Assembly (NCBI GenBank): GCA_963798915.1
Contig: CAWCVB010000001.1
Location: 256,001 to 320,000 of the forward strand
Length of the DNA stretch: 64,000 nucleotides
Source of the DNA: an uncultured Gemmatimonadales bacterium
GTDB taxonomy: Bacteria > Gemmatimonadota > Gemmatimonadetes > Gemmatimonadales > GWC2-71-9
Direction: 5' to 3'
Part shown: piece by piece, positions 1 to 64,000 of the stretch
Position numbering within the stretch: position 1 is the first letter of the stretch
Layout: each line of letters starts with the position of its first letter
Program-made: the position numbers and the translations under genes
The notes under the pieces: generated by a model
What the model was told of the DNA's origin: nothing
The model's database searches: none
What the model saw: only the letters and a program-made list of their open reading frames with translations

Positions 1-5
1 TTCAT
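1..5 (-). CDS. Start of a gene running off the left edge
   Basis: Minus strand reads AAGGAGGtaccggccATG: strong Shine-Dalgarno plus ATG at 5. Confidence 0.5.
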
Positions 6-75
6 GGCCGGTACCTCCTTGGGGTAGTAGGGATTCTGATACTGACGCCGGGAGGGTGGGTTGTCAAATGGGGAG

Positions 76-113
76 GGCGGGAAGGCGGGAAGGCGGGAAG
101 GCGGGAAGGCGGG
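76..113. repeat. Tandem octamer (GGCGGGAA) x~4.7
   Basis: Read directly; same unit at 43493-43538, related GACGGGAA at 24674-24710. Confidence 0.9.
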
Positions 114-129
114 CTGAAGCTCGCCTCCG

Positions 130-166
130 CGTCACCCCGGTGCAAACCGGGGTCCATGAGGGGCTC
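130..166. repeat. Dispersed palindromic repeat family A (CGTCACCCCGGTGNAAACCGGGGTCCATGAGGG)
   Basis: Near-identical copies at 21038 and 24825. Confidence 0.9.
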
Positions 167-197
167 GGGCATGGCTGCTGACAGACGGGCCGTGACT

Positions 198-289
198 CGC
201 GACTTTCGTACGGGCAGAGCCATGGCTCTGCCCCGACGCGACCCGCGACTTTCGTACGGGCAGAGCCATGGCTCTGCCCCGACGCGACC
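198..289. repeat. Two tandem 46-bp units, each with the REP-like palindrome GTAC-GGGCAGAGCCATGGCTCTGCCC
   Basis: Perfect 22-bp palindromes at 212-233 and 258-279; relatives at 23360, 30846 and 32869-32982. Confidence 0.9.
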
Positions 290-296
290 CTGCGAC

Positions 297-2171
297 CTAC
301 CTGTATCCCTGTGCCTGCAACTGAAACAGATCGGCGTAAAGCCCGCCCTGGGCAACCAGCGCCTCGTGCGTACCCTGTTCGGTCAGCCTGCCTTCCTGCA
401 GCACCAGAATCCGGTCCGCCATCCGGACGGTGGAGAACCGATGCGAAATGAGCACCGCCATCTTGCCGCGGGTGAGTTCCGAGAAGCGGAGGAACACCTC
501 GTACTCGGCGCGGGCATCGAGCGCCGCGGTGGGTTCGTCCAGCACCAGCAGCTGGGCATCCCGCATGTAGGCGCGGGCCAGCGCCACCTTCTGCCACTCG
601 CCGCCGGAAAGATCGGCGCCGCCCTCGAAGCGGCGGCCCAGCATCCGTTCATACCCGCCGACCCGGCTCGCCACGCTGTCCGCCAGACTGCGGCGCGCTG
701 CCTCTTCCACCAGGGCAGCATCGTCCACCCGGCTGATGTCGCCCACCGCCACGTTCTCGCGCAGCAGGAAGTCGTAGCGCACGAAGTCCTGGAAGATGAC
801 GCCAGCATTCTGCCGGAGGCTTTCGACGTCATACTCCTTGAGGTCCACCCCATCCAGCAGGATGCGCCCTTCGGTCGGGTCGTAGAGCCGGACCAGCAGC
901 TTGGCCAGGGTGGTCTTCCCCGCACCGTTCTCACCCACCAGTGCCAGTCGCTCTCCGGGTGCAAGACGGAAGGTCAGTCCTTGCACCGCCCAGCGTTCCT
1001 GGCCCGCGTAACGAAAGCCCACGTTCTCGAACGCGAACCCGGTCTGGATCGGCCGGGGCACCGGCACCGGCACTGCGGGAGGCCTCATTCGCGGCTCGAT
1101 TTCGAAAAAGCCGAACAGGTCGTCCAGGTAGAGGCTTTGCTCATAGACCTGGGCCAGCGCCAGCAGCACGCGTTGCAGCAGGTCCCGGCTCTGGCGGAAG
1201 CTCGCGGCCAGGAACGTCAGCGTACCGATGGTGATGAGGCCGGCTGGCGAGCGATACTGGATGACGGCGAGATAGATGATGATTGCGTATGCGGCGTAGT
1301 AGCCCAGCGTGCCCAGCGCGTTCAGCCCAATCGAGACGCCGCTCCGCCTGATGGAAAGCCGGCGGTTGGCCTGGTAGAATTCCCGCGAGAGCCTGTCGTA
1401 TCGACCCACGAAGAAATCCGAAAGCCCGAACAGCTTGAGTTCCTTGGCTGAGATGTCGCTGGCGCCAATGTAGCGGAGGTAATCGAGCTGGCGGCGCTGG
1501 GGTGTCCAGGAAAAAAGCAGCGAGTAACCCAGCGAGGCGTAGTGCGTCTCGCCAAGGAAAGACGGCAACACCGCCACGAGCAGCAGCAGGAGAAGCCAGG
1601 GCACGTAGATGGCGACGGCCGCGGCAATCGAGCCCAACGTGATGAGGTCCTGCGCGGTGCCCAGCAGCAGCGTCACCAGCGCCAGCCGTCCGACGGTCTG
1701 CCGCCGGGCCCGCTCCAGCCGGTCGTAGATGTCGGCGTCTTCCAGCTGCTCGAGGTCGAGCTGGGCGGCATGCCGCATCAGCCGCACGCTGGTCTCGTTG
1801 GCAAACAAGTCGCCCAGCAGGCTCTCGAGCAGCGAGCTGGTCCGGCTTGCCACCGTGGCCAGGAGTGCCAGGCCCAGTTCGCCCGCCAGCAGCAGCGCCA
1901 GGTAGTGCCAGTCGGGCGTCACGCCCCGGGCCCGGCCGGCAACGGCCACCACCACGCCGTCCACGATCAGCTTGCCAATCCAGAGCATCGCGATGGGGAC
2001 GGCGCCGCTCAGGAGCCGGAGCAGGATCACGCCGGTGGCATAGCGCGGCGCGGTCTGCCACACCAGCTTCAGGAGGCGGGGTACGTGCCGCATGGCCCGG
2101 AACCGGCCACGCCACGTCTCTGGCCGGTTGCCGGGCTGAAGCCGGGCGGGCCGGCCGAGCGGAATGCTCAT
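297..2171 (-). CDS. ABC transporter, fused permease/ATP-binding protein
   Basis: TM N-terminus, Walker A GENGAGKT, LSGGEWQ signature, LVLDEPT, ISHR. Confidence 0.95.
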   Translation of the reverse strand: MSIPLGRPARLQPGNRPETWRGRFRAMRHVPRLLKLVWQTAPRYATGVILLRLLSGAVPIAMLWIGKLIVDGVVVAVAGRARGVTPDWHYLALLLAGELGLALLATVASRTSSLLESLLGDLFANETSVRLMRHAAQLDLEQLEDADIYDRLERARRQTVGRLALVTLLLGTAQDLITLGSIAAAVAIYVPWLLLLLLVAVLPSFLGETHYASLGYSLLFSWTPQRRQLDYLRYIGASDISAKELKLFGLSDFFVGRYDRLSREFYQANRRLSIRRSGVSIGLNALGTLGYYAAYAIIIYLAVIQYRSPAGLITIGTLTFLAASFRQSRDLLQRVLLALAQVYEQSLYLDDLFGFFEIEPRMRPPAVPVPVPRPIQTGFAFENVGFRYAGQERWAVQGLTFRLAPGERLALVGENGAGKTTLAKLLVRLYDPTEGRILLDGVDLKEYDVESLRQNAGVIFQDFVRYDFLLRENVAVGDISRVDDAALVEEAARRSLADSVASRVGGYERMLGRRFEGGADLSGGEWQKVALARAYMRDAQLLVLDEPTAALDARAEYEVFLRFSELTRGKMAVLISHRFSTVRMADRILVLQEGRLTEQGTHEALVAQGGLYADLFQLQAQGYR

Positions 2172-2206
2172 GCTGGAATGCTAATCATGTCGCTGGAGGA
2201 GTCCGC

Positions 2207-2833
2207 ATGTCCGGGAGCCTGCACGATCTCGTCACCAACCTCCTGCAGTTCGGGACCGGCAGTGACCATGTGTCAGTGGTCGAAAAAATCATCCGGCCGG
2301 TCGTGGTTTACGTCCTGCTGGTGCTCGCGCTCAAGGCGATGGGCAAGCGGGTGCTGGCGCAGCTGAATGCCTTCGATCTTGTGGTACTGCTGGTCATCTC
2401 GAATACGGTGCAGAACGCGATCATCGGCAACGACACCTCGCTCTCCGGGGGAATCATTGGCGGCATGGCCCTTCTGCTGACCAATGCACTGCTGATCCGC
2501 ATAAGCTGGCGCGGTCCCAATGTTCCCCTCCGTGGTGAGGGCAGGGATGTGCCGCTCTGGCAGTTTGGCGAAGCCAACGAAGAAAACCTCAATCGCTATC
2601 ACATTACCGTACCTGAGCTTGCCGCGACGGCGCATGAACGGGGATTCAGCTCGCTCGAGGAAGTGGAAAAGGTAGCGCTGGCGCCCAACGGCACGCTCTC
2701 CTTCGCAGGGCGCGAGAGCAGCTCGGAAGATTTCCGGCACCGTGAACTGATGCAGCGGCTGGAATCGATGGAGCGCGACCTGTCACTGCTGATTCGCCGG
2801 GACCCCGGGGCATCGGCGCCCGTTACGGGCTAA
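2207..2833 (+). CDS. DUF421/YetF family membrane protein
   Basis: GKRVLAQLNAFDLVVLLVISNTVQNA motif; GGAGGAG before ATG 2207. Confidence 0.85.
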   Translation: MSGSLHDLVTNLLQFGTGSDHVSVVEKIIRPVVVYVLLVLALKAMGKRVLAQLNAFDLVVLLVISNTVQNAIIGNDTSLSGGIIGGMALLLTNALLIRISWRGPNVPLRGEGRDVPLWQFGEANEENLNRYHITVPELAATAHERGFSSLEEVEKVALAPNGTLSFAGRESSSEDFRHRELMQRLESMERDLSLLIRRDPGASAPVTG

Positions 2834-2842
2834 CTTCAGGGC

Positions 2843-3553
2843 GTGACCACTCATCGAACGGCGCTGATCACGGGCGCCACGGAAGGTATCGGGCGCGCCA
2901 TCGCGGCGGCGCTCGCCGGCGCCGGCTACCAGGTCGGCATCTGCGCCCGTACCGCGGACAGGGTGACCGAGCTGGTGGAGGAACTCCGGGCCGGTGGCGC
3001 ACGCGCTTCCGGGCGTGCGGCCGATGTTGGCCGGCCGGAGGATGTGACGGCGCTGGTTCGCCACGTGGAGCAGGAGCTGGGACCGGTGGACGTCCTGGTC
3101 AACAACGCCGGGATCGCCCGCATCCGTCCCATCGCCGAACTCACGCTCGACGATTGGGACGCCACCATGGCGACGAACCTGCGTGGCCTCTTCCTGATGA
3201 CCCAGGCGGTGCTGCCGGGCATGCGCGCGCGCCGCGCCGGCACCATCGTCAACATTGCCAGCCTCGCCGGCCGAAATGGATTTGCGGGCGGAGCCGCCTA
3301 CGCTGCGTCCAAGCATGCCGTGCTCGGCTTTGCCAAGTCGCTGATGCTGGAAGTCCGCAAGGACGACGTTCGCGTCGTCACGATCTGCCCCGGCAGCGTG
3401 GACACCAGTCTCCTGCGGCAGGAGCCGGCACTCTTCGGCAAGGATCGAAAAATCCTGACGCCCGAAGATGTTGCGGATGTCGTGCTCGCCACGCTCGCGC
3501 TGCCGGCGCGCGCGCTGGTGAGCGAGCTGGATCTTCGCCCCAGCAATCCGTGA
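2843..3553 (+). CDS. SDR family oxidoreductase
   Basis: TGATEGIG, NNAG, YAASK. Confidence 0.95.
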   Translation: MTTHRTALITGATEGIGRAIAAALAGAGYQVGICARTADRVTELVEELRAGGARASGRAADVGRPEDVTALVRHVEQELGPVDVLVNNAGIARIRPIAELTLDDWDATMATNLRGLFLMTQAVLPGMRARRAGTIVNIASLAGRNGFAGGAAYAASKHAVLGFAKSLMLEVRKDDVRVVTICPGSVDTSLLRQEPALFGKDRKILTPEDVADVVLATLALPARALVSELDLRPSNP

Positions 3554-3764
3554 GCGCTCGCCGCGACATCAGCATCACCCACTGCCTCTGCCGCCGGATG
3601 GCCTTTGCCGACCTGCTGCCGCAAGCCCGCGCGGGCGGCTGGACTCTGGACCAGCTGGTCTCCGAAACCGGCTGCGGTGCGCAGTGCGGGTTGTGCCGGC
3701 CGTACCTCAGGCGCATGCTGCAGAGCGGCGAGACCGTCTTCCACGAACTCCTGACCGAGCAACC

Positions 3765-3768
<4 letters not shown>
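3550..3768 (+). CDS. BFD-like [2Fe-2S]-binding protein
   Basis: CLC...CGAQCGLCRPY; GTGA and ATGA overlaps with both neighbours. Confidence 0.85.
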
Positions 3769-5315
<1,547 letters not shown>

Positions 5316-5336
<21 letters not shown>

Positions 5337-5363
5337 ACGGCTAGACGGCTAGACGGCTGGACG
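5316..5363. repeat. Tandem octamer GGCT(A/G)GAC containing the kinase stop codon
   Basis: About 6 copies read directly. Confidence 0.85.
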
Positions 5364-5437
5364 CGCAGCGGTAGCTTGGTGCGCGCTCGACCCTCGACGC
5401 TCGACTTTCAGCCTTCGGCCCTACTAAGTTCTCCCTG

Positions 5438-5782
5438 ATGCGTTCCAGCTGGAGTTCCCGCCTCAACGCTCTCATCCTCACCCTCCTCATCATGGGTGGC
5501 GGGAGCGGGTTGCCGGTGGTGGACGCACTCTTCCATCACCTGCGCGGCCAGGTACTGGTCGCCGGATCGCATCTCCACAATCCCGACGATTCATGCCACG
5601 CCGAACGCTGTACCCTCGGCGCACCCCTGCCCACGCTGGCGCGGACACCTCCTGCCCGACCGTCCGATCTTCTCACACCGCTACCCGGAACTCGGCTGTT
5701 CCTCGTGGAGCCTGCCCTTCCCGGCACGGCTCCAGCGCGCACGCCTGACCAGGCCCGCGCACCTCCGCACCCTCTCGGCTGA
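5438..5782 (+). CDS. DUF2946/CruR-like upstream ORF (putative RAPP arrest peptide)
   Basis: Hydrophobic N-terminus, FHH, HLH-x5-CH-x3-C, Pro-rich spacer, C-terminal RAPP; directly upstream of a TBDR. Confidence 0.75.
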   Translation: MRSSWSSRLNALILTLLIMGGGSGLPVVDALFHHLRGQVLVAGSHLHNPDDSCHAERCTLGAPLPTLARTPPARPSDLLTPLPGTRLFLVEPALPGTAPARTPDQARAPPHPLG

Positions 5783-5861
5783 TCCAATCTGACACCGGCG
5801 CTGGCGCCGCCCCCCGCGGGGCAGCGCGCGGCGCGCATGCACACCATTCAGAGAGAGAGTG
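5768..5861 (+). promoter_or_regulatory. Putative anti-SD/SD attenuator stem
   Basis: CACCCTCTCGGCTGA (5768-5782) can form 12 pairs with TCAGAGAGAGAGTG (5848-5861); GC-rich inner stems. Confidence 0.55.
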
Positions 5862-5867
5862 CTCTTC

Positions 5868-8069
5868 ATGACATTCCTGCTCTTGGCGCTGGCGCTTGGC
5901 AGCGCCGCGCCCGCTCCGGATGCGCCCGCGGGCATTATCCAAGGCACGGTGACCGGGTCGGATTCCGCCCTTGCCGGCGTGCGGGTCTCGCTGATCGAGA
6001 CCGGCAGAGTCACCACCACCGACGCGCAGGGCCATTACCGATTCTCGAGTATTGCGCGGGGGTCGTACGGCATTTCCTTCGCGATGGTGGGCTACGCACC
6101 CCGGGTGTTCCGGGTTCGAATGGAGAATTCCGATATCACGCTCAACGTTTCCCTGGTACCATCGCTGGTGGAGCTGCCCGACCTGCAGGTGACGGCCTCG
6201 CCGCTTGCGACCACCGCACTCAATTCACCGCAGCCCACGTCGGTGCTGGGCGCCGCCGACCTCGCCGCCACGGGCGCGCCGACCCTGGGCGAGACGGCAA
6301 GCAGTCTGCCCGGCGTCCGCAGCGTGAGCACCGGAGCGGGCATCGGCAAACCGGTGATCCGCGGGCTGACCTCCAACCGCGTGCTGGTGCTGGCGAATGG
6401 CCAGCGCATGGAGACGGCGCAATGGGGCGACGAACATGGCCCCAACATCGAGACGGCCGATGCCCAGCGCATCGAGGTCATTCGTGGTCCGGCCAGCGTC
6501 CTCTATGGTTCGGACGCGCTGGGCGGCGTCATCAACGTGATAGCGCGACCGCTTCCTGACGCACTCGACAAGGCGCCGTTCATGGGCGGACGCGCCGAGG
6601 CCAGCATTGCCAGCAACAACGAGATGCCGGAAGGGACCCTGGCAGTTGAAGGAGCGAGTGGCGGTTTCGGATTTCGGGCCTCCGGCACGGCTCGCCAGGG
6701 AGGCGATGTGCGCACCCCTGATGGAAAGCTGCCCAACAGCGGACTGCGCACCGTGGGCGGAGAAGCGTCGGCCGGTCTGCGCGGGGGCTGGGGATCTGGC
6801 CAGCTCACGTACGCGCACCGTGACGAACGGATAGAGATCCATGAGGACCCCGCCGAGGACCCTGGCGCCACGCCGTTCCAGCGCATCGGCGAGGATCGTG
6901 TTCACCTCGCGGCCACATTGCCGGTCGGGGAGTCGCACCTGGATGTGAACGGCGGGTATGAACGCAACAACCGTCGTGAATTCGAGGAGGATGGCGCCAC
7001 CGACGTCGCACTGGGGCTCCGCACCCAGAGCTGGACCACCGACCTGCGACTGCATCACCCAGCCGTCGGACCATTCGCCGGTATTCTGGGACTCAGTGGC
7101 GAGCGCAGCGCCCTTGGCACCTACGGTGAGGAGGCACTCGTACCGGCCAACCGCGTCGTCAACGGCGCGCTGTACCTGTCGGAGCAGGCGTCGCTTGCCC
7201 GCTGGGAGCTGAGCTTCGGGCTGCGCGGCGACCTGCGCCGCCTGGATGTGGACACGGACGATCGTCTCGGCGTCACCAGCCAGACCCGAAACTTCGGTGC
7301 CGTCAGCGGCAGCTTTGGCGCGCTGCTCCATACCACCGGGCAGACGGCCCTGGTCCTGAACGTGGGTCGAGGATTCCGTGCGCCGAGCGCATTCGAGCTG
7401 TTTGCCAACGGAGTCCATGAGGGCACCGTCCGGTTCGAGCACGGCGACTCACTGCTGGCCAACGAGCATTCGTTGAACACCGATCTCGCCTTCCGGGTCG
7501 CCTCCAACCGGGTCAGTGCCGAAGTGGGCGGGTTCCTGAACCTGGTGGACAACTACATCTACCCGGCGCCCACCAGTGGGACCGACCCAGAAAGCGGATT
7601 CCCCATTTTCCAGTACACTCAGGGCAACGCCCGCCTGACCGGATTCGAGGCGATTGCCGAGTATCATCCGTCAGCATGGCTCCATTTCCGCGGCACCGCT
7701 GATTACGTCAATGGCCAGAACACCGACCTGGCCCAGCCGCTTCCCTTTGTCCCGCCGCTCAGGGCGACATACGCGGTGCGACTCGAGGGCGCGGACATCG
7801 GAGCTGTGAGCGGACCGTATCTCTCAGTACAGGGCGAGACCAACCTCAAGCAGACACGATTGGCACCCGACGACTTTGCCCCTCCGGGCAAGACGCTGGT
7901 GCATCTGGCTGGCGGCCTGAATGCCGTGGTGGGCAGGCGGCCGATATCACTGGATGTTCAGGTGCGGAATCTGTTCGACACGGCTTACACCAGCTTCCTC
8001 AGCCGGTACAAGACGTATGCCCTGGACCCGGGGCGCAACATCATCGTGCGCGTTGGCACGGAGTTCTGA
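5868..8069 (+). CDS. TonB-dependent receptor, putative metal/metallophore uptake
   Basis: Signal peptide, N-terminal Ig-like extension, plug (KPVIRG, QWGDEHG, IEVIRGPASVLYGSDALGGVIN), C-terminal F; alternative start GTG 5859. Confidence 0.95.
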   Translation: MTFLLLALALGSAAPAPDAPAGIIQGTVTGSDSALAGVRVSLIETGRVTTTDAQGHYRFSSIARGSYGISFAMVGYAPRVFRVRMENSDITLNVSLVPSLVELPDLQVTASPLATTALNSPQPTSVLGAADLAATGAPTLGETASSLPGVRSVSTGAGIGKPVIRGLTSNRVLVLANGQRMETAQWGDEHGPNIETADAQRIEVIRGPASVLYGSDALGGVINVIARPLPDALDKAPFMGGRAEASIASNNEMPEGTLAVEGASGGFGFRASGTARQGGDVRTPDGKLPNSGLRTVGGEASAGLRGGWGSGQLTYAHRDERIEIHEDPAEDPGATPFQRIGEDRVHLAATLPVGESHLDVNGGYERNNRREFEEDGATDVALGLRTQSWTTDLRLHHPAVGPFAGILGLSGERSALGTYGEEALVPANRVVNGALYLSEQASLARWELSFGLRGDLRRLDVDTDDRLGVTSQTRNFGAVSGSFGALLHTTGQTALVLNVGRGFRAPSAFELFANGVHEGTVRFEHGDSLLANEHSLNTDLAFRVASNRVSAEVGGFLNLVDNYIYPAPTSGTDPESGFPIFQYTQGNARLTGFEAIAEYHPSAWLHFRGTADYVNGQNTDLAQPLPFVPPLRATYAVRLEGADIGAVSGPYLSVQGETNLKQTRLAPDDFAPPGKTLVHLAGGLNAVVGRRPISLDVQVRNLFDTAYTSFLSRYKTYALDPGRNIIVRVGTEF

Positions 8070-8074
8070 AAGCG

Positions 8075-8104
8075 AGAGCGGCCCGGACACTGTCCGGGCC
8101 GCTT
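8075..8104. terminator. Hairpin between convergent genes
   Basis: AGCGGCCCGGACA-C-TGTCCGGGCCGCT. Confidence 0.7.
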
Positions 8105-8108
8105 GTTC

Positions 8109-8640
8109 CTAGAGACCGCCGCCGCCGCCACCGCCTGGAGGGGCGGGCGGCATGTAGAGAATCTTGAGCGCGTAGGGACCAAAGCTGGTGGCGCCTTGGG
8201 ACACGTGAAACAGGCTGAAGTAAAGCGTGATCTGCTGGCCGACCTGCAGCCCGGCGATGGTGCCCTCGAAGGGCTTGCTGGGATCCTGCTCAAAGCTGAT
8301 GCCCGGCGGCAGCACCTGCGATGCGGCGCTGGAGGACACCCGCAGTTGCGAAGTCCTGTGGTGAAAGACTTGACTCGCGGGTTCGATTGGGGCGGAAGAA
8401 GGTGGACTGCACCTTGAACAGGCCGACGATAACCGTTGCCGTCGCACCCGCAAATCCGTTGGTGGCGTCGGTGGCGGCGTAATCGTTACCGGCAGTACCG
8501 GGCTGATCGATGACCGTAATGACCATCTTCTCGATATCGGGTTCATTACTGTTGTTGTCGGTCCCGCTGCTGCATGAGAGCAGCAGGCCGGCAACCAGGC
8601 CGGCCGGCATCAGCAGGGCTCGAGCAGTCAGGAGACGCAT
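8109..8640 (-). CDS. Hypothetical lipoprotein, frameshifted near 8349
   Basis: GGAGG RBS, lipobox LLSC; ORFs 8290-8646 and 8109-8594 join if one G is removed (QDF-QLRV); Pro/Gly tail. Confidence 0.65.
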
Positions 8641-8739
8641 CAACAACCTCCGGAAGGGAACGGATGATCACCACAATCTAACGGGGTTCGCCAGCGTGAG
8701 TGGAGACGTCCCGGCCCCGACCCCCTGCACGCCCTCCGA

Positions 8740-10296
8740 TCATCGGTCACCCCCTAGCCGTGGTGGTGAGCGCTTCCAGCCCGGCATGATGGGCGGCGCT
8801 ACCGCTTCCCGCCGAAGGACTTCCAGCCAGGGCGAGAGTGCGTCGGCAAACTGCCGGGCCCAGTCCTCGTCGCCCCCGCCAAACATCCCTTCCTGCGCCA
8901 CCGAAAAGATCAATGCACCAGTAATGCGGCCCTGAAACCGTAGCGCGGCAATGAGTGACGTGGTCCCCGGCTCGTCGGCGATGAGCACGGGTACCTCGCC
9001 TCGAAGCACCCGACCCAATGGCAGCTCGCCAGGCGCCACCTGTGGGAGATCTGCCAGCGGGCGGCGTTCACCCGGTCCGAGGATCGCCACACGCGACTCG
9101 TCGCCCAGGCGGAGCGCCACGGTCATCTCCTCGAAATCCAGCACAGCTGCCGCCTCGCTCTGCGCCCGCCGGAGCGCCTCGGCAGGATCCCGCACCGTGG
9201 CCAGCGACTCCAGCATGCGTGACAAGCGACTCGGGCCGCTGCGTTGCGCCGCCGCGTGGCTCCGGAGAACCTGGAGGTGTCCGGTCAGGACAAACGCATC
9301 AACTCGGGTCGCCACCGCTGGAGCAATGCAGCCGAGCAGTGCGAGATCTTCGTCGGTGTAGCGGTGATCGGCTGACGACCCGAGCAGCAGGACCCCGACC
9401 AGTCGGCCGGCCATCTCAAGCCGGATCCCAGCGACCGAGCGCATGGCCGGGCTGCCGGCCACCGGCGGCATCGCGACCGGATCCCCGGGCACGCCCTCGT
9501 ACAGAATGGACGGTACGCTGGCAAAGAGCCCTGCCAGGTCTACCTGCGAGCGCGGCACGACCAGGTCAGGATCGCCCCAGAGCGGACCACCCGGATGCTG
9601 CCCAAGCCGGTACCACTGTTCACTGGAGGTGCCGGGCACCAGCAGCTCGAGCCGCTCATGCGCGATGACTGGACCCAGCAGCCCGCTCAGTCCTTCAGAC
9701 AGGTCGCGCGGTGATCCTGCATTGGCCGCGAGCTGGGCAATATCCGCCACCAGTTGCATCGTCTCGCGCGCGGTGCGCTCGGGACGGGGCGTTTCGTTGG
9801 CGCGCCAGCGTCGGGCGAGCCGGCCCAGCGTAGCCGCGAGTGAGTCGGCCACCAGCTGCGCAGCGGCGCGCTCCCGCGGCCCGTGGACATCCGGCGCGAG
9901 AGCGGCGAACATCAGGAGGCCGACGTCGAGTCCGGCATCAGTCGCGACCACGCACGTGGTCGAGCGATACCCGGCATCACGTACGATATCTTCCAGCAGG
10001 GTGAGCTGCTCGATGCCCACACTAGGTGGTTCGGGAATGGCGAGCTGGTCGGCAGCGAGCGCTTCCGGTCCCAGGAGAACCGAACCGCCGCCGGCCGGGT
10101 AGAGCCAGAATCCGAAGAGCTCATGGGGAATTTCGCTGGCCAGCGACACCGAGAGTGCCTCGTGCCAGGTCGCGCGAGTTACTTCGTCAGCCGGGTCCTC
10201 GCCGGGCCGAAGCAGCGGCACAAGCGGTCCCTCCCCGAGAAACTGCACGGGAATGTCGGACGCTCGGGACGTTTCGTCGGCGGACATGATGGCCAC
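8740..10296 (-). CDS. Multi-GAF-like domain protein with no visible output domain
   Basis: Repeated GAF-like ends (GRLVGVLLLGS...YTDEDLALL; GRITGALIFS...FADAL); start may be ATG 10287. Confidence 0.7.
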   Translation of the reverse strand: MAIMSADETSRASDIPVQFLGEGPLVPLLRPGEDPADEVTRATWHEALSVSLASEIPHELFGFWLYPAGGGSVLLGPEALAADQLAIPEPPSVGIEQLTLLEDIVRDAGYRSTTCVVATDAGLDVGLLMFAALAPDVHGPRERAAAQLVADSLAATLGRLARRWRANETPRPERTARETMQLVADIAQLAANAGSPRDLSEGLSGLLGPVIAHERLELLVPGTSSEQWYRLGQHPGGPLWGDPDLVVPRSQVDLAGLFASVPSILYEGVPGDPVAMPPVAGSPAMRSVAGIRLEMAGRLVGVLLLGSSADHRYTDEDLALLGCIAPAVATRVDAFVLTGHLQVLRSHAAAQRSGPSRLSRMLESLATVRDPAEALRRAQSEAAAVLDFEEMTVALRLGDESRVAILGPGERRPLADLPQVAPGELPLGRVLRGEVPVLIADEPGTTSLIAALRFQGRITGALIFSVAQEGMFGGGDEDWARQFADALSPWLEVLRREAVAPPIMPGWKRSPPRLGGDR

Positions 10297-10301
10297 GCAA
10301 G

Positions 10302-10355
10302 CGCACGAGCCGTGCCCCGGTACGGGCCCTCGTCGTATTTTGCAAGTGATTGAAA
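10302..10355 (-). promoter_or_regulatory. Possible sigma54 promoter plus IHF-like site
   Basis: Minus strand GGCAC-N5-GTGC with 12-nt GG/GC spacing; TTTCAATCACTTG is 1 mismatch from WATCAANNNNTTR. Confidence 0.4.
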
Positions 10356-10471
10356 TGCCATGACTTAGACTGATGACAGGTGGGAGGTGAAGCGGCCGTG
10401 ACCCGCCAGATCCGTATTTCGCAACAACCTACCCGCGTCCGGCGAGCCGGACGCCACCGAGGAGTTGGCCA

Positions 10472-10690
10472 ATGGAGCAGGTAACCCTGACGATCAACGG
10501 CATGTCCTGCGGCCATTGCGTGGCTGCCGTCAAGCAGGCATTGTCCCGTGCCACCGGCGTCCAGCAGGTGACATCGGTCGAAGTCGGACGGGCCCAGGTC
10601 GTGATCGATGAAGCGGCCACTTCACCGGATCAGGTCGCCGAAGTGGTGACCGAAGCCGGCTATGATGCGCATCCGGTCAGTCTGTCCTGA
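10472..10690 (+). CDS. copZ: Heavy-metal-associated (CopZ-like) chaperone
   Basis: GMSCGHCV, EAGY; GAGGAG RBS. Confidence 0.9.
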   Translation: MEQVTLTINGMSCGHCVAAVKQALSRATGVQQVTSVEVGRAQVVIDEAATSPDQVAEVVTEAGYDAHPVSLS

Positions 10691-10788
10691 CGCGAGACAC
10701 ACCAGGCCAGGTCGTAGCAGACTGAGACCTTTGAATCTGCCAGCGCCACTCAGGCGAGCATTCCGGGCTCGCTGAAACTGGCCCTCGA

Positions 10789-10804
10789 CGGTACGTAGCT
10801 TGCA
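10789..10804 (+). promoter_or_regulatory. Possible sigma54 -24/-12 promoter
   Basis: CGGTAC-GTAGC-TTGCA with correct GG-GC spacing, upstream of the transpeptidase. Confidence 0.45.
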
Positions 10805-10858
10805 CTACCTGCAGGTGTCCGTTGGAAATCCCGATTTTGGCAGTGAGGTCATGCGGCA

Positions 10859-11551
10859 GTGGGAAGAAAGTTCTTGAGCGCGGCGGCAGCCGCGGTGGTG
10901 ATTCTGCTGGCTCCTGCCAGCCGAGCGGCGGCCGGGAGTGAGCCGTCCATGCTCACGCGTCACAGCGTGCGCGTGCTGCACTCGTCCCGCTCGGAAGCGT
11001 TGGCCAGCGCGGCCGCCGCCGCGGGGCTCCGCTCCACCGTGCTGGATGCAGCCTTGGCAGCGCGCGAGCGCGTGGTCGCTGATGGCGGCACCTCGAGTGC
11101 ACTCCTCACGGTCATTGACTTCACGCTTCCCTCGCGTGAAAAGCGACTCTGGGTACTGGACATCGACCGGGACAGTGTCCTGGCCCGGGAACTGGTGGCC
11201 CATGGCCGTAACAGCGGCGGCGATCTCGCCACCCATTTTTCCAATGCGCCCGGCAGTAACGCGTCGAGCCTCGGCACCTTCGTCACGGGCCGCACGTACG
11301 TCGGCGCGCACGGATTGTCCCTTCGGCTGCGCGGACTGGATCACGGTCTAAACGACAATGCCTATGCACGCGCCATCGTGATTCACGGCGCCGAGTACGT
11401 CAACCCTGACATCGTGCAATCACTGGGGCGGCTGGGCCGGAGCCTGGGATGCCCGGCCCTCGCCCCGAATGTCGCTCCGCGCATCATCGACCTGATCAAG
11501 GACGGGACGGTGGTGTTTGCCTACGGCGAGATGGCGGGAACTCAAAGCTGA
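10859..11551 (+). CDS. Murein L,D-transpeptidase catalytic domain protein (YkuD_2-like)
   Basis: VIDFTLPS..KRLW, VAHGRNSG, RAIVIHGA, GRSLGCPA. Confidence 0.9.
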   Translation: MGRKFLSAAAAAVVILLAPASRAAAGSEPSMLTRHSVRVLHSSRSEALASAAAAAGLRSTVLDAALAARERVVADGGTSSALLTVIDFTLPSREKRLWVLDIDRDSVLARELVAHGRNSGGDLATHFSNAPGSNASSLGTFVTGRTYVGAHGLSLRLRGLDHGLNDNAYARAIVIHGAEYVNPDIVQSLGRLGRSLGCPALAPNVAPRIIDLIKDGTVVFAYGEMAGTQS

Positions 11552-11563
11552 CGAACTAGCCAA

Positions 11564-13456
11564 CTACCCCAGCAGATCCTCGAGGCCCGCCGTGCGCAGC
11601 AGTCTGGCGTAACGTGAATCGCGCGCCAGGCCGTGGTGATCATAGGGGAAATCGGTCAGCACCCGTCGCAGCCGCCCCGGCCGGTTGTAGTAGCTCCGCT
11701 CCACCCAGTCCATTGCCCGGGTCCATTCACCCAATTCCGCGTGAAGAATGATGAGCCGGTCGGCCAGTTGCCGGCTGGTGCGCTCCTCCGCGAAGGGATC
11801 TTCGTGTTTGGCCTGCTCCTCCAGCGCGGCCAGATCGCGCCGCAGGTCCCGCTCGCGGGCCTGCGCCCATCCATGCTCCTGCACTTCCGTGGCCAGCAGC
11901 GCGGCCCGCTGCTGCTCACCGCGCACGCCGAGCAGCATCCGGCGTGCATCGAGCGCTTCCTCGTGGCGACCGGCGCGATGGCAGCTCATTTCCAGTCGTT
12001 CCAGGGCGGCCTCGTAGCCGGGCGCAAGGCGCAAGGCTTCGCGCAGCGGTGAGATGGATTCATTATATCGTCCCAGCGCCATCAGGATGTCACCCAGCCC
12101 GACCCGCTGGAATGCCGCCCGTGGGGCAAGGTCCACCGCCACCCGCATCTGCTCAAGCGCCTCCGTCAGCCGTCCGGCGATCTTGAGCCACACAGCATAG
12201 AAGCGGCGCCCGCCCGGGTCGTTCGGCGCCAGTTCCACGGCCCGGCGCAGTTCCCGCCCGGCCTCCTCGAAGTCATCTTCCCAATAGAGGAAGTGGATAC
12301 CAAGCAGCGTGTGCACTTCCCCAAGGTTGTCGTCCAGCGCCAGCGCCGAGAGACACAATTCCTGCACCCGGCGGAATGCTTCCTCGCGCTCGACGAAACC
12401 GCGGGCACCTTGGGTCATCAGGACGGCCGCCAGGCTGACCAGGGCCAGCGCACTGGTCGGCATCGTGGTGCAGGCCTTCTCCAGGTAGACCCGCGCCATT
12501 TCCAGTCGAGGACGCATGGCGTCGCCACCCTGGATGGCGTTGGTGTTGAGTTCCCGCCCCTTGGCAATCAGCCGCGCTACTTCGGGAGGAAGCTCCGGCT
12601 GTACCGGCGCGACCGGTTGCGATACCCGGATGCTGGCAGTGGGGTGTTCGGCCGATGTATGCAGTTCCCGAAGGGAGCTGAGCACGCTGGCCGCGCTCGC
12701 CGGCCGCTCGTCCGGGCTCTTGGCCATGAGCTGGCGGCAGAGCCGGTCCAGCCGAGGATCCACTTCCGGCCGGGCCGTGCGCAGTGACGGGATGGGCGCG
12801 AGCACATGGGCGGCGAGCAACGCGGCGACGTTCGGACCGCTGAATGGTGGCTGGCCGGTCAGCAACTCGTAGGCGACGCAGCCCATGCTGTAGAGATCGG
12901 CCCGGCCGTCGGGGCGGTCGCCGGTAGCCTGCTCCGGGCTCATGTATGAGGAGGTACCCAGCACCAGTCCGGCCTGGGTCAGCGTCGCCGTGGACGAATC
13001 GGTGTTGAGGGCAATGCCGAAATCCGCGAGGATGGCACGGCCGCCGTACCAGAACACGTTCTCCGGCTTGAGGTCGCGGTGCACCACCCCCATGCCGTGG
13101 GCGTACGCGAGGGCTTCGGCCAGGTCCGAGAGGATCCGGATCACGTCTATCGAGGGTAACGGACCCTCGGCAACCAGCCGCTCCCGCAGCGTGCCGCTGT
13201 TGATGAACGGCATGACGTAGTAGAGCGATCCCTCACTCTCGCCGGAATCGAAGAGCGGGACAATGTTGGGATGGACCAACCGCGCGGTCAGGTGAATTTC
13301 GCGATGGAACCGGTCGGCGCCGATGGCCGACGACACCTCGGCGGACAGCAGCTTGATTGCCACCGGACGATCGAGCAGCTCGTCATGGGCCAGCAGCACC
13401 TGGCCCATACCTCCACGCCCAAGCTCACGCTCGATGTCGAAGCGATCGGACAGCAC
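11564..13456 (-). CDS. Hanks-type Ser/Thr protein kinase with TPR repeats
   Basis: LGRGGMG, VAIK, HRDLKPEN, DFG, YMSPEQ; TPR-like C-terminus. Confidence 0.95.
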   Translation of the reverse strand: MLSDRFDIERELGRGGMGQVLLAHDELLDRPVAIKLLSAEVSSAIGADRFHREIHLTARLVHPNIVPLFDSGESEGSLYYVMPFINSGTLRERLVAEGPLPSIDVIRILSDLAEALAYAHGMGVVHRDLKPENVFWYGGRAILADFGIALNTDSSTATLTQAGLVLGTSSYMSPEQATGDRPDGRADLYSMGCVAYELLTGQPPFSGPNVAALLAAHVLAPIPSLRTARPEVDPRLDRLCRQLMAKSPDERPASAASVLSSLRELHTSAEHPTASIRVSQPVAPVQPELPPEVARLIAKGRELNTNAIQGGDAMRPRLEMARVYLEKACTTMPTSALALVSLAAVLMTQGARGFVEREEAFRRVQELCLSALALDDNLGEVHTLLGIHFLYWEDDFEEAGRELRRAVELAPNDPGGRRFYAVWLKIAGRLTEALEQMRVAVDLAPRAAFQRVGLGDILMALGRYNESISPLREALRLAPGYEAALERLEMSCHRAGRHEEALDARRMLLGVRGEQQRAALLATEVQEHGWAQARERDLRRDLAALEEQAKHEDPFAEERTSRQLADRLIILHAELGEWTRAMDWVERSYYNRPGRLRRVLTDFPYDHHGLARDSRYARLLRTAGLEDLLG

Positions 13457-13608
13457 AGTTGAGTCCCGGAGGCATGTGACGGTCCAGGCGGTGGACCGGC
13501 CGAACTCATGAAGCTATGGAGCAGCGGCTGGTTGGCAAGGAGGGCTGGCCAGGCCTGACGTCCATCGGGATCCAGCCCGTGCGGGCACCATCCAGGTGAG
13601 CCGTGCGC

Positions 13609-14184
13609 TCACCTCATCCGTTTTCCCGTGTCGCGGTCCAGCTCCGCCCGCAATCCGTCCAGCAGCGGGTGGCCGGTCGTGTACATGCGGCCGTACTCGA
13701 GATTGAAGGCGTAGTCGAATCCGTCCGGGTTGTCCCCCTGGGTGTGTTGCAGGATCGTCTCCAGCTTGTCCAGCGCCTTGGCGAGCCGGGCCGCGGGCGT
13801 GCTTGCCGCCTCGTACTCATCCCACAGGGCCACAATTTCATCCCGGCGCGATGCCGGCAGCGGCTCCAGCAGCGTGAGGAGGTCTCGCCGCTCCTCGGCC
13901 GCCTTGCCGTCGGGAAGCTCGGCCTGCTCCGGCGCTGGCACATCGCCGCGAATGACCTCGCCAAGGTCATGGACCAGGCAAATGGAGAGAAGGTGACCCA
14001 GGTCCACCTCGGGAAAGTCGGGATGCACCAGCATGGCAAGCAAGGCGAGACGCCAACTGTGTTCGGCCGCGCTTTCCTGGCGGCCAGCCGACGTCCAGGC
14101 GTTGCGCAAGGTGTGCTTTAATCCCTCGGCACGACGAAGGAAATCAAGCACGGCAGCCGCGAGTGGAATGTGCACCATGCTCAT
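13609..14184 (-). CDS. HD domain phosphohydrolase (YfbR/HDDC2-like)
   Basis: ESAAEHSWR, HDLGE, DKLE. Confidence 0.9.
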   Translation of the reverse strand: MSMVHIPLAAAVLDFLRRAEGLKHTLRNAWTSAGRQESAAEHSWRLALLAMLVHPDFPEVDLGHLLSICLVHDLGEVIRGDVPAPEQAELPDGKAAEERRDLLTLLEPLPASRRDEIVALWDEYEAASTPAARLAKALDKLETILQHTQGDNPDGFDYAFNLEYGRMYTTGHPLLDGLRAELDRDTGKRMR

Positions 14185-14214
14185 GGCTCCTTGGGCATCG
14201 AGACCGGCCTCGTG

Positions 14215-14439
14215 CTAGACTGGCGGCGATTCGGCACCGAGCTCGATTTCGCCGTCGATGTTCATCATCTCGAGATAGCCCGGGATGGTCAACGTGGCGC
14301 GCACCGGCAAGGTCTCGGTGCCGGTCAGCGATCCTTGCTCGAGCCCGGCCGCCACGGCTCGTTCGATCTCGCGCTGGGCCGTGATCCCGAAACGCTTGAG
14401 AAACTTGCGAAGTTCGAGATTGAAATGTTCGTCGTTCAT
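14215..14439 (-). CDS. Small conserved protein (DUF6494-like)
   Basis: MNDEHFNLELRKFLKRFGITAQREIE pattern. Confidence 0.75.
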   Translation of the reverse strand: MNDEHFNLELRKFLKRFGITAQREIERAVAAGLEQGSLTGTETLPVRATLTIPGYLEMMNIDGEIELGAESPPV

Positions 14440-14445
14440 GGGGAT

Positions 14446-14550
14446 GGGGGGTTAGGGGTTGGGGGTTGGGGGTTGGGGGTTGGGGATTAGGGATTAGGGA
14501 CTCCGAATGTTATTCTCGCTCAACCCTGATCCCCAACCCCTGGCCCCAGG
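14446..14550. repeat. G-rich heptamer array (GGGGTTR/GGGATTA) with a degenerate inverted C-rich copy
   Basis: Read directly, between divergent genes. Confidence 0.85.
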
Positions 14551-14554
14551 CCCC

Positions 14555-15553
14555 ATGCTCTTCGTAGACAACGACAATGTCACCGATGCGCGACTCAACC
14601 TCGCCCTCGAGGAGTACGTCCTCCGCAACAAGATGACCGAGGAGGATATCCTCCTTTTCTACGTGAACAGCCCTTCCATCATCATCGGGCGGAACCAGAA
14701 CACCATCGAAGAGATCGACTCCGACGTGGTGGCGGCACGGGGCATCCAGGTGGTGCGGCGCATCTCCGGTGGCGGCGCGGTGTACCACGATCTGGGCAAT
14801 CTCAATTTCAGCTTCATGACCCGGGACGTCCACGGCCGCTTCAACCGCTACGATACGTTCAATGGACCGGTGGTCGAGGTGCTCCGGAGCCTGGGCGTGC
14901 CGGCCGAACTGAGCGGCCGGAACGACATTCTGGCCGGCGGGCGAAAGATCTCAGGCAACGCGCAGTTTGCAAGCGCCGGGCGGATGTTCAGCCACGGCAC
15001 TCTGCTGCTCGACGCCAATCTCGACGATGTCACGGCGGCGCTCCGGCCCAAACCGGGCAAACTGGAATCCAAGGCGATGAAGTCGGTCCGCAGCCGGGTG
15101 GCCAACATCAGCGAGTTCCTGACGTCGCCGCTCGATGTGCGTGAGCTCCGCGAGCTGATCATCGAGCGCATCTTCGGCAGCCGTGACCGGCGCCGCATAT
15201 CGCTGGTCACCCTCAGCGAGGAGGACCGCGCCGGTGTGCGCCAGCTTTTCGCCGAGCGGTACGACAGCTGGGACTGGAACTACGGCCAGAGCCCGCCGTC
15301 CAACCTGCAGCGGGCCCAGCGGTTTGGCGGCGGCGAGATCGACATGCGGCTGGACCTGCAGGAGGGCCGGATTGCAGCCATCCGCCTGTTTGGCGATTAC
15401 ATGGGCAGCGGCGACGTGGCCGAGGTGGAGAAACGGCTCATCGGTCTGCCTTACGACCGCGAGGCTATTGCCTCGGCGCTTGCCGACGTCGACCTCGGGA
15501 AGTATTTCGGGAAGATCGAGCGTGGGGAGGTCCTGAGCGTCATCTGTCCGTAA
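14555..15553 (+). CDS. lplA: Lipoate-protein ligase A
   Basis: IIGRNQN, RRISGGGAVYHDLGN, KISGNAQ, HGTLL, SVRSRV. Confidence 0.95.
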   Translation: MLFVDNDNVTDARLNLALEEYVLRNKMTEEDILLFYVNSPSIIIGRNQNTIEEIDSDVVAARGIQVVRRISGGGAVYHDLGNLNFSFMTRDVHGRFNRYDTFNGPVVEVLRSLGVPAELSGRNDILAGGRKISGNAQFASAGRMFSHGTLLLDANLDDVTAALRPKPGKLESKAMKSVRSRVANISEFLTSPLDVRELRELIIERIFGSRDRRRISLVTLSEEDRAGVRQLFAERYDSWDWNYGQSPPSNLQRAQRFGGGEIDMRLDLQEGRIAAIRLFGDYMGSGDVAEVEKRLIGLPYDREAIASALADVDLGKYFGKIERGEVLSVICP

Positions 15554-15572
15554 GAGAGACGAGCGTCGAGAG

Positions 15573-16133
15573 TCAAGCGCCTGATGCTCTCGACGCGCGA
15601 CGCTCGACGCTTGACGCGTCCTCCTCGTAGCTCAACTTCCCATTTACGATCTTCGCCGCCGATGTCCACGGGTGCGGCACCGCCTTGCCGGGGCCCATGA
15701 TGTGCAGCACTTCGAACCCCGCCCACTTCAGTGCATCAGCGATCATGCTGCGGTGGCAGCGCCACCAGACCGCCTCGGCGCACATGATCGCGGTCGGGAG
15801 GGCGCAGGCGAAGTCGGCGAGCGCCATCAGCGCCGCGGCAAACGCTTCCGTTTCCATGTAGTCGGCGTAGCCCCGGAAGGCGGCGTTTCGCCAGGCCGAG
15901 TTCACCGACTCGGGCGACGTCTTCCGTCGCCCGCCGAGTTCCGGCATCCAGCAGTAATCGATCCCGGCCAGTTCGACGCTCTGCCGCAGTGCCTCCATCC
16001 CGAACTGCGGCACGCGCCGCGATCCCGGGATGCTGCGCACATCCACCAGCAGCTCGATATCGTGCTCCAGGAGCAGCGCGAGAAATTCCTCGACGCCACG
16101 CGTCGAGTGGCCGATGGTGAATAGGGCGGGCAT
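15573..16133 (-). CDS. DUF488 family protein
   Basis: TIGHS, VDVRSIPGS, MCAEAVWWRCHR. Confidence 0.92.
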   Translation of the reverse strand: MPALFTIGHSTRGVEEFLALLLEHDIELLVDVRSIPGSRRVPQFGMEALRQSVELAGIDYCWMPELGGRRKTSPESVNSAWRNAAFRGYADYMETEAFAAALMALADFACALPTAIMCAEAVWWRCHRSMIADALKWAGFEVLHIMGPGKAVPHPWTSAAKIVNGKLSYEEDASSVERRASRASGA

Positions 16134-16136
16134 CGT

Positions 16137-16184
16137 GGGTCGAGGGTCGAGGGTCGAGGGTCGAGGGTCGAGGGTCGAGGGTCG
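16137..16184. repeat. Tandem heptamer (GGGTCGA) x~7
   Basis: Same unit at 32831-32864. Confidence 0.9.
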
Positions 16185-16279
16185 CGAAGATATTCCTCCT
16201 CCTCAGCGCGCCATGTGCGACCTTCGCCCCGCCTTCCCGCCGACCGTGCCCGTCTCGCCCGCCTTGCCCGCCTTGCCCG

Positions 16280-16675
16280 TCATGACAACGAGGCCGCTTT
16301 CGATATGCGGCCCCGGCGCAGCAGCCATCCGACAACTGCGCCAAGAACGGCATAGGGCAGCGCCCGGACGATCCCGAACCCCAACTCCGCAGGCCAGAGG
16401 TTGTGAGCCGACGGATCCTGGATTCCGTCAACGACTACACGCAGCATTATCGCCATCGGAACGGCTCCTGCCGTGACTAGCAGCGCGCGCCAGAAGCGCG
16501 CCTGTCCTGTCGCCACCAGCGCCAGCGCCAGGGCACCAACCGCAACCAGACTCCATGAGGCCAGCGCAGCGGCCAGAGTCAACTTGGAATATGGGATGCT
16601 CCAGTAGGGCAGCCCAACCAGCAGAGTCGCCGTGATGAAGGCGAGCAGGGACCACCAGTGACGTTCGCGTGGCAT
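16280..16675 (-). CDS. Hypothetical 4-TM membrane protein
   Basis: Hydrophobic segments, DPSAHNLWP motif; GGAG before ATG 16675. Confidence 0.7.
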   Translation of the reverse strand: MPRERHWWSLLAFITATLLVGLPYWSIPYSKLTLAAALASWSLVAVGALALALVATGQARFWRALLVTAGAVPMAIMLRVVVDGIQDPSAHNLWPAELGFGIVRALPYAVLGAVVGWLLRRGRISKAASLS

Positions 16676-16831
16676 GGTTGCTCCGGTAGGGCCGGTTGAC
16701 TGGCAGCGGTCGACGGTCAACGGTCGACCCATGACGTGCGGGCGCCCGGCGGCGCGCCCCTTACGCCTTACGCCTTACGCCGTTCCATTATATATACAAT
16801 TCCAGACCCCCGCATACCCCGGACACCGCCC

Positions 16832-18500
16832 ATGCGCACATTGCTGTCGAGCGCGGCTGCCGCCGCACTCCTGCTTCTCGCCCCGCCCCTGTCGGCCCAG
16901 GCATCCTTCACCTCCGACCCGGTGCTGCAACGGATCTGGGCCATCGGCATGGACAGCTCCCAGACCGATGCGCTGGCGCGCACCCTCTTCGATTCGCTCG
17001 GGCCCCGGCTCACTGGCTCGCCCGACCAGCGGCGTGCCAACGACTGGCTGGTCCGGATGTACAAGTCATGGGGCATCGACGCCCGGAATGAGCAGTACGG
17101 CACCTGGCGCGGATGGCGGCGTGGCTACTCGCATATCGACCTGATCTCGCCCCGCGTGCGCACCCTTGAAGGCATGATGCTCGCCTGGAGCCCTGGCACC
17201 GGCAAGCAGGACCTGACCGCCGGCACCATCATCCTGCCGCACTTCAAGGACTCAACCGACTTCGTCGCTGGCTGCCGCAGGCCAAGGGCAAGTTTGTACT
17301 GGTCGCGCCCGGGCGGCAGACCTGCCGGCCGGCGGAGGACTGGCGGGAGAACGCGACGCCGGAATCACTCAAGCGCGCGGCCGACCAGCGGCAAGCGTCG
17401 TTGACGAGTGGCGCGACCGGATCGCGGCCACCGGCTACAGCCTGGCGCTCGGCACCGGTTCCCTGGGCGTCCGCATGGAGCAGGCCGGCGTGGCCGGCTT
17501 CCTCACCTCGCGGCCCAAGGATGGCTGGGGCACCATCGAGATCTTCGAGACGTACGACACCATCGCGCCCGCCGTGGCGCTCTCCTGTGAAGACTACGGG
17601 CTGGTCTATCGTCTCACGGAGGACAACCGGAACCCACAGGTGCGCATGAACCTCGACGCCGACCTGCTGGGCGAGCAGCCGGTGTTCAACACCATCGCCA
17701 CCATCCCGGGCTCGAGCAAGAAGAACGAATACGTGATGCTCTCGGCCCACTTCGATTCGTGGGATGGCTCATCCGGTGCCACGGACAACGGCACCGGCAC
17801 GCTCACCATGATGGAGGCGATGCGGATCCTTCGACTGGTGTATCCCCATCCCAAGCGCACCATCCTGGTGGGCCACTGGAGCAGTGAGGAGGAGGGGCTG
17901 GTCGGTTCGCGCGCCTTTACGGAAGATCATCCCGAAATCGTGAAGGGACTGCAGGTCCTGCTCAACCAGGACAACGGCACCGGGCGGATCGTGCGGGCGG
18001 GCGGCGGTGGGCTGCCGGACGCCGCAGCACACCTGGAACGCTGGATTGGGATGCTGCCGCCGATGTACAAGGAGCAGATCAATTTCGGCGGCGCTGGGCT
18101 GCCCGGTGGCGGCGGCAGCGACCACGCCTCATTCTCCTGCTATGGCGCGCCGGCTGTCGAGCTTGGCGGTCTCAGCTGGGATTACGGCAACTACACCTGG
18201 CACACCAATCGCGATACCTACGACAAGATTGTGTTTGACGATCTCAAGTCCAACGCCACGCTCTTTGCGATGCTCGCATACCTCGCGTCGGAAGATCCCT
18301 CGACCGTGGGACGCGAGCGGGTGGATCTCAAGGCACTCGCCGCGGCGCGGGAAGCACTGGCCGATTCCGCCCGTGCCAATCCTGCTGATTCGACGCTGGC
18401 GCGCCGGGCCGGGCTGGGCCGGGGCCGTTTCTTCCGGGTCCCGACCGAATGGCCGGAATGCCAGAAGGCACCACGCAGCACGAATCCGAGATTGAAGTAG
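16832..18500 (+). CDS. Secreted M28 family metallopeptidase, two frameshifts (~17268, ~17398)
   Basis: Signal peptide, GPRLTGS, SAHFDSWD, GATDNGTG, SEEEGL, SDH, WHT; split over three frames. Confidence 0.85.
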
Positions 18501-18505
18501 GGCTT

Positions 18506-18735
18506 GCGGTCAACAGTCGACGGTCGACGGTCGACGGTCGACGTGAAACCGACTAGGCTCCGGTTTGTCATCCTGAGCGAAGCGAAGGATCTGCTCACCC
18601 GTCTCCATGGCCAGGCGAATAGATCCTTCGCCCGCTTCGCGGGCTCAGGATGACAATTCCTCGACTCACCTCCCTCGTCCTCGTCCTCGTCCGCCGAGCC
18701 GCCCAGCCGTTGACTGTTGACCGTCGACCATCGAC
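18506..18735. repeat. Nested repeat: GGTCGAC array, family B palindromic element (18566-18655), inverted array
   Basis: TGTCATCCTGAG...CTCAGGATGACA with inner GAAGGATCT/AGATCCTTC, between convergent peptidases. Confidence 0.85.
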
Positions 18736-18736
18736 T

Positions 18737-20156
18737 CTACCAATGCCCCAAACGCTCCGGCATTTCCGCCAGTTCCCACGCCGTGACCGCCACTGCCGTC
18801 GCGGCCTGGGTGAGCTGCTCCGGCCTCACCCGGTCGAAGGTATCATATTGGCTGTGGTGCGTGACGCTGAAATAGTCGAGCGCGTCCTGGATGGCGAAGA
18901 ATGCCGGCACGCCCGCCTCCGTGAATGACGCATGGTCGGAATCTCCTGATCGCTCGAGCGGCAGCTCGTTCACGCCGAGATCATTGAGCGGTGCGATCGC
19001 ACGGGCCATCAGCGGGCGAGCGTCTTCCCGTCCCTGCAGCGCCCAGCCACGGACTTTGCCGGTGCCGAGATCGAGAACCAGCACTGCCTGGATGCTGTCC
19101 AGCTCCGCCCTGTGCGCTTCGACGTAGGCCTTGGACCCCCAGTGGCCCTCTTCCTCGCCTGAAAAGAGCACCACCCGGATGGTGCGCTTCGGGCCTGAGC
19201 CCTGAGGCCTTGATGGCGCGCAGCGCCTCCATCACCGAGGCCACGCCTGTCCCGTTGTCGGTGGCGCCGGTGCCAAGATCCCACGAGTCAATGTGCCCGC
19301 CGATGATGACGACCTCACCGGGCTTCTCGCTTCCTGGTACTTCGCCGATGGTGTTGTACTGCTGCACCGGCTGCCTGGACGTGGTGCCTGGCAGGTTGAT
19401 CTCAAGTGTCACGCGTTCACCGCGAGCCGCCGAGCGCCGAAGCAGCAGATAGTCATTCCGGGACATGAAGGCATAGGGAATCTGCGGCGCCCAGCGACCG
19501 AGGCGCCAGACCGGGCCGCCGGTCATGGTCATGCCTTCGTTCTTGCCGGCGTTAGTGATGAACGCGAGGGCGCCTTCGTCTTTCATGGCCGTGGCAAGTT
19601 TCACCCGTACCGCATCATACGCGGCGCTGTCGGGTCCGAGGGGCGGCATCTCACCGAAGGTGACGATCTTGCCCTTGAACTGGCCGAAATACCTGTCGAG
19701 CCCTGCTGTGGTCTGCGACTCCACCACCAGCAGGTCGCCGCGCACTGTCCCCTTGGTGGCAGCTGACCAGCCGGCGGCCGCCAGGGTGAGCGCCTTGCCA
19801 TTCTGGGTGAGCAGGCGGGCGCTGGCCTCGCCGCGGGTCCAGGCACGGGGAAAGTCATACCCCTCTTCATGCACGTTGCTGGCACCGAACTTCGTCATGG
19901 TGCTCTCGGCCCATGCATGCGCATGCGCGATCTGCGGCGACGTGGTGAGCCGAGGCCCGATGACGTCGGCCAGGTATTCCGTCCATGCCACCGCCTGCTG
20001 ATGCTCGGCCATTTCACGGATGAGGCGCGCCGTGGCCGTCGTGTCCGACGCGGCGACTGCCGTGGCGCCGGGCCGGGAGGCCGGCGGCGGGGCCTGGGCA
20101 GCGAGGGGAGCGGCGGCGAGCGTGAGGGCGAGCAGGAGTGGGAGCTTGAGGTTCAT
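18737..20156 (-). CDS. Secreted M28 family metallopeptidase, frameshift near 19191
   Basis: GPRLTTS, GGHIDSWD, GATDNGTG, then FSGEEEG, SDH, HHS in the second frame. Confidence 0.88.
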
Positions 20157-20165
20157 TAGTCCTTG

Positions 20166-20258
20166 GTCGTCAGTCGTCAGTCTTCAGTCGTCAGTCATCA
20201 GTCGTCAGTCATCAGTCGTCAGTCGTCAGTCGTCAGTCATCAGTCATCAGTCTTCAGC
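20166..20258. repeat. Tandem heptamer CAGTC(G/A/T)T x~13
   Basis: Fills the intergenic space. Confidence 0.9.
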
Positions 20259-20976
20259 TTTCCAGCCTTCTGATCCGAATATTCCTCAGCATCAGCCGGC
20301 CGTTGTGGTCGCCCTGTACCGCGATCACGCCGCGGGGCAGCCTGCCGTAATCGACCCAGTCGGCAAACTTGCTGGCCTTGACCTTGGCCCACCAGTCGTC
20401 GCTGCCGAGCACGTAGGACAGCAGCTTGGTGCCATTGAGCCAGTGCTCCACACTGTCGCCCTTCACGACGATACGCGCTGTGTTCCACTCTCCCAGCGGA
20501 TTGAGGTGGCCCGGCGGGGAGGGATAGAGTCCGTAGGCAGCGCCGGCCGAGGTGAGGCGGCTGGCTCCGTCGGGCGCGTTGGCGTCATCCAGCAACTGAT
20601 ACTCCGGCGCCGTCCAGTAGATGTGCTCGTACCCCTCGTTGCCACGATAGAAGATGCCGGCATTTCCACCCTTGGTCAGCTGCCAGTCCATGACCAGCTC
20701 GAAATCGCGAAATGTGTCGCGGGTGACAATATCTTCGACGCTGGAATCCTTGACGACCATCCCGCTATCCACTCGCCACCCCACCGGCGCCGAGTCGGTC
20801 TGGTACCCGCGCCACTTATCGAGGGTCTTGCCATCGAAGAGCAGGGTCCAGCCGGAATCGCGCTGTGCCTGGGTGAGGGTATTGGGTCCGGTGGCGACGG
20901 CAGCCGCCTCAGGGGCCGGCTTGGAGCAGGCGGCTAGCGCAAATCGCAGTGAGCAGGGCGGGCAGTCGTAGTGCAT
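20254..20976 (-). CDS. DUF1080 (3-keto-disaccharide hydrolase) lipoprotein
   Basis: LAAC lipobox, GWTLLFDGK, GNAGIFY, EYQLLDD, GEWN, QGDH. Confidence 0.9.
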   Translation of the reverse strand: MHYDCPPCSLRFALAACSKPAPEAAAVATGPNTLTQAQRDSGWTLLFDGKTLDKWRGYQTDSAPVGWRVDSGMVVKDSSVEDIVTRDTFRDFELVMDWQLTKGGNAGIFYRGNEGYEHIYWTAPEYQLLDDANAPDGASRLTSAGAAYGLYPSPPGHLNPLGEWNTARIVVKGDSVEHWLNGTKLLSYVLGSDDWWAKVKASKFADWVDYGRLPRGVIAVQGDHNGRLMLRNIRIRRLES

Positions 20977-21037
20977 TGTGTTCCTCGAATGGAGCGTAGG
21001 CAGACGCGGGACACGCGACTCGAAACCTCGCATATCG

Positions 21038-21133
21038 CGTCACCCCGGTGAAAACCGGGGTCCATGAGGGCTTCGGTCATGGCGACTCATACCGGGTGGG
21101 CCCTCATGGATTCCTGCTTCCGCAGGAATGACG
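21038..21133. repeat. Complete family A element (four-way-junction palindrome)
   Basis: CGTCA/TGACG outer stem, two hairpins and a TCCATGAGGG/CCCTCATGGA stem. Confidence 0.85.
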
Positions 21134-21169
21134 GAGGGTGCGAACTGGCCCGTCGAGCCGCCGAGCCCG

Positions 21170-23344
21170 CTATTCCCCGGGATGATACACCCGCTCGGTG
21201 TGCCCCTTCAGCTGACCCGGATAAAAGTACACCGGCCTCAGGTTCCCGCTGGCGTAGCGTTCCGTCTCATCATTGAAATGGGGCGAGGTGGGGTGCCCGC
21301 TCTCTCCCCCGGCGGTGACGGCCCGCGCCGTCACGCTGTCGCCAAATTCCACTACGGCGACGAAGCTGTTGCCGCTGGTGCCATACCACTTCTCGGTTCC
21401 GGGATAGGGCCGAGCGCCGAATGACGCCAGCGAACCCCACCGTGACGAAGTGAACGGCACCGGGCTGCTGGGCTTGGCGTCATCGAACTTCTGCACAATG
21501 AGACTGTCGTTGCGTTGGAAGCGGTTGATCTCGCCCCAGGGCGTTTTCCAGGTCCCGAACTGGCGTATGAGAAGGCGGCTGGCCTCGATCAGCGCGTCCA
21601 TCCGTTCCGTCGTGGTGGCGCCATCCACCAGGTAGTCGCTGATCGACTTGCCAGCCTGGTCTGCCGCCGGGCCCACGTGCTGGGCCAGACCGGTGCCCCA
21701 GAAGACGGCCAGCGTGGTCGGCACCGACGTGGCCGACCAGCGATAGTCCCAGGAGCGAAGCGAGTCAATCTGTTCATCGAGGGTCAAGCGTCGTGGGTCA
21801 TGCGCCGGCAGCGAATCATATGACTTGATCAGCGGCGGCAGCAGCCGGGCGAAGCCAGTCAGGTAGCTGTCATACGCCGCATCGATCAGCCCCTGCACCG
21901 TGAAGTCCTTCTTGTTCTGCAGCACCCTGATCGCATGCAGCCCGCGGAAGGATTCCCCGCCCTTCTCCACGTACTTCGGAAAATCTTCCTTCTTCGGGCT
22001 GCTGGGGCCGGCCGCGGACCAGGGCCAGTTGTTGCTGTTGTAGAGCCACCCGCTCGCGGGATTGAAGACATTGGGCGACTGGTCCACCGACAGCAGCCCT
22101 TTCCAGTCGGTCCGCGGATCGCTGCCGTCGACCGGCTTGGTCCAATCAAACGACGTGTCGCGCCGAGGAATGAAGTTGGCGTGGAAGTAGGCGATGTTGC
22201 CGTCGGCGTCCGCATAGACGGTGTTGTTGGAGCTGTTGGTGTGCAGCTCCATGATCCGGCGGAATTCCTTGAAATTCTTTGCCTTGGTCCGGGTGTATGA
22301 CTGGGTCAAAGCCTTGACCGGCGCAAACATCATGGCCACGCTCACCCACTTGTCGCCTTCTTTCCGCACCACTGGCCCGTGCCGGGTGAAGTAGGCGGTG
22401 ATGGTCTTGCTGGCCATTCCGGTGTCGGTCCGGAACGGCACGGTGATCTGCCGGGTGCGGACCGGCAGCTCCTGGTCGCCGTACTGGTAGAACCACTTCC
22501 CGTCCTTCTCGGTGACCGTTTCCAGATATTCGTCGATCGCGTCGGCCCCGGTGCTGGTGTGCATCCAGCCCAGGCGGGGGTTCCAGCCCTGATAGACGAA
22601 GAATTGTCCCCAGGTCACCGCGCCGTAGGCATTGAGCCCTTCGTCGCTGGACACCTGCAATTCAGACCGGAAGAAGAACGAGGTGTGGGGATTGATGAGG
22701 AAGAGGGCGTGATGATCGGCCGTGTTGGACGGCGCGATGGCGATGCCGTTGGAACCGGTGGGCTCCCGGGTCCAGGATTCCAGGCTGGTGCGGCGTGGCG
22801 GCGGGCCCTGGCGCGGCTCCCCGTACATTCGGTCCAGGCCCCGGGTGCTGATCGTCTCGATGTCGCCGCCGATGCTGCCCTCACTGAATGAGAGCGCCAT
22901 CCAGGGCTGGTAGTGGGCGATGACCGGCTTTACGCCGGGATGCTTGTACAGGTAGAAATTGAGCCCGTCAGCCCAGGCGTCCATCAGCTTCCGGAGCCAC
23001 GCGGGGCTCCCCCTATACATCGCCTTGAGCGAGTCGTCCTGGATGTACAGACGGGCCCGGAAATCCTGAAAGAGTGCACTCTCGCCGTCGGCCTGGGCGG
23101 TGCGGCCCAGCGCAAAGAGATAGTTGCGCTCGATCCGGTTGAAGTCATCCTCTGCCTGGGCGTAGATCATCCCGAAGACGGCGTCGGCGTCAGTCTTGCC
23201 GTGGATGTGGGCAATGCCCCAATCATCACGGGTGATGCTGACGGCCTCTGCCTCGCGCTGCCATCGGGCCTGGTCGGCGGAGGATTGCGCGGCGAGTGGC
23301 GCGGCAATCGTGAGGAGAGACGCGACGAAGGCCAGTTTGATCAT
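21170..23344 (-). CDS. Penicillin acylase family Ntn hydrolase
   Basis: RDDWGIAHI, YAQAED, GSNG nucleophile, INPH; signal peptide. Confidence 0.93.
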   Translation of the reverse strand: MIKLAFVASLLTIAAPLAAQSSADQARWQREAEAVSITRDDWGIAHIHGKTDADAVFGMIYAQAEDDFNRIERNYLFALGRTAQADGESALFQDFRARLYIQDDSLKAMYRGSPAWLRKLMDAWADGLNFYLYKHPGVKPVIAHYQPWMALSFSEGSIGGDIETISTRGLDRMYGEPRQGPPPRRTSLESWTREPTGSNGIAIAPSNTADHHALFLINPHTSFFFRSELQVSSDEGLNAYGAVTWGQFFVYQGWNPRLGWMHTSTGADAIDEYLETVTEKDGKWFYQYGDQELPVRTRQITVPFRTDTGMASKTITAYFTRHGPVVRKEGDKWVSVAMMFAPVKALTQSYTRTKAKNFKEFRRIMELHTNSSNNTVYADADGNIAYFHANFIPRRDTSFDWTKPVDGSDPRTDWKGLLSVDQSPNVFNPASGWLYNSNNWPWSAAGPSSPKKEDFPKYVEKGGESFRGLHAIRVLQNKKDFTVQGLIDAAYDSYLTGFARLLPPLIKSYDSLPAHDPRRLTLDEQIDSLRSWDYRWSATSVPTTLAVFWGTGLAQHVGPAADQAGKSISDYLVDGATTTERMDALIEASRLLIRQFGTWKTPWGEINRFQRNDSLIVQKFDDAKPSSPVPFTSSRWGSLASFGARPYPGTEKWYGTSGNSFVAVVEFGDSVTARAVTAGGESGHPTSPHFNDETERYASGNLRPVYFYPGQLKGHTERVYHPGE

Positions 23345-23359
23345 CGGGATCCCGTCTCG

Positions 23360-23387
23360 GAGGGGCAAAGCCAAGGCTTTGCCCCTC
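23360..23387. repeat. REP-like palindrome GAGGGGCAAAGCCAAGGCTTTGCCCCTC
   Basis: Related to the 30846 copy. Confidence 0.8.
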
Positions 23388-23474
23388 GCTGCGTGATGTT
23401 CGTACATGGGGAATTCAAGGGTGCGGGAATCAGGGCCATAACGCAAGTAGGGGCGACGCGTGCGTCGCCAGCGT

Positions 23475-24659
23475 TCACACCACAACCAGTTCCCGCTGGT
23501 AATCCGACGGGGTCACGTCCAGCCCGTCGGCCCGGGCATGGGCATTGACTTCGCTTCGGACACCGATCTCACCGGGGAAGTACACACCCGGCTCGACCGA
23601 GAAGCCGGACCCGGGAAGAATGAGCCGGCTGTCGAAGCTCTCGGTATCGTCAATGGTGGGCCCGAAACCGTGGAGCCCCACCCGATCAATCGAGTGTCCG
23701 GTGCGGCAGATGGTTCGATCGGCGAAGCCGGCCCGGGCAATCACCGCCTGGGCCGCCCGATCGGCCTCGGCGCCCGCCACCGGCGTGCCGCTCGTGAGCC
23801 GGTCGCGCAGCAGGTCGAGCGCCGCATCCCGCGCATCGCGTACCACCGTCCAGATTTCGTTCGCCCGGCGCGACGGGTCGCCGATGGAGGCCATCCAGGT
23901 CTGGTCGGCGTAGACGCCACCTGGCTCCCTGGCCCAGAGATCGAGCAGGAGGAGCGCCCCGGGAACGATCGGGAGCGACCCCGATTCCGGTGCTTCGTAA
24001 TGGGCCCGCGCCGCGTTGGCGCCATAGGAGACGCTGGGGCTGGATTCGGTAACCAGTCCCACTTGCTCGAACGCCCGCAACACCCAGATGGTCAGTTCGT
24101 GCTCGGTCATCGGCTCCGCCGACCGGGACCGGTCGCCCGCCAGCCGGAACGCCTCGCGCGCGATCGCGGCCGCATGGCCGGCGGCGCGAAGGTGGCTCGC
24201 CAGGTCATGGGCCGTCCATGCAGAGCAGGTGCGGGTTACCAGGTCGGCCGAGGAGACCACGGTGGCGCCGGCGGAGCGGACCAGCTCGAGCGTGCCAGCC
24301 GGCACGTAATCGCCATAGGGCACGTTCCCCATCGGGGAATATTCCATGGCGACCCGCTTCCCGCGCACCAGCGCGCCAAGATGCCGGCTGAGTTCGTCGC
24401 GACGGATCCAGACGATCTTCTGCCACTCGCCGGGCCAGCCGCGCCAGAGTTCAGCATCAACCGCATGAATCAGCGCGGTCGGCGTTCCGCGGCGCGGGAT
24501 CAGGACGTACTGCCGGCGACTGCCGAGCACTTCCTCACCGATCAGCGCCACAAAGATCGGATTGATGCCGCGGAAATCGAACAGCAGCCAGCCATCAATC
24601 GGGTCCGCGTTGGCGTCAAGTGCGGCGTGGACGTCTGGCAGAGCGGATGGAGTCAGCAT
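23475..24659 (-). CDS. M24 (Xaa-Pro) peptidase family protein
   Basis: AHY, DLWA, YADQT, RTGHSI, SVEPGVY, RSE. Confidence 0.92.
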   Translation of the reverse strand: MLTPSALPDVHAALDANADPIDGWLLFDFRGINPIFVALIGEEVLGSRRQYVLIPRRGTPTALIHAVDAELWRGWPGEWQKIVWIRRDELSRHLGALVRGKRVAMEYSPMGNVPYGDYVPAGTLELVRSAGATVVSSADLVTRTCSAWTAHDLASHLRAAGHAAAIAREAFRLAGDRSRSAEPMTEHELTIWVLRAFEQVGLVTESSPSVSYGANAARAHYEAPESGSLPIVPGALLLLDLWAREPGGVYADQTWMASIGDPSRRANEIWTVVRDARDAALDLLRDRLTSGTPVAGAEADRAAQAVIARAGFADRTICRTGHSIDRVGLHGFGPTIDDTESFDSRLILPGSGFSVEPGVYFPGEIGVRSEVNAHARADGLDVTPSDYQRELVVV

Positions 24660-24673
24660 GGGCACGGGAAGAA

Positions 24674-24861
24674 AGACGGGAAGACGGGAAGACGGGAAGA
24701 CGGGAGGAAGGTCGCCATGGCGTCACGAGCGCGCAAGCGCGAGACGGCGAGACGGCGAGACGGCGAGACGGCGAGACGGCGAGACGGCGAGACGGCGAGA
24801 CGGCGAGACGAATGTCGCCCGTGTCGTCACCCCGGTGCAAACCGGGGTCCATGAGGGGCTC
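24674..24861. repeat. GACGGGAA array, (GCGAGACG) x~9 array and a family A half element (24825-24861)
   Basis: Read directly. Confidence 0.9.
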
Positions 24862-24880
24862 GTGCGTGGCGACCACGATG

Positions 24881-26320
24881 TCACTGCGACAGCAGGGCCG
24901 GAAGCAGTACATGCGCCATGACCTCGTTGGCGGGCGATTCCACATTGAAGGCGCCACCGGTAAAGACCGCGATCAGGTCGAGCGACGGCACGAGATACAC
25001 CTTCTGCCCGCCGTTGCCCGAAAGCATGACGGTATCTACCCGCCGGGTGCCATCCGGGGTCGGCACGGCGTACCAGCGATGCCAGATGCCCAAGCCGTAG
25101 TCGCTGTCGTCCACCCGGGACTGGGTGCTGACTGCGGCCGCGATCCACGCCTTGGAGATCACCTGGCGTCCCTGCCACTGGCCGTGCTGCTGTATGAGCA
25201 GGCCAAGCTTCAGCATGTCGCGGGGCCGAAGATGGATCTGTCCAAAGTCATTGCGCTCGCTCTGGTCCAGCACAAAGCGCCAATGCCACTGGTCCGGCGC
25301 GACACCGAGGGGCCCGAAGAGCACCTGTTGGGCAAAGTCGGGCAGCGGCTTGCCGGCGGCGAGCTCGATCATCCGCCCGGCGGTTGCAAAGCCGAACGAA
25401 CAATATTGCCCGACGGTCCCCGGCTCGGCGACGGCCGGCAGATCCATGAAGGCCCTGGGCCAGTCGGGCGTGTCGTACAGTTTCACCTCATTACCAGGCG
25501 ACGCATCATCGTGGTCATCGCACGCGAGGCCGGACTGATTGCTCAGCAGGTTGGTGAGAGTGATACGTGACTTGCGGGAATCAGGATGGGCCACCGTCGA
25601 ATACCCGAGGCGAGCCAGCACCGGCTCGTCGCGCCGCAGCAGGCCTCGATCAATGGCCGCACCGGCGAGCAGGGAAATCACGCTCTTGGTGAGCGAGCGC
25701 ATCTGGTGGGGCCGCTCGCGGTCGTAGCCGTAGAAATACTCCTCCAGTACCAGCGCCCCCTTCCGGTACAGCAGAATCGAGCGGATATCAGGATAGCGCC
25801 CGTCAAGCACGCCACTCACGATCTGCGCAGCGACGCTGCAGCGCACCGTCGTTGGGCCGGGCTGGGCGACCGGAATGCCGTCATGGAGCTTGGCGGGCTG
25901 GACGCAGCGATAGGGAGTGGGCGTTCCATTCGGGCCTGGCGGCCGAGGCGCGAGCAGCGCCCGCGCGGCGTCATCCACGGCGGGGGAGATCCGCGCGAAT
26001 GTATCGCCGTGCTCCATGAATGCCACGACGTGGCCGGCAGGGGCGCGCAGGAACGGAATCGAGTCGCCCCCCGGATTCGTGAACGTGTCTGCGGCGACCG
26101 GGCGGAGTCGGTACTTGGCCTCGTCGATGATCGCCACCAGGTCCGTGCTGTCCGCCACCATGAACAGACTGTCGCCATTGCGATAGTGGTAGAGCCCTTC
26201 GAACTGGGAGAGTGTCTGGCCTGGCGGCGGAGTATGGCCGTCCGTCGGCGATTGTGCCGCCGCGCGAGTCGCCGTGGCCGCCGCAACCAGGGCGGCGGCA
26301 AGCAATCGTGGAAGTGTCAT
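24881..26320 (-). CDS. Serine hydrolase, beta-lactamase family
   Basis: SLTK (SxxK), Y-C-S, GNGGQ; signal peptide. Confidence 0.9.
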   Translation of the reverse strand: MTLPRLLAAALVAAATATRAAAQSPTDGHTPPPGQTLSQFEGLYHYRNGDSLFMVADSTDLVAIIDEAKYRLRPVAADTFTNPGGDSIPFLRAPAGHVVAFMEHGDTFARISPAVDDAARALLAPRPPGPNGTPTPYRCVQPAKLHDGIPVAQPGPTTVRCSVAAQIVSGVLDGRYPDIRSILLYRKGALVLEEYFYGYDRERPHQMRSLTKSVISLLAGAAIDRGLLRRDEPVLARLGYSTVAHPDSRKSRITLTNLLSNQSGLACDDHDDASPGNEVKLYDTPDWPRAFMDLPAVAEPGTVGQYCSFGFATAGRMIELAAGKPLPDFAQQVLFGPLGVAPDQWHWRFVLDQSERNDFGQIHLRPRDMLKLGLLIQQHGQWQGRQVISKAWIAAAVSTQSRVDDSDYGLGIWHRWYAVPTPDGTRRVDTVMLSGNGGQKVYLVPSLDLIAVFTGGAFNVESPANEVMAHVLLPALLSQ

Positions 26321-26472
26321 GCGTCTCAGTATAGAGCGGAAGGATGGAAGGCGCACGGGCCAGATGGCGAGACTGGTGTCGCGTTCAGGCGATCTGGCTG
26401 AAGCAGCTCAAGTCGCGTGACTTGCTCCGGAGCGTTGCTCACGAGATCCGTGGCTCTTCTCAGGGTGATCTG

Positions 26473-27315
26473 CTAGTGCACCCCCACCCTCCCCAGAAAC
26501 CCATCCACCGCCCTGGTATACGCCGAGTCGGCGCCGAGCTGGCTGTCTATCTGCGCGTGACTCTTGTCGAGTGGCAGCACCGTGGCTTCGCCGCCCAGCT
26601 CGCTGGCCCGTGCCGCAAGTGCGCTCGCCTGCGCACACGAATTCCGCCGCCGGCTGGAGCAGACCAGCAGCAGCGGCACCGCCGCGTGATCCAACCTGAG
26701 GGTGGGTGAGACACTGCGCCAGTAGGCGGGATCCTTGCCGAAGGCGCGGTCGAACAGGCGGAGGTGCGGCGACTCCATGATGGCGACGATGTTGTACGAA
26801 CCGGCGTCGAGCCCGATGGTCCCGAGCCAGGGCCTCACGCCAGCACGCTGCGCAAGCGCGCTGTCTGCGGTCACGAGCGCCACGAGCTGCCCGCCCGCCG
26901 AGTGGCCCATCAGCACCACTCGGCTGCCATCGCCACCCCAGCGCGCCGCATTCCGCTGTACGTACGCTACCGCCCGGGCCACGTCCTCCGCCTCGGCGCT
27001 GACATTCACCTCCGGCAGCATGCGGTAGTTGACCGAGACGACGATGTACCCCTCAGGCAGCCAGTGGCGCACCTTGTTCCGCACCACGCCGGAGGAGGTC
27101 TTGTCGCCGATAGCCCAGGCGCCGCCATGGACCATGACGATCACCGGCGCGCCATCGGCGTGCGCCGGCAGGTACACGTCCAGCCGCTGCCGGGTGGCTG
27201 GGCCGTAGGCCACGTCCCGCTCCACCCGCGCACCGGGCGGCAGGGTGGAGCGGCGCTGCGCCTGGAGCGGAGGCGCGAAGAGGAGAATGGAGATCGCGAT
27301 GATCACGTGGCGCAC
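26473..27315 (-). CDS. Secreted alpha/beta hydrolase (esterase)
   Basis: HGGAW, GHSAG. Confidence 0.92.
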   Translation of the reverse strand: MRHVIIAISILLFAPPLQAQRRSTLPPGARVERDVAYGPATRQRLDVYLPAHADGAPVIVMVHGGAWAIGDKTSSGVVRNKVRHWLPEGYIVVSVNYRMLPEVNVSAEAEDVARAVAYVQRNAARWGGDGSRVVLMGHSAGGQLVALVTADSALAQRAGVRPWLGTIGLDAGSYNIVAIMESPHLRLFDRAFGKDPAYWRSVSPTLRLDHAAVPLLLVCSSRRRNSCAQASALAARASELGGEATVLPLDKSHAQIDSQLGADSAYTRAVDGFLGRVGVH

Positions 27316-27350
27316 GCTGTGGCTCCCCAGTTCGGCCCGAGAAGGACGGC

Positions 27351-27683
27351 TTACAGATTCTCCTGGATGAACCGGGGACTCAGGTGCACGTCTACCTGCA
27401 CCAATGGCTCATCGCCAATAGCCGTGAACCCGTGCACTTCACCAGCCTTGATGACGAAGATGTCGCCGGCACGACCTTCGAATTCCTGGCCGTTGACCTG
27501 CCACCGCCCGCGCCCCGATCGCACGAACTGGACTTCATCGTACGGATGGCGATGTGGACCCGGCCCCTTGCCCGGCTCGGCGCTCAGCAGGAACACGGAA
27601 ATACCGGTGTCGCCCTGGTCGGCACCGACAAAGTTGTAGGAACTGCCGATGAAGGGAAGGTCCTCCTGCCGGACGTGGTGCAT
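27351..27683 (-). CDS. Cupin domain protein
   Basis: PHRHPYDE, GEVHGF. Confidence 0.9.
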   Translation of the reverse strand: MHHVRQEDLPFIGSSYNFVGADQGDTGISVFLLSAEPGKGPGPHRHPYDEVQFVRSGRGRWQVNGQEFEGRAGDIFVIKAGEVHGFTAIGDEPLVQVDVHLSPRFIQENL

Positions 27684-27733
27684 GGTGTACCTCGTGGAGG
27701 GTCGAGGGTCGATGGTCGCAGGTCGCCAGGCGG

Positions 27734-27952
27734 TGTCATTGCGAGGAGGCGCCGTAGGGGGGAGGCTTGCCTCGCCAGGGGGAGGCTTGCCTCGCCCGCA
27801 GGCGCCGACGAAGCAATCCTGCAGTCCATACGTGATCTCTTGGCCGATGTCTACCTGGTCGCCAGCGTCCGACCTCTGGCTGAACTCTGGCGAAGATCAC
27901 GGTCGGGCCGCAAGGTTGCTTTGCACGCCCGATGGGCGTACTCGCAATGACA
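27734..27952. repeat. Palindromic element family C (TGTCATTGCGAG...CTCGCAATGACA) with an embedded REP-like doublet
   Basis: 12-bp terminal inverted repeats; left end recurs near 52686. Confidence 0.8.
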
Positions 27953-27967
27953 GCGCATGGCTGAGCT

Positions 27968-28017
27968 CCTGCCCGCCCTGCCCGCCCTGCCCGCCCTGCC
28001 CGCCTTGCCCGTCCTGC
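27968..28017. repeat. Tandem nonamer CCTGCCCGC
   Basis: Read directly; related array at 16245-16280. Confidence 0.85.
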
Positions 28018-28025
28018 CGAGCCGC

Positions 28026-29543
28026 CTATCCCGCCACCCGCCGCTCCATGTCCCGCTCCACCGTCCGCATGGCCAGCAGTACCACCAGCCCGCCCACCAT
28101 GGCCACCACCGGCAGGAGCAGCACGGCGCGCTGGATCCCGAACCGGTCGGAAAGGCCGCCCACCAGTGGAAAGGCGATCGCGTCGCCCGCGAGATGAATG
28201 AAGAGGAGATACGCGCCGGCCACCGTGGCGCCAATCCGGGCTGGCACCACGTCAAAGATGGCGGCTGCGATGGGGCCATTGTAGAACGTGAGGAAGAAGA
28301 TGCTCGCGGCAAAGAGCAGCCGGAACCAGGTCATGTCGCGCACCATGAGGAGCACCACCGCCAGCGCGCCGCCCGCCAGCATCCCGAAGGCAATGGTGAT
28401 GATCCGTCCGGCAGGAGTGCGGCTCCGAAGCCAGTCTGCCATGACGCCGCCCGCGAGCGTGCCGAGCACGCCGAACACCAGCAGCCGCCAACCCAGCAGG
28501 TCGGACACATCCGCCGGGCTCATCCCCAGTTCCCGCGTGACGAATGTCGGCGCCCAGCCCACCAGTCCGTTCATGCCGAAACTGATGAGCGCGCCACCGG
28601 CAAAGACATACATCAGCGTGGGTGTGGCCAGCACGCGCTTGAGTGCGACCAGCATTTCGTCGAACGCGGTTCCCACCTCGCCGCCAAAAGGCGTGTCGTC
28701 GATCCGCTGCGAGCGGATCTGCCGCACCCATTGGAAGATGTTGAGCGCAAAACCTGCCCCGGCAATCATCGAGAACGCCGCAATGTCCCAGCGGCTGTCC
28801 GCCCCGAACCGCATGTCGAGCAGCACCGCCACAACCGAGGCGATGGCGAGCCCTATCAGCGTGGGGCCGAACTGGCGCACCAGTGAGTTGCCCCGCTCCT
28901 TGAGTTCCCGGAGGTGGGGTCGGACTCGCACCGGGGCGAGTACCCGCGAGGGGTCCCGAAGTCGCATGGCAAGAACGGCGCAGACGAACCCGGGCGCACC
29001 CACCACCATGAACGCGACCCGCCAGCCATAGGCGTCGGCCAGCTTGCCGCCCAGCCAGATGCCGAGGCCGCCGCCGATCACCAGGCCGGCCGAGAGGATG
29101 CCCATCGCCATGGCCCGCTTCCCGCCCGGGAAGTAGTCGGCGACCAGCGACGCCGCGGCGGCGCCGAAGGCCGCTTCGCCGATCCCGACCGCCGCTCGGC
29201 AGATGAAGAGCTGGTGATAACTGTCCACCAGCCCGCTCAGCACGGTGAACAGGCTCCAGAGCGCCACGCCGAAGGCGATCACCGCTCGGCGGCTCCGCAG
29301 GTCGCTCATGACCCCGAACGGAACCGCCGCGACCGAGAAGACGAGCACGTAGGCCGAACCGAGCCAGCCGAGCTGGGTGTCGGAAATGTGCAGCGCCGCC
29401 TTGATTGGCTCAAAAAGCGCGAAGACAACGTTGCGGTCGAGATAGTTGAGAAGATTGACGAACGAGAGCAGCAGCAGCGCGTACCAGGCATAGGCGCGGC
29501 TGGCGCCGCGGTCGCGGGTCGTCGGCCGCGGGTCGCGGGTCAT
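28026..29543 (-). CDS. MFS transporter (spinster-like)
   Basis: NLLNYLDR, RAAVGIGEA, ADYFP, YGWR. Confidence 0.92.
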   Translation of the reverse strand: MTRDPRPTTRDRGASRAYAWYALLLLSFVNLLNYLDRNVVFALFEPIKAALHISDTQLGWLGSAYVLVFSVAAVPFGVMSDLRSRRAVIAFGVALWSLFTVLSGLVDSYHQLFICRAAVGIGEAAFGAAAASLVADYFPGGKRAMAMGILSAGLVIGGGLGIWLGGKLADAYGWRVAFMVVGAPGFVCAVLAMRLRDPSRVLAPVRVRPHLRELKERGNSLVRQFGPTLIGLAIASVVAVLLDMRFGADSRWDIAAFSMIAGAGFALNIFQWVRQIRSQRIDDTPFGGEVGTAFDEMLVALKRVLATPTLMYVFAGGALISFGMNGLVGWAPTFVTRELGMSPADVSDLLGWRLLVFGVLGTLAGGVMADWLRSRTPAGRIITIAFGMLAGGALAVVLLMVRDMTWFRLLFAASIFFLTFYNGPIAAAIFDVVPARIGATVAGAYLLFIHLAGDAIAFPLVGGLSDRFGIQRAVLLLPVVAMVGGLVVLLAMRTVERDMERRVAG

Positions 29544-29688
29544 GGGTCGCGGGTCATGAGTCGCGGGTCATGGGTCGCGGGTCATGGGTCGTGAGTCATG
29601 GGTCGAGGGTCATGGGTCGCGGGTCAGGCGGCTCACGACTCACGACTCACGACCCGTGACCCGTAGTTCACGACTCACGACTCGCAAC
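29509..29688. repeat. Long heptamer array (GGGTCGC/GGGTCAT) followed by an inverted CTCACGA array
   Basis: Overlaps the MFS start and the DHS-like gene end. Confidence 0.88.
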
Positions 29689-30813
29689 CTGCGATTTCTC
29701 CGCGCGCTGATCCCGGAACTCAACTGCCTTCCGGTATTCATTCAGCAACCGCTCCATCATCTGCTCGCGCCGGTCGTAGAGCCGCCGGAGCGGCCGGAAT
29801 GCGTGCCGCGCACAGGCGTAGGACGTGAGCAGCGGCAGGGCGACGGTGTTGTCCATGTAGCAGACTACCGTACCCGGCAACTGATCGGGATCAATCTTGC
29901 CCCAGCTCACGGCTTCGGCAGGCGTCGCACCGGAGAGGCCCCCCGTGTCCGGACGGGCATCGGTCAGTTGCAGAAAGTAGTCGTGGCCCCGCTCGTCGAT
30001 GCCGAGCACTTCCTGGATCTGCGGCTCAGTCTGGAGCATGAAGTTCTTGGGACTGCCGCCGCCGGCAATGAGCACGCCACTTCGGCCGCCGGTGCGCTTG
30101 GCGTCGAGCACGATGGCGGCCGTCTCGTTGACGTCCGCGCTGACATCGAACCGCAGCTTGCTGCCGGCGAGCGCCTGTTCCGCCACATTCATGCCGATAC
30201 TGCTGTCGCCGGGCGAGCTGGTATAGAGCGGCACACCCAGCTCGTGCGCCGCGCTCAGCACCGATCGCCGCCGAAGCCCCAGTGCCTGTTCCCGCTCCCG
30301 CACGTACCCGCCCAGGAGGTAGTGATATTCCGCCGTGCTCATGGACCGCTGAAATTCCTCGCGCGCCGACACCTCGCGAATGAACGCGTCGGTGGACAGG
30401 AGCACGTCATAATCGAAGAAGATATCGTAGATCCGCACCACACCCTCTTCGCGCAATTCGATGTCATTGGCGTGAGGCGTGCCGCGGCGCATGGCGAGAT
30501 CGAGCCCGAAATGCGCGTCGTGATAGAGGTTGGCGCCGGTGGAGATGATCCAGTCCACGAAGCCCATTTCCATCAGCGGAATGAGGCAGCTCATGCCCAG
30601 CCCGGCCGGCGTCATGGCCCCGGTCAGCGTCATCCCGACCGTCACCTCGGGCTCGAGCATGCGCTGGACAAAGAGCTGGCAGCCCTCGCGGAGACGCCCC
30701 GCGTTGTAGGCCAGGAAGGCATTCTCTATGAGATCGGCCGCGGTCTCCTTGCCGGTGATCGCGGTAGGATTGATGCGCTGGCCGCGCAGGTGGCGGCTGG
30801 GTGTGTTGGGCAT
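29668..30813 (-). CDS. Deoxyhypusine synthase-like protein (probable homospermidine synthase type)
   Basis: [42 protein letters not shown]. Confidence 0.92.
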
Positions 30814-30845
30814 GCGTGGTATCCCCATATGACGTTGGCGGAATC

Positions 30846-30887
30846 GTAACGGTAGGGGCAAAGCCATGGCTTTGCCCCTACCGTTAC
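30846..30887. repeat. Perfect 42-bp REP-like palindrome
   Basis: GTAACGGTAGGGGCAAAGCCATGGCTTTGCCCCTACCGTTAC. Confidence 0.9.
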
Positions 30888-31681
30888 ATCTCCGCCATCT
30901 TCCTGTCCCCCGTCGCCGGTTTCCCCGCAATCTCGTGGTCCGGCTTGTTGGCTCGCGCCTTGAGCACAAAATCCGCCGCCTCGCGGGGGCTGTCGGTAAG
31001 GGAGAGAAGCAGCATGTCGGCCTCGCCCACCTTCCCCTCCGCCAGCACCGACTCGCGAAGCCAGTCCATGAGCCCCGCCCAGTACCTGGTGCCGAACAGG
31101 ATCACCGGGAAATGCTTGATCTTTCCCGTCTGGATCAGGGTCAGCGCCTCCATCAGCTCATCCATGGTTCCGAAGCCGCCCGGGAAGACGATGAATGCGG
31201 TGGAATATTTCACGAACATGGTCTTCCGCACGAAGAAGAAGCGGAAGTTGATGCCCCGCCGGACATACGGGTTGGTGCCCTGCTCGAAGGGCAGCTCGAT
31301 ATTGCAGCCAATCGAGAGACCGCCGCCCTCCACCGCGCCGCGGTTGGCCGCCTCCATGATGCCGGGGCCACCCCCCGTGATGATGGGGATGCCCTCCTGC
31401 GCCAGGATTCTCGCGGTCTCCACTGCGGCCTGGTAGGCCGGGTCCGTGGGTGGCGTGCGCGCCGAGCCGAAGATGCTGACGCCGTCGATCACATCGCCCA
31501 GGGCATCGAACCCTTCGACGAATTCTCCCATGATCCGGAAGACCCGCCAGGGATCGGTCTTGAGCATCGCGTCGGGCCGCAGCTTGGGCTGCGGTCCCTC
31601 CAGCAGCATTTCGTCTTCAGTGGGCCGCTTGGGCTCCGCACCGGACGGATAGGGACGGCGGGTGTTGTCGGAATCAGCCAC
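30884..31681 (-). CDS. LOG family (TIGR00730) nucleotide phosphoribohydrolase
   Basis: [24 protein letters not shown]. Confidence 0.93.
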
Positions 31682-32801
31682 GGGTCAGCTGCGCAATCAG
31701 GGCCCGGCAATCGTCGGGCACGTTGTAGAAGTACGGCGAGACACGGACGTGTCCCGGCCGAGCGTCGGTCACGATATGGGCCTGGGCCAGCCGGGCCACG
31801 TCGGCATGAGGATCGTCAGCCGGAATCATGATAATGGCGGCCCGCTCCGCTGGCGATGATGCCACCGTCGGCGCAAAGCCTGCGGCCCTGAGCTGCTCCA
31901 GGCAGTCCTCCGTGAGCGCCGAGGTGCGCCGGCGTATGGCTTCAATGCCCAGTTCCTCCCAGATCTCCAGCCCGCCGAGCTGAGCATAGACCGGGAGCAG
32001 CGGCGGCGTGCCCATCTCGAGCCGCCGCGCGTCGGCATGGAACTCGAGCGCGCGGACATCGAACTTGAACTGATCCCGATGCGCAAACCATCCCGTGGCG
32101 TGGGGATACAGGTCGCGCGTGATGTCTGGCGAGGCATAAAGGAAGGCGACGCCGGCACCGCCCATGAGCCACTTGAGGCCGCCCGCGCAGTAGAAGTCCG
32201 CGCCCGAGCGCTTGACATCGACCGGGATCTGCCCCGCCGCCTGATAGCCGTCAATCAGGCAGAGGGCGCCCCGCCGGTGTGCCAGCGCCGCAATGGACTC
32301 GACATCCTGGATGGCACCCGTGGTGAAGAAGACGTGGCTGGTGGCCACGATGGCCGTCTGGTCATCGATGGCCCGTTGGTACATCTCAAGTGGAACGCTG
32401 ATGCCGTCGGGACTCTCGAGGATGATGACTTCGACCCCAAGGTCCTGCCGCGCGAGCCACTGGTAACTGATCGTCGGAAAATCGAGACTGGTGACGATGA
32501 CCTTGTTCCGTCGGGAATACTCGATCGACTCGGCCACCACGGTCAGCGCCGAAGAGATGCTGGGGTGCAGCGCGATCTCGCCCGCCCCGGCGCCGACGAC
32601 CCGGCCGTAGCGCTCCCGCAATTCCTGCAGCGCCGCCCACCAGACATCGTACCACGCCGCCGCTCCCCGGCTCTCCCAGAGATCGAGGTACTGGTTGATC
32701 TTCCGCCGGGTCCGGATGCTGAGGGCGCCCAGGGAACAGCTGTTGAGATAGACGGAATGCTGATAGATGGGGAATTCGTCCCGGCAGGTCGGAATGGCCA
32801 T
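31674..32801 (-). CDS. Class V PLP enzyme, kynureninase-like
   Basis: YLNSCSLG, DFPT, IDGYQAAG, GGLKWLMGG, GWF, RLEMGTP. Confidence 0.85.
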   Translation of the reverse strand: MAIPTCRDEFPIYQHSVYLNSCSLGALSIRTRRKINQYLDLWESRGAAAWYDVWWAALQELRERYGRVVGAGAGEIALHPSISSALTVVAESIEYSRRNKVIVTSLDFPTISYQWLARQDLGVEVIILESPDGISVPLEMYQRAIDDQTAIVATSHVFFTTGAIQDVESIAALAHRRGALCLIDGYQAAGQIPVDVKRSGADFYCAGGLKWLMGGAGVAFLYASPDITRDLYPHATGWFAHRDQFKFDVRALEFHADARRLEMGTPPLLPVYAQLGGLEIWEELGIEAIRRRTSALTEDCLEQLRAAGFAPTVASSPAERAAIIMIPADDPHADVARLAQAHIVTDARPGHVRVSPYFYNVPDDCRALIAQLTRG

Positions 32802-32830
32802 CGGGTCTGGGTTGGGCATGAGGGAATATA

Positions 32831-33055
32831 GGGTCGAGGGTCGAGGGTCGAGGGTCGAGGGTCGCATCGGGCAGAGCCATGGCTCTGCCTGTACGAAGGT
32901 CAGGCGTGGCGTCAGGGGCAGAGCCGTGGCTCTGCCCGTACGAGGGTCGAGGGGCGCATCGGGCAGGGCCATGGCTCTGCCTCAGGCAGCGAGGGATCTT
33001 GCCGACCGTGCTCCGGAGCCGGGTAAGCAGATCCTTCGCTTTGCTCAGGATGACA
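32831..33055. repeat. Heptamer array, three REP-like palindromic units and a family B half element
   Basis: Units at 32869, 32916, 32961; AGATCCTTCGCTTTGCTCAGGATGACA at 33029-33055. Confidence 0.85.
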
Positions 33056-33123
33056 CCTCTCGCGAACCGACGACCGACGACCCGATTACCTTTCTCCCAC
33101 GTTGCCCGCCGGAGATTGCGCCC

Positions 33124-33414
33124 TTGCCACCATCCGACCCGACCTGGCCCCGCTACCAAGGCTCCTGGAGCCGGCTGGTTCTGCGGCTGGCGGCCCGCGC
33201 CGCCGTTCGGCCTACGCTTGCGCTCGATCTGCTCACAGCGGCCTGGGCATTTCGCCGGCGCGGATGGTGGCGACAGCCGCCCTTTCTTCCCCTTCCCGAC
33301 CGCGTCTACCTCCGGTGGCGCATGTACACGGCGTATGCCGATGAAGCCGCCGTGCCACCCCTCGACGACGTGATCCGCTTTGTGCGGTGGCGACGGGAGC
33401 TGCTCCGCCCATGA
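33124..33414 (+). CDS. Conserved hypothetical protein
   Basis: WWRQPPFLPLPDRVYLRWRMYTAY; ATGA overlap with ndh; start uncertain. Confidence 0.65.
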   Translation: MPPSDPTWPRYQGSWSRLVLRLAARAAVRPTLALDLLTAAWAFRRRGWWRQPPFLPLPDRVYLRWRMYTAYADEAAVPPLDDVIRFVRWRRELLRP

Positions 33415-34685
33415 GGCACGTCGTCATTCTGGGCGGTGGCTTTGCGGGACTCTACGCCGCGCGGGCGCTCAAGGGCGCGCCGGTCCACGTCACCGTCATC
33501 GACCGCACCAATCATCACCTGTTCCAGCCGATGCTCTACCAGGTGGCGACGGCGGCCCTGAGCCCGAGCGATATCGCCTATCCGATCCGATCGGTGCTCA
33601 GGCGACACAAGAACACCGACGTGCTCCTCGGCGAGGTGAGCCGAATTGATGTGAAGGGTCGAAGAGTCCAGTTGACCGATAGTCGTAGTATTCACTACGA
33701 CTATCTGCTCGTGGCGGTTGGCGCGCACCACTCCTACTTCGGTCATGACCAGTGGGAGCCGCTGGCGCCTGGCCTCAAGGCCATTACCGATGCCCTCGAA
33801 GTCCGCCGCCGGATTCTGCTGGCATTCGAGCTGGCAGAGCAGGAACCTGATCCGGCGCGGCGCCAGGCGCTGCTCAACTTCGTCATCGTGGGCGCGGGGC
33901 CGACCGGCGTGGAAGTGGCCGGCGCTATCGCCGAGATCAAGGAGAAGACCCTTCGCCGGGACTTCAGGAACATCAACCCGCGATCGGCCAAGGTGGTGCT
34001 GGTGGAGGCTGGCGAGCGGGTGCTGCCGCCCTATCCCCCCAAGCTGAGCGAGGCAGCCCAGCGCACGCTCGAACGGCTGGGTGTGGAGGTGCGCACTGGC
34101 GCCATGGTGACCGATGTGCGTCACGACGGTGTCAGCATGGGTGCTGACTTTATACCGTCGCGCTGCGTCATCTGGGCTGCCGGTAACAAAGCGAGCCCGG
34201 TGCTCCAGACAATGGAGGCGCCGCTCGATCGCCAGGGACGGGTGCTGGTGCAGCCGGACCTGACCATACCGGGCCATCCTGAAGTTTTCGTGCTGGGTGA
34301 TGCCGCGGCCTTTACCCATCAGCCAGGATACAACGGACCCCTTCCTGCGCTTTCGCCAGTCGCGATCCAGATGGGCCACTACGCCGCTCGGCGGATCCGC
34401 GAGGAAACCGCCGACAACGCACTCGTGGAACGGCGCCGGCCGTTCAGGTATTTCGACAAGGGCCAGCTCGCTGTCATCGGACGCGGGCGCGCCGTGGCCG
34501 ATCTGCGGAAGCTGAAATTCTCCGGCTTCTTTGCCTGGCTGGCGTGGATTTTTGTCCATATCGCCTACCTGATCGGATTCCGGAACCGCGTGATCGTCCT
34601 GACGGAATGGGCCATTTCCTATTTCACCTACGGCAAGGGAGCTCGGCTCATCAACGGCCCCATCTCCAGTTCGGACTGTACGTGA
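33411..34685 (+). CDS. ndh: Type II NADH dehydrogenase
   Basis: GGGFAG, HLFQPMLYQVAT, GAGPTGVE, WAAG, GD, DKG. Confidence 0.93.
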   Translation: MRHVVILGGGFAGLYAARALKGAPVHVTVIDRTNHHLFQPMLYQVATAALSPSDIAYPIRSVLRRHKNTDVLLGEVSRIDVKGRRVQLTDSRSIHYDYLLVAVGAHHSYFGHDQWEPLAPGLKAITDALEVRRRILLAFELAEQEPDPARRQALLNFVIVGAGPTGVEVAGAIAEIKEKTLRRDFRNINPRSAKVVLVEAGERVLPPYPPKLSEAAQRTLERLGVEVRTGAMVTDVRHDGVSMGADFIPSRCVIWAAGNKASPVLQTMEAPLDRQGRVLVQPDLTIPGHPEVFVLGDAAAFTHQPGYNGPLPALSPVAIQMGHYAARRIREETADNALVERRRPFRYFDKGQLAVIGRGRAVADLRKLKFSGFFAWLAWIFVHIAYLIGFRNRVIVLTEWAISYFTYGKGARLINGPISSSDCT

Positions 34686-35614
34686 TTTCGCCTGAACAGA
34701 TCCGGCGCTGGACCAAAGAAGAGGGCTTCCTGGCATGCGGCATTACCGATCTTGCGCCCAATGCCTACGCCGACGCGCTGGATGACTGGCTGGCCCGAGG
34801 CTTCGGCGGCACCATGCGCTACCTGCACCGCCAGGCACGTCGCCGGAAAGATCCCGCGCTGGTGGACCCGGAGGCGCGATCGGCGATTGTAGTATTGGAT
34901 AACTACTACTACGACGACAGCCGCCGGAACGAGCGGCCGCCCAGGATAGCCAAGTACGCCCGGGGTCGGGACTACCACGAATCCGTGGGTGAGCGACTGG
35001 AGACGGTCGCGGCCCGGCTCCGCGCCCACGGGGCGGGCCACACCCGCTGCTACGTGGATGCCGGCCCCGTGCCCGAACGCGAGCTGGCGCGCCGAGCCGG
35101 CCTGGGCTGGATCGGAAAGAACAGCATGCTCATCCGTCCCGGGGTCGGCTCGTTCTTCTTCATTGGCGAAATACTGACCGACCTCGCGCTGCCGGCTGAC
35201 CCGCCCTTCGAGACCGATCACTGCGGGAGCTGCACCCGGTGCCTTGACGCCTGTCCCACCGATGCCATTGTGGAGCCGAGGGTGCTGGACGCGACCCGCT
35301 GCATTTCCTATCTCACCATCGAGCAGAAGGGACCGATTCCGGACGAGCTGGCGGCGAAGATGGAGGGCTGGGTGTTCGGGTGCGATATCTGTAATGACGT
35401 GTGCCCCTGGAATGAGAAGTTCGCGGGGCGGGATGGGCGGGATGGGCGGGATGGGCAGGATGGGCAGGATGGGCGGGAGGCGCTGGATTCGTTCGAGACG
35501 ATGAGCGAGGAGGAGTTCGAGCGTCGCTTCGCCGGCACCCCATTCACTCGGGCCGGCCTGGACGGCATGCGGCGGAACATCAGGGCGGCGCTCCATCCTT
35601 CGCGGCGACGCTAA
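34682..35614 (+). CDS. queG: tRNA epoxyqueuosine reductase
   Basis: YARGRDYH, VDAGPVPER, CGSCTRCLDACPT, CISYLTIE, GCDICNDVCPWN. Confidence 0.95.
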   Translation: MISPEQIRRWTKEEGFLACGITDLAPNAYADALDDWLARGFGGTMRYLHRQARRRKDPALVDPEARSAIVVLDNYYYDDSRRNERPPRIAKYARGRDYHESVGERLETVAARLRAHGAGHTRCYVDAGPVPERELARRAGLGWIGKNSMLIRPGVGSFFFIGEILTDLALPADPPFETDHCGSCTRCLDACPTDAIVEPRVLDATRCISYLTIEQKGPIPDELAAKMEGWVFGCDICNDVCPWNEKFAGRDGRDGRDGQDGQDGREALDSFETMSEEEFERRFAGTPFTRAGLDGMRRNIRAALHPSRRR

Positions 35615-35642
35615 GCACCCGAGACCCACGACCCGAGACCCG

Positions 35643-36083
35643 ATGGCTGAACCATTTCATTTTGCATTCTTCGTCAAGGACCTCGACTCCACCCGCCGGT
35701 TTTACGGCGAGCTGCTGGGCTGCCGCGAGGGGCGGAGCACGGCGACGTGGGTGGATTTTGACTTCTTCGGCAACCAGATCTCCTGCCACGCCAGCGGGGC
35801 GCCCATGACAACAACGGATAGCGGCGTGGTGGATGGCGTGTCGGTGCCGATGCCGCACTTCGGTGCAGTGCTGCCGAGGGATGTGTTCGAGGCGTTGGCT
35901 GACCGGCTCCGTCGAGCGGGCCAGCGGTTCATCATCGAGCCGCGTCTCCGCTTCGCAGGAGAACCGGGCGAGCAGATGACGATGTTCCTCCGTGACCCGA
36001 GCGGGAATGCCCTGGAGTTCAAGAGTTTCCGGAATCCAGATCAGGTCTTCAGTCCCCTCTCGCCCGCCCTGCCCGTCCTGTGA
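35643..36083 (+). CDS. VOC/glyoxalase family protein
   Basis: PFHFAF, WVDFDFFG, PHFG, DPSGNALEFK. Confidence 0.9.
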   Translation: MAEPFHFAFFVKDLDSTRRFYGELLGCREGRSTATWVDFDFFGNQISCHASGAPMTTTDSGVVDGVSVPMPHFGAVLPRDVFEALADRLRRAGQRFIIEPRLRFAGEPGEQMTMFLRDPSGNALEFKSFRNPDQVFSPLSPALPVL

Positions 36084-37246
36084 TGAAATCCGCCTCGGTG
36101 CTCATCGTCGGCGGCGGGATCATCGGGGCCAGCATCGCCTGGCACCTGGCCAAGCTGGGCTGGCGCGACATCGTCATCGCCGACCGCGGTGGGTCGCCAG
36201 GTGACGGCAACACCAGCCGCACGACGGGGCTTTTCCGGTCCAACTTCAACGCACCGGTCAATGTGCGGCTTTCCTTGCTCTCCCGGCAGAAACTCGAGCA
36301 TTTTCGCGATGAGACCGGCGGTGACGCAGGCTACCACGCCACCGGCCATCTCTGGATTGCCGCCAACGCCGACGAGCTGGAGCGGCTGCGCGAGGGGTTG
36401 CGCGCGCAGCGGGCAGAGGGCGTGATCAACGTGCGCGAGCTGGGTGCGGACGACGCCCGACGCCTCAACCCCGCCTTGGCGCCGGACTGCGTTGCCGGCG
36501 GCGCCTTCTGCCCGCTCGACGGATCTTTCGAGCCGATGCAGGTCCTGAACGGGTATCTGGCGGCGTCCGAGCGGCATGGCGTCAAGGTCATGTGGGACGT
36601 CGATGTGCAGGGATTCAAGCGCAACGCGGCCCGTCGCATCACCGCAGCCGTGACCTCGGTCGGCACGATGCGGGTCGGCGCGGTGGTGAATGCGGCCGGG
36701 GCGTGGGCCGCGCCGATGGCGGACAGGGCCGGCGTGGCGCTGCCGGTGCTGCCACTTCGCCGCCAGGTGCTGACGGCGACGGCGCACGCGGGCCTGCCGA
36801 ATGGCATGCCGACAACCACATTCATGGCTGACGGACTGCAGATCTGCCGAAAAGACGACCAACTGCTGTTCACGCGCCCATCCCCGGCGATCCGGGGGCG
36901 GCCATGGGACTGCAGTGTGGATGCGGCGTGGATCGAGGAGACGGCGGCGCTGGCCCGCAAGCGGATGCCGGTGCTCGCCGATGCCGCGCTCGATGGCGCA
37001 GGCTCCTGGGCCGGTCTCTATGAAATCTCCCCGGATCATCACCCGGTAGTCGGTGATTCGATCGAGTGCAGCAACTTTTTCATGGCCAACGGCGCGTCGG
37101 GGCACGGCGCCATGCACGCGCCGGCGCTGGGCCAGCTCCTGGCCGAGCTGATGACCGAGGGCCGGGCGCCAGCCATGGATCTCGCTCCGCTTCGCCTGAG
37201 CCGGTTTTCGGAGGGCCAGCCCAACCCCGGATCGGTGTTTCCCTGA
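36083..37246 (+). CDS. FAD-dependent oxidoreductase (DAO/sarcosine oxidase beta-like)
   Basis: GGGIIG, VVNAAGAW, WAGLYEISPD, SGHG. Confidence 0.9.
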   Translation: MKSASVLIVGGGIIGASIAWHLAKLGWRDIVIADRGGSPGDGNTSRTTGLFRSNFNAPVNVRLSLLSRQKLEHFRDETGGDAGYHATGHLWIAANADELERLREGLRAQRAEGVINVRELGADDARRLNPALAPDCVAGGAFCPLDGSFEPMQVLNGYLAASERHGVKVMWDVDVQGFKRNAARRITAAVTSVGTMRVGAVVNAAGAWAAPMADRAGVALPVLPLRRQVLTATAHAGLPNGMPTTTFMADGLQICRKDDQLLFTRPSPAIRGRPWDCSVDAAWIEETAALARKRMPVLADAALDGAGSWAGLYEISPDHHPVVGDSIECSNFFMANGASGHGAMHAPALGQLLAELMTEGRAPAMDLAPLRLSRFSEGQPNPGSVFP

Positions 37247-37824
37247 TGCGGTACCTGGCATTGGGCGACAGTTACACGGTGGGAGAGGGCACGGGTAAGG
37301 GCGAGAGCTTTCCGGCGCTCGTTGACCGTCTATGGTCGACAGTCAACGGTCGACGGTCGACAGTCGATCTCCTCGCCGCCACCGGCTGGACCACCGGCGA
37401 CCTGCTGGCCGCCATCCATTCGGCACCGCCGGCCGGGACCTACGATCTCGTCACCCTCTGCATTGGCGTCAACAACCAGTACCGTGGGCTCCCGGTCGGG
37501 CAGTTTCGGGCGGAGTTCGGCGAGCTGCTCGATCTCGCCATCCGGTATGCCGGCGGCGAGCCGGACCGCGTCCTGGCGCTATCCATTCCCGATTGGGGCG
37601 TCACTCCTTTCGCCGAGGGGCGTGACCGGACGGTCATTGCAGGTGAAATTGATCTGTTCAACCGGGAGGCGGCATCGGCGGCGCGGGCACGGGGCGCGGG
37701 ATGGCTCGACGTCACGGGCGATTCGCGGGCCCATCCGGCCGATGTCGTGGGCGACGGCCTTCATCCGTCTGCAGCAGCATACCGGCGCTGGGCGCAGCTC
37801 GTCGTGCAGCAGCTTCAACCCTGA
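37246..37824 (+). CDS. SGNH/GDSL hydrolase
   Basis: YLALGDSYT, IGVNNQY, DGLHPS. Confidence 0.92.
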   Translation: MRYLALGDSYTVGEGTGKGESFPALVDRLWSTVNGRRSTVDLLAATGWTTGDLLAAIHSAPPAGTYDLVTLCIGVNNQYRGLPVGQFRAEFGELLDLAIRYAGGEPDRVLALSIPDWGVTPFAEGRDRTVIAGEIDLFNREAASAARARGAGWLDVTGDSRAHPADVVGDGLHPSAAAYRRWAQLVVQQLQP

Positions 37825-37835
37825 CAGGAAGACTC

Positions 37836-38618
37836 ATGGCCTTCGGATTGCCGGAAAGCGAAACCCGCCTGACCTACGGCGGCTACCTGCGGGTCGGCGA
37901 ACTGATCCGGCTGCAGCAGCTCAAGTCCGACCCGCCGCAGCACGACGAAATGCTCTTCATCATCATCCACCAGACTTATGAGCTCTGGTTCAAGCAGATC
38001 CTGCATGAACTCGACGGGATCGTGCGGCGGATCGACGGGGACGACGTGCTGGGCGCCAGCCGGCTGCTGCGGCGCTGCCACGCCATCGAGCGGGTGCTGG
38101 TGGAACAGCTGTCGGTATTGGAGACGATGACGCCGGTGGAGTTTCTGTCCTTCCGCAACCATCTCATGCCGGCCAGCGGATTCCAGTCGGCCCAGTTCCG
38201 TGAGCTCGAGTTCACGACCGGGCTCAAGGATGCCCGGGTCCTCTCGCACTATACCGAGGGCTCGCCGGAGCATGCCAGGCTCACGTCCCGCCTGGACGGA
38301 CGAACACTGCGTGATGCCTGGAGTGCGATCATGACGCGGCGCGGATTCGGCGCTGATGCGCCCGGCGTGGCCGGAGTCTATCACGACGCCGGGACGCATC
38401 CCGATCTGTTTCAGTTGCTCGAGGCCCTGATCGAGTTCGACGAACTGCTCTCGCTCTGGCGCTACCGCCATGTGCAGATGGTCGAGCGGGTGATCGGTGG
38501 CAAGCCCGGAACGGGCGGCAGCAGCGGTGCCGAATACCTCCGCGGAACCATGAGCCGTCGGATCTTCCCCGAACTCTGGGACGCGCGCACCCTGCTGGGC
38601 TCCGGAGGCTACGAGTGA
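37836..38618 (+). CDS. kynA: Tryptophan 2,3-dioxygenase
   Basis: HDEMLFIIIHQTYELWFK, ASGFQSAQFRELE, GTGGSSG. Confidence 0.95.
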   Translation: MAFGLPESETRLTYGGYLRVGELIRLQQLKSDPPQHDEMLFIIIHQTYELWFKQILHELDGIVRRIDGDDVLGASRLLRRCHAIERVLVEQLSVLETMTPVEFLSFRNHLMPASGFQSAQFRELEFTTGLKDARVLSHYTEGSPEHARLTSRLDGRTLRDAWSAIMTRRGFGADAPGVAGVYHDAGTHPDLFQLLEALIEFDELLSLWRYRHVQMVERVIGGKPGTGGSSGAEYLRGTMSRRIFPELWDARTLLGSGGYE

Positions 38619-39148
38619 GCGACGATCTCCGTTATCCTGTGGGAGCGTTTCAGGCGCCCGCCGTGGTCAGCGCCGACGATCGCGCGGCATTCATCGAAAC
38701 CATTGCGGAGACGCCGGCCCTGCTGCGCGCCGCGGTGGCGGGACTCGACGACGACCAGCTGGACACACCATATCGGCCCGAGGGATGGACGGTGCGTCAG
38801 GTGGTGCACCACCTGCCCGACAGTCACATGAATGCCTATATCAGGTTCCGGCTGTCATTGACCGAGGATCGTCCCGTCATCCGTCCCTATTACGAGGCGG
38901 AATGGGCCAGGCTGCCTGACGCCGCGTCGGGTCCGGTGGCATATTCGCTCGCCCTGCTCGAGGCGCTGCACGTACGCTGGGTCGTGCTTCTCCGCGCCAT
39001 GACAGACGCCGATTTCCTTCGGGTGTACCGCCATCCCGAGCAGCCAGGCCGGGACCTGCCCTTGAGTGAGGTGCTGGCCACCTACGCCTGGCATTGCCGG
39101 CATCACCTGGCGCACATCACCAGCCTTCGCGAACGGATGGGGTGGTAA
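38615..39148 (+). CDS. YfiT/DinB family metal-dependent thiol transferase
   Basis: DLRYPVG, WTVRQVVHHLPDSH, YAWHCRHH. Confidence 0.9.
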   Translation: MSDDLRYPVGAFQAPAVVSADDRAAFIETIAETPALLRAAVAGLDDDQLDTPYRPEGWTVRQVVHHLPDSHMNAYIRFRLSLTEDRPVIRPYYEAEWARLPDAASGPVAYSLALLEALHVRWVVLLRAMTDADFLRVYRHPEQPGRDLPLSEVLATYAWHCRHHLAHITSLRERMGW

Positions 39149-39149
39149 C

Positions 39150-39647
39150 ATGCTCGAGCACATTCGGGTCATCACCGACTGGGAGCAGGGCGTCCTGCGC
39201 ATTGCCGCGGCCATGGCCGGTGGCATGGTGCTCGGCATCAATCGCGATCTCCGGGGCAAGCCCGCCGGCGTGCGGACCCACGCACTGGTGGCCATCGGCT
39301 CATGCGTGTCGGCGGTGATCGCCTCCCTCATCATCACATCCGATCAGCTGCCGGACAACGATGCCCTGGGGCGCGTGATGCAGGGCATCATTACCGGGGT
39401 CGGCTTCATCGGTGGTGGCGTGATCCTCAAGATGCCGGAAGCGCGCGCCATCCAGGGACTCACGACGGCCGCGTCAATCTGGGTGACGGCCTGCATCAGC
39501 GTCGCCTTTGCACTGGGACTCTGGTACCTGGGCATTGCCGGCGTGGTGCTGACGCTGGTGGCGCTGCTGCTGGGCGGCGCCGTGGAACAGACCAGCGAGC
39601 GGCTGTTCAGCGGCCATCACCGCCCGGACGGCCCCGGGCCGTCCTGA
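39150..39647 (+). CDS. MgtC/SapB family protein
   Basis: AGVRTH, TGVGFIGGG, GLTTAASIW. Confidence 0.92.
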   Translation: MLEHIRVITDWEQGVLRIAAAMAGGMVLGINRDLRGKPAGVRTHALVAIGSCVSAVIASLIITSDQLPDNDALGRVMQGIITGVGFIGGGVILKMPEARAIQGLTTAASIWVTACISVAFALGLWYLGIAGVVLTLVALLLGGAVEQTSERLFSGHHRPDGPGPS

Positions 39648-39656
39648 GGCATCGCC

Positions 39657-40196
39657 GTGCGCGCCACGCTGGATACGCCCCGCTTCCTGCTGCGACCCTT
39701 TGTGCAGGACGACGCCGCCGAGGTGACGCGCATCGTCAGCGACCGGGAGATCGCGTCCACCACGCTCAACATTCCGCATCCCTACGAGCCGGGCATGGCC
39801 AAGCAGTGGATTGCCACCCACGCGGATGGACTGCACCGCCAGTCGCCCGTGGTCTTCGCCGTGACCGAGCGGGAGAGCGGGAAGCTGGTGGGCGCAATCG
39901 GACTGACGCTCGAGCCGGCGCATCACCGGGCGGAGATGGGATACTGGGTGGCGCGCGAGACCTGGGGCAAGGGCGTGTGCACTGAAGCGGCCACCGCCGT
40001 GATGCGCTACGGCTTCGACATTCTCGGCATCGAACGGATCCATGCCCATCATTTTGCCAGCAACCGAGCCTCCGGCCGTGTCATGGAGAAGCTGGGCATG
40101 CGCCACGAAGGGACCCTCCGCGGCCACGTAGAGAAGTGGGGGCGGCGCGAGGACATCGAGTGCTACGGCATCCTGCGTGAAGAGTTCGCGTCGTGA
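39657..40196 (+). CDS. GNAT N-acetyltransferase (RimJ/RimL type)
   Basis: EMGYW, WGKG, NRASGRVMEKLGM. Confidence 0.92.
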   Translation: MRATLDTPRFLLRPFVQDDAAEVTRIVSDREIASTTLNIPHPYEPGMAKQWIATHADGLHRQSPVVFAVTERESGKLVGAIGLTLEPAHHRAEMGYWVARETWGKGVCTEAATAVMRYGFDILGIERIHAHHFASNRASGRVMEKLGMRHEGTLRGHVEKWGRREDIECYGILREEFAS

Positions 40197-40708
40197 CCGC
40201 CGCCGATCCCGCCCGGCAGTCCAGTCTTGTCCGTCCAGACAACCTGGAATCGCTTCGCCGGCTCGCCTGGCTGCTGGACAGCCAGTTCCGGGTGCCGGGC
40301 ACCGTCTTCAGGTTCGGACTGGATGCGCTGGTGGGACTGGTTCCCGGTTTTGGCGACGTGCTCGGCGCCGTGGCCTCGGTGCTCTTCCTGGTGCAGGCGG
40401 TGCGGATGAAGGCGCCGGGCGCCGTGGTCGGCCGGATGGTGGCCAACATCACGATCGAGACGCTCCTCGGCATCATACCTGTCATCGGCGACCTGTTCGA
40501 CGCCAGCTTCAAGGCCAACCAGCGCAATCTCCGGCTGCTCCAGCGGCTGCAGGCCGAGCCCGAGACGACCCACCGTTCGAGCCGGCGACTCCTGATCGGC
40601 ATGGGTCTCGGAATCGTGCTTCTGTTCGTCGCGGTCGGCATTGTCGCCGTGGTCATCGGCGTCATGATCATCCGGGCGATCATCGAGGGCCGGGGACCGC
40701 TGGGTTAG
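40193..40708 (+). CDS. DUF4112 family protein
   Basis: LLDSQFRVPGT.FRFGLD, IPVIGDLFD. Confidence 0.9.
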   Translation: MTAADPARQSSLVRPDNLESLRRLAWLLDSQFRVPGTVFRFGLDALVGLVPGFGDVLGAVASVLFLVQAVRMKAPGAVVGRMVANITIETLLGIIPVIGDLFDASFKANQRNLRLLQRLQAEPETTHRSSRRLLIGMGLGIVLLFVAVGIVAVVIGVMIIRAIIEGRGPLG

Positions 40709-40898
40709 GAGACGGAATGGGCAGGTTGGGTAGGGTGAGTGGTCGTCAGTCGTCAGCCTTCAGTCGTCATGATGACAGCGCGCGTCCAACCCCGACCGAC
40801 GACCGACGACTGACTTCTTACTAATGACAGAACCCGCCATGCGTGCCATATTCGGCATGCCCAGCGACCACCATCACTGATCCACCATCGAGGCTACC

Positions 40899-41633
40899 GT
40901 GCCGGAGCTGCGCCTCCTGCTGCTCAGCAATTCCACCATGCCTGGCGAGGGCTACCTCGGCTGGGCACGGCCACATCTCGGCATCTTCCTGGGCCGGGAG
41001 GTGCGCCGAGTCTTCTTCGTCCCATTCGCCGGCGTCACCCGACCGTGGGATGAATATGCGGCGGTGGTACGCGGAGCATTCGGCGAACTGGGCTATGAGG
41101 TGGTGAGCGCGCACGATGTGCCCGACCCGGTGTCGGCCCTGCGCCAGTCGGACGCCGTGGCAGTGGGCGGCGGCAACACCTTTCATCTACTTGCGGGCCT
41201 CCATGCCACTGGTCTCCTCGGTCCCATGCGGGACGCCGCCCGCCAGGGAATGCCTTATGTGGGCTGGAGTGCCGGCTCCAACATCGCGTGTCCCAGCATC
41301 CGCACCACCAATGACATGCCGATCGTGGAGACGCCCGGCCTTGGCTCCCTGGGCCTGCTTCCATTTCAGATCAATGCGCACTATACGGAAGGACGACTCG
41401 CCGACCATGGTGGCGAGACACGGGTGGAGCGGCTCCGGGAGTTTGTCTCCGCCAATCCGGGCATGCCGGTGCTGGCCCTCCCCGAGGGAACAGCGCTCAG
41501 GGTGGAAGGCACCGAGCTCATCCTGATCGGCCGGCCGGAGGCGGTGCTCTACGGCCTGAACGGCGGACCTCGCGCGGTAGACGCACACGCGCTCAAGGAA
41601 CTGGGCATTGCGGGACTCACGCCGGCCCGCTGA
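40899..41633 (+). CDS. pepE: Dipeptidase E
   Basis: LLLSNS, GGGNTF, GWSAG, TTNDMP, INAHY, HGGETR. Confidence 0.95.
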   Translation: MPELRLLLLSNSTMPGEGYLGWARPHLGIFLGREVRRVFFVPFAGVTRPWDEYAAVVRGAFGELGYEVVSAHDVPDPVSALRQSDAVAVGGGNTFHLLAGLHATGLLGPMRDAARQGMPYVGWSAGSNIACPSIRTTNDMPIVETPGLGSLGLLPFQINAHYTEGRLADHGGETRVERLREFVSANPGMPVLALPEGTALRVEGTELILIGRPEAVLYGLNGGPRAVDAHALKELGIAGLTPAR

Positions 41634-41656
41634 ATCTCTCACGTCAGGACCTCGCC

Positions 41657-43492
41657 ATGCTTCGTCGATTTGCCGTCCTGCTCTCTGTGTTGCTCCCGCT
41701 TCCCATCGCGCTCCTGGGTCAGCAGGACACCAGCGGATATGTCGAGACTGAGGCCATGGTCCCGATGCGAGACGGCGTGAAGCTGCATACACTGTACTAC
41801 GTCCCGAAGCAGGCGAAGGGCAAGCTGCCGATCATCCTGACGCGCACTCCCTACGGCATCGACCATCGCTTCGGCGGCAACCTGCGCAGCTACTACGCCG
41901 CTCTGGCCCGCGAGGGATACATCTTTGCCTACCAGGATATCCGGGGGCGCTACGGCAGCGAGGGAACCTTTGTCATGCAGCGTGCGCCGGCTCACCTGAA
42001 GGACAAGCACGCGGTGGATGAGAGCAGCGACGCGTGGGACACGATCGACTGGCTGGTCAAGCACGTGCCCGGCAACAGCGGCCGTGTGGGCATGCTGGGA
42101 ATCTCGTATCCGGGATGGACCACGGCGATGGCGCTGATAGACCCGCATCCCGCGTTGCGGGCCGCCTCGCCCCAGGCGTCACCGGCCGACATGTGGCTGG
42201 GAGACGACTTTCACCACCAGGGCGCCTTCCGGCTGAGCTACGGTTTCGAGTATGCCGTGCTGACTGAAGCAGCCGACACCAACAGCAATTTTTCGTTCGA
42301 CCGCTACGACACCTACGACTGGTACCTGGAACTGGGTCCGCTCTCCAACGTCAACGACAGCATCCTGCATGGCAGCCTGCCAACCTGGAACGATTACGTT
42401 GCGCACCCTGACTACGATGCTTTCTGGCAGCGACAGACCATTGCGCCCTACCTCACCACGGTCACGGTACCGACCCTGAACGTGGCCGGCTGGTGGGACC
42501 AGGAGGATTTCTACGGGCCGGTCCGGATCTATGAGGCGATGGAGCCGCACGATACCAAGCACCTGAGCCGGCTCGTGGTCGGTCCCTGGAACCATGGCGG
42601 TTGGGCTGGCGGGCCGGGACAGAAGCTTGGCAATATCGATTTCGGAAGCCCCACGGGCGAGTTCTTCCGCGACAGTGTACAGGCGCCGTTCTTCGCGTTC
42701 TACCTGAAGGACAAGGGCGAACTCAACCTGCCGGAAGCGCTGACCTGGGAATCGGGCGCGGGTCGATGGGTGCGCAACGATGCATGGCCGGCCAGGGACG
42801 GGGTGGCGCAGCGGAACCTGTACTTCCAACCTGATGGCGGGCTCTCGTTCGAGCCGCCGATGTCCTCATCCGACAGCGTGGACAGCTATCGCTCGGACCC
42901 CACCCACCCGGTGCCGTATCGTCATCGTCCGATAGAGCCGACCTACTTCCCCGGTGGCTCGGGCTGGTACACCTGGCTGCTCCAGGACCAGCGCTTTGCG
43001 GCCGCCCGGCCCGATGTCCTGACATGGGAAACCGAGCCGCTCGCCGACGACGTCATCGTGCGTGGCCGCATCGCAGCGCACCTGTTCGCCAGCACCACCG
43101 GGCAGGACGCTGACTGGGTGGTGAAGCTGATCGACGTCTACCCCGAGCGCTACGAGCCTGATCCCAAGCTGGGCGGGTACCAGCTCATGGTGGCAAACGA
43201 TGTGCTGCGGGGTCGCTATCGCGACAGCTGGGAAAAACCCACACCGATTCCATCCGACAGCGTGGTTGCATTCACGGTGGACATGCACACCCAGGATTAC
43301 CGCTTCCTGAAGGGCCATCGCATCATGGTACAGGTGCAGAGTTCCTGGTTTCCCATCATTGACCGGAATCCGCAGACCTGGGTGCCCAGCATCTTCACGG
43401 CGAGTGCCAGCGACTACAAGGCGCAGACTCACCGGGTGTATCGGTCACCAGAGTATCCGTCGCATGTGACAGTGGATGTGGCGGAGAAGTAG
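41657..43492 (+). CDS. CocE/NonD family serine hydrolase
   Basis: PMRDGVKL, RTPY, QDIRGR, GISYPG, GPWNH. Confidence 0.95.
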   Translation: MLRRFAVLLSVLLPLPIALLGQQDTSGYVETEAMVPMRDGVKLHTLYYVPKQAKGKLPIILTRTPYGIDHRFGGNLRSYYAALAREGYIFAYQDIRGRYGSEGTFVMQRAPAHLKDKHAVDESSDAWDTIDWLVKHVPGNSGRVGMLGISYPGWTTAMALIDPHPALRAASPQASPADMWLGDDFHHQGAFRLSYGFEYAVLTEAADTNSNFSFDRYDTYDWYLELGPLSNVNDSILHGSLPTWNDYVAHPDYDAFWQRQTIAPYLTTVTVPTLNVAGWWDQEDFYGPVRIYEAMEPHDTKHLSRLVVGPWNHGGWAGGPGQKLGNIDFGSPTGEFFRDSVQAPFFAFYLKDKGELNLPEALTWESGAGRWVRNDAWPARDGVAQRNLYFQPDGGLSFEPPMSSSDSVDSYRSDPTHPVPYRHRPIEPTYFPGGSGWYTWLLQDQRFAAARPDVLTWETEPLADDVIVRGRIAAHLFASTTGQDADWVVKLIDVYPERYEPDPKLGGYQLMVANDVLRGRYRDSWEKPTPIPSDSVVAFTVDMHTQDYRFLKGHRIMVQVQSSWFPIIDRNPQTWVPSIFTASASDYKAQTHRVYRSPEYPSHVTVDVAEK

Positions 43493-43882
43493 GAAGGCGG
43501 GAAGGCGGGAAGGCGGGAAGACGGGAGGACGGGAGGACGCCGAGCCACCTGACGTTCCCGCGTCTTCCACCCCACTTCCCACGGTCATCCGCCAGGCCAG
43601 CGCCAGTCCCGCCGACAGCACCATCACCATCACCATATGGTAGACGATGTCCGGCATGGTACGGGGGCCCACGCCGACGATGATGGTGAAAATCCCGACC
43701 AGCGTGCCGAGGAGAGCAAACCCTTGCGCCATGAGGGCAGCCTGGCGTGCCCGCCACCAGGTGAGTATCAGGCCCAGCAGCAGCACGATCGCGATGATGG
43801 CTTCCGCGACGCGCGCGGCGTGATGCTCATAGCCGGCAATGAATCGGCCGGAATGGATCAGCGAGGCTGCGACAAAGGTCAT
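43445..43882 (-). CDS. Hypothetical 4-TM protein; ORF reads through a repeat into the neighbouring gene
   Basis: Hydrophobic helices with His residues; the true end is probably earlier. Confidence 0.6.
   Translation of the reverse strand: MTFVAASLIHSGRFIAGYEHHAARVAEAIIAIVLLLGLILTWWRARQAALMAQGFALLGTLVGIFTIIVGVGPRTMPDIVYHMVMVMVLSAGLALAWRMTVGSGVEDAGTSGGSASSRPPVFPPSRLPAFLLLRHIHCHMRRILW
43493..43538. repeat. Octamer array GGCGGGAA/GACGGGAG
   Basis: Read directly. Confidence 0.85.
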
Positions 43883-43905
43883 GGCCTCTCTCGGCGGCTC
43901 GGCGG

Positions 43906-44430
43906 CTAGAACATACCTCGCTCCCGGAGCGCCTCGACAACCTCCGTTACAACCTGTGCCGGCGAGCGGGTGGCATCAATCGTAATTGCATCGCCTGGCT
44001 CTTCCAGATCGGCAAACTGCGATGGCGCCAGCGTCTCCGACGCGAAGTGGCCTGCACGCGCCTTCAGTCGCTCGGCCGCGACGGCTTCTGGCACCTTGAG
44101 ATAGACAAAGACGATGTTGCCGCCGGCCGTATCGGCGCGAAGTTCGCTTCGGTATGCTTCCTTGAGTGCGGAACAAGCCAGCACCATGGAGCGACCAGCG
44201 TGGACATGGCTCGCGATCGAGCGGCCCAGTCGAGCGAGCCAGGGAGCACGATCGGCATCCGTCAGCGGCTGACCTCGCGCCAGGTGCCGTCTAGCTCGAT
44301 CACTATGGTAGTCGTCGCCCTCTTCAAACGGCCAGCCGAGCTCGTCGGCAAGACGTGCACCGATGGTGGACTTGCCGGCGCCCGAGACACCCATGACAAT
44401 CACGATGGTCGCGCTGGCGGGCATTGTCAC
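43906..44430 (-). CDS. gntK: Gluconokinase
   Basis: MGVSGAGKST, EGDDYH, PLTDADRAPWL, CSALK, SQFADLE. Confidence 0.93.
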   Translation of the reverse strand: MTMPASATIVIVMGVSGAGKSTIGARLADELGWPFEEGDDYHSDRARRHLARGQPLTDADRAPWLARLGRSIASHVHAGRSMVLACSALKEAYRSELRADTAGGNIVFVYLKVPEAVAAERLKARAGHFASETLAPSQFADLEEPGDAITIDATRSPAQVVTEVVEALRERGMF

Positions 44431-44569
44431 GCGGTCACATCCTTCAGGCCGGTCGGGAAAGTCGGAGACGAGAGCAGCGCGGCTCCACCTTCCGACGCGG
44501 CTGCGGACTCACTGATTGTGGCCCGCGTTCGCGGGCCACGCAAGCGCGGACGTGGGAGAGCGCAGGAAC

Positions 44570-44604
44570 AAGAAAAGCGGGATGGCTCCATCGAGCCATC
44601 CCGC
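44570..44604 (-). terminator. Intrinsic terminator
   Basis: GCGGGATGGCTC/GAGCCATCCCGC stem followed by TTTTCTT on the minus strand. Confidence 0.8.
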
Positions 44605-44629
44605 CAGGTCCATCCGCGACTGCGCGTGG

Positions 44630-45502
44630 TCAGGAAGTCGAATAGAATCGCAGTTCGAGGACCTTCAGTCCATGGTTGTCGTAGTTCCAGAAGTAGTTCT
44701 CGAAGCAGCGATCGAAGAGATAGATGTCGTAGCTGTCGGCCGCGCCGTCGGTGCCGTTGGGGCCGGAATCGATACAGGTGGCGAGGTCGGGATCGGTCGC
44801 GTCGTTGACCGAGATGGTCATGTAGAGCAGGCTGTTGGAGACGTCAACCGCCTTGTGCGCGGTCTGCTTGCTGAGCGTGACGCCGTTGCTGCCGCACCAG
44901 ACATCATCGGTACCGTCGAAGCCGGTGCCCGTCTCATCAGCGCAAGTGGTGATGGTGGCGCTGCCACTGCCGGCCTTGGCCCTGGCCCAGATGGCGTACG
45001 CCGGGGTGCATCCGTCAGTGCTGACGTCACCGGTGCAGGGATCGGGCAGGCCGAAGAGGGCGCCGTCGCCATCGGTGCCGTTGGCGTCAATCACGCCGAA
45101 ATCGCCCACGTGCCCGTCCGCGCGCCACGCGTCGCAGCGGGGGTCGACCACGTCGTTCTCGCCGTTCGAACTGTTGCAGAGATAGATGTGGTTCTGGTCG
45201 TCGCCGCCGCCCTTGGCAAGGTGATTGTTCTTTCCGCCCGGGCTGGTGACGGTATTGTCCGAGTAGAGCTGCACAAAAATGCGGTGGCCGTTGTTGTTGT
45301 CCATCGTGGCGGACTTGTCCTTCGGCACTCCGATGATCTGCATGCTGTAGTCGAACTGGGTTTGGGGGTAGCCGTTCCCCAGAGCAAACGCGGGTCCTGC
45401 TTTCGCTGCGGTCACCGGGGCCGTGGGCGAGTCGGTACACGCGGCAACCACAAGAGTCGCGACCGCGGCCAGGCCAAGCCTGGCGAATCTGGGAGTCAGC
45501 AC
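44630..45502 (-). CDS. Uncharacterised Cys/Asp-rich lipoprotein
   Basis: GGAGGT RBS plus GTG, VAAC lipobox, 8 further Cys, DxNGTDG-type motifs. Confidence 0.8.
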   Translation of the reverse strand: MLTPRFARLGLAAVATLVVAACTDSPTAPVTAAKAGPAFALGNGYPQTQFDYSMQIIGVPKDKSATMDNNNGHRIFVQLYSDNTVTSPGGKNNHLAKGGGDDQNHIYLCNSSNGENDVVDPRCDAWRADGHVGDFGVIDANGTDGDGALFGLPDPCTGDVSTDGCTPAYAIWARAKAGSGSATITTCADETGTGFDGTDDVWCGSNGVTLSKQTAHKAVDVSNSLLYMTISVNDATDPDLATCIDSGPNGTDGAADSYDIYLFDRCFENYFWNYDNHGLKVLELRFYSTS

Positions 45503-45764
45503 TGAATACCTCCGGGACAGTTGAGCGCGCGCCGGTTGGAGATCTCCCGGCCGGGTCGGCGGCACACTCAGGGTTCGAGATCAGCAGCGGGCCTTGCGAA
45601 CGGGCCGGGAGTGATTGCTCGAACGTGGACAGCGGACCATGTGGATGCCGCGCCGATTGTGCATGGTGGGTATCGTGCGGTCACAGACTGTCGACGTGCA
45701 AGAGTTTGCAGTTTAGTTTGTTTCTACGACGTTGCCACGATACGCGCCGAGTGGAGTGGCGTCA

Positions 45765-45780
45765 AGACACAATTGTGTCT
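45765..45780. promoter_or_regulatory. Perfect 16-bp palindrome, candidate operator
   Basis: AGACACAATTGTGTCT in a long, lower-GC intergenic region. Confidence 0.5.
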
Positions 45781-46029
45781 CACGTCCTGCGCGCACGTTG
45801 CCGTCGAAGTGGCACACGGAATGCTGCAAGATTTCACCGTTTCGCACTCATGTTCTCTCAGTCAGCAACTCCGCGCACTTCCGTACGTCGGGCAGCGTAT
45901 GAGATTTCGCTTCCGCGCTGCCGGTCGCCAGCTTCAACCGACAGTAGGCCAACTCACGGTCAGCAATGGAAAGCGGATGGCAATCCTCCTCGGCGCCTGG
46001 GTGTTTGCAAGCTGACTGGATGATGACGA

Positions 46030-47313
46030 TCAGAACTTGCAACTGGTCTGCGTAATCGCCGTCCCCGCCGAGTGTCCCACCACCTGCGTTACGATGCCGT
46101 TGGTCCGGATGATGACGTGGTCGCCGTCGTCGTCATTGGCGCCGGTCCTCCCTTCGGCGGCGTCGTCCTGATCGGTGCGATAGATGCGGGTGGCAGGATC
46201 ATGCTCGCAGTAGCGCTCGAGTGTGGTGGAATCGGGCAGGAACCGGTGGTTGAAGGGGTGCCGGCCCGAGGAGACGACCACATAATGCGGATCGACGGCG
46301 TCGATGAAGGGCCGAGTGCTGGAGGTCTCGCTCCCATGATGGGCGATCTTCAGCACGGTGGATCGCAACCCATCGGCACCGAGCGAGTCGAGCAGGATCT
46401 TCTCGACATACCGGGGAATACTGTCGGCGCCGTCCCGCTCCTTGCCTTCGGCATCGCCCATGAAAAGGATGCTCTGGTTGCCATACTGGAGCCGGAACAC
46501 GATGGATGAGTTGTTCTCGCGGGTGTTGCCGCTGCCGAGGCCGGTGTTGGTCCCGGGCCAGGCATAGAGGAAATGCACCTCGAGTTCACTGCCCCAGTCC
46601 GGGGTGCCGAAGGTGGCCCGGCCAACATGCTGCACCATGGGCGCTCCATCCATCTGCTCACTGTCCGCCAACGCGCGGAATGCGTGCCAGCTGTCGAGCT
46701 GGCTCGGGTAGCCTGGATCGTAATATTCCCGGACATCGAAGCGGCGGAGCACCGCGACCGCACCCTGAAAGTGATCGGTATGCGGGTGAGTGATGATCAG
46801 CCCATCGATGACCGCACCGGGATGGGCTCGGGCCAGGATATAGTCGGCCAGAACGGTGCCGGCCGGCCCGCCATCGATCACGATGTTCTTTCCTTCGTAG
46901 CGGCCGTTGCCGGGAACATTGTCGTCAAAGGTATGAATCCAGATCCCGTCGCCCTGGCCCACGTCCACCACGTCAACCTCGAGCCAGGCATCCTCGGCGG
47001 GCACCGGCGTGGCGGCTGCTTCGGTGGTGGTCGGCTCCAGGAACTTCTTGGCCGCCCAACCGGTCCTCCCGTCCGGAATCCGGACCTCGCGCCAGAACGC
47101 CGAGGTCCCGACGGCGGTGACCACCGTGCCTGGGTCGATGCAGGCAAATGGCGTGGTGCTGGCATCGGGACCGGGCCGGATGCGAAGGCAGGGGGCCGCG
47201 CTCTGTCGTACGACGAACGTGGGAGATTCCTGCGCCTCGAGCGGGCTGAACGCGAGCAGCGCGGCGGTGAACGCTGCTGAAAGACTGGCGACGCGAACCA
47301 TCAAGGGGGACAT
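46030..47313 (-). CDS. Secreted SH3 plus ComEC/Rec2-like metallo-beta-lactamase-fold protein
   Basis: LRIRPGP...GWAAKKFL; DVGQGD, THPHTDH, NNSS, MGDAE, KIAHHGS. Confidence 0.88.
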   Translation of the reverse strand: MSPLMVRVASLSAAFTAALLAFSPLEAQESPTFVVRQSAAPCLRIRPGPDASTTPFACIDPGTVVTAVGTSAFWREVRIPDGRTGWAAKKFLEPTTTEAAATPVPAEDAWLEVDVVDVGQGDGIWIHTFDDNVPGNGRYEGKNIVIDGGPAGTVLADYILARAHPGAVIDGLIITHPHTDHFQGAVAVLRRFDVREYYDPGYPSQLDSWHAFRALADSEQMDGAPMVQHVGRATFGTPDWGSELEVHFLYAWPGTNTGLGSGNTRENNSSIVFRLQYGNQSILFMGDAEGKERDGADSIPRYVEKILLDSLGADGLRSTVLKIAHHGSETSSTRPFIDAVDPHYVVVSSGRHPFNHRFLPDSTTLERYCEHDPATRIYRTDQDDAAEGRTGANDDDGDHVIIRTNGIVTQVVGHSAGTAITQTSCKF

Positions 47314-47393
47314 GGATGGCCATTCGCTGGTAGGGGATGGTGTTCAAGGTGGAATCCGCGCCAGAAATGCGCAACGTCGGACCCGCCGGTCCC

Positions 47394-47575
47394 GAACTGC
47401 ACAACGCAGAGGCGCAGAGACGCAGAGAGAACACCGAGGGATCGCTGCACTGACCGCCTTTCCGGATCCGGAACCGGCAGCATCAACACTTGGTTGTGGG
47501 CTCGCAAGGATGGCTCGGGATTTCAGGAATGCACTGCACCCTCCGCGGCCTCGGCGCCTCCGCGTTGTGCAGCTT
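47394..47575. mobile_element. MITE-like inverted-repeat element, copy 1
   Basis: CTGCACAACGC...GCGTTGTGCAG ends; interior homologous to 49772-49959. Confidence 0.7.
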
Positions 47576-47687
47576 GGCATCAAGGCTTGGCGCGGCCTCA
47601 GCGATTCCATGCTGGCAACAAGCGCCCTGCACCGGCGGCAGCGGCGGTCTTGCTGGCGCTGCTCAATGCCGCACTCCACATTTGCTC

Positions 47688-47993
47688 CTACCGACGTCGC
47701 ACCAGATAGCCACCCTCGCTCAGGTCCTTGGCATAGTCTGCCACGAGCCCGTTCAACCGCCCAGCCAGCAATGCCCGCACCCTTGGGCCCAGCACCGGCT
47801 TGCCTGGCGATCCCCGCCCCCGGCCGGTGATGACATGAACGACGGCGCCAGGTCGCTGCCGCCGCAGGAACGCTTCCACCGCGGTCATCACCTCGCTCGC
47901 CCGGAAGCCGTGCAGGTCGAGCGTGTCCGCCGGCGTGGCATCGAGCAACGGGTCACGGAGCTCGAATCGTGGCGCAGGGCGCTTCCGAGTCAA
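47688..47993 (-). CDS. Stand-alone Smr/MutS2 domain protein
   Basis: TLDLHG, VITGRGRGS, GGYLV. Confidence 0.9.
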   Translation of the reverse strand: MTRKRPAPRFELRDPLLDATPADTLDLHGFRASEVMTAVEAFLRRQRPGAVVHVITGRGRGSPGKPVLGPRVRALLAGRLNGLVADYAKDLSEGGYLVRRR

Positions 47994-49672
47994 TGCGCGG
48001 CCTCGCCTGATGTATCACCCGCCTCCGACGCCAACGTGATGTAGAACGACGGCGCCGCCTGCAGGTCGGCGCCGGCGGGAATCGGCGTGGGCACCGACTG
48101 CCACCCTGTCGTCGGGTGCAGTCGCTGAGTGCTGCTATCCGGCCGCACGATGTCTACGGGCATGTCGAAGCCGGCCACCACGTTGCTCCAGCGGAACCGG
48201 AGGCTGTCGCCACTGATCCGGTACTCGAGCTCCGGAATCATGACCGTCTCCTGGTACTGCTCGAAGATCTTCGAGAGGTCCACAGCCGTCGTCTGGCTCA
48301 TGTAGTCGCGGACCTGTTTGGCCGTCACGGTCTGGTGCCGGAAGGTCTGGTTGAGCCCCCGCAGTGTCGCCAGCCACCTGGCGTCGTCGTTGACGACGGC
48401 GCGCATGGTCATCAGCATGTTGGCGCCCTTGGGATAGCGGTCCTGCGATGCGGGCACGTTGTTCACTCCATACGTGCCGATGATCGGCATGTCGTTCTTG
48501 ATCATGCTGCTCCGCAGCCCGACAAGGTAGCGCTCGCCCGCCGGCTTTCCCCTGGTGCACTCCAGGTACAGCGCCTCAGCGTACATCCCGAAGCTCTCAT
48601 GGATCCACATGTCGGCGTGATCGGCGGCGCTGATGTTGTTACCAAACCATTCATGGGCACTCTCGTGCACCACGATGTAGTCCCAGCTCATCCCTTCGCC
48701 GGTCTTCGACAGGTCCCGCCCGAGGTAACCGGCCAGGTACCGGTTGCCGTAGGCAATGCCGCTCTGATGCTCCATGCCGAGATAGGGCACCTCGATCAGC
48801 TTGTAGCCGTCCGTGTACCAGGGATATGGACCGAACCAGTGCTCAAAACACGTGAGCATGGTCTTGACCTGGGGGATCAGCGCCCTGGCGGATGCCTCGT
48901 GGTCCGCCAAGGCCCAGAACTCGATCGTGAGCCGGCCGTCGAGCCCCGTGTATTCATCACGAACCGGGACGTACCTGGGGCTCGCGTTCACCGCCACATC
49001 ATAGCTGTTGATCGGATTGGCCACGAACCACTCATAGGTGGTGGTGCCATCTGCGTTGTGCGTGGTGGAACGGAGCCGGCCATTGGAGATGTCCCTGAGC
49101 GGATCCGGCAGCGTGATCGCAATTCGCTGGCTGTCGGGTTCGTCGGCCGGCAGGTCCTTGAGGGGCCACCAGGTACTGGCGCCCGGACCCTCATTCGAGG
49201 TGGCAATCCACGGCGCGCCGGTGCTGTCGGTGGCCCAGTGGAAGGGACCACGTCTCCGACGGGTGGAGTCGCGCTCCGCGAAGCTGCCATGGTAATACAC
49301 CGTCACTGTCTGTCGGCTGCCGACGGGCTGCGGCGCCGTGAGCGTCACAAAGAAGGCGTTGCCATCGCGACGGAAGGTGAGCGGGCGCCCGCGCTGGAGC
49401 ATGCTGTCCACCTCCAGCGGTTCCTGCAAATCAATCTGCATCTCGGTCGCCGGCTTGACGACGCGGTAGGTGATCCCGTTCTGCCCGCGTATGCTGCTGT
49501 CGGCCGGATTCACCCGGACATGCAGGTCGTGGAAGGTGGCGTCCCACCATGCGCGCCCTGGCCCGTTGGAACCGCGGAGGGTATCAGCATGGGTGAACGT
49601 GCGCGGCGTTTGCGCCAAGGCTGGGGTCTGTGCCAGTATGGCCAGCATCGAGACCACGAGAGAGTATCGCAC
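47990..49672 (-). CDS. M1 family aminopeptidase
   Basis: GMEHQS, HESAHEWFGN, WIHESF; start uncertain (49672 or 49708). Confidence 0.93.
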   Translation of the reverse strand: MRYSLVVSMLAILAQTPALAQTPRTFTHADTLRGSNGPGRAWWDATFHDLHVRVNPADSSIRGQNGITYRVVKPATEMQIDLQEPLEVDSMLQRGRPLTFRRDGNAFFVTLTAPQPVGSRQTVTVYYHGSFAERDSTRRRRGPFHWATDSTGAPWIATSNEGPGASTWWPLKDLPADEPDSQRIAITLPDPLRDISNGRLRSTTHNADGTTTYEWFVANPINSYDVAVNASPRYVPVRDEYTGLDGRLTIEFWALADHEASARALIPQVKTMLTCFEHWFGPYPWYTDGYKLIEVPYLGMEHQSGIAYGNRYLAGYLGRDLSKTGEGMSWDYIVVHESAHEWFGNNISAADHADMWIHESFGMYAEALYLECTRGKPAGERYLVGLRSSMIKNDMPIIGTYGVNNVPASQDRYPKGANMLMTMRAVVNDDARWLATLRGLNQTFRHQTVTAKQVRDYMSQTTAVDLSKIFEQYQETVMIPELEYRISGDSLRFRWSNVVAGFDMPVDIVRPDSSTQRLHPTTGWQSVPTPIPAGADLQAAPSFYITLASEAGDTSGEAAH

Positions 49673-49771
49673 TGGCCCATCCGTAGAGGTGAAGGTTTCG
49701 AGGTGCATGTGGAAAGTTAGCAGGGGTGACCTGCGGCTGCCCGTCTATCGGAGCCGTTTGCGGCACTCCGC

Positions 49772-49959
49772 AACTGCACAACGCGGAGACGCGGAGACGC
49801 AGAGATGAGGCAGAGGGATCGCGGCAATCGCGGCCTTTCCGGATCCAGGACCGGCATCATGAACAATTGTTTGTGGGTTCGCAGAGTGGCTCCGCACTTC
49901 AAGGGCCGATGGAACTCTCCGCGTGCTCTGCGCCTCCGCGCCTCTGCGTTGTGCAGTTC
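49772..49959. mobile_element. MITE-like inverted-repeat element, copy 2
   Basis: AACTGCACAACGC...GCGTTGTGCAGTT. Confidence 0.72.
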
Positions 49960-50011
49960 ACCAGCTCGTCGCACGGTTTTGTCTGAACCGCTTCAGCACC
50001 TACCTTCCACC

Positions 50012-52628
50012 ATGCTCCCCCGCACCGTGGTGCTGGTCTATCTCCTGCTCCTCTCCGCTCGCTCCGCGGCGGGCCAGGACACCCTGCCCTATCGCAATCC
50101 GCGGCTCTCTGCCGCCACGCGCGCGCGCGACCTGCTGGCCCGCATGACGCTGGAGGAAAAGTTCTGGCAGCTCTACATGGTGCCGGGCGATCTCTCGGAT
50201 TCCACCACCGATCATTCCCATGGCATTTTCGGCCTGCAGGTGCCCTCGGCGGCGTCTCCGTCGGCGGATGCGGAGCGGATCAACGTCATCCAGCGATACT
50301 TCGTTGGGCATACGCGGCTGGGCATCCCCATCATCCCGTTTGAGGAAGCGGTCCATGGCCTGGCGCGGCCTGGTGCCACCGTCTTTCCGCAGGCCATCGG
50401 CCTTGCCGCGACATGGGATACCGCGCTGATGACCGAGGTGGCGACCGCGGCCGCTGCCGAAACCCGGTCGCGGGGCATCCGCCAGGTGCTTGCGCCGGTG
50501 GTGAATCTGGCCGGCGACGTCCGCTGGGGCCGAGTGGAGGAAACCTATGGAGAAGATCCCTGGCTGGCTTCCGCCATGGCTCGGGCGTACGTCTCCGCAT
50601 TTGAGCGGAATGGCGTGGTAACGACACCCAAGCACTTTGTCGCCAACGTCGGCGCTGGCGGGCGCGACAGCTATCCGATACATGCCGACCGGCGCAAGCT
50701 GGAGGACTATTTCTTTCCGCCCTTCCGCGCCGCCATGGCGGCCGGCGCGCAATCGGTGATGACGGCGTACAATTCTGTCAACGGCATTCCCGCCACCCAG
50801 AATCACTGGCTCCTGACCGACGTGCTGCGGCATGACTGGAAGTTTTGGCGGCTTCGTGATCTCCGATGCCGCCGCCACCGGCGGCGCCGTGGTGCTGCAC
50901 CACACCGAACCGGACACTCCGACGGCGGCCGCCCATGCGTTCAAGGCTGGGCTGGATGTGGTCTTTCAGTCCTCCTGGCCCCAGTACCGGCCGTACTGGG
51001 ATGCGGTTCGGCACGGCCTGGTGCCACTGGCGGTGATCGATTCCGCGGTGATGCACGTGGCGGAGGCCAAGTTCCGGCTGGGGTTGTTCGAGGAGCCCTC
51101 TGTCAGCCCGGACAGCGCGGGCCTGGTCAATGGCAGCGCAGCGCACCTGGCACTGACTCGGCGCGCGGCCCAGGAATCGATGGTACTGCTGCGGAATCGT
51201 GGCATCCTCCCGCTCAGCGATACGGTTCGCTCGGTGGCGGTGATCGGTGTCGACGCCACCGAAGCGCGACTGGGCGGCTATAGCGGCCCTGGCGTGCGTC
51301 ATCTCTCCATCCTTGACGGGATCCGCGCGCAGCTTGGCGTGGACCGGGTGCGCTTTGCGCCGGGCCCGGGCCGGGACTCGATGCAATTCACGCTGGTACC
51401 CGGTTCAGCGCTCAGCGCCGACTCCGCTGGGGCGCGGGTCGCCGGCCTCCACGCCGAATATTTTGGCAACATCCATCTCAACGGCGCACCCGCGGTCACA
51501 CGTTACGACAGCACGCTGGACTTTCACTGGACGCTGAGCCCGCCGGCCCGTGGAATCCCGCTCGACTGGTACTCGGTGCGCTGGACCGGCACACTCACCA
51601 CCGGGCCACGCGTGATGCGCCGACTCGGCGTGGAGGGCGACGACGGCTATCGCCTGTATCTGGACGGCAAGCTGCTGATCGACAACTGGACCAAGCGCTC
51701 GCATGGGAGCCAGCTCGCCGAGGTCGGACTTGCTCCCGGGTCGTCGCACAGCGTCCGGCTGGAATATTTCGAGACCACCGGCAATGGCCGGGTCCGGCTG
51801 GTCTGGGATGATGGCCAGGCGGAAGGTTGGCATGCGTCGGTGGACAGCGCGGTCCGTCTGGCTCGGCAAAGTGACGCGGCCATCATTGTTGCCGGCATCG
51901 AGGAAGGCGAATTCCGCGACCGCGCCCGGCTGAGCCTGCCCGGCCACCAGGAAGAACTGATCCGGGCGGTCGCTGCAACGGGCCGTCCGGTCGTGGTCGT
52001 GCTGATCGGCGGGAGTGCCGTGACCATGGGACGGTGGCTGGAGCAGGCTGACGCCGTGCTGGAGGCCTGGTATCCTGGGGACGAAGGTGGCGCAGCCGTG
52101 GCGGACGTGCTCTGGGGCCGGGTCAATCCTGCCGGTCGGCTACCCATCACCTTCCCGATGGAGGAAGGCCAGCTCCCGCTCAGCTACTATCACCAGCCGA
52201 CCGGCCGAGGCGATGACTACGTGGACCTCACGGGCCGACCGCTCTTTCCCTTCGGGTTTGGGCTGAGCTACACCAGCTTTGAATATTCCAATCTCGTGAT
52301 TGCGCCGGACACCATCAGCGCCGATGGCTCCGCCGAGATTCGTTTCCGGGTGCGGAACGTGGGCAAGGCGGCGGGGGATGAGGTGCCCCAGCTCTACCTG
52401 CGCGATGAGCTTGCCTCGGTTGCTCGTCCCGTGATCCAGCTCGCGGGATTTGCGCGGGTGCAGCTGGCGCCGGGCCAAGCGCGCGAGGTCCGCTTCCGGC
52501 TCTCACGGGAGCAACTGCAGCTGCTGGACGCCGATTTCCGTTGGGTGGTGGAGCCCGGGGTGTTCCGTGTCATGGTTGGGGCATCATCCCGCGATATCCG
52601 GTTGCGGGGCGCGTTGGTGGTGCGGTGA
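50012..52628 (+). CDS. GH3 beta-glucosidase with PA14 and Fn3-like domains, frameshift near 50846
   Basis: EEAVHG, RWGRVEETYGEDP, KHFVAN, GFVISD, EGEFRDR, AWYPG, PFGFGLSYT; extra T in AAGTTTTGGC. Confidence 0.92.
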
Positions 52629-52631
52629 ATA

Positions 52632-52664
52632 GGCTGAGGGCTGAGGGCTGAAGGCTGAAGGCTG
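52632..52664. repeat. Heptamer GGCTGA(G/A) array
   Basis: Read directly. Confidence 0.8.
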
Positions 52665-52734
52665 CGCGAAGAGGTTCGTAACACCTGTCATTGCGAGCAT
52701 CCGTGCAGGGGCGGCCTGCGGCCGCCCTCGGAGC

Positions 52735-52814
52735 CATTTGCGGCGCGCCGCAACTGCTCAACGCGGAGGCGCGGAGAGCGCGGAGGCACGCAGAGGGATC
52801 CTTGTGCCGACATG
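52735..52814 (+). repeat. 80-bp direct repeat, copy A
   Basis: 79/80 identical to 58718-58797 by eye. Confidence 0.9.
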
Positions 52815-52962
52815 TGGACGCTGGCACGGCCAGCGCGCCCGGGGCAAACCCTTCAAGCTCGCGCTGGTGGCCTGCATGCGTCGCCTGCTCACAATTGCCA
52901 ATGCGCTGCTGCGCGATCGGCAGCCGTGGAATCCCCACTACCTCCACCAGGCGCTTGCCTGA
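52815..52962 (+). pseudogene. IS110-family transposase C-terminal remnant
   Basis: GKPFKLALVACMRRLLTIANALLRDRQPW matches the typical IS110 C-terminus. Confidence 0.8.
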
Positions 52963-53083
52963 ACACCGTTGCTCTGCGTTGAAAAAAAGGGGTAGGATCG
53001 TCCAGCGAGCGTCGCATCGCGGGCAGTCGTTGCGGTCGTCATGGCTTCTTTGAGCGCGTGTACGTCGTGTATACGGTCACGGA

Positions 53084-53410
53084 TCAGGTGCCGGCTGAAC
53101 TGGCGACGACCGGCCACCGCACGAGGGCAACGCCGAGAGTGATCATGAATGCCGGCAGCAGGTCGTTGTTCAGCGCCGCAACCGGCGCCACAGTGTCGGT
53201 CACGTTGCGGAACATGCCGATGAGGCCCATGCCTGCTGTGGCGACACCGAACCAGCCGATCCACTTGCGGGTAGCTGGCGCGCGAAGCCATACGATGGAC
53301 GTAAGCAGAAAGAACACACTGACGGAAAGTCCGCCCAGAAATTCACCGATGTAGTTGCCAAGGTAGATGTTGAGACCATCGAACACGGCGGCAGGGCCGA
53401 CTGAAAGATT
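53084..53410 (-). pseudogene. Truncated membrane protein (DUF4386-like C-terminal half)
   Basis: YLGNYIGEFLG plus 3 TM helices; no N-terminal half. Confidence 0.6.
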
Positions 53411-53456
53411 CCCGGCGATCCCCCATCTATCCTATCAGGCATGATGAATCCGAGCC

Positions 53457-53993
53457 ATGATGGCCACGGCTGACGCCGACCGCGAGGCAGCCGCAGCCGC
53501 GGTGGCAGGGGACGCCAGGGCATTCGAACGCCTGTATCTGGTGCATGCCCCGAGGATCCACGCGCTGGCGCGGTGGCTTGCCGATCCGGTCGAGGCGCCG
53601 GACCTGGTGCAAGAGGTCTTCCTGCTGGCCTGGCGAAAGCTCGATACCTACCGGGGGGAAGCGGCGTTCGGCACCTGGCTGCGCCGCCTGGCCGTGAACC
53701 TGATCATCGCCGAGCGGCGCACCAGACGCTCGAGGGAGCACTCCCGGATGATGGAGCTGTCGGAAGCAAGCGTACCTGACCGTACAGCCGGGCCCGAGGT
53801 GGAGGGGCGACTGACAGTGCAAATGGCCCTGGAGTCGCTCCCCGACACCCTCCGTCAGGTTGTGGTTCTGCACGATGTGGAGGGGTTCCGCCACGGAGAG
53901 ATCGGGGCACTGCTCGGCATCCCCGCCGGCACATCGGCCTCGCGGCTCCACCATGCCCGCTTGCAGCTGCGGAGGATTCTCGGTGACGATTGA
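53457..53993 (+). CDS. ECF RNA polymerase sigma factor
   Basis: GDARAFERLY, DLVQEVF, FGTWL, VLHDVEG, SRLHHAR. Confidence 0.93.
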   Translation: MMATADADREAAAAAVAGDARAFERLYLVHAPRIHALARWLADPVEAPDLVQEVFLLAWRKLDTYRGEAAFGTWLRRLAVNLIIAERRTRRSREHSRMMELSEASVPDRTAGPEVEGRLTVQMALESLPDTLRQVVVLHDVEGFRHGEIGALLGIPAGTSASRLHHARLQLRRILGDD

Positions 53994-54525
53994 ACCATGT
54001 CCGCTTGCCGATAGCGAGGTCTGGTCTCGCTATCTCGATGGCGAGCTCGAGGAGGCTCGGCGGGCCGAATGGGATCGCCATCTCCTGGAATGCCCCGCCT
54101 GTATGGCCTCCGTGCGCTCCCTCCAGGCAGTGGTGCGCGCCACTCGTCGGGTCGCCGGGGTCGTACCGCCGGGGGAGGTCTGGAGCGGAATCGCGAGTCG
54201 ACTCGAGGCGCCGCACCCCACGCGCCGTCCTCTGCCGGCTCGTGGCTGGCTCGCCGCTGCGGCCATTCTCCTGGCCATCGGACTCACTTTCCTGTTTCGT
54301 CAACCCACAGCCACGACGACTCGCTGGGCGTATGCGGCTGATCCCGTGGCCACGTCAGCGGTCCGCGAGGCGCTCACCACGCTCGATCAGGCCATTCAGG
54401 AGAGTGAAGCCGCCCTCGCCCGGCGTCCGGATGACTCGTTCATCCGGCGATCGCTGGAAATCGCCCGGACCGACCGTGCCGAGCTGCTGGATCGGACCAA
54501 CCAGTTGCTGGGACGGGTGCAATGA
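53983..54525 (+). CDS. zf-HC2 (ZAS) anti-sigma factor
   Basis: YLDGEL, HLLECPAC, single TM. Confidence 0.88.
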   Translation: MTIEPCPLADSEVWSRYLDGELEEARRAEWDRHLLECPACMASVRSLQAVVRATRRVAGVVPPGEVWSGIASRLEAPHPTRRPLPARGWLAAAAILLAIGLTFLFRQPTATTTRWAYAADPVATSAVREALTTLDQAIQESEAALARRPDDSFIRRSLEIARTDRAELLDRTNQLLGRVQ

Positions 54526-55475
54526 CAGCGCTCGCGCTGGCCCTCGCCCTGGTCGGGGCGAGTGCCCCGGGGCCTGCCGGCCCGGCCTGGGTCGCGCTCG
54601 GTCGTGACACGACCATCGCGACGCCGGCGGGGACGAGAGCGGAGGTGCTGGTGCTCGCCGGCCAGATCCGGGTGCGGACCTGGCAGCGCGCCGCCGTGGC
54701 GATCCGGGTATCCGGCGGGCCGGATCGCGCGGTGATCGCCCTGCTCGATGCCGGGGTGCTGCGCATCCGGCCCGCTGGGGCGGAGGGGATGCGACGACCG
54801 CGGATCTCGATCGGGCCGCAACAAGATGTCACCGCCGACGTGGAGGTGCTGCGCTCCGGCGGCGATCCCCCCCCGCTGACCATCGAGATCACTATGCCGG
54901 AGTCGATGTCGCTCGACATTTCCGCCATCGACGCCGGCCTGGATATCGAGGGCCTCAATGCGCCGCTCAGGGGGACGGCCGTCCATGGCATGCTTCAGGT
55001 GGATCGCGGCATCGGCACGATGATACTCGAGACGCTCGACGGCACTGTGTCGGTGCGCAGCGCGCGCGGCCGGGTGGCGATCACCGCGCCGAATGGCCGC
55101 GCGGCGGTGTCCGGACTGCGGGGATCGCTCGAATTCCGCTCGGTCAACGGCGGTATCGCGATCGAGTCGTCGATCCTCGACAGCGCCACCGTGCGCACCT
55201 ACAACGGGGGCATTCGCTTCAGTGGCTGGTTCACCGGCCGCGGTCCCCTGGCGGTGTGGACATTCAATGGTGACGTGACATTCACGGTCGCCCATGGTAC
55301 CGCTGCCCGATTCGAGCTAGCCACTGCGGACGGCGGAATCACGGTGCGCGCGTCGCTGCCTGCACACCTGTACGACGCGAACCGCCGGGGCTCGCTGGTG
55401 CTCGGCGATGGGGGGCCGCGGGTGCAACTGGAAACCTTTCACGGCAATATCACCGTGGTGGAGGAATCACAATGA
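54522..55475 (+). CDS. DUF4097 beta-strand repeat protein
   Basis: Repeated (T/S)xNGxI motifs; signal peptide. Confidence 0.85.
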   Translation: MTALALALALVGASAPGPAGPAWVALGRDTTIATPAGTRAEVLVLAGQIRVRTWQRAAVAIRVSGGPDRAVIALLDAGVLRIRPAGAEGMRRPRISIGPQQDVTADVEVLRSGGDPPPLTIEITMPESMSLDISAIDAGLDIEGLNAPLRGTAVHGMLQVDRGIGTMILETLDGTVSVRSARGRVAITAPNGRAAVSGLRGSLEFRSVNGGIAIESSILDSATVRTYNGGIRFSGWFTGRGPLAVWTFNGDVTFTVAHGTAARFELATADGGITVRASLPAHLYDANRRGSLVLGDGGPRVQLETFHGNITVVEESQ

Positions 55476-57070
55476 CGGTTCCACGAGGTCAGTACCACAT
55501 CACCGTTCTTCTGGGTTGCCTGATTCTCGGCGTCGCTCCCGCGGTGCGTGGCCAGCAGGGCCCCGTACTTCAGGCCGGGCTACCGGTGGGAGCGCACGCC
55601 GTCGGGTTCCGCCACGAATGGATCATCGACCCGACGCGAGTCTGGCCGCTCAGTGAACGCCTCGATTCCACCAACGGCTCGGTCGCCCGGCACATGCGGG
55701 TCGACGTCTGGTACCCTGCCATGGCGACTCCTGAATGCACGCACCCGCGGCTCGCCAATTTCGTGAAGCCCGACCCCCCAAGCGCCGAGTTCGAGGAGTC
55801 GAACCGGTGGGTGGAGCGGTGGGATTCGCAGTCCTATGAAGGGTATGCCCGAAGCGCCGATCGGCCTCTCGAAACCTTCATGGCCGTTCGCACCCTTGCC
55901 TGTCGCGACGCCCAGCCAGCGGAGGGGAGATTCCCGCTGGTGCTCTACTCGGGCGGCTGGTACAACCGTTCTCCGGATAACGCGGCGCTGGCGGAATACC
56001 TGGCTGGCCACGGATATGTGGTAGCCGAAGTGCCACTCCTCGGTGACGGACTCTGGACCGGCAACCTGGCATCGAGCCCGAGTGCCATCGAGACCCAGAT
56101 GCGCGACGTGGAAACGGCGCTCGGCGCGCTGATCGACAAGCCCTGGGTCGATCGACGCCGGGTGGCGGTGATGGGTTTCAGCTCGGGCGGGATCGTGGCG
56201 CTGCTGCTCGAGGGTCGCAACCCGATCATCGATGCCGTGGTGGGACTCGATCCCTCATACGGCGGCGACGTGGACAAGGTCTTCGGGTCGCCCTATTTCG
56301 ACATGGAGCGGAGTCGGCGACCGCTGCTCACCCTTCGAGCCGGGAATGAGCGTTTCACCCAGCGTGACCGGTCGGTCGTGATCGACTCGATGCACCTGGC
56401 CGACCGCTACACCGCGGATGTGGGGCGCTCCTCGCACGGTGACTTCAGCGATGACGTTGTGCTGGAGACCCTCCTCTCGCTGGATCGCCCGGGCGAACCA
56501 CGAACCTCCGCCGAGGGACTGGCGGGATACCGCGCATCGGCCCTGGCCACACGCCTCTTCCTCGACGGGATCCTTCGAGGGCGTGCCCCGGCGTTCGACT
56601 CGCTCCGGTCGGTCGTGCCCGACCAGCTGCGGTGGACGGTGCGACCCGGCGCCCGCATCCCGTCCACGAGTGGCTGGGTCGACCGCATTGGGCAAGAAGG
56701 CGCGGATGCTGCTGCGGCGGCCGCCGGGCGGCTCCGCGACGCGAATCCGGGCGTGACCGTGGTGAGGCAATCGGAAATCAACCGCGAGGGATATCGCCTC
56801 ATCGGGGCGGATCGGGGGAGGGAGGCCGTTGCGGTGATGCGGTTCAACGTGCTGATGTTCCCGTCGTCCGCCAATCCCTTCGACAGCCTGGCCGATGCCT
56901 GCGTGGCGGCGGACGACCGGGCCTGTGCAATCAGGGCCTATCGAGGGTTGCTTCGTGTCATGCCATCAGACGCCAGTCTTCCAAAGGAAGTTGGCGATCG
57001 GATGGCCGATCAGGCCCGACGGAAACTGAAGGAGTGGGGAGCGACCCCGGAGTCTCCTCCGGGAACCTGA
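55472..57070 (+). CDS. Secreted alpha/beta hydrolase with C-terminal TPR
   Basis: VWYPA, LAGHGYVV, GFSSG, LDP, H; SANPFDSLAD. Confidence 0.85.
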   Translation: MTVPRGQYHITVLLGCLILGVAPAVRGQQGPVLQAGLPVGAHAVGFRHEWIIDPTRVWPLSERLDSTNGSVARHMRVDVWYPAMATPECTHPRLANFVKPDPPSAEFEESNRWVERWDSQSYEGYARSADRPLETFMAVRTLACRDAQPAEGRFPLVLYSGGWYNRSPDNAALAEYLAGHGYVVAEVPLLGDGLWTGNLASSPSAIETQMRDVETALGALIDKPWVDRRRVAVMGFSSGGIVALLLEGRNPIIDAVVGLDPSYGGDVDKVFGSPYFDMERSRRPLLTLRAGNERFTQRDRSVVIDSMHLADRYTADVGRSSHGDFSDDVVLETLLSLDRPGEPRTSAEGLAGYRASALATRLFLDGILRGRAPAFDSLRSVVPDQLRWTVRPGARIPSTSGWVDRIGQEGADAAAAAAGRLRDANPGVTVVRQSEINREGYRLIGADRGREAVAVMRFNVLMFPSSANPFDSLADACVAADDRACAIRAYRGLLRVMPSDASLPKEVGDRMADQARRKLKEWGATPESPPGT

Positions 57071-57252
57071 GCAGCACCGCCGCCTCCGCCGCCGTGATCG
57101 CCTGGATGGCGAGCAGCGTGCCGGCCCGGTCTGGCCCCGATGGGCGTGCCGATTCTTACGATCCGCACGGCGACCGATGCGACGTCCGGTGCATCCTGAG
57201 ATGCGTCGGCCATCCTTGCCGAATGGTGGCGTACCCAGCACTGGAGATGCAG

Positions 57253-58467
57253 ATGATGGGTCAGCAACTCAGGCTCCGTTTCGCGATTCCCGTTGGCGCA
57301 CCTGCCGTCCGGACGACGCTCCCGGCCCCCGTCGAATGGGAGCCGGCCCGGAAACCGTCTCCCCGCCCCGTACGCCATGTGTGGACGACCCGTCGACTCA
57401 CCCTGATCCTGGCTGGTCTCGCGACGCTGGCGTCGCCAGCCGCCCTCCGGGCACAACGGCAGCCTGCCGACCGGGTACACATCCAGGTCGATACGGCAGA
57501 GGCGGTGGCAGTCCTGCGGATCATGAAGGTGCGCCGAGCTGGCGGGCAGGTGCCGGACGAAGACTGGGGTCGCCTCTTTTCGACCGAAGGTTACGAGCGG
57601 CTCCAGGTGCGCGAGGCCGCCGTGAAGCGGCCGTTCTCCGATTCAGAGTTCGCTGCGTTTGTCGATTCCGACACGCTGGGACAGCGCGCAGCGTCCTTGC
57701 AACGCGCGCTGAGCGCCTGGGAGGGGGCCGACCTGCAGGCGGCGGCTCAGCGGGCCCTTGCCTACCTGCCCTCCGACGGCCGGATCACCGCGACGATCTA
57801 TATCGTCGTCAAGCCCAAGACCAACAGTTTCGTGTGGGACGTCGAAACCCGGCCGGCGATCTTCCTCTATCTCGATCCGGACGTCACCGCACCGAAGTTT
57901 GCCAACACCGTGGCGCATGAGCTCCATCACATCGGCTTCGCCAGCATCAGGAGCCGCACCGACTCGATGCTGGCCTCCCTGCCGGACAGCGTGCGCCCGG
58001 CCGCGGAATGGATGGGGGCCTTCGGGGAGGGATTCGCCATGCTGACCGCCGCGGGCGGGCCCGACGTGCATCCCCATGCTGACAGCCCTGCAGCCGACCG
58101 TGCCCGGTGGGACCATGACATGGCGAACGTCAACCAGGACCTCCGGACCCTGGACAGCTTTTTCCTGGATGTAATCGAGGGACGCCTGAGCACACCTGAC
58201 ACGCTGCGGGCAGTGGCCTCGACGTTCTACGGCATCCAAGGCCCGTGGTATACGGTGGGATGGAAAATGGCGACCGTTATCGAGAAACGATTCGGTCGCC
58301 CGGAACTGATCCGCTGCATGACGGATCCGAGACGGCTCCTGGATCGCTATGACGCGGCTGCCGCGGACTACAATCGGACCCATGCGGACACACTGGCCAC
58401 CTGGTCGCCGCTGCTGCTGACTGCCATGGGCGTCCAACGGGCCACCCGCGCTGGAGGCAGCATGTGA
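57253..58467 (+). CDS. Putative Zn-dependent protease (DUF5700-like)
   Basis: AHELHH, GEGFA, WYTVGW; start uncertain. Confidence 0.8.
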   Translation: MMGQQLRLRFAIPVGAPAVRTTLPAPVEWEPARKPSPRPVRHVWTTRRLTLILAGLATLASPAALRAQRQPADRVHIQVDTAEAVAVLRIMKVRRAGGQVPDEDWGRLFSTEGYERLQVREAAVKRPFSDSEFAAFVDSDTLGQRAASLQRALSAWEGADLQAAAQRALAYLPSDGRITATIYIVVKPKTNSFVWDVETRPAIFLYLDPDVTAPKFANTVAHELHHIGFASIRSRTDSMLASLPDSVRPAAEWMGAFGEGFAMLTAAGGPDVHPHADSPAADRARWDHDMANVNQDLRTLDSFFLDVIEGRLSTPDTLRAVASTFYGIQGPWYTVGWKMATVIEKRFGRPELIRCMTDPRRLLDRYDAAAADYNRTHADTLATWSPLLLTAMGVQRATRAGGSM

Positions 58468-58717
58468 ACGCGGGATGAGAATGGTCCGGCCACCTCGCAG
58501 TTGTCACCCGAACGCCGTCTGACATATCGTCCGATGACGCTCCATCATGCCCCGCTCAGGCGACAATGTACAGCGGGAACAGGGCTCAAGCCGACACGGG
58601 CCGGTCAATGATGCGGCTCAGTGTGGTGTTCGCCTGATGATCATCGGGTGGACTCGCGTCGCTTCGCCCTCATCTCCGCCGCTCGTCCCGCGAGGATCGC
58701 TGTATTGCTATCGTCGG

Positions 58718-58797
58718 CATTTGCGGCGCGCCGCAACTGCTCAACGCGGAGGCGCGGAGGGCGCGGAGGCACGCAGAGGGATCCTTGTGCCGACATG
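58718..58797 (+). repeat. 80-bp direct repeat, copy B
   Basis: See 52735-52814. Confidence 0.9.
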
Positions 58798-58904
58798 CTT
58801 CGCTTGCCGGGGGCAGCTCGCAAGGCGTTTTCGTGGCTGGCCAGGTGAGATTCGGATCCTCCGAGCCGTCGCGAAACCCTCCGCGCTCACCGCCCGACCC
58901 CACC

Positions 58905-59377
58905 TCACCAGACCGGGCGCCAGATTAGACTGGTCGAGCCGAAGGCTGTCCCCAGCGCCACCCCCAATCCCAATGGGATGAGCGCGCCGACCTCGGCAGC
59001 CGACCGACAATCCGACGTGTCGCACACGCTATGAGCGAACGCGATGAACAATCCGCCCAGCGCGGCCCCGATGCCACCGCCAATCAAGGCACCACGCTTC
59101 CAGTGTGACCCGGTGGCGACATCGAGATGCATGACGCTCGAGGTCTCGACGGTCTCCACTGCCGAGCGACGTCAGTGAGGAACAGGGCGGCCCGGATAGC
59201 GGCAGTAGGTGATCGTCGCCTGCCCGAGCAGGATCGGCGCGAGCAGTCGGCCGCGTGGCGCGGCTTCCGGGTGAGATGGAGACGGACAATGGCGCCTGAA
59301 TCGACCGGAATGACCTGCTGGGCCGTCGCAAGGGACGACCAGCAGACAAGCAGGAGCATGGTTGTGCGGGAGATCAT
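58905..59377 (-). pseudogene. Secreted/membrane hypothetical protein with glycine zipper, several frameshifts
   Basis: Signal peptide, VRL, YCRYPG, GALIGGGIGAALGG spread over different frames. Confidence 0.55.
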
Positions 59378-59577
59378 GCCACTCGCTTTCAGCGGTGCGG
59401 CGGCGTGCGTGAGAGGGTGAGCGCTAGGCGCGCAGCGCATAGCGGGCTGAGCTGCGCATGCGCCGGAGCCGGCTGCGCTTTCTGTGCGTCCTCCGCGTCT
59501 CCGTGGCAAGCAGTTCGGGAGCCGCGGCCTGACGACCGATGACTGACGACGGACGACGTTTGACGCGTCCATACGAG

Positions 59578-61941
59578 TCACGGCCTCCGCTGCCCTCGGT
59601 ACGGCAGCCCGAGTCGTCGCAATGTGGCCTGAAACCGCGGATGATCGCGGATCGGATCAAGCGTGGGATTCCAGAGCGTCAGCACACCGTTGGGCGTCGG
59701 CCTGGTGCCCAGGCGGTCCACCGCAGCGAGCGCGCCCGCCGTATCGCCCAGCAGCACGAGCCAGTTTACCCTGTAGTCGCCACTGAGGCCCCACGACGCG
59801 CTCGCCGGCGTGCGCGAGAGCAGCGCCAGTGCCTCGCCGCGGCGCCCGGAGTCCGCCACAGCGTGAATCAGCCCGGAATAGATGTCCGGATCAACGCCGC
59901 TTGCCTGGGCCAGGCCCCGCCCGGCCTGTTCGGCGAGATCGTATCGCCCCGCCATCAGCTCAGCCCACATCCGCCACATGAGCGGCAGCGCCAGGCCGGG
60001 GGCCAGCTCCGAGGCATGGCGCAGCAGCGTCGCGGCCGAATCATAGTGATGGAGAAAGAGTTGCGCGGTGCCGACGGTCGTCGCAGGAATCGGGGCGAGG
60101 GGATCGAGCGTACGAGCCCGCTCCATCCAGGGGACGGCCGCCGCGGCCTGACCGGTCCAGAACAGGAATTGTCCATACTGTTCCAGGGCCTCTGCGTCGC
60201 TGGGGGCCCACCTCAGCGCGCGTGCAAAGGCAGCCTCGGCGGCGGCCCACTGCATCCGATCCCGGTACACGCTGCCCAGTACCGCATAGGCCGGCCCCAG
60301 GGTGCTGTCGAGCGCGATCGCCCGCCGGGCTGCCTGTTCCGCCCCGGGGAGCTCCTCCTCAAAGGAGGCCAGCCCATACGCCGGCAGCAGCTCGCGGGCT
60401 GCCGCGAGCCCGGCCCACGCGGGTGCGAAGCTCGAGTCACTCGAGATGGCGCCCTGGAAGTAGGCGATGGATTGCTGGAGTGCGGGGCCCCGGACTGCCA
60501 GGAGGGAGAGCCCGCGCAGGTAGAGGTCGTGCGCCTTGACGGGCGTCGAGCCGGGAACGGAGCGCGCGATAAGGCCCAGACGCACCTTGAGTGCCTCCGC
60601 CAGGGCTTGGGAAATCTCGTCCTCCACCGCGAACAGGTCGGCGAGATGGCCGTCGAATTTGCCGGACCAGATCTGAGAGCCGTTCCGCGTGTCGATGAGT
60701 TGGGCGGTAATGCGGACCTCGTCCCCCTCGCGCTGAATACTTCCCTCGAGCACGGCGGCCACGCCGAGGCGCCGTCCGACTTCCCGAGCGTCGATCGCCT
60801 GGCCTTTGAACCGAAACGCCGAAGCCCGCGCGGCGACCCGCAGCTCGGGGACCTGCATCAGGGCATACAGGATCTCCTCAGTGACACCGTCGCTGAAGTA
60901 TTCACCGGACGAGTCCCCCCGCAGGTTCCGGAACGGCAAGACGGCAATTGAGCGGGGTGGCTCGACAACGCCACTGGGAGACCCGGTGCCCCCGCTTCGG
61001 GCGCGCATCGCCCACCAACCGCCCATGAGGAGCATGACCATCGCCACCAGAGACAGAGCTCGATGCTTTGCCCTTGGGCGGTCGCCCGAGCCGTTCTGCT
61101 CCACACCCAATCCGGGCTGGGTGATGGCGATGGTGCCACCCGGTCGTGGCGCCCCTGCGGCGACCGTTGGACCACTGGATCGGGACTCGAGCTCGCGAGA
61201 CGGGGTCGGCTGGCTCTCTCCAGGGTCAGCGCGAATCCTCGCCATCGCCGCCCGCGTCTCCGCCGATGGTTCCATGTCGTACTCCTGCTGCAGCGTCCGC
61301 GCGAAGGCCTGGTACACCTGCACAGCTGCCGCCCGGTCGCCCAGGCGCTCCAGCAGGAAGATCAGACGACGAAGCGCGCTCTCGTCAGTGGGAGAGAGGG
61401 CGAGCGCACGGCGCGCCGCCGCTGCCGCGCCGGCGGCATCGCCGTCTCGCTCCCGTGCCACGGCCAGCGCCCAGCCCACCTCTCCCGCCCGCTGCCTCAG
61501 TCGGTCGCGCTCCTCGTCCAGCCAACGCTCGAACCCCGGGGCCGCTGAGATGTGGAAGCCCGCAAGCAGCTCGCCCCGATAAAGCGCGAGCGCATCAGCC
61601 GGCCGCCCCTGGTCTACCGCAGCATCGAACGCCCAGGCATCACAGCCCAGCTGATCGGGCGCGAGGGCCAGCTCCTCGTCGCCACGTGACACGATCGTCG
61701 TCGGACCAAGGGCCCGGCGCAGGATGTAGACCGACTGTCGGAGCGCGTGCCGGGCCTGCTCGGCACTGTCATCCGGCCAGAAGAGGGCAAAGAGGGTATC
61801 CCGACGGTGGAAACCGCGTGGCGTAGCGAGCGCGAGATAGCAGAGGAGGGCCGCGCGCCGGGGCTGCGCGAGAACCGCGCCGATGGCTCTGCCGTCGGCC
61901 GAGGTCAACTCCAAGGCGCCCAGGGTACGCAGTTCGATCAT
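59578..61941 (-). CDS. BTAD/SARP-type transcriptional activator with TM, TolB-like and TPR regions
   Basis: LRTLG, LFWPD, LRQSVYILRR, LYRGELL, EPSAET; SIAVLPFRNL; TPRs. Confidence 0.92.
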   Translation of the reverse strand: MIELRTLGALELTSADGRAIGAVLAQPRRAALLCYLALATPRGFHRRDTLFALFWPDDSAEQARHALRQSVYILRRALGPTTIVSRGDEELALAPDQLGCDAWAFDAAVDQGRPADALALYRGELLAGFHISAAPGFERWLDEERDRLRQRAGEVGWALAVARERDGDAAGAAAAARRALALSPTDESALRRLIFLLERLGDRAAAVQVYQAFARTLQQEYDMEPSAETRAAMARIRADPGESQPTPSRELESRSSGPTVAAGAPRPGGTIAITQPGLGVEQNGSGDRPRAKHRALSLVAMVMLLMGGWWAMRARSGGTGSPSGVVEPPRSIAVLPFRNLRGDSSGEYFSDGVTEEILYALMQVPELRVAARASAFRFKGQAIDAREVGRRLGVAAVLEGSIQREGDEVRITAQLIDTRNGSQIWSGKFDGHLADLFAVEDEISQALAEALKVRLGLIARSVPGSTPVKAHDLYLRGLSLLAVRGPALQQSIAYFQGAISSDSSFAPAWAGLAAARELLPAYGLASFEEELPGAEQAARRAIALDSTLGPAYAVLGSVYRDRMQWAAAEAAFARALRWAPSDAEALEQYGQFLFWTGQAAAAVPWMERARTLDPLAPIPATTVGTAQLFLHHYDSAATLLRHASELAPGLALPLMWRMWAELMAGRYDLAEQAGRGLAQASGVDPDIYSGLIHAVADSGRRGEALALLSRTPASASWGLSGDYRVNWLVLLGDTAGALAAVDRLGTRPTPNGVLTLWNPTLDPIRDHPRFQATLRRLGLPYRGQRRP

Positions 61942-61964
61942 GTCGCCGGTCCGGCAGGAGAGGG

Positions 61965-62019
61965 CGTCACCCGGCGGTGACGACCGGAAGACTGCGGGGT
62001 GACGGACGTCGCGGAGATT
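61965..62019 (+). promoter_or_regulatory. 11-bp-phased heptamers (candidate SARP boxes) and a possible -10
   Basis: GGTGACG 61976, GAAGACT 61987, GGTGACG 61998, inverted CGTCACC 61965, GAGATT 62014. Confidence 0.55.
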
Positions 62020-62105
62020 GTCCTAACCTATGCCGCCGCCGGTCGCTCGCAAGCAGCGGGTGACGAGCAGGCCGCGGTTGGGACACACCCTGGAGGAGGT
62101 CCCCC

Positions 62106-62618
62106 ATGTTACACCGTACCTTCGCAAGTCTGATCGTCACGCTCGCCGCCACAGCCGGATTCATCGCCTGCTCGGACGACTCACCCGTTGCACCGAGCGG
62201 CACCGACCTGGTGGTAGCGGATGTTGCCACCACCACGCTCACGCCGTTCACCTTCCGCGCGCCGCTCGATCCGTATCGGATCCAGCAATTGCCGGACTTC
62301 ATGATGCACTCGAAGGCCACGACGGACATCGTGATCCAGCGGAGCGTGTTCGCTCCTGGCGCGGGCATGTGGCACACCCATCCCGGGCCCAGCTTCGTCT
62401 ACGTCATCGAAGGCGCCATCAAGCTGGAGCGGTATACCAGCAAGGATGGCTGCACGGAAACTCCAGTGTACGGCCCCGGCAGCGCCTACTTCGAGGTCCC
62501 TGACCAGGTGCATCGGGCCGTGGTGGTGAGCGAGGCCTCCGCCGTCGTCCTGGTCACGCGATTTAACATCCCGGTGGGTGCACCAATCACGGTCCCGGCA
62601 GCCGATCCGGGTTGCTAG
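62106..62618 (+). CDS. Cupin-domain lipoprotein
   Basis: GGAGGAGG RBS, FIAC lipobox, WHTHPGP, VH. Confidence 0.85.
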   Translation: MLHRTFASLIVTLAATAGFIACSDDSPVAPSGTDLVVADVATTTLTPFTFRAPLDPYRIQQLPDFMMHSKATTDIVIQRSVFAPGAGMWHTHPGPSFVYVIEGAIKLERYTSKDGCTETPVYGPGSAYFEVPDQVHRAVVVSEASAVVLVTRFNIPVGAPITVPAADPGC

Positions 62619-62673
62619 TCTGGCCCGCGGCCGGCGGCTGGAGAAGAAGCGAGGAAGACACGACGAAACCGCA

Positions 62674-62697
62674 AGGCCGGCGCTGGCGCGCCGGCCT
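62674..62697. terminator. Hairpin between convergent genes
   Basis: AGGCCGGCGC-TGGC-GCGCCGGCCT. Confidence 0.5.
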
Positions 62698-62764
62698 ATG
62701 TCCCTCCCCAGTGCCTCCACGAGGTCGCGATACAGCCTCGGCCTTGGTGCGGGAAATCCCTCGT

Positions 62765-63973
62765 TTACGCCGCGCCAGGAACACCCTCCCGCCACTCATA
62801 CTCCGGCAGCGAGATGTCGTCACGCAGGTCCCGGCCCACCACCAGATTCGCAATCGCAGGATATCGCAGCACCGAGGTGACCAGATTCCGGAATCGAATA
62901 CCAAGCGCCGTCCTGGGCGCGAACGCGGACGCAAACTTGGCGGCTGAGCGCTGCTTCCGATCCAAAAAAGGCTTCATGTGGGATTGATATCGGTCAAAGG
63001 CCACAGTGTGGTCGCCCGCGGCGCGCTGGAGTTCACCAGCCAGGACGTAGGCTTCCATCATGGCGAGACCAGTGCCCTCACCCGCCACCAGCGAGACGCA
63101 GGCGGCGGCATCGCCGACCAGCGCCACGCGCCCGGTCGTCCAGTTGGGCATTCGGATCTGGCTCACGCGATCGAAATAGATCGGTGCGGAATGATCCATC
63201 AGCTCCAAAATCTCTGGACACTCCCAGCCGACGTGAGAGAACGCCTCGCGCAGCGCCCGGCGGCGTTCGTCGTCATCGGCTGGCATGGCCGAAGCCAGAT
63301 ATTCGTCGCGGAACACGAAGAGGAACAGGGTCCGGTCATCCCGCAGCGTCAAGCGGGACACCTGCCGCCCGGGTACGGAGTAATTGACGGAGACGTGCGG
63401 ATCGCGCTGCCGGTACCCGTCCGCCTCGAAGGCCGCGACGTGATAGCCGAGCGACACTTCAAACTGCTCCTCGGAAGCGAAGGCCAGCCCCCGCACCCGG
63501 GAATGGAGACCGTCAGCGCCCACCACCAGGTCCACCTCACGCGGCGGCGCCTGCTCGAAGTTGAGGCAGAGGCGGCCGCCGAGATCTTCCCATCCGGCGA
63601 TGGAATCGCCGAACATCGTCTCGACCTGACCCTCGATGGCGCCGTAGATCGTGGCGGCAAGGTCTGACCGGCGCACCTCGATGAAACGGCCCCTGGTCAT
63701 GCGGCGGAACACGTCCACCGGGAAGCCGCCGATCCTGTGCCCCTGTTCATCCGTGTAACGAACTTCCTTCACTTCGTAGTCCAGCGCCTGCAAGCGCGGC
63801 ATCAGGCCCATCTTCTCGGCCAGGTCATATCCGCCGCCCCAGAAATCGATCAGGTAGCCGCCGCGCCTGAGTGCTGGCGCCTGCTCGACCAGCAGTACTT
63901 CATGTCCGGCCTGATGCAGCCACCAGGCGAGCGTCGTGCCCGCAATCCCAGCACCGTTGATCGCAACCTTCAT
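62765..63973 (-). CDS. FAD-dependent monooxygenase
   Basis: GAGIAG, VGADGLHS, LVGDAA, GEGT. Confidence 0.93.
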   Translation of the reverse strand: MKVAINGAGIAGTTLAWWLHQAGHEVLLVEQAPALRRGGYLIDFWGGGYDLAEKMGLMPRLQALDYEVKEVRYTDEQGHRIGGFPVDVFRRMTRGRFIEVRRSDLAATIYGAIEGQVETMFGDSIAGWEDLGGRLCLNFEQAPPREVDLVVGADGLHSRVRGLAFASEEQFEVSLGYHVAAFEADGYRQRDPHVSVNYSVPGRQVSRLTLRDDRTLFLFVFRDEYLASAMPADDDERRRALREAFSHVGWECPEILELMDHSAPIYFDRVSQIRMPNWTTGRVALVGDAAACVSLVAGEGTGLAMMEAYVLAGELQRAAGDHTVAFDRYQSHMKPFLDRKQRSAAKFASAFAPRTALGIRFRNLVTSVLRYPAIANLVVGRDLRDDISLPEYEWREGVPGAA

Positions 63974-64000
63974 CCCTGCTCCGCCATTCAGTGCCCTGCC

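Follow-up and report, generated by a model that had tools for sequence, protein, structure and literature searches.

We consider it probable (roughly 0.6) that the small ORF at positions 5438–5782 of the window (the whole 64,000-nt stretch of Gemmatimonadales DNA that was analyzed) is a cis-acting leader of the CruR/CutF kind, in which a ribosome stalled on a C-terminal Arg-Ala-Pro-Pro (RAPP) motif would unmask the Shine–Dalgarno (SD) sequence of the following TonB-dependent receptor (TBDR) gene and in which metal would end the stall. Such a leader would probably switch the importer on or off by metal supply. The observation behind the original prediction is confirmed: a conserved, RAPP-ended and membrane-targeted leader lies directly 5′ of the TBDR gene, and RAPP plus 3–6 residues ends the protein in all 21 complete loci (23 were fetched). 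Its interpretation is partly supported. All features described here are on the forward (+) strand.

The leader gene, defined by ORF calling, profile searches and hhalign, encodes 114 aa and carries every element that had been reported for it: FHH (residues 32–34), HLH (45–47), C53-H54, C58 and RAPP (R107–P110; 5756–5767). The RAPP codons are CGC GCA CCT CCG, followed by His-Pro-Leu-Gly and TGA. An N-terminal hydrophobic helix with an Arg before it (residues 3–20; 5444–5497), supported by the AF2 model and by conservation, may serve as an export signal or membrane anchor. This helix (pLDDT 87–88) and a second one (residues 24–37) were the only helices in the AF2 model built with 30 relatives (mean pLDDT 71.7), and the model contained no folded metal site, with pLDDT < 50 in the HxxxC region (at 56–58). 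Residue conservation designates a candidate metal-sensing segment (5522–5611) with D29 (5522–5524), H34 (5537–5539), H54 (5597–5599) and C58 (5609–5611), H45 being an auxiliary position. It is followed by a Pro/Ala-rich spacer whose RNA is C-rich (5612–5755) and then by RAPP, a putative arrest motif identified by its conservation, for which the stall geometry was borrowed from the ApdA/ApdP structures (PMC10951233).

The leader family was found in 54 of 401 genomes of the phylum, forms 264 clusters at 50% identity and is confined to Gemmatimonadales among the genomes searched. For the leader itself, 25 homologues of 112–115 aa were found. Several residues are invariant in the family despite overall identities of 24–42%: of 157 full-length proteins, 156 retain D29, and the same count holds for H34, for H54 and for C58; R107, P109 and P110 are kept in all 157 and the Ala of RAPP in 148. 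The hydrophobic core of the N-terminal helix and a GGGxGLP motif are also conserved. The conservation of RAPP and of the His and Cys positions had been proposed as a test; RAPP, H34, H54 and C58 passed it, but C53 (38/157) and H47 (His in 6/157) did not, nor did H33, a position mostly taken by Phe or Tyr. The predicted CHxxxC site is thus better described as HxxxC. H45 is kept in 101 of the 157 proteins. Of 172 family proteins, 163 (154 with RAPP) carry an R-x-PP motif no more than 10 residues from the C-terminus, and the tail that follows it is 4 aa long in 114 of these. Cys58 and Arg107 lie 48–49 residues apart in 155 of 160 proteins and 47–50 apart in all of them, and the residues in between (61–106) are hypervariable in sequence but fixed in length.

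We further compared the leader with DUF2946, a family in which a CXXC motif is conserved (Roy et al. 2022). The kinship that had been predicted is recovered as a remote one: when 30 diverse leader members were aligned by hhalign with five true DUF2946 proteins of the same phylum, rather than with CruR, the two profiles matched over 102 columns (93.3% probability; E = 2.8e-7), with C58 aligned to the first Cys of the CxxC motif and Gly61 at the position of the second. The HMM search proposed for it, in contrast, gave no match between the leader and Pfam DUF2946 (PF11162) at E ≤ 10. Weak matches below the gathering cut-off of 23.7 bits were obtained in 11/30 and 11/136 family members (best relatives, 20.8 bits), no protein of the leader's own genome matched above this cut-off, and CxxC was found in none of the 172 family proteins. 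Scans of the leader against Pfam and NCBIfam returned nothing. The leader nevertheless presents the C-terminal RAPP (residues 107–110 of 114) and the fixed spacing between metal motif and RAPP that are typical of DUF2946 leaders. All four features by which CutF-like proteins are recognized in PMC9973294 (length < 150 aa, PP among the final 15 residues, a signal at the N-terminus and a neighbor on the same strand within 1000 nt) are also found: 114 aa, PP at 109–110, the hydrophobic helix at 3–20 (AF2) and a TBDR gene 85 nt downstream on the same strand. We therefore read the protein, from its sequence, as a divergent, remote CruR/CutF-like arrest leader that is unannotated.

The TBDR SD is predicted to pair with the 3′ end of the leader. 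MFE folding, duplex energies and a consensus fold identified an anti-SD (GCAC / CUCUC / CUGA; 5767–5782) that comprises the last RAPP base, the four tail codons and the stop. Folding across loci and contexts identified its partner, the purine tract of the TBDR (UCAGAGAGAGAGUGC; 5848–5862), and a GC-rich stem-loop in the spacer (5798–5834), present in the MFE fold and in an eight-locus consensus, would bring the two together. In the MFE fold of 5744–5885, positions 5767–5770 pair with 5859–5862, 5772–5776 with 5853–5857 and 5779–5782 with 5848–5851. Pairing of the tail with the ribosome-binding site (RBS) had been predicted, and 12 of these 13 pairs fall within the segments originally named. 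The tail/SD duplex at this locus has an energy of −18.9 kcal/mol, relative to −8.8 ± 3.0 for shuffled tails (z = −3.4), and no other 27-nt window of the leader and spacer (128 tested) binds the SD better than the tail. The predicted pairing probability was 0.85 for the native sequence, 0.0005 after shuffling of the RAPP zone and 0.002 after swapping it with that of a locus with a different SD. In RNAs that begin with the leader ATG, pairing of the SD tract with the region from RAPP to stop + 8 has P = 0.60–0.80 for 10/10 3′ ends, and P is at least 0.6 in 41/50 contexts overall.

The same design was observed across loci, and the partner changes along with the SD. The SD partner is centered 0–35 nt after the start of RAPP in 29 of 44 non-redundant loci, and the RAPP zone takes a mean share of 0.61 of the SD pairing, relative to 0.19 for the upstream 150 nt. 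The mean energy of tail/SD duplexes is −18.1 kcal/mol for native pairs and −14.0 for permuted ones, and 0/20000 permutations gave as low a value, although this and the Wilcoxon figures overstate significance because the loci share ancestry and because Pro-Pro codons by their nature resemble an anti-SD. Pairing probability over the loci fell from 0.53 to 0.13 when the zone was shuffled and to 0.22 when it was swapped with that of a different-SD locus. The pairing is maintained by rare NCU codons: the +2 tail codon is NCT in 7/8 close relatives, and TCT, ACT and CCT represent only 1%, 5% and 9% of their codon families in the genes of the window. The covariation between anti-SD and SD, a check on which had been proposed, is thus supported by swaps and permutations, but only weakly by a count of fixed columns. 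In the eight-locus consensus, 6 of the 16 stem-loop pairs show compensatory changes, whereas RNAalifold kept eight pairs of the tail/SD helix with a single compensatory change. Fixed-column covariation is weak because the register of the (CU)n/(AG)n repeats shifts from locus to locus, and we used duplex energies and swaps for this reason. Moreover, 15 of the 44 loci have a weak anti-SD design or none, as do 3/4 efflux-type loci.

The opening of the RBS upon stalling, as had been predicted for folding with the stall site masked, was recovered in direction but is of small size at this locus. In equilibrium folding, the RBS became only 0.5 kcal/mol cheaper to open when the stall footprint was masked, or 0.7–2.7 kcal/mol cheaper when the RNA had its natural 5′ end. 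The TBDR coding region contains CUCUU tracts with which the purine tract can pair anew, an alternative that wins even without a ribosome in 9/50 truncation contexts. In close relatives, masking lowered the cost by 4–8 kcal/mol, and over the 44 loci the drop was at least 3 kcal/mol in 12 and at least 1 in 30, with a rise of at least 1 in 3.

We also searched the surroundings of the leader for other signals. The window presents a GC-content of 66% and contains many spurious ORFs. Over 41 loci, the mean SD energy upstream of leader starts is −0.8 kcal/mol, and since the leader appears to lack an upstream SD, its mRNA may be leaderless. A putative −10-like hexamer (TAAGTT; 5425–5430) is located 7 nt 5′ of the leader ATG; TANNNT hexamers start 13–11 nt upstream of the leader start in 28/41 loci and do not occur between −60 and −24 in these loci. 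A scan of 5200–8400 for sigma-70 and terminator consensus sequences yielded 0 sites. No family was matched in an Rfam scan of 5250–6000 at E ≤ 1, which indicates that no known riboswitch such as NiCo is present in this region. The fold of 5305–5440 is as stable as its shuffles but not more so (z = 0.08), and we therefore claim no terminator after the upstream kinase gene.

The downstream gene (5868–8069) encodes a ZnuD-like TBDR with CarboxypepD_reg, Plug and barrel domains, as identified by domain scans, a structure match and ligand alignment. We placed its start at the ATG 5868–5870; the ORF listing also offers an in-frame GTG at 5859. ZnuD is by far its best solved match (E = 3.3e-26; next, 1.6e-13). 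The zinc ligands of ZnuD (Asp-99, His-100 and Glu-340, plus His-499; PMC4557270) align with E189/H190 (6432–6437), E373 (6984–6986) and H517 (7416–7418), such that 4/4 positions are kept with one Asp-to-Glu change (E189), although two of the ZnuD His positions also serve haem receptors (PMC4557270). These four positions are invariant in 10/11 full-length leader-linked TBDRs. The ZnuD-type model NF038289 of NCBIfam matched the TBDR only partially (147 bits; cut-off, 950 bits). Among 28 diverse loci, the next gene is TBDR-like in 12, TolC/CzcC-like in 6 and an unknown secreted protein in 10. At locus L020 the neighbor has no Pfam family, and the downstream sequences of L002 and L014 are too short to type the neighbor. 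In the same genome, a leader paralogue (G000:C5:506492–506812) heads a CzcC-CzcB-CzcA-type efflux operon, whose RND pump carries DFG..DGA..VEN in TM4, which we take to be the mark of divalent-cation pumps. The ZnuD-like TBDR with its four ligand positions and the paralogue before a CzcCBA-type operon together point to a divalent ion as the most likely metal sensed, with zinc as the first candidate. Both strengthen the earlier suggestion that the metal is not copper, but the Asp/His/His/Cys set could also form a copper site.

These features suggest how the leader might act. Its N-terminal helix would carry the nascent chain to the membrane, exposing outside the ribosome a short segment with Asp29, His34, His54 and Cys58, and the ribosome would pause at RAPP, 48–49 residues behind Cys58. 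While on RAPP, it would cover the next ~13–15 nt, which hold the pyrimidine-rich anti-SD; if uncovered, the anti-SD would pair with the SD tract of the receptor across the GC-rich stem-loop. With the anti-SD covered in this way, the receptor would be translatable only during the stall. Metal bound to the emerging segment may pull or fold the chain and end the stall, a direction of effect that is itself presumed. The ribosome would then terminate four codons further on, the helix would re-form and the importer would be off when metal is plentiful. A point against this reading is that a sensor which precedes an importer gene in one case and an efflux operon in another cannot work with a single polarity. 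A more specific form of this reading, which we advance tentatively, is that the chain senses zinc (or another divalent metal), that formation of the metal site pulls on the chain and frees the arrest, and that one leaderless cassette is wired to three kinds of outer-membrane genes. The Asp/His/His/Cys site, 48–49 residues from the peptidyl-transferase center, would leave the translocon as the ribosome reaches RAPP, such that the fixed spacing would act as a force "ruler". The three targets would be a ZnuD-like importer, a CzcC-led efflux pump and an unknown porin-like protein, and the RNA wiring would vary with the polarity needed.

The leader might instead act through Rho, which seems rather unlikely as the main output: a stalled ribosome would block Rho, metal-induced release would cause Rho termination in the spacer, and the tail/SD helix would be secondary or additive. 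CruR, the only studied TBDR-linked relative, works in this manner, with a rut site that lies within the leader, where the RNA is C>G (PMC9426467). The leaders analyzed here likewise end C-rich (mean C of 0.44 and G of 0.29 in the last 150 nt), the strong spacer stem-loop is a possible pause site, and the equilibrium unmasking effect is small at this locus. However, the spacer is short (85 nt here and 87 nt on average over 44 loci, relative to 162 nt in cruR) and highly structured (mean MFE of −34 kcal/mol), and Rho alone leaves unexplained the SD partner in the stall footprint, its co-variation with the SD and the rare codons that keep the pairing. Rho termination and SD shielding can coexist. 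Improbable as well is the polarity of CutF, in which metal causes the stall and the next gene is turned on by metal. This polarity was shown for CutF/cutO, which also has an SD-shielding stem-loop (PMC9973294; bioRxiv 10.1101/2025.02.05.636593), and the paralogue that precedes the CzcCBA-type efflux operon would fit with it, but a ZnuD-like importer induced by its own metal would be physiologically odd. In addition, 3/4 efflux-type loci are without the stall-site anti-SD of TBDR-type loci, which suggests a different wiring and not a shared polarity.

It is very doubtful that the product of the ORF is a small, stable protein of the membrane or periplasm that binds metal, as a chaperone or an accessory of the TBDR, with incidental RAPP and pairing. 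Such a protein would account for the conserved Asp/His/His/Cys set, for the N-terminal anchor and for a gene that always adjoins outer-membrane protein genes. It fits poorly with residues 61–106 being hypervariable yet fixed in length, with RAPP being invariant and at a set distance from the stop, and with the absence of any fold past two helices in the AF2 model. Moreover, RAPP is reported to be one of the sequences that bacterial proteomes avoid most (PMC12992588), and CruR and CutF are described as not detectable as proteins (PMC9426467, PMC9973294). A chance ORF with chance complementarity, to which the GC-rich DNA of the window and its many spurious ORFs could give rise, is refuted by the spread of profile matches over the phylum, by residues that stay invariant at such low identity and by the loss of pairing on shuffling. 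The arrest leader with SD shielding is our preferred reading.

The arrest-leader principle is already published; the Gemmatimonadales form is new. Metal-sensing arrest leaders are so far known from experiments for copper only (CruR and CutF), the literature searched contained no arrest peptide linked to zinc or to Gemmatimonadota, and "Gemmatimonad" is absent from the main texts of PMC9973294 and PMC12992588. The family offers a compact, Cys-poor candidate sensor in which four residues of ligand type are near-invariant and the ruler that leads to the stall site is very strict. Paralogues placed before uptake and efflux genes in one genome constitute a natural test of one nascent-chain sensor with opposite outputs. 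Pfam DUF2946 misses this whole phylum-level branch and such genes are annotated as hypothetical; importers behind unrecognized leaders would be mis-modelled as unregulated.

Several known systems resemble this leader in part. A Zur-regulon table of Caulobacter (PMC4176598) includes DUF2946 genes before czrCBA and TBDR genes, and CzcI, which precedes czcCBA in Cupriavidus, is mentioned in PMC9973294 as a protein without the Pro motif. A small DUF2946-type gene directly before a divalent-metal RND operon is thus found in these cases, where no mechanism was studied, and the paralogue G000:C5 is alike. The RAPP peptides of the ApdA/ApdP/SecM type are, like the leader, small exported proteins with the RAPP core close to the C-terminus, and are described with force-sensitive release and an output on the RBS of the next gene, both of which are also proposed for the leader (PMC10951233; PMC12992588). 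These peptides monitor Sec/YidC and precede sec or yidC, whereas the present leader has a metal-ligand set and adjoins metal-transport genes.

CutF of Rhodobacter capsulatus (cutFOG; PMC9973294) is alike in RNA design: a stem-loop or anti-SD shields the next SD until a pause of the ribosome on a C-terminal Pro motif opens it, as is predicted here. In the CutF-like set of Ozturk et al. (2023), OEP and TonB-like proteins are the two commonest classes of neighbors (PMC9973294). CutF itself differs from our leader by its CxxxC, its PPP-type motif, its response to copper, a multicopper oxidase as the next gene and a switch turned on by metal. CruR (Bp2923) of Bordetella pertussis is the DUF2946/PF11162 leader of cruR-crtA(bfrG)-bp2921 (PMC9426467; PMC12914433). 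The original prediction had taken it as the model; this stands for a RAPP leader before a TBDR gene but not for the output, which is Rho-dependent termination in CruR (PMC9426467), SD shielding being the design of CutF. The leader analyzed here also differs from CruR in having the Asp/His/His/Cys set instead of CxxC, in scoring below the Pfam threshold, in its 85-nt rather than 162-nt spacer with an SD-shielding helix, in the absence of a following PepSY_TM gene and in a ZnuD-like receptor instead of one of the CrtA copper subfamily. Both proteins are nonetheless small, exported and encoded by the first gene before a TBDR, with RAPP 3–4 residues from the end and C-rich RNA inside the leader. 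The spacing between metal motif and RAPP is fixed in both (46 residues in CruR, 48–49 here), and changing it impaired regulation in CruR (PMC9426467).

We confirmed the 114-aa ORF that had been predicted upstream of a TonB-dependent receptor (TBDR) gene, with its listed residues and terminal RAPP: ORF listing and translation place this leader at 5438–5782 on the forward strand. From N- to C-terminus, it presents an Arg-flanked hydrophobic segment, the predicted His and Cys residues, a Pro/Ala-rich stretch and RAPP (5756–5767, forward strand), followed by the four codons His-Pro-Leu-Gly and a TGA stop codon. The ATG of the TBDR gene (5868–8069, forward strand), in which the domain search identified CarboxypepD_reg, Plug and barrel domains, lies 85 nt past the leader stop. 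The genes beyond the TBDR are on the opposite strand and the unit is therefore composed of the leader and the TBDR.

The 161-aa ORF directly past the TBDR (8109–8594, reverse strand) matches no Pfam family; it is conserved at the protein level in at least eight related loci (28–51% identity) and its homologue is duplicated in L007 and L008. Upstream of the leader lies an SDR gene and kinase region (2843–5336), whose identity across related loci (62–88%) is far above that of the leader (43–77%) or the TBDR (35–54%). The domain search identified the kinase gene (3684–5336) as GAF-HisKA-HATPase; this kinase precedes the leader in 19/23 loci and is absent from this place in L011 and L017, the two nearest leader relatives. 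In the close relative L012 (4436 onward), the TBDR starts with MTFVSLVETGR and is only 697 aa long, other loci encoding about 734 aa; its signal peptide is seemingly gone, possibly through an N-terminal deletion or an assembly fault.

Across 41 loci, a −10-like TANNNT hexamer begins 13–11 nt 5′ of the leader start codon in 28 (5425–5440 in the window) and 16–10 nt before it in 31. No such hexamer was found between −60 and −24, and no Shine-Dalgarno (SD) sequence was found upstream of the start (mean ΔG −0.8 kcal/mol). These patterns suggest that the leaders are translated from leaderless mRNAs made from promoters of their own. Two repeats lie nearby: an 8-bp tandem repeat, GCTAGACG, present in six copies (5316–5363) and straddling the kinase stop codon, and a 7-bp repeat, CTCGACC, of 2.9 copies (5386–5405), located about at the expected −35 of the putative promoter. 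In related loci, this place is occupied by other repeats or inverted repeats, specific to the lineage.

The leader proved to be a genuine and conserved gene. With a word-indexed search we retrieved 25 homologues of 112–115 aa, the named ones from Gemmatimonadales MAGs. Scans of genome and metagenome contigs yielded 23 loci, two of which are interrupted by a contig end; the 21 complete loci all terminate with R[AG]PP, three to six residues and a stop. Using the family profile, we found leaders in 54/401 sampled Gemmatimonadota genomes (51/166 in the window's own family, 2/5 in one sister family and 0/229 in the rest), and a search of 1.84 billion representatives with this profile matched 264 clusters at 50% identity (best 150 of 264 listed). 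Among 157 full-length proteins, R107, P109 and P110 are retained in all, D29, H34, H54 and C58 in 156 each, and A108 in 148. H45, on the other hand, is found in 101/157 proteins and C53 in only 38/157. R-x-PP lies within 10 residues of the C-terminus in 163/172 family proteins (154 RAPP, 4 RSPP, 3 RGPP and 2 RPPP), and the nine others appear truncated. In 155/160 proteins the HxxxC Cys and the Arg are 48 or 49 residues apart, the intervening sequence being unalignable. Several genomes (G150, G236, G328, G191, G186, G145, G358 and G146) have between two and four copies of the leader, often 3–6 kb apart on one contig, which suggests tandem leader-plus-target cassettes.

The claimed pairing between the leader tail and the TBDR ribosome-binding site was recovered by RNA folding. 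In the minimum free energy fold of 5744–5885 (ΔG −55.9 kcal/mol; z −1.84), GCAC/CUCUC/CUGA (5767–5782) pairs with UCAG/GAGAG/GUGC (5848–5862), and this helix encloses a GC-rich stem-loop (5798–5834). The isolated duplex is 3.4 standard deviations better than with shuffled tails, and no other window of the leader is a better SD binder. For RNAs beginning at the leader ATG, pairing of the purine tract with the stall zone (RAPP to stop+8) has a probability of 0.60–0.80 at 10/10 3′ ends. This probability is at least 0.6 in 41/50 sequence contexts; in the nine remaining contexts, the partners of the purine tract are CUCUU tracts of the TBDR coding region. RNAalifold on eight close relatives keeps both the helix and the stem-loop; compensatory changes are present in 7/24 pairs, six of them in the stem-loop. 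We extended the comparison to 44 non-redundant loci (spacers of 48–188 nt). In 29/44 loci, the centre of the predicted SD partner falls 0–35 nt past the RAPP start, and the stall zone takes a share of 0.61 of the SD pairing probability, versus 0.19 for the 150 nt upstream. The per-nucleotide probability drops from 0.53 to 0.13 when the zone is shuffled (native higher in 38/44 loci) and to 0.22 when it is swapped with that of a different-SD locus (33/44); in the window, it is 0.85 native, 0.0005 shuffled and 0.002 swapped. Formal P values overstate the significance of these differences because the 44 loci are related. The tail codons constitute an independent argument for the predicted pairing: the second is CCT, ACT or TCT in 7/8 close relatives, with CTC next in 8/8, and these codons represent 9%, 5% and 1% of their codon families in the window's genes (GC3 0.80). 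The RAPP codons are also biased, with GCA/GCT for Ala in 28/44 loci and CCA/CCT for the first Pro in 30/44 (16% and 19% in the window's genes), a preference that could stem from the anti-SD sequence or from the choice of tRNA where the ribosome would stall.

Based on the geometry of known arrest peptides, a ribosome stalled at RAPP would have its P site at 5762–5764. A stalled ribosome encloses roughly the next 13–15 nt; its footprint would cover GCAC and CUCUC, leaving only CUGA:UCAG. Masking the stall site at equilibrium lowers the opening cost of −18 to +5 from 12.0 to 11.5 kcal/mol in the window, and by 0.7–2.7 kcal/mol with the natural 5′ end; the effect is small because the purine tract re-pairs downstream. 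The drop reaches 4–8 kcal/mol in close relatives, and over the 44 loci it is at least 3 in 12 and at least 1 in 30, with a rise of at least 1 in three. The equilibrium calculations thus point to no large unmasking in the window (0.5–2.7 kcal/mol), which is a weak point.

Several observations bear on the metal. The best solved-structure match of the TBDR is by a wide margin the zinc receptor ZnuD (E = 3.3e-26; next, 1.6e-13). The four residues aligned with the ZnuD zinc ligands (E189, H190, E373 and H517) are invariant in 10/11 full-length leader-linked TBDRs, which are otherwise 35–47% identical to the window's, and the window TBDR contains no Cys. The same genome encodes a leader paralogue (G000:C5:506492–506812, contig 5; L027; L028 6406–12415) reading ...CHAERC...HSRAPPIRYS, with IRYS after RAPP. 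Directly downstream of it come genes for a TolC/CzcC-like protein, a CzcB-type adaptor and a CusA/CzcA-family pump (886 bits to TIGR00914, exceeding the cut-off); this RND pump carries DFG..DGA..VEN, a motif characteristic of divalent-cation HME pumps. A PepSY_TM gene follows CrtA, the copper TBDR of the CruR locus, in over 75% of loci (PMC12914433), whereas none was seen among the neighbour genes of the window TBDR. Because of the ZnuD match, the kept ligands, the lack of Cys and of PepSY_TM and the CzcA-type paralogue operon together, we favour zinc or another divalent ion. The original prediction of a metal other than copper (Zn, Ni or Co) is supported to that extent, copper being the less likely candidate.

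We estimate at roughly 60% the probability that this is a metal-responsive arrest leader, in which a ribosome stall would unmask the TBDR SD and metal would end the stall and shut the importer off. A less likely alternative is the CruR mechanism, Rho-dependent attenuation, which may act alongside SD shielding: the 3′ half of the leader is C-rich and G-poor, but this reading leaves the co-varying anti-SD and the rare codons unexplained. The reverse polarity, that of CutF, where metal causes the stall, seems unlikely here. Stall-site anti-SDs were found in only 1/4 non-redundant efflux-type loci, and pairing of the paralogue's SD with its stall zone is not predicted; this absence fits a need for opposite polarity at efflux genes, four loci being too few to conclude. 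We find it quite improbable that an ORF so regularly ending in R-x-PP encodes a stable accessory protein, and a chance ORF and pairing is hardly credible beside their conservation. The observation behind the original prediction is confirmed and its interpretation was largely right in kind (RAPP leader, anti-SD pairing and DUF2946 kinship), with corrections to C53, the DUF2946 match and the size of the unmasking; the function is putative.

The next gene in 28 diverse loci is TBDR-like in 12 (eight with a Plug match, four with only the N-terminal domain in the sequence covered), OEP (TolC/CzcC-like) in six and a secreted protein of about 450–480 aa without family in 10; five further loci of the 23-locus set are TBDR-type and one (L020) has no Pfam family. 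The secreted class comprises L031, L035, L040, L043, L046, L048, L050, L051, L053 and L054, plus L020. For the one searched, that of L043, the nearest atlas clusters are mostly from Gemmatimonadota, and the nearest named cluster gives a weak lead to Porin_O_P (annotated in 22% of its members). The leader family resembles in its neighbours the published CutF-like genes, whose two commonest classes are OEP and TonB-like (PMC9973294).

The predicted DUF2946 kinship was recovered by profile-profile comparison and not by HMM search. The Pfam DUF2946 model did not match the window leader even at E ≤ 10; sub-cut-off matches occur in 11/30 and 11/136 family members (best, 20.8 bits; cut-off, 23.7), and CxxC is present in 0/172 proteins. 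Genuine DUF2946 genes, which carry both CxxC and RAPP, were found in 6/301 Gemmatimonadota genomes and in 0/125 of the window's family; the two sets have a complementary distribution. Comparing 30 diverse members with five true DUF2946 proteins of the phylum gave a probability of 93.3% (E = 2.8e-7; 102 columns), with C58 aligned on the first Cys of CxxC. Because of this match, and since the leader fits the rules by which Ozturk et al. 2023 (PMC9973294) define "CutF-like" proteins while missing the DUF2946 cut-off and lacking CxxC, we treat it as a probable divergent branch of the CruR/CutF superfamily that falls outside Pfam DUF2946.

The literature searched contained no paper joining "Gemmatimonad" with "arrest peptide", and no zinc-responsive arrest peptide appeared in the titles and abstract openings retrieved for arrest peptide, zinc and TBDR. 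The principle is in print for copper (CruR, PMC9426467; CutF, PMC9973294; bioRxiv 10.1101/2025.02.05.636593), and a 2025 survey of Gram-negative phyla lists RAPP/RGPP uORFs that precede TBDR genes (PMC12992588); "Gemmatimonad" is absent from the main texts of PMC9973294 and PMC12992588. CruR has a fixed ruler between its ligand-type and arrest motifs, and altered spacing damaged regulation (Roy et al., PMC9426467); the leader likewise keeps a constant distance between these motifs. The leader is a new, unannotated variant of this known regulatory device, with a putative function.
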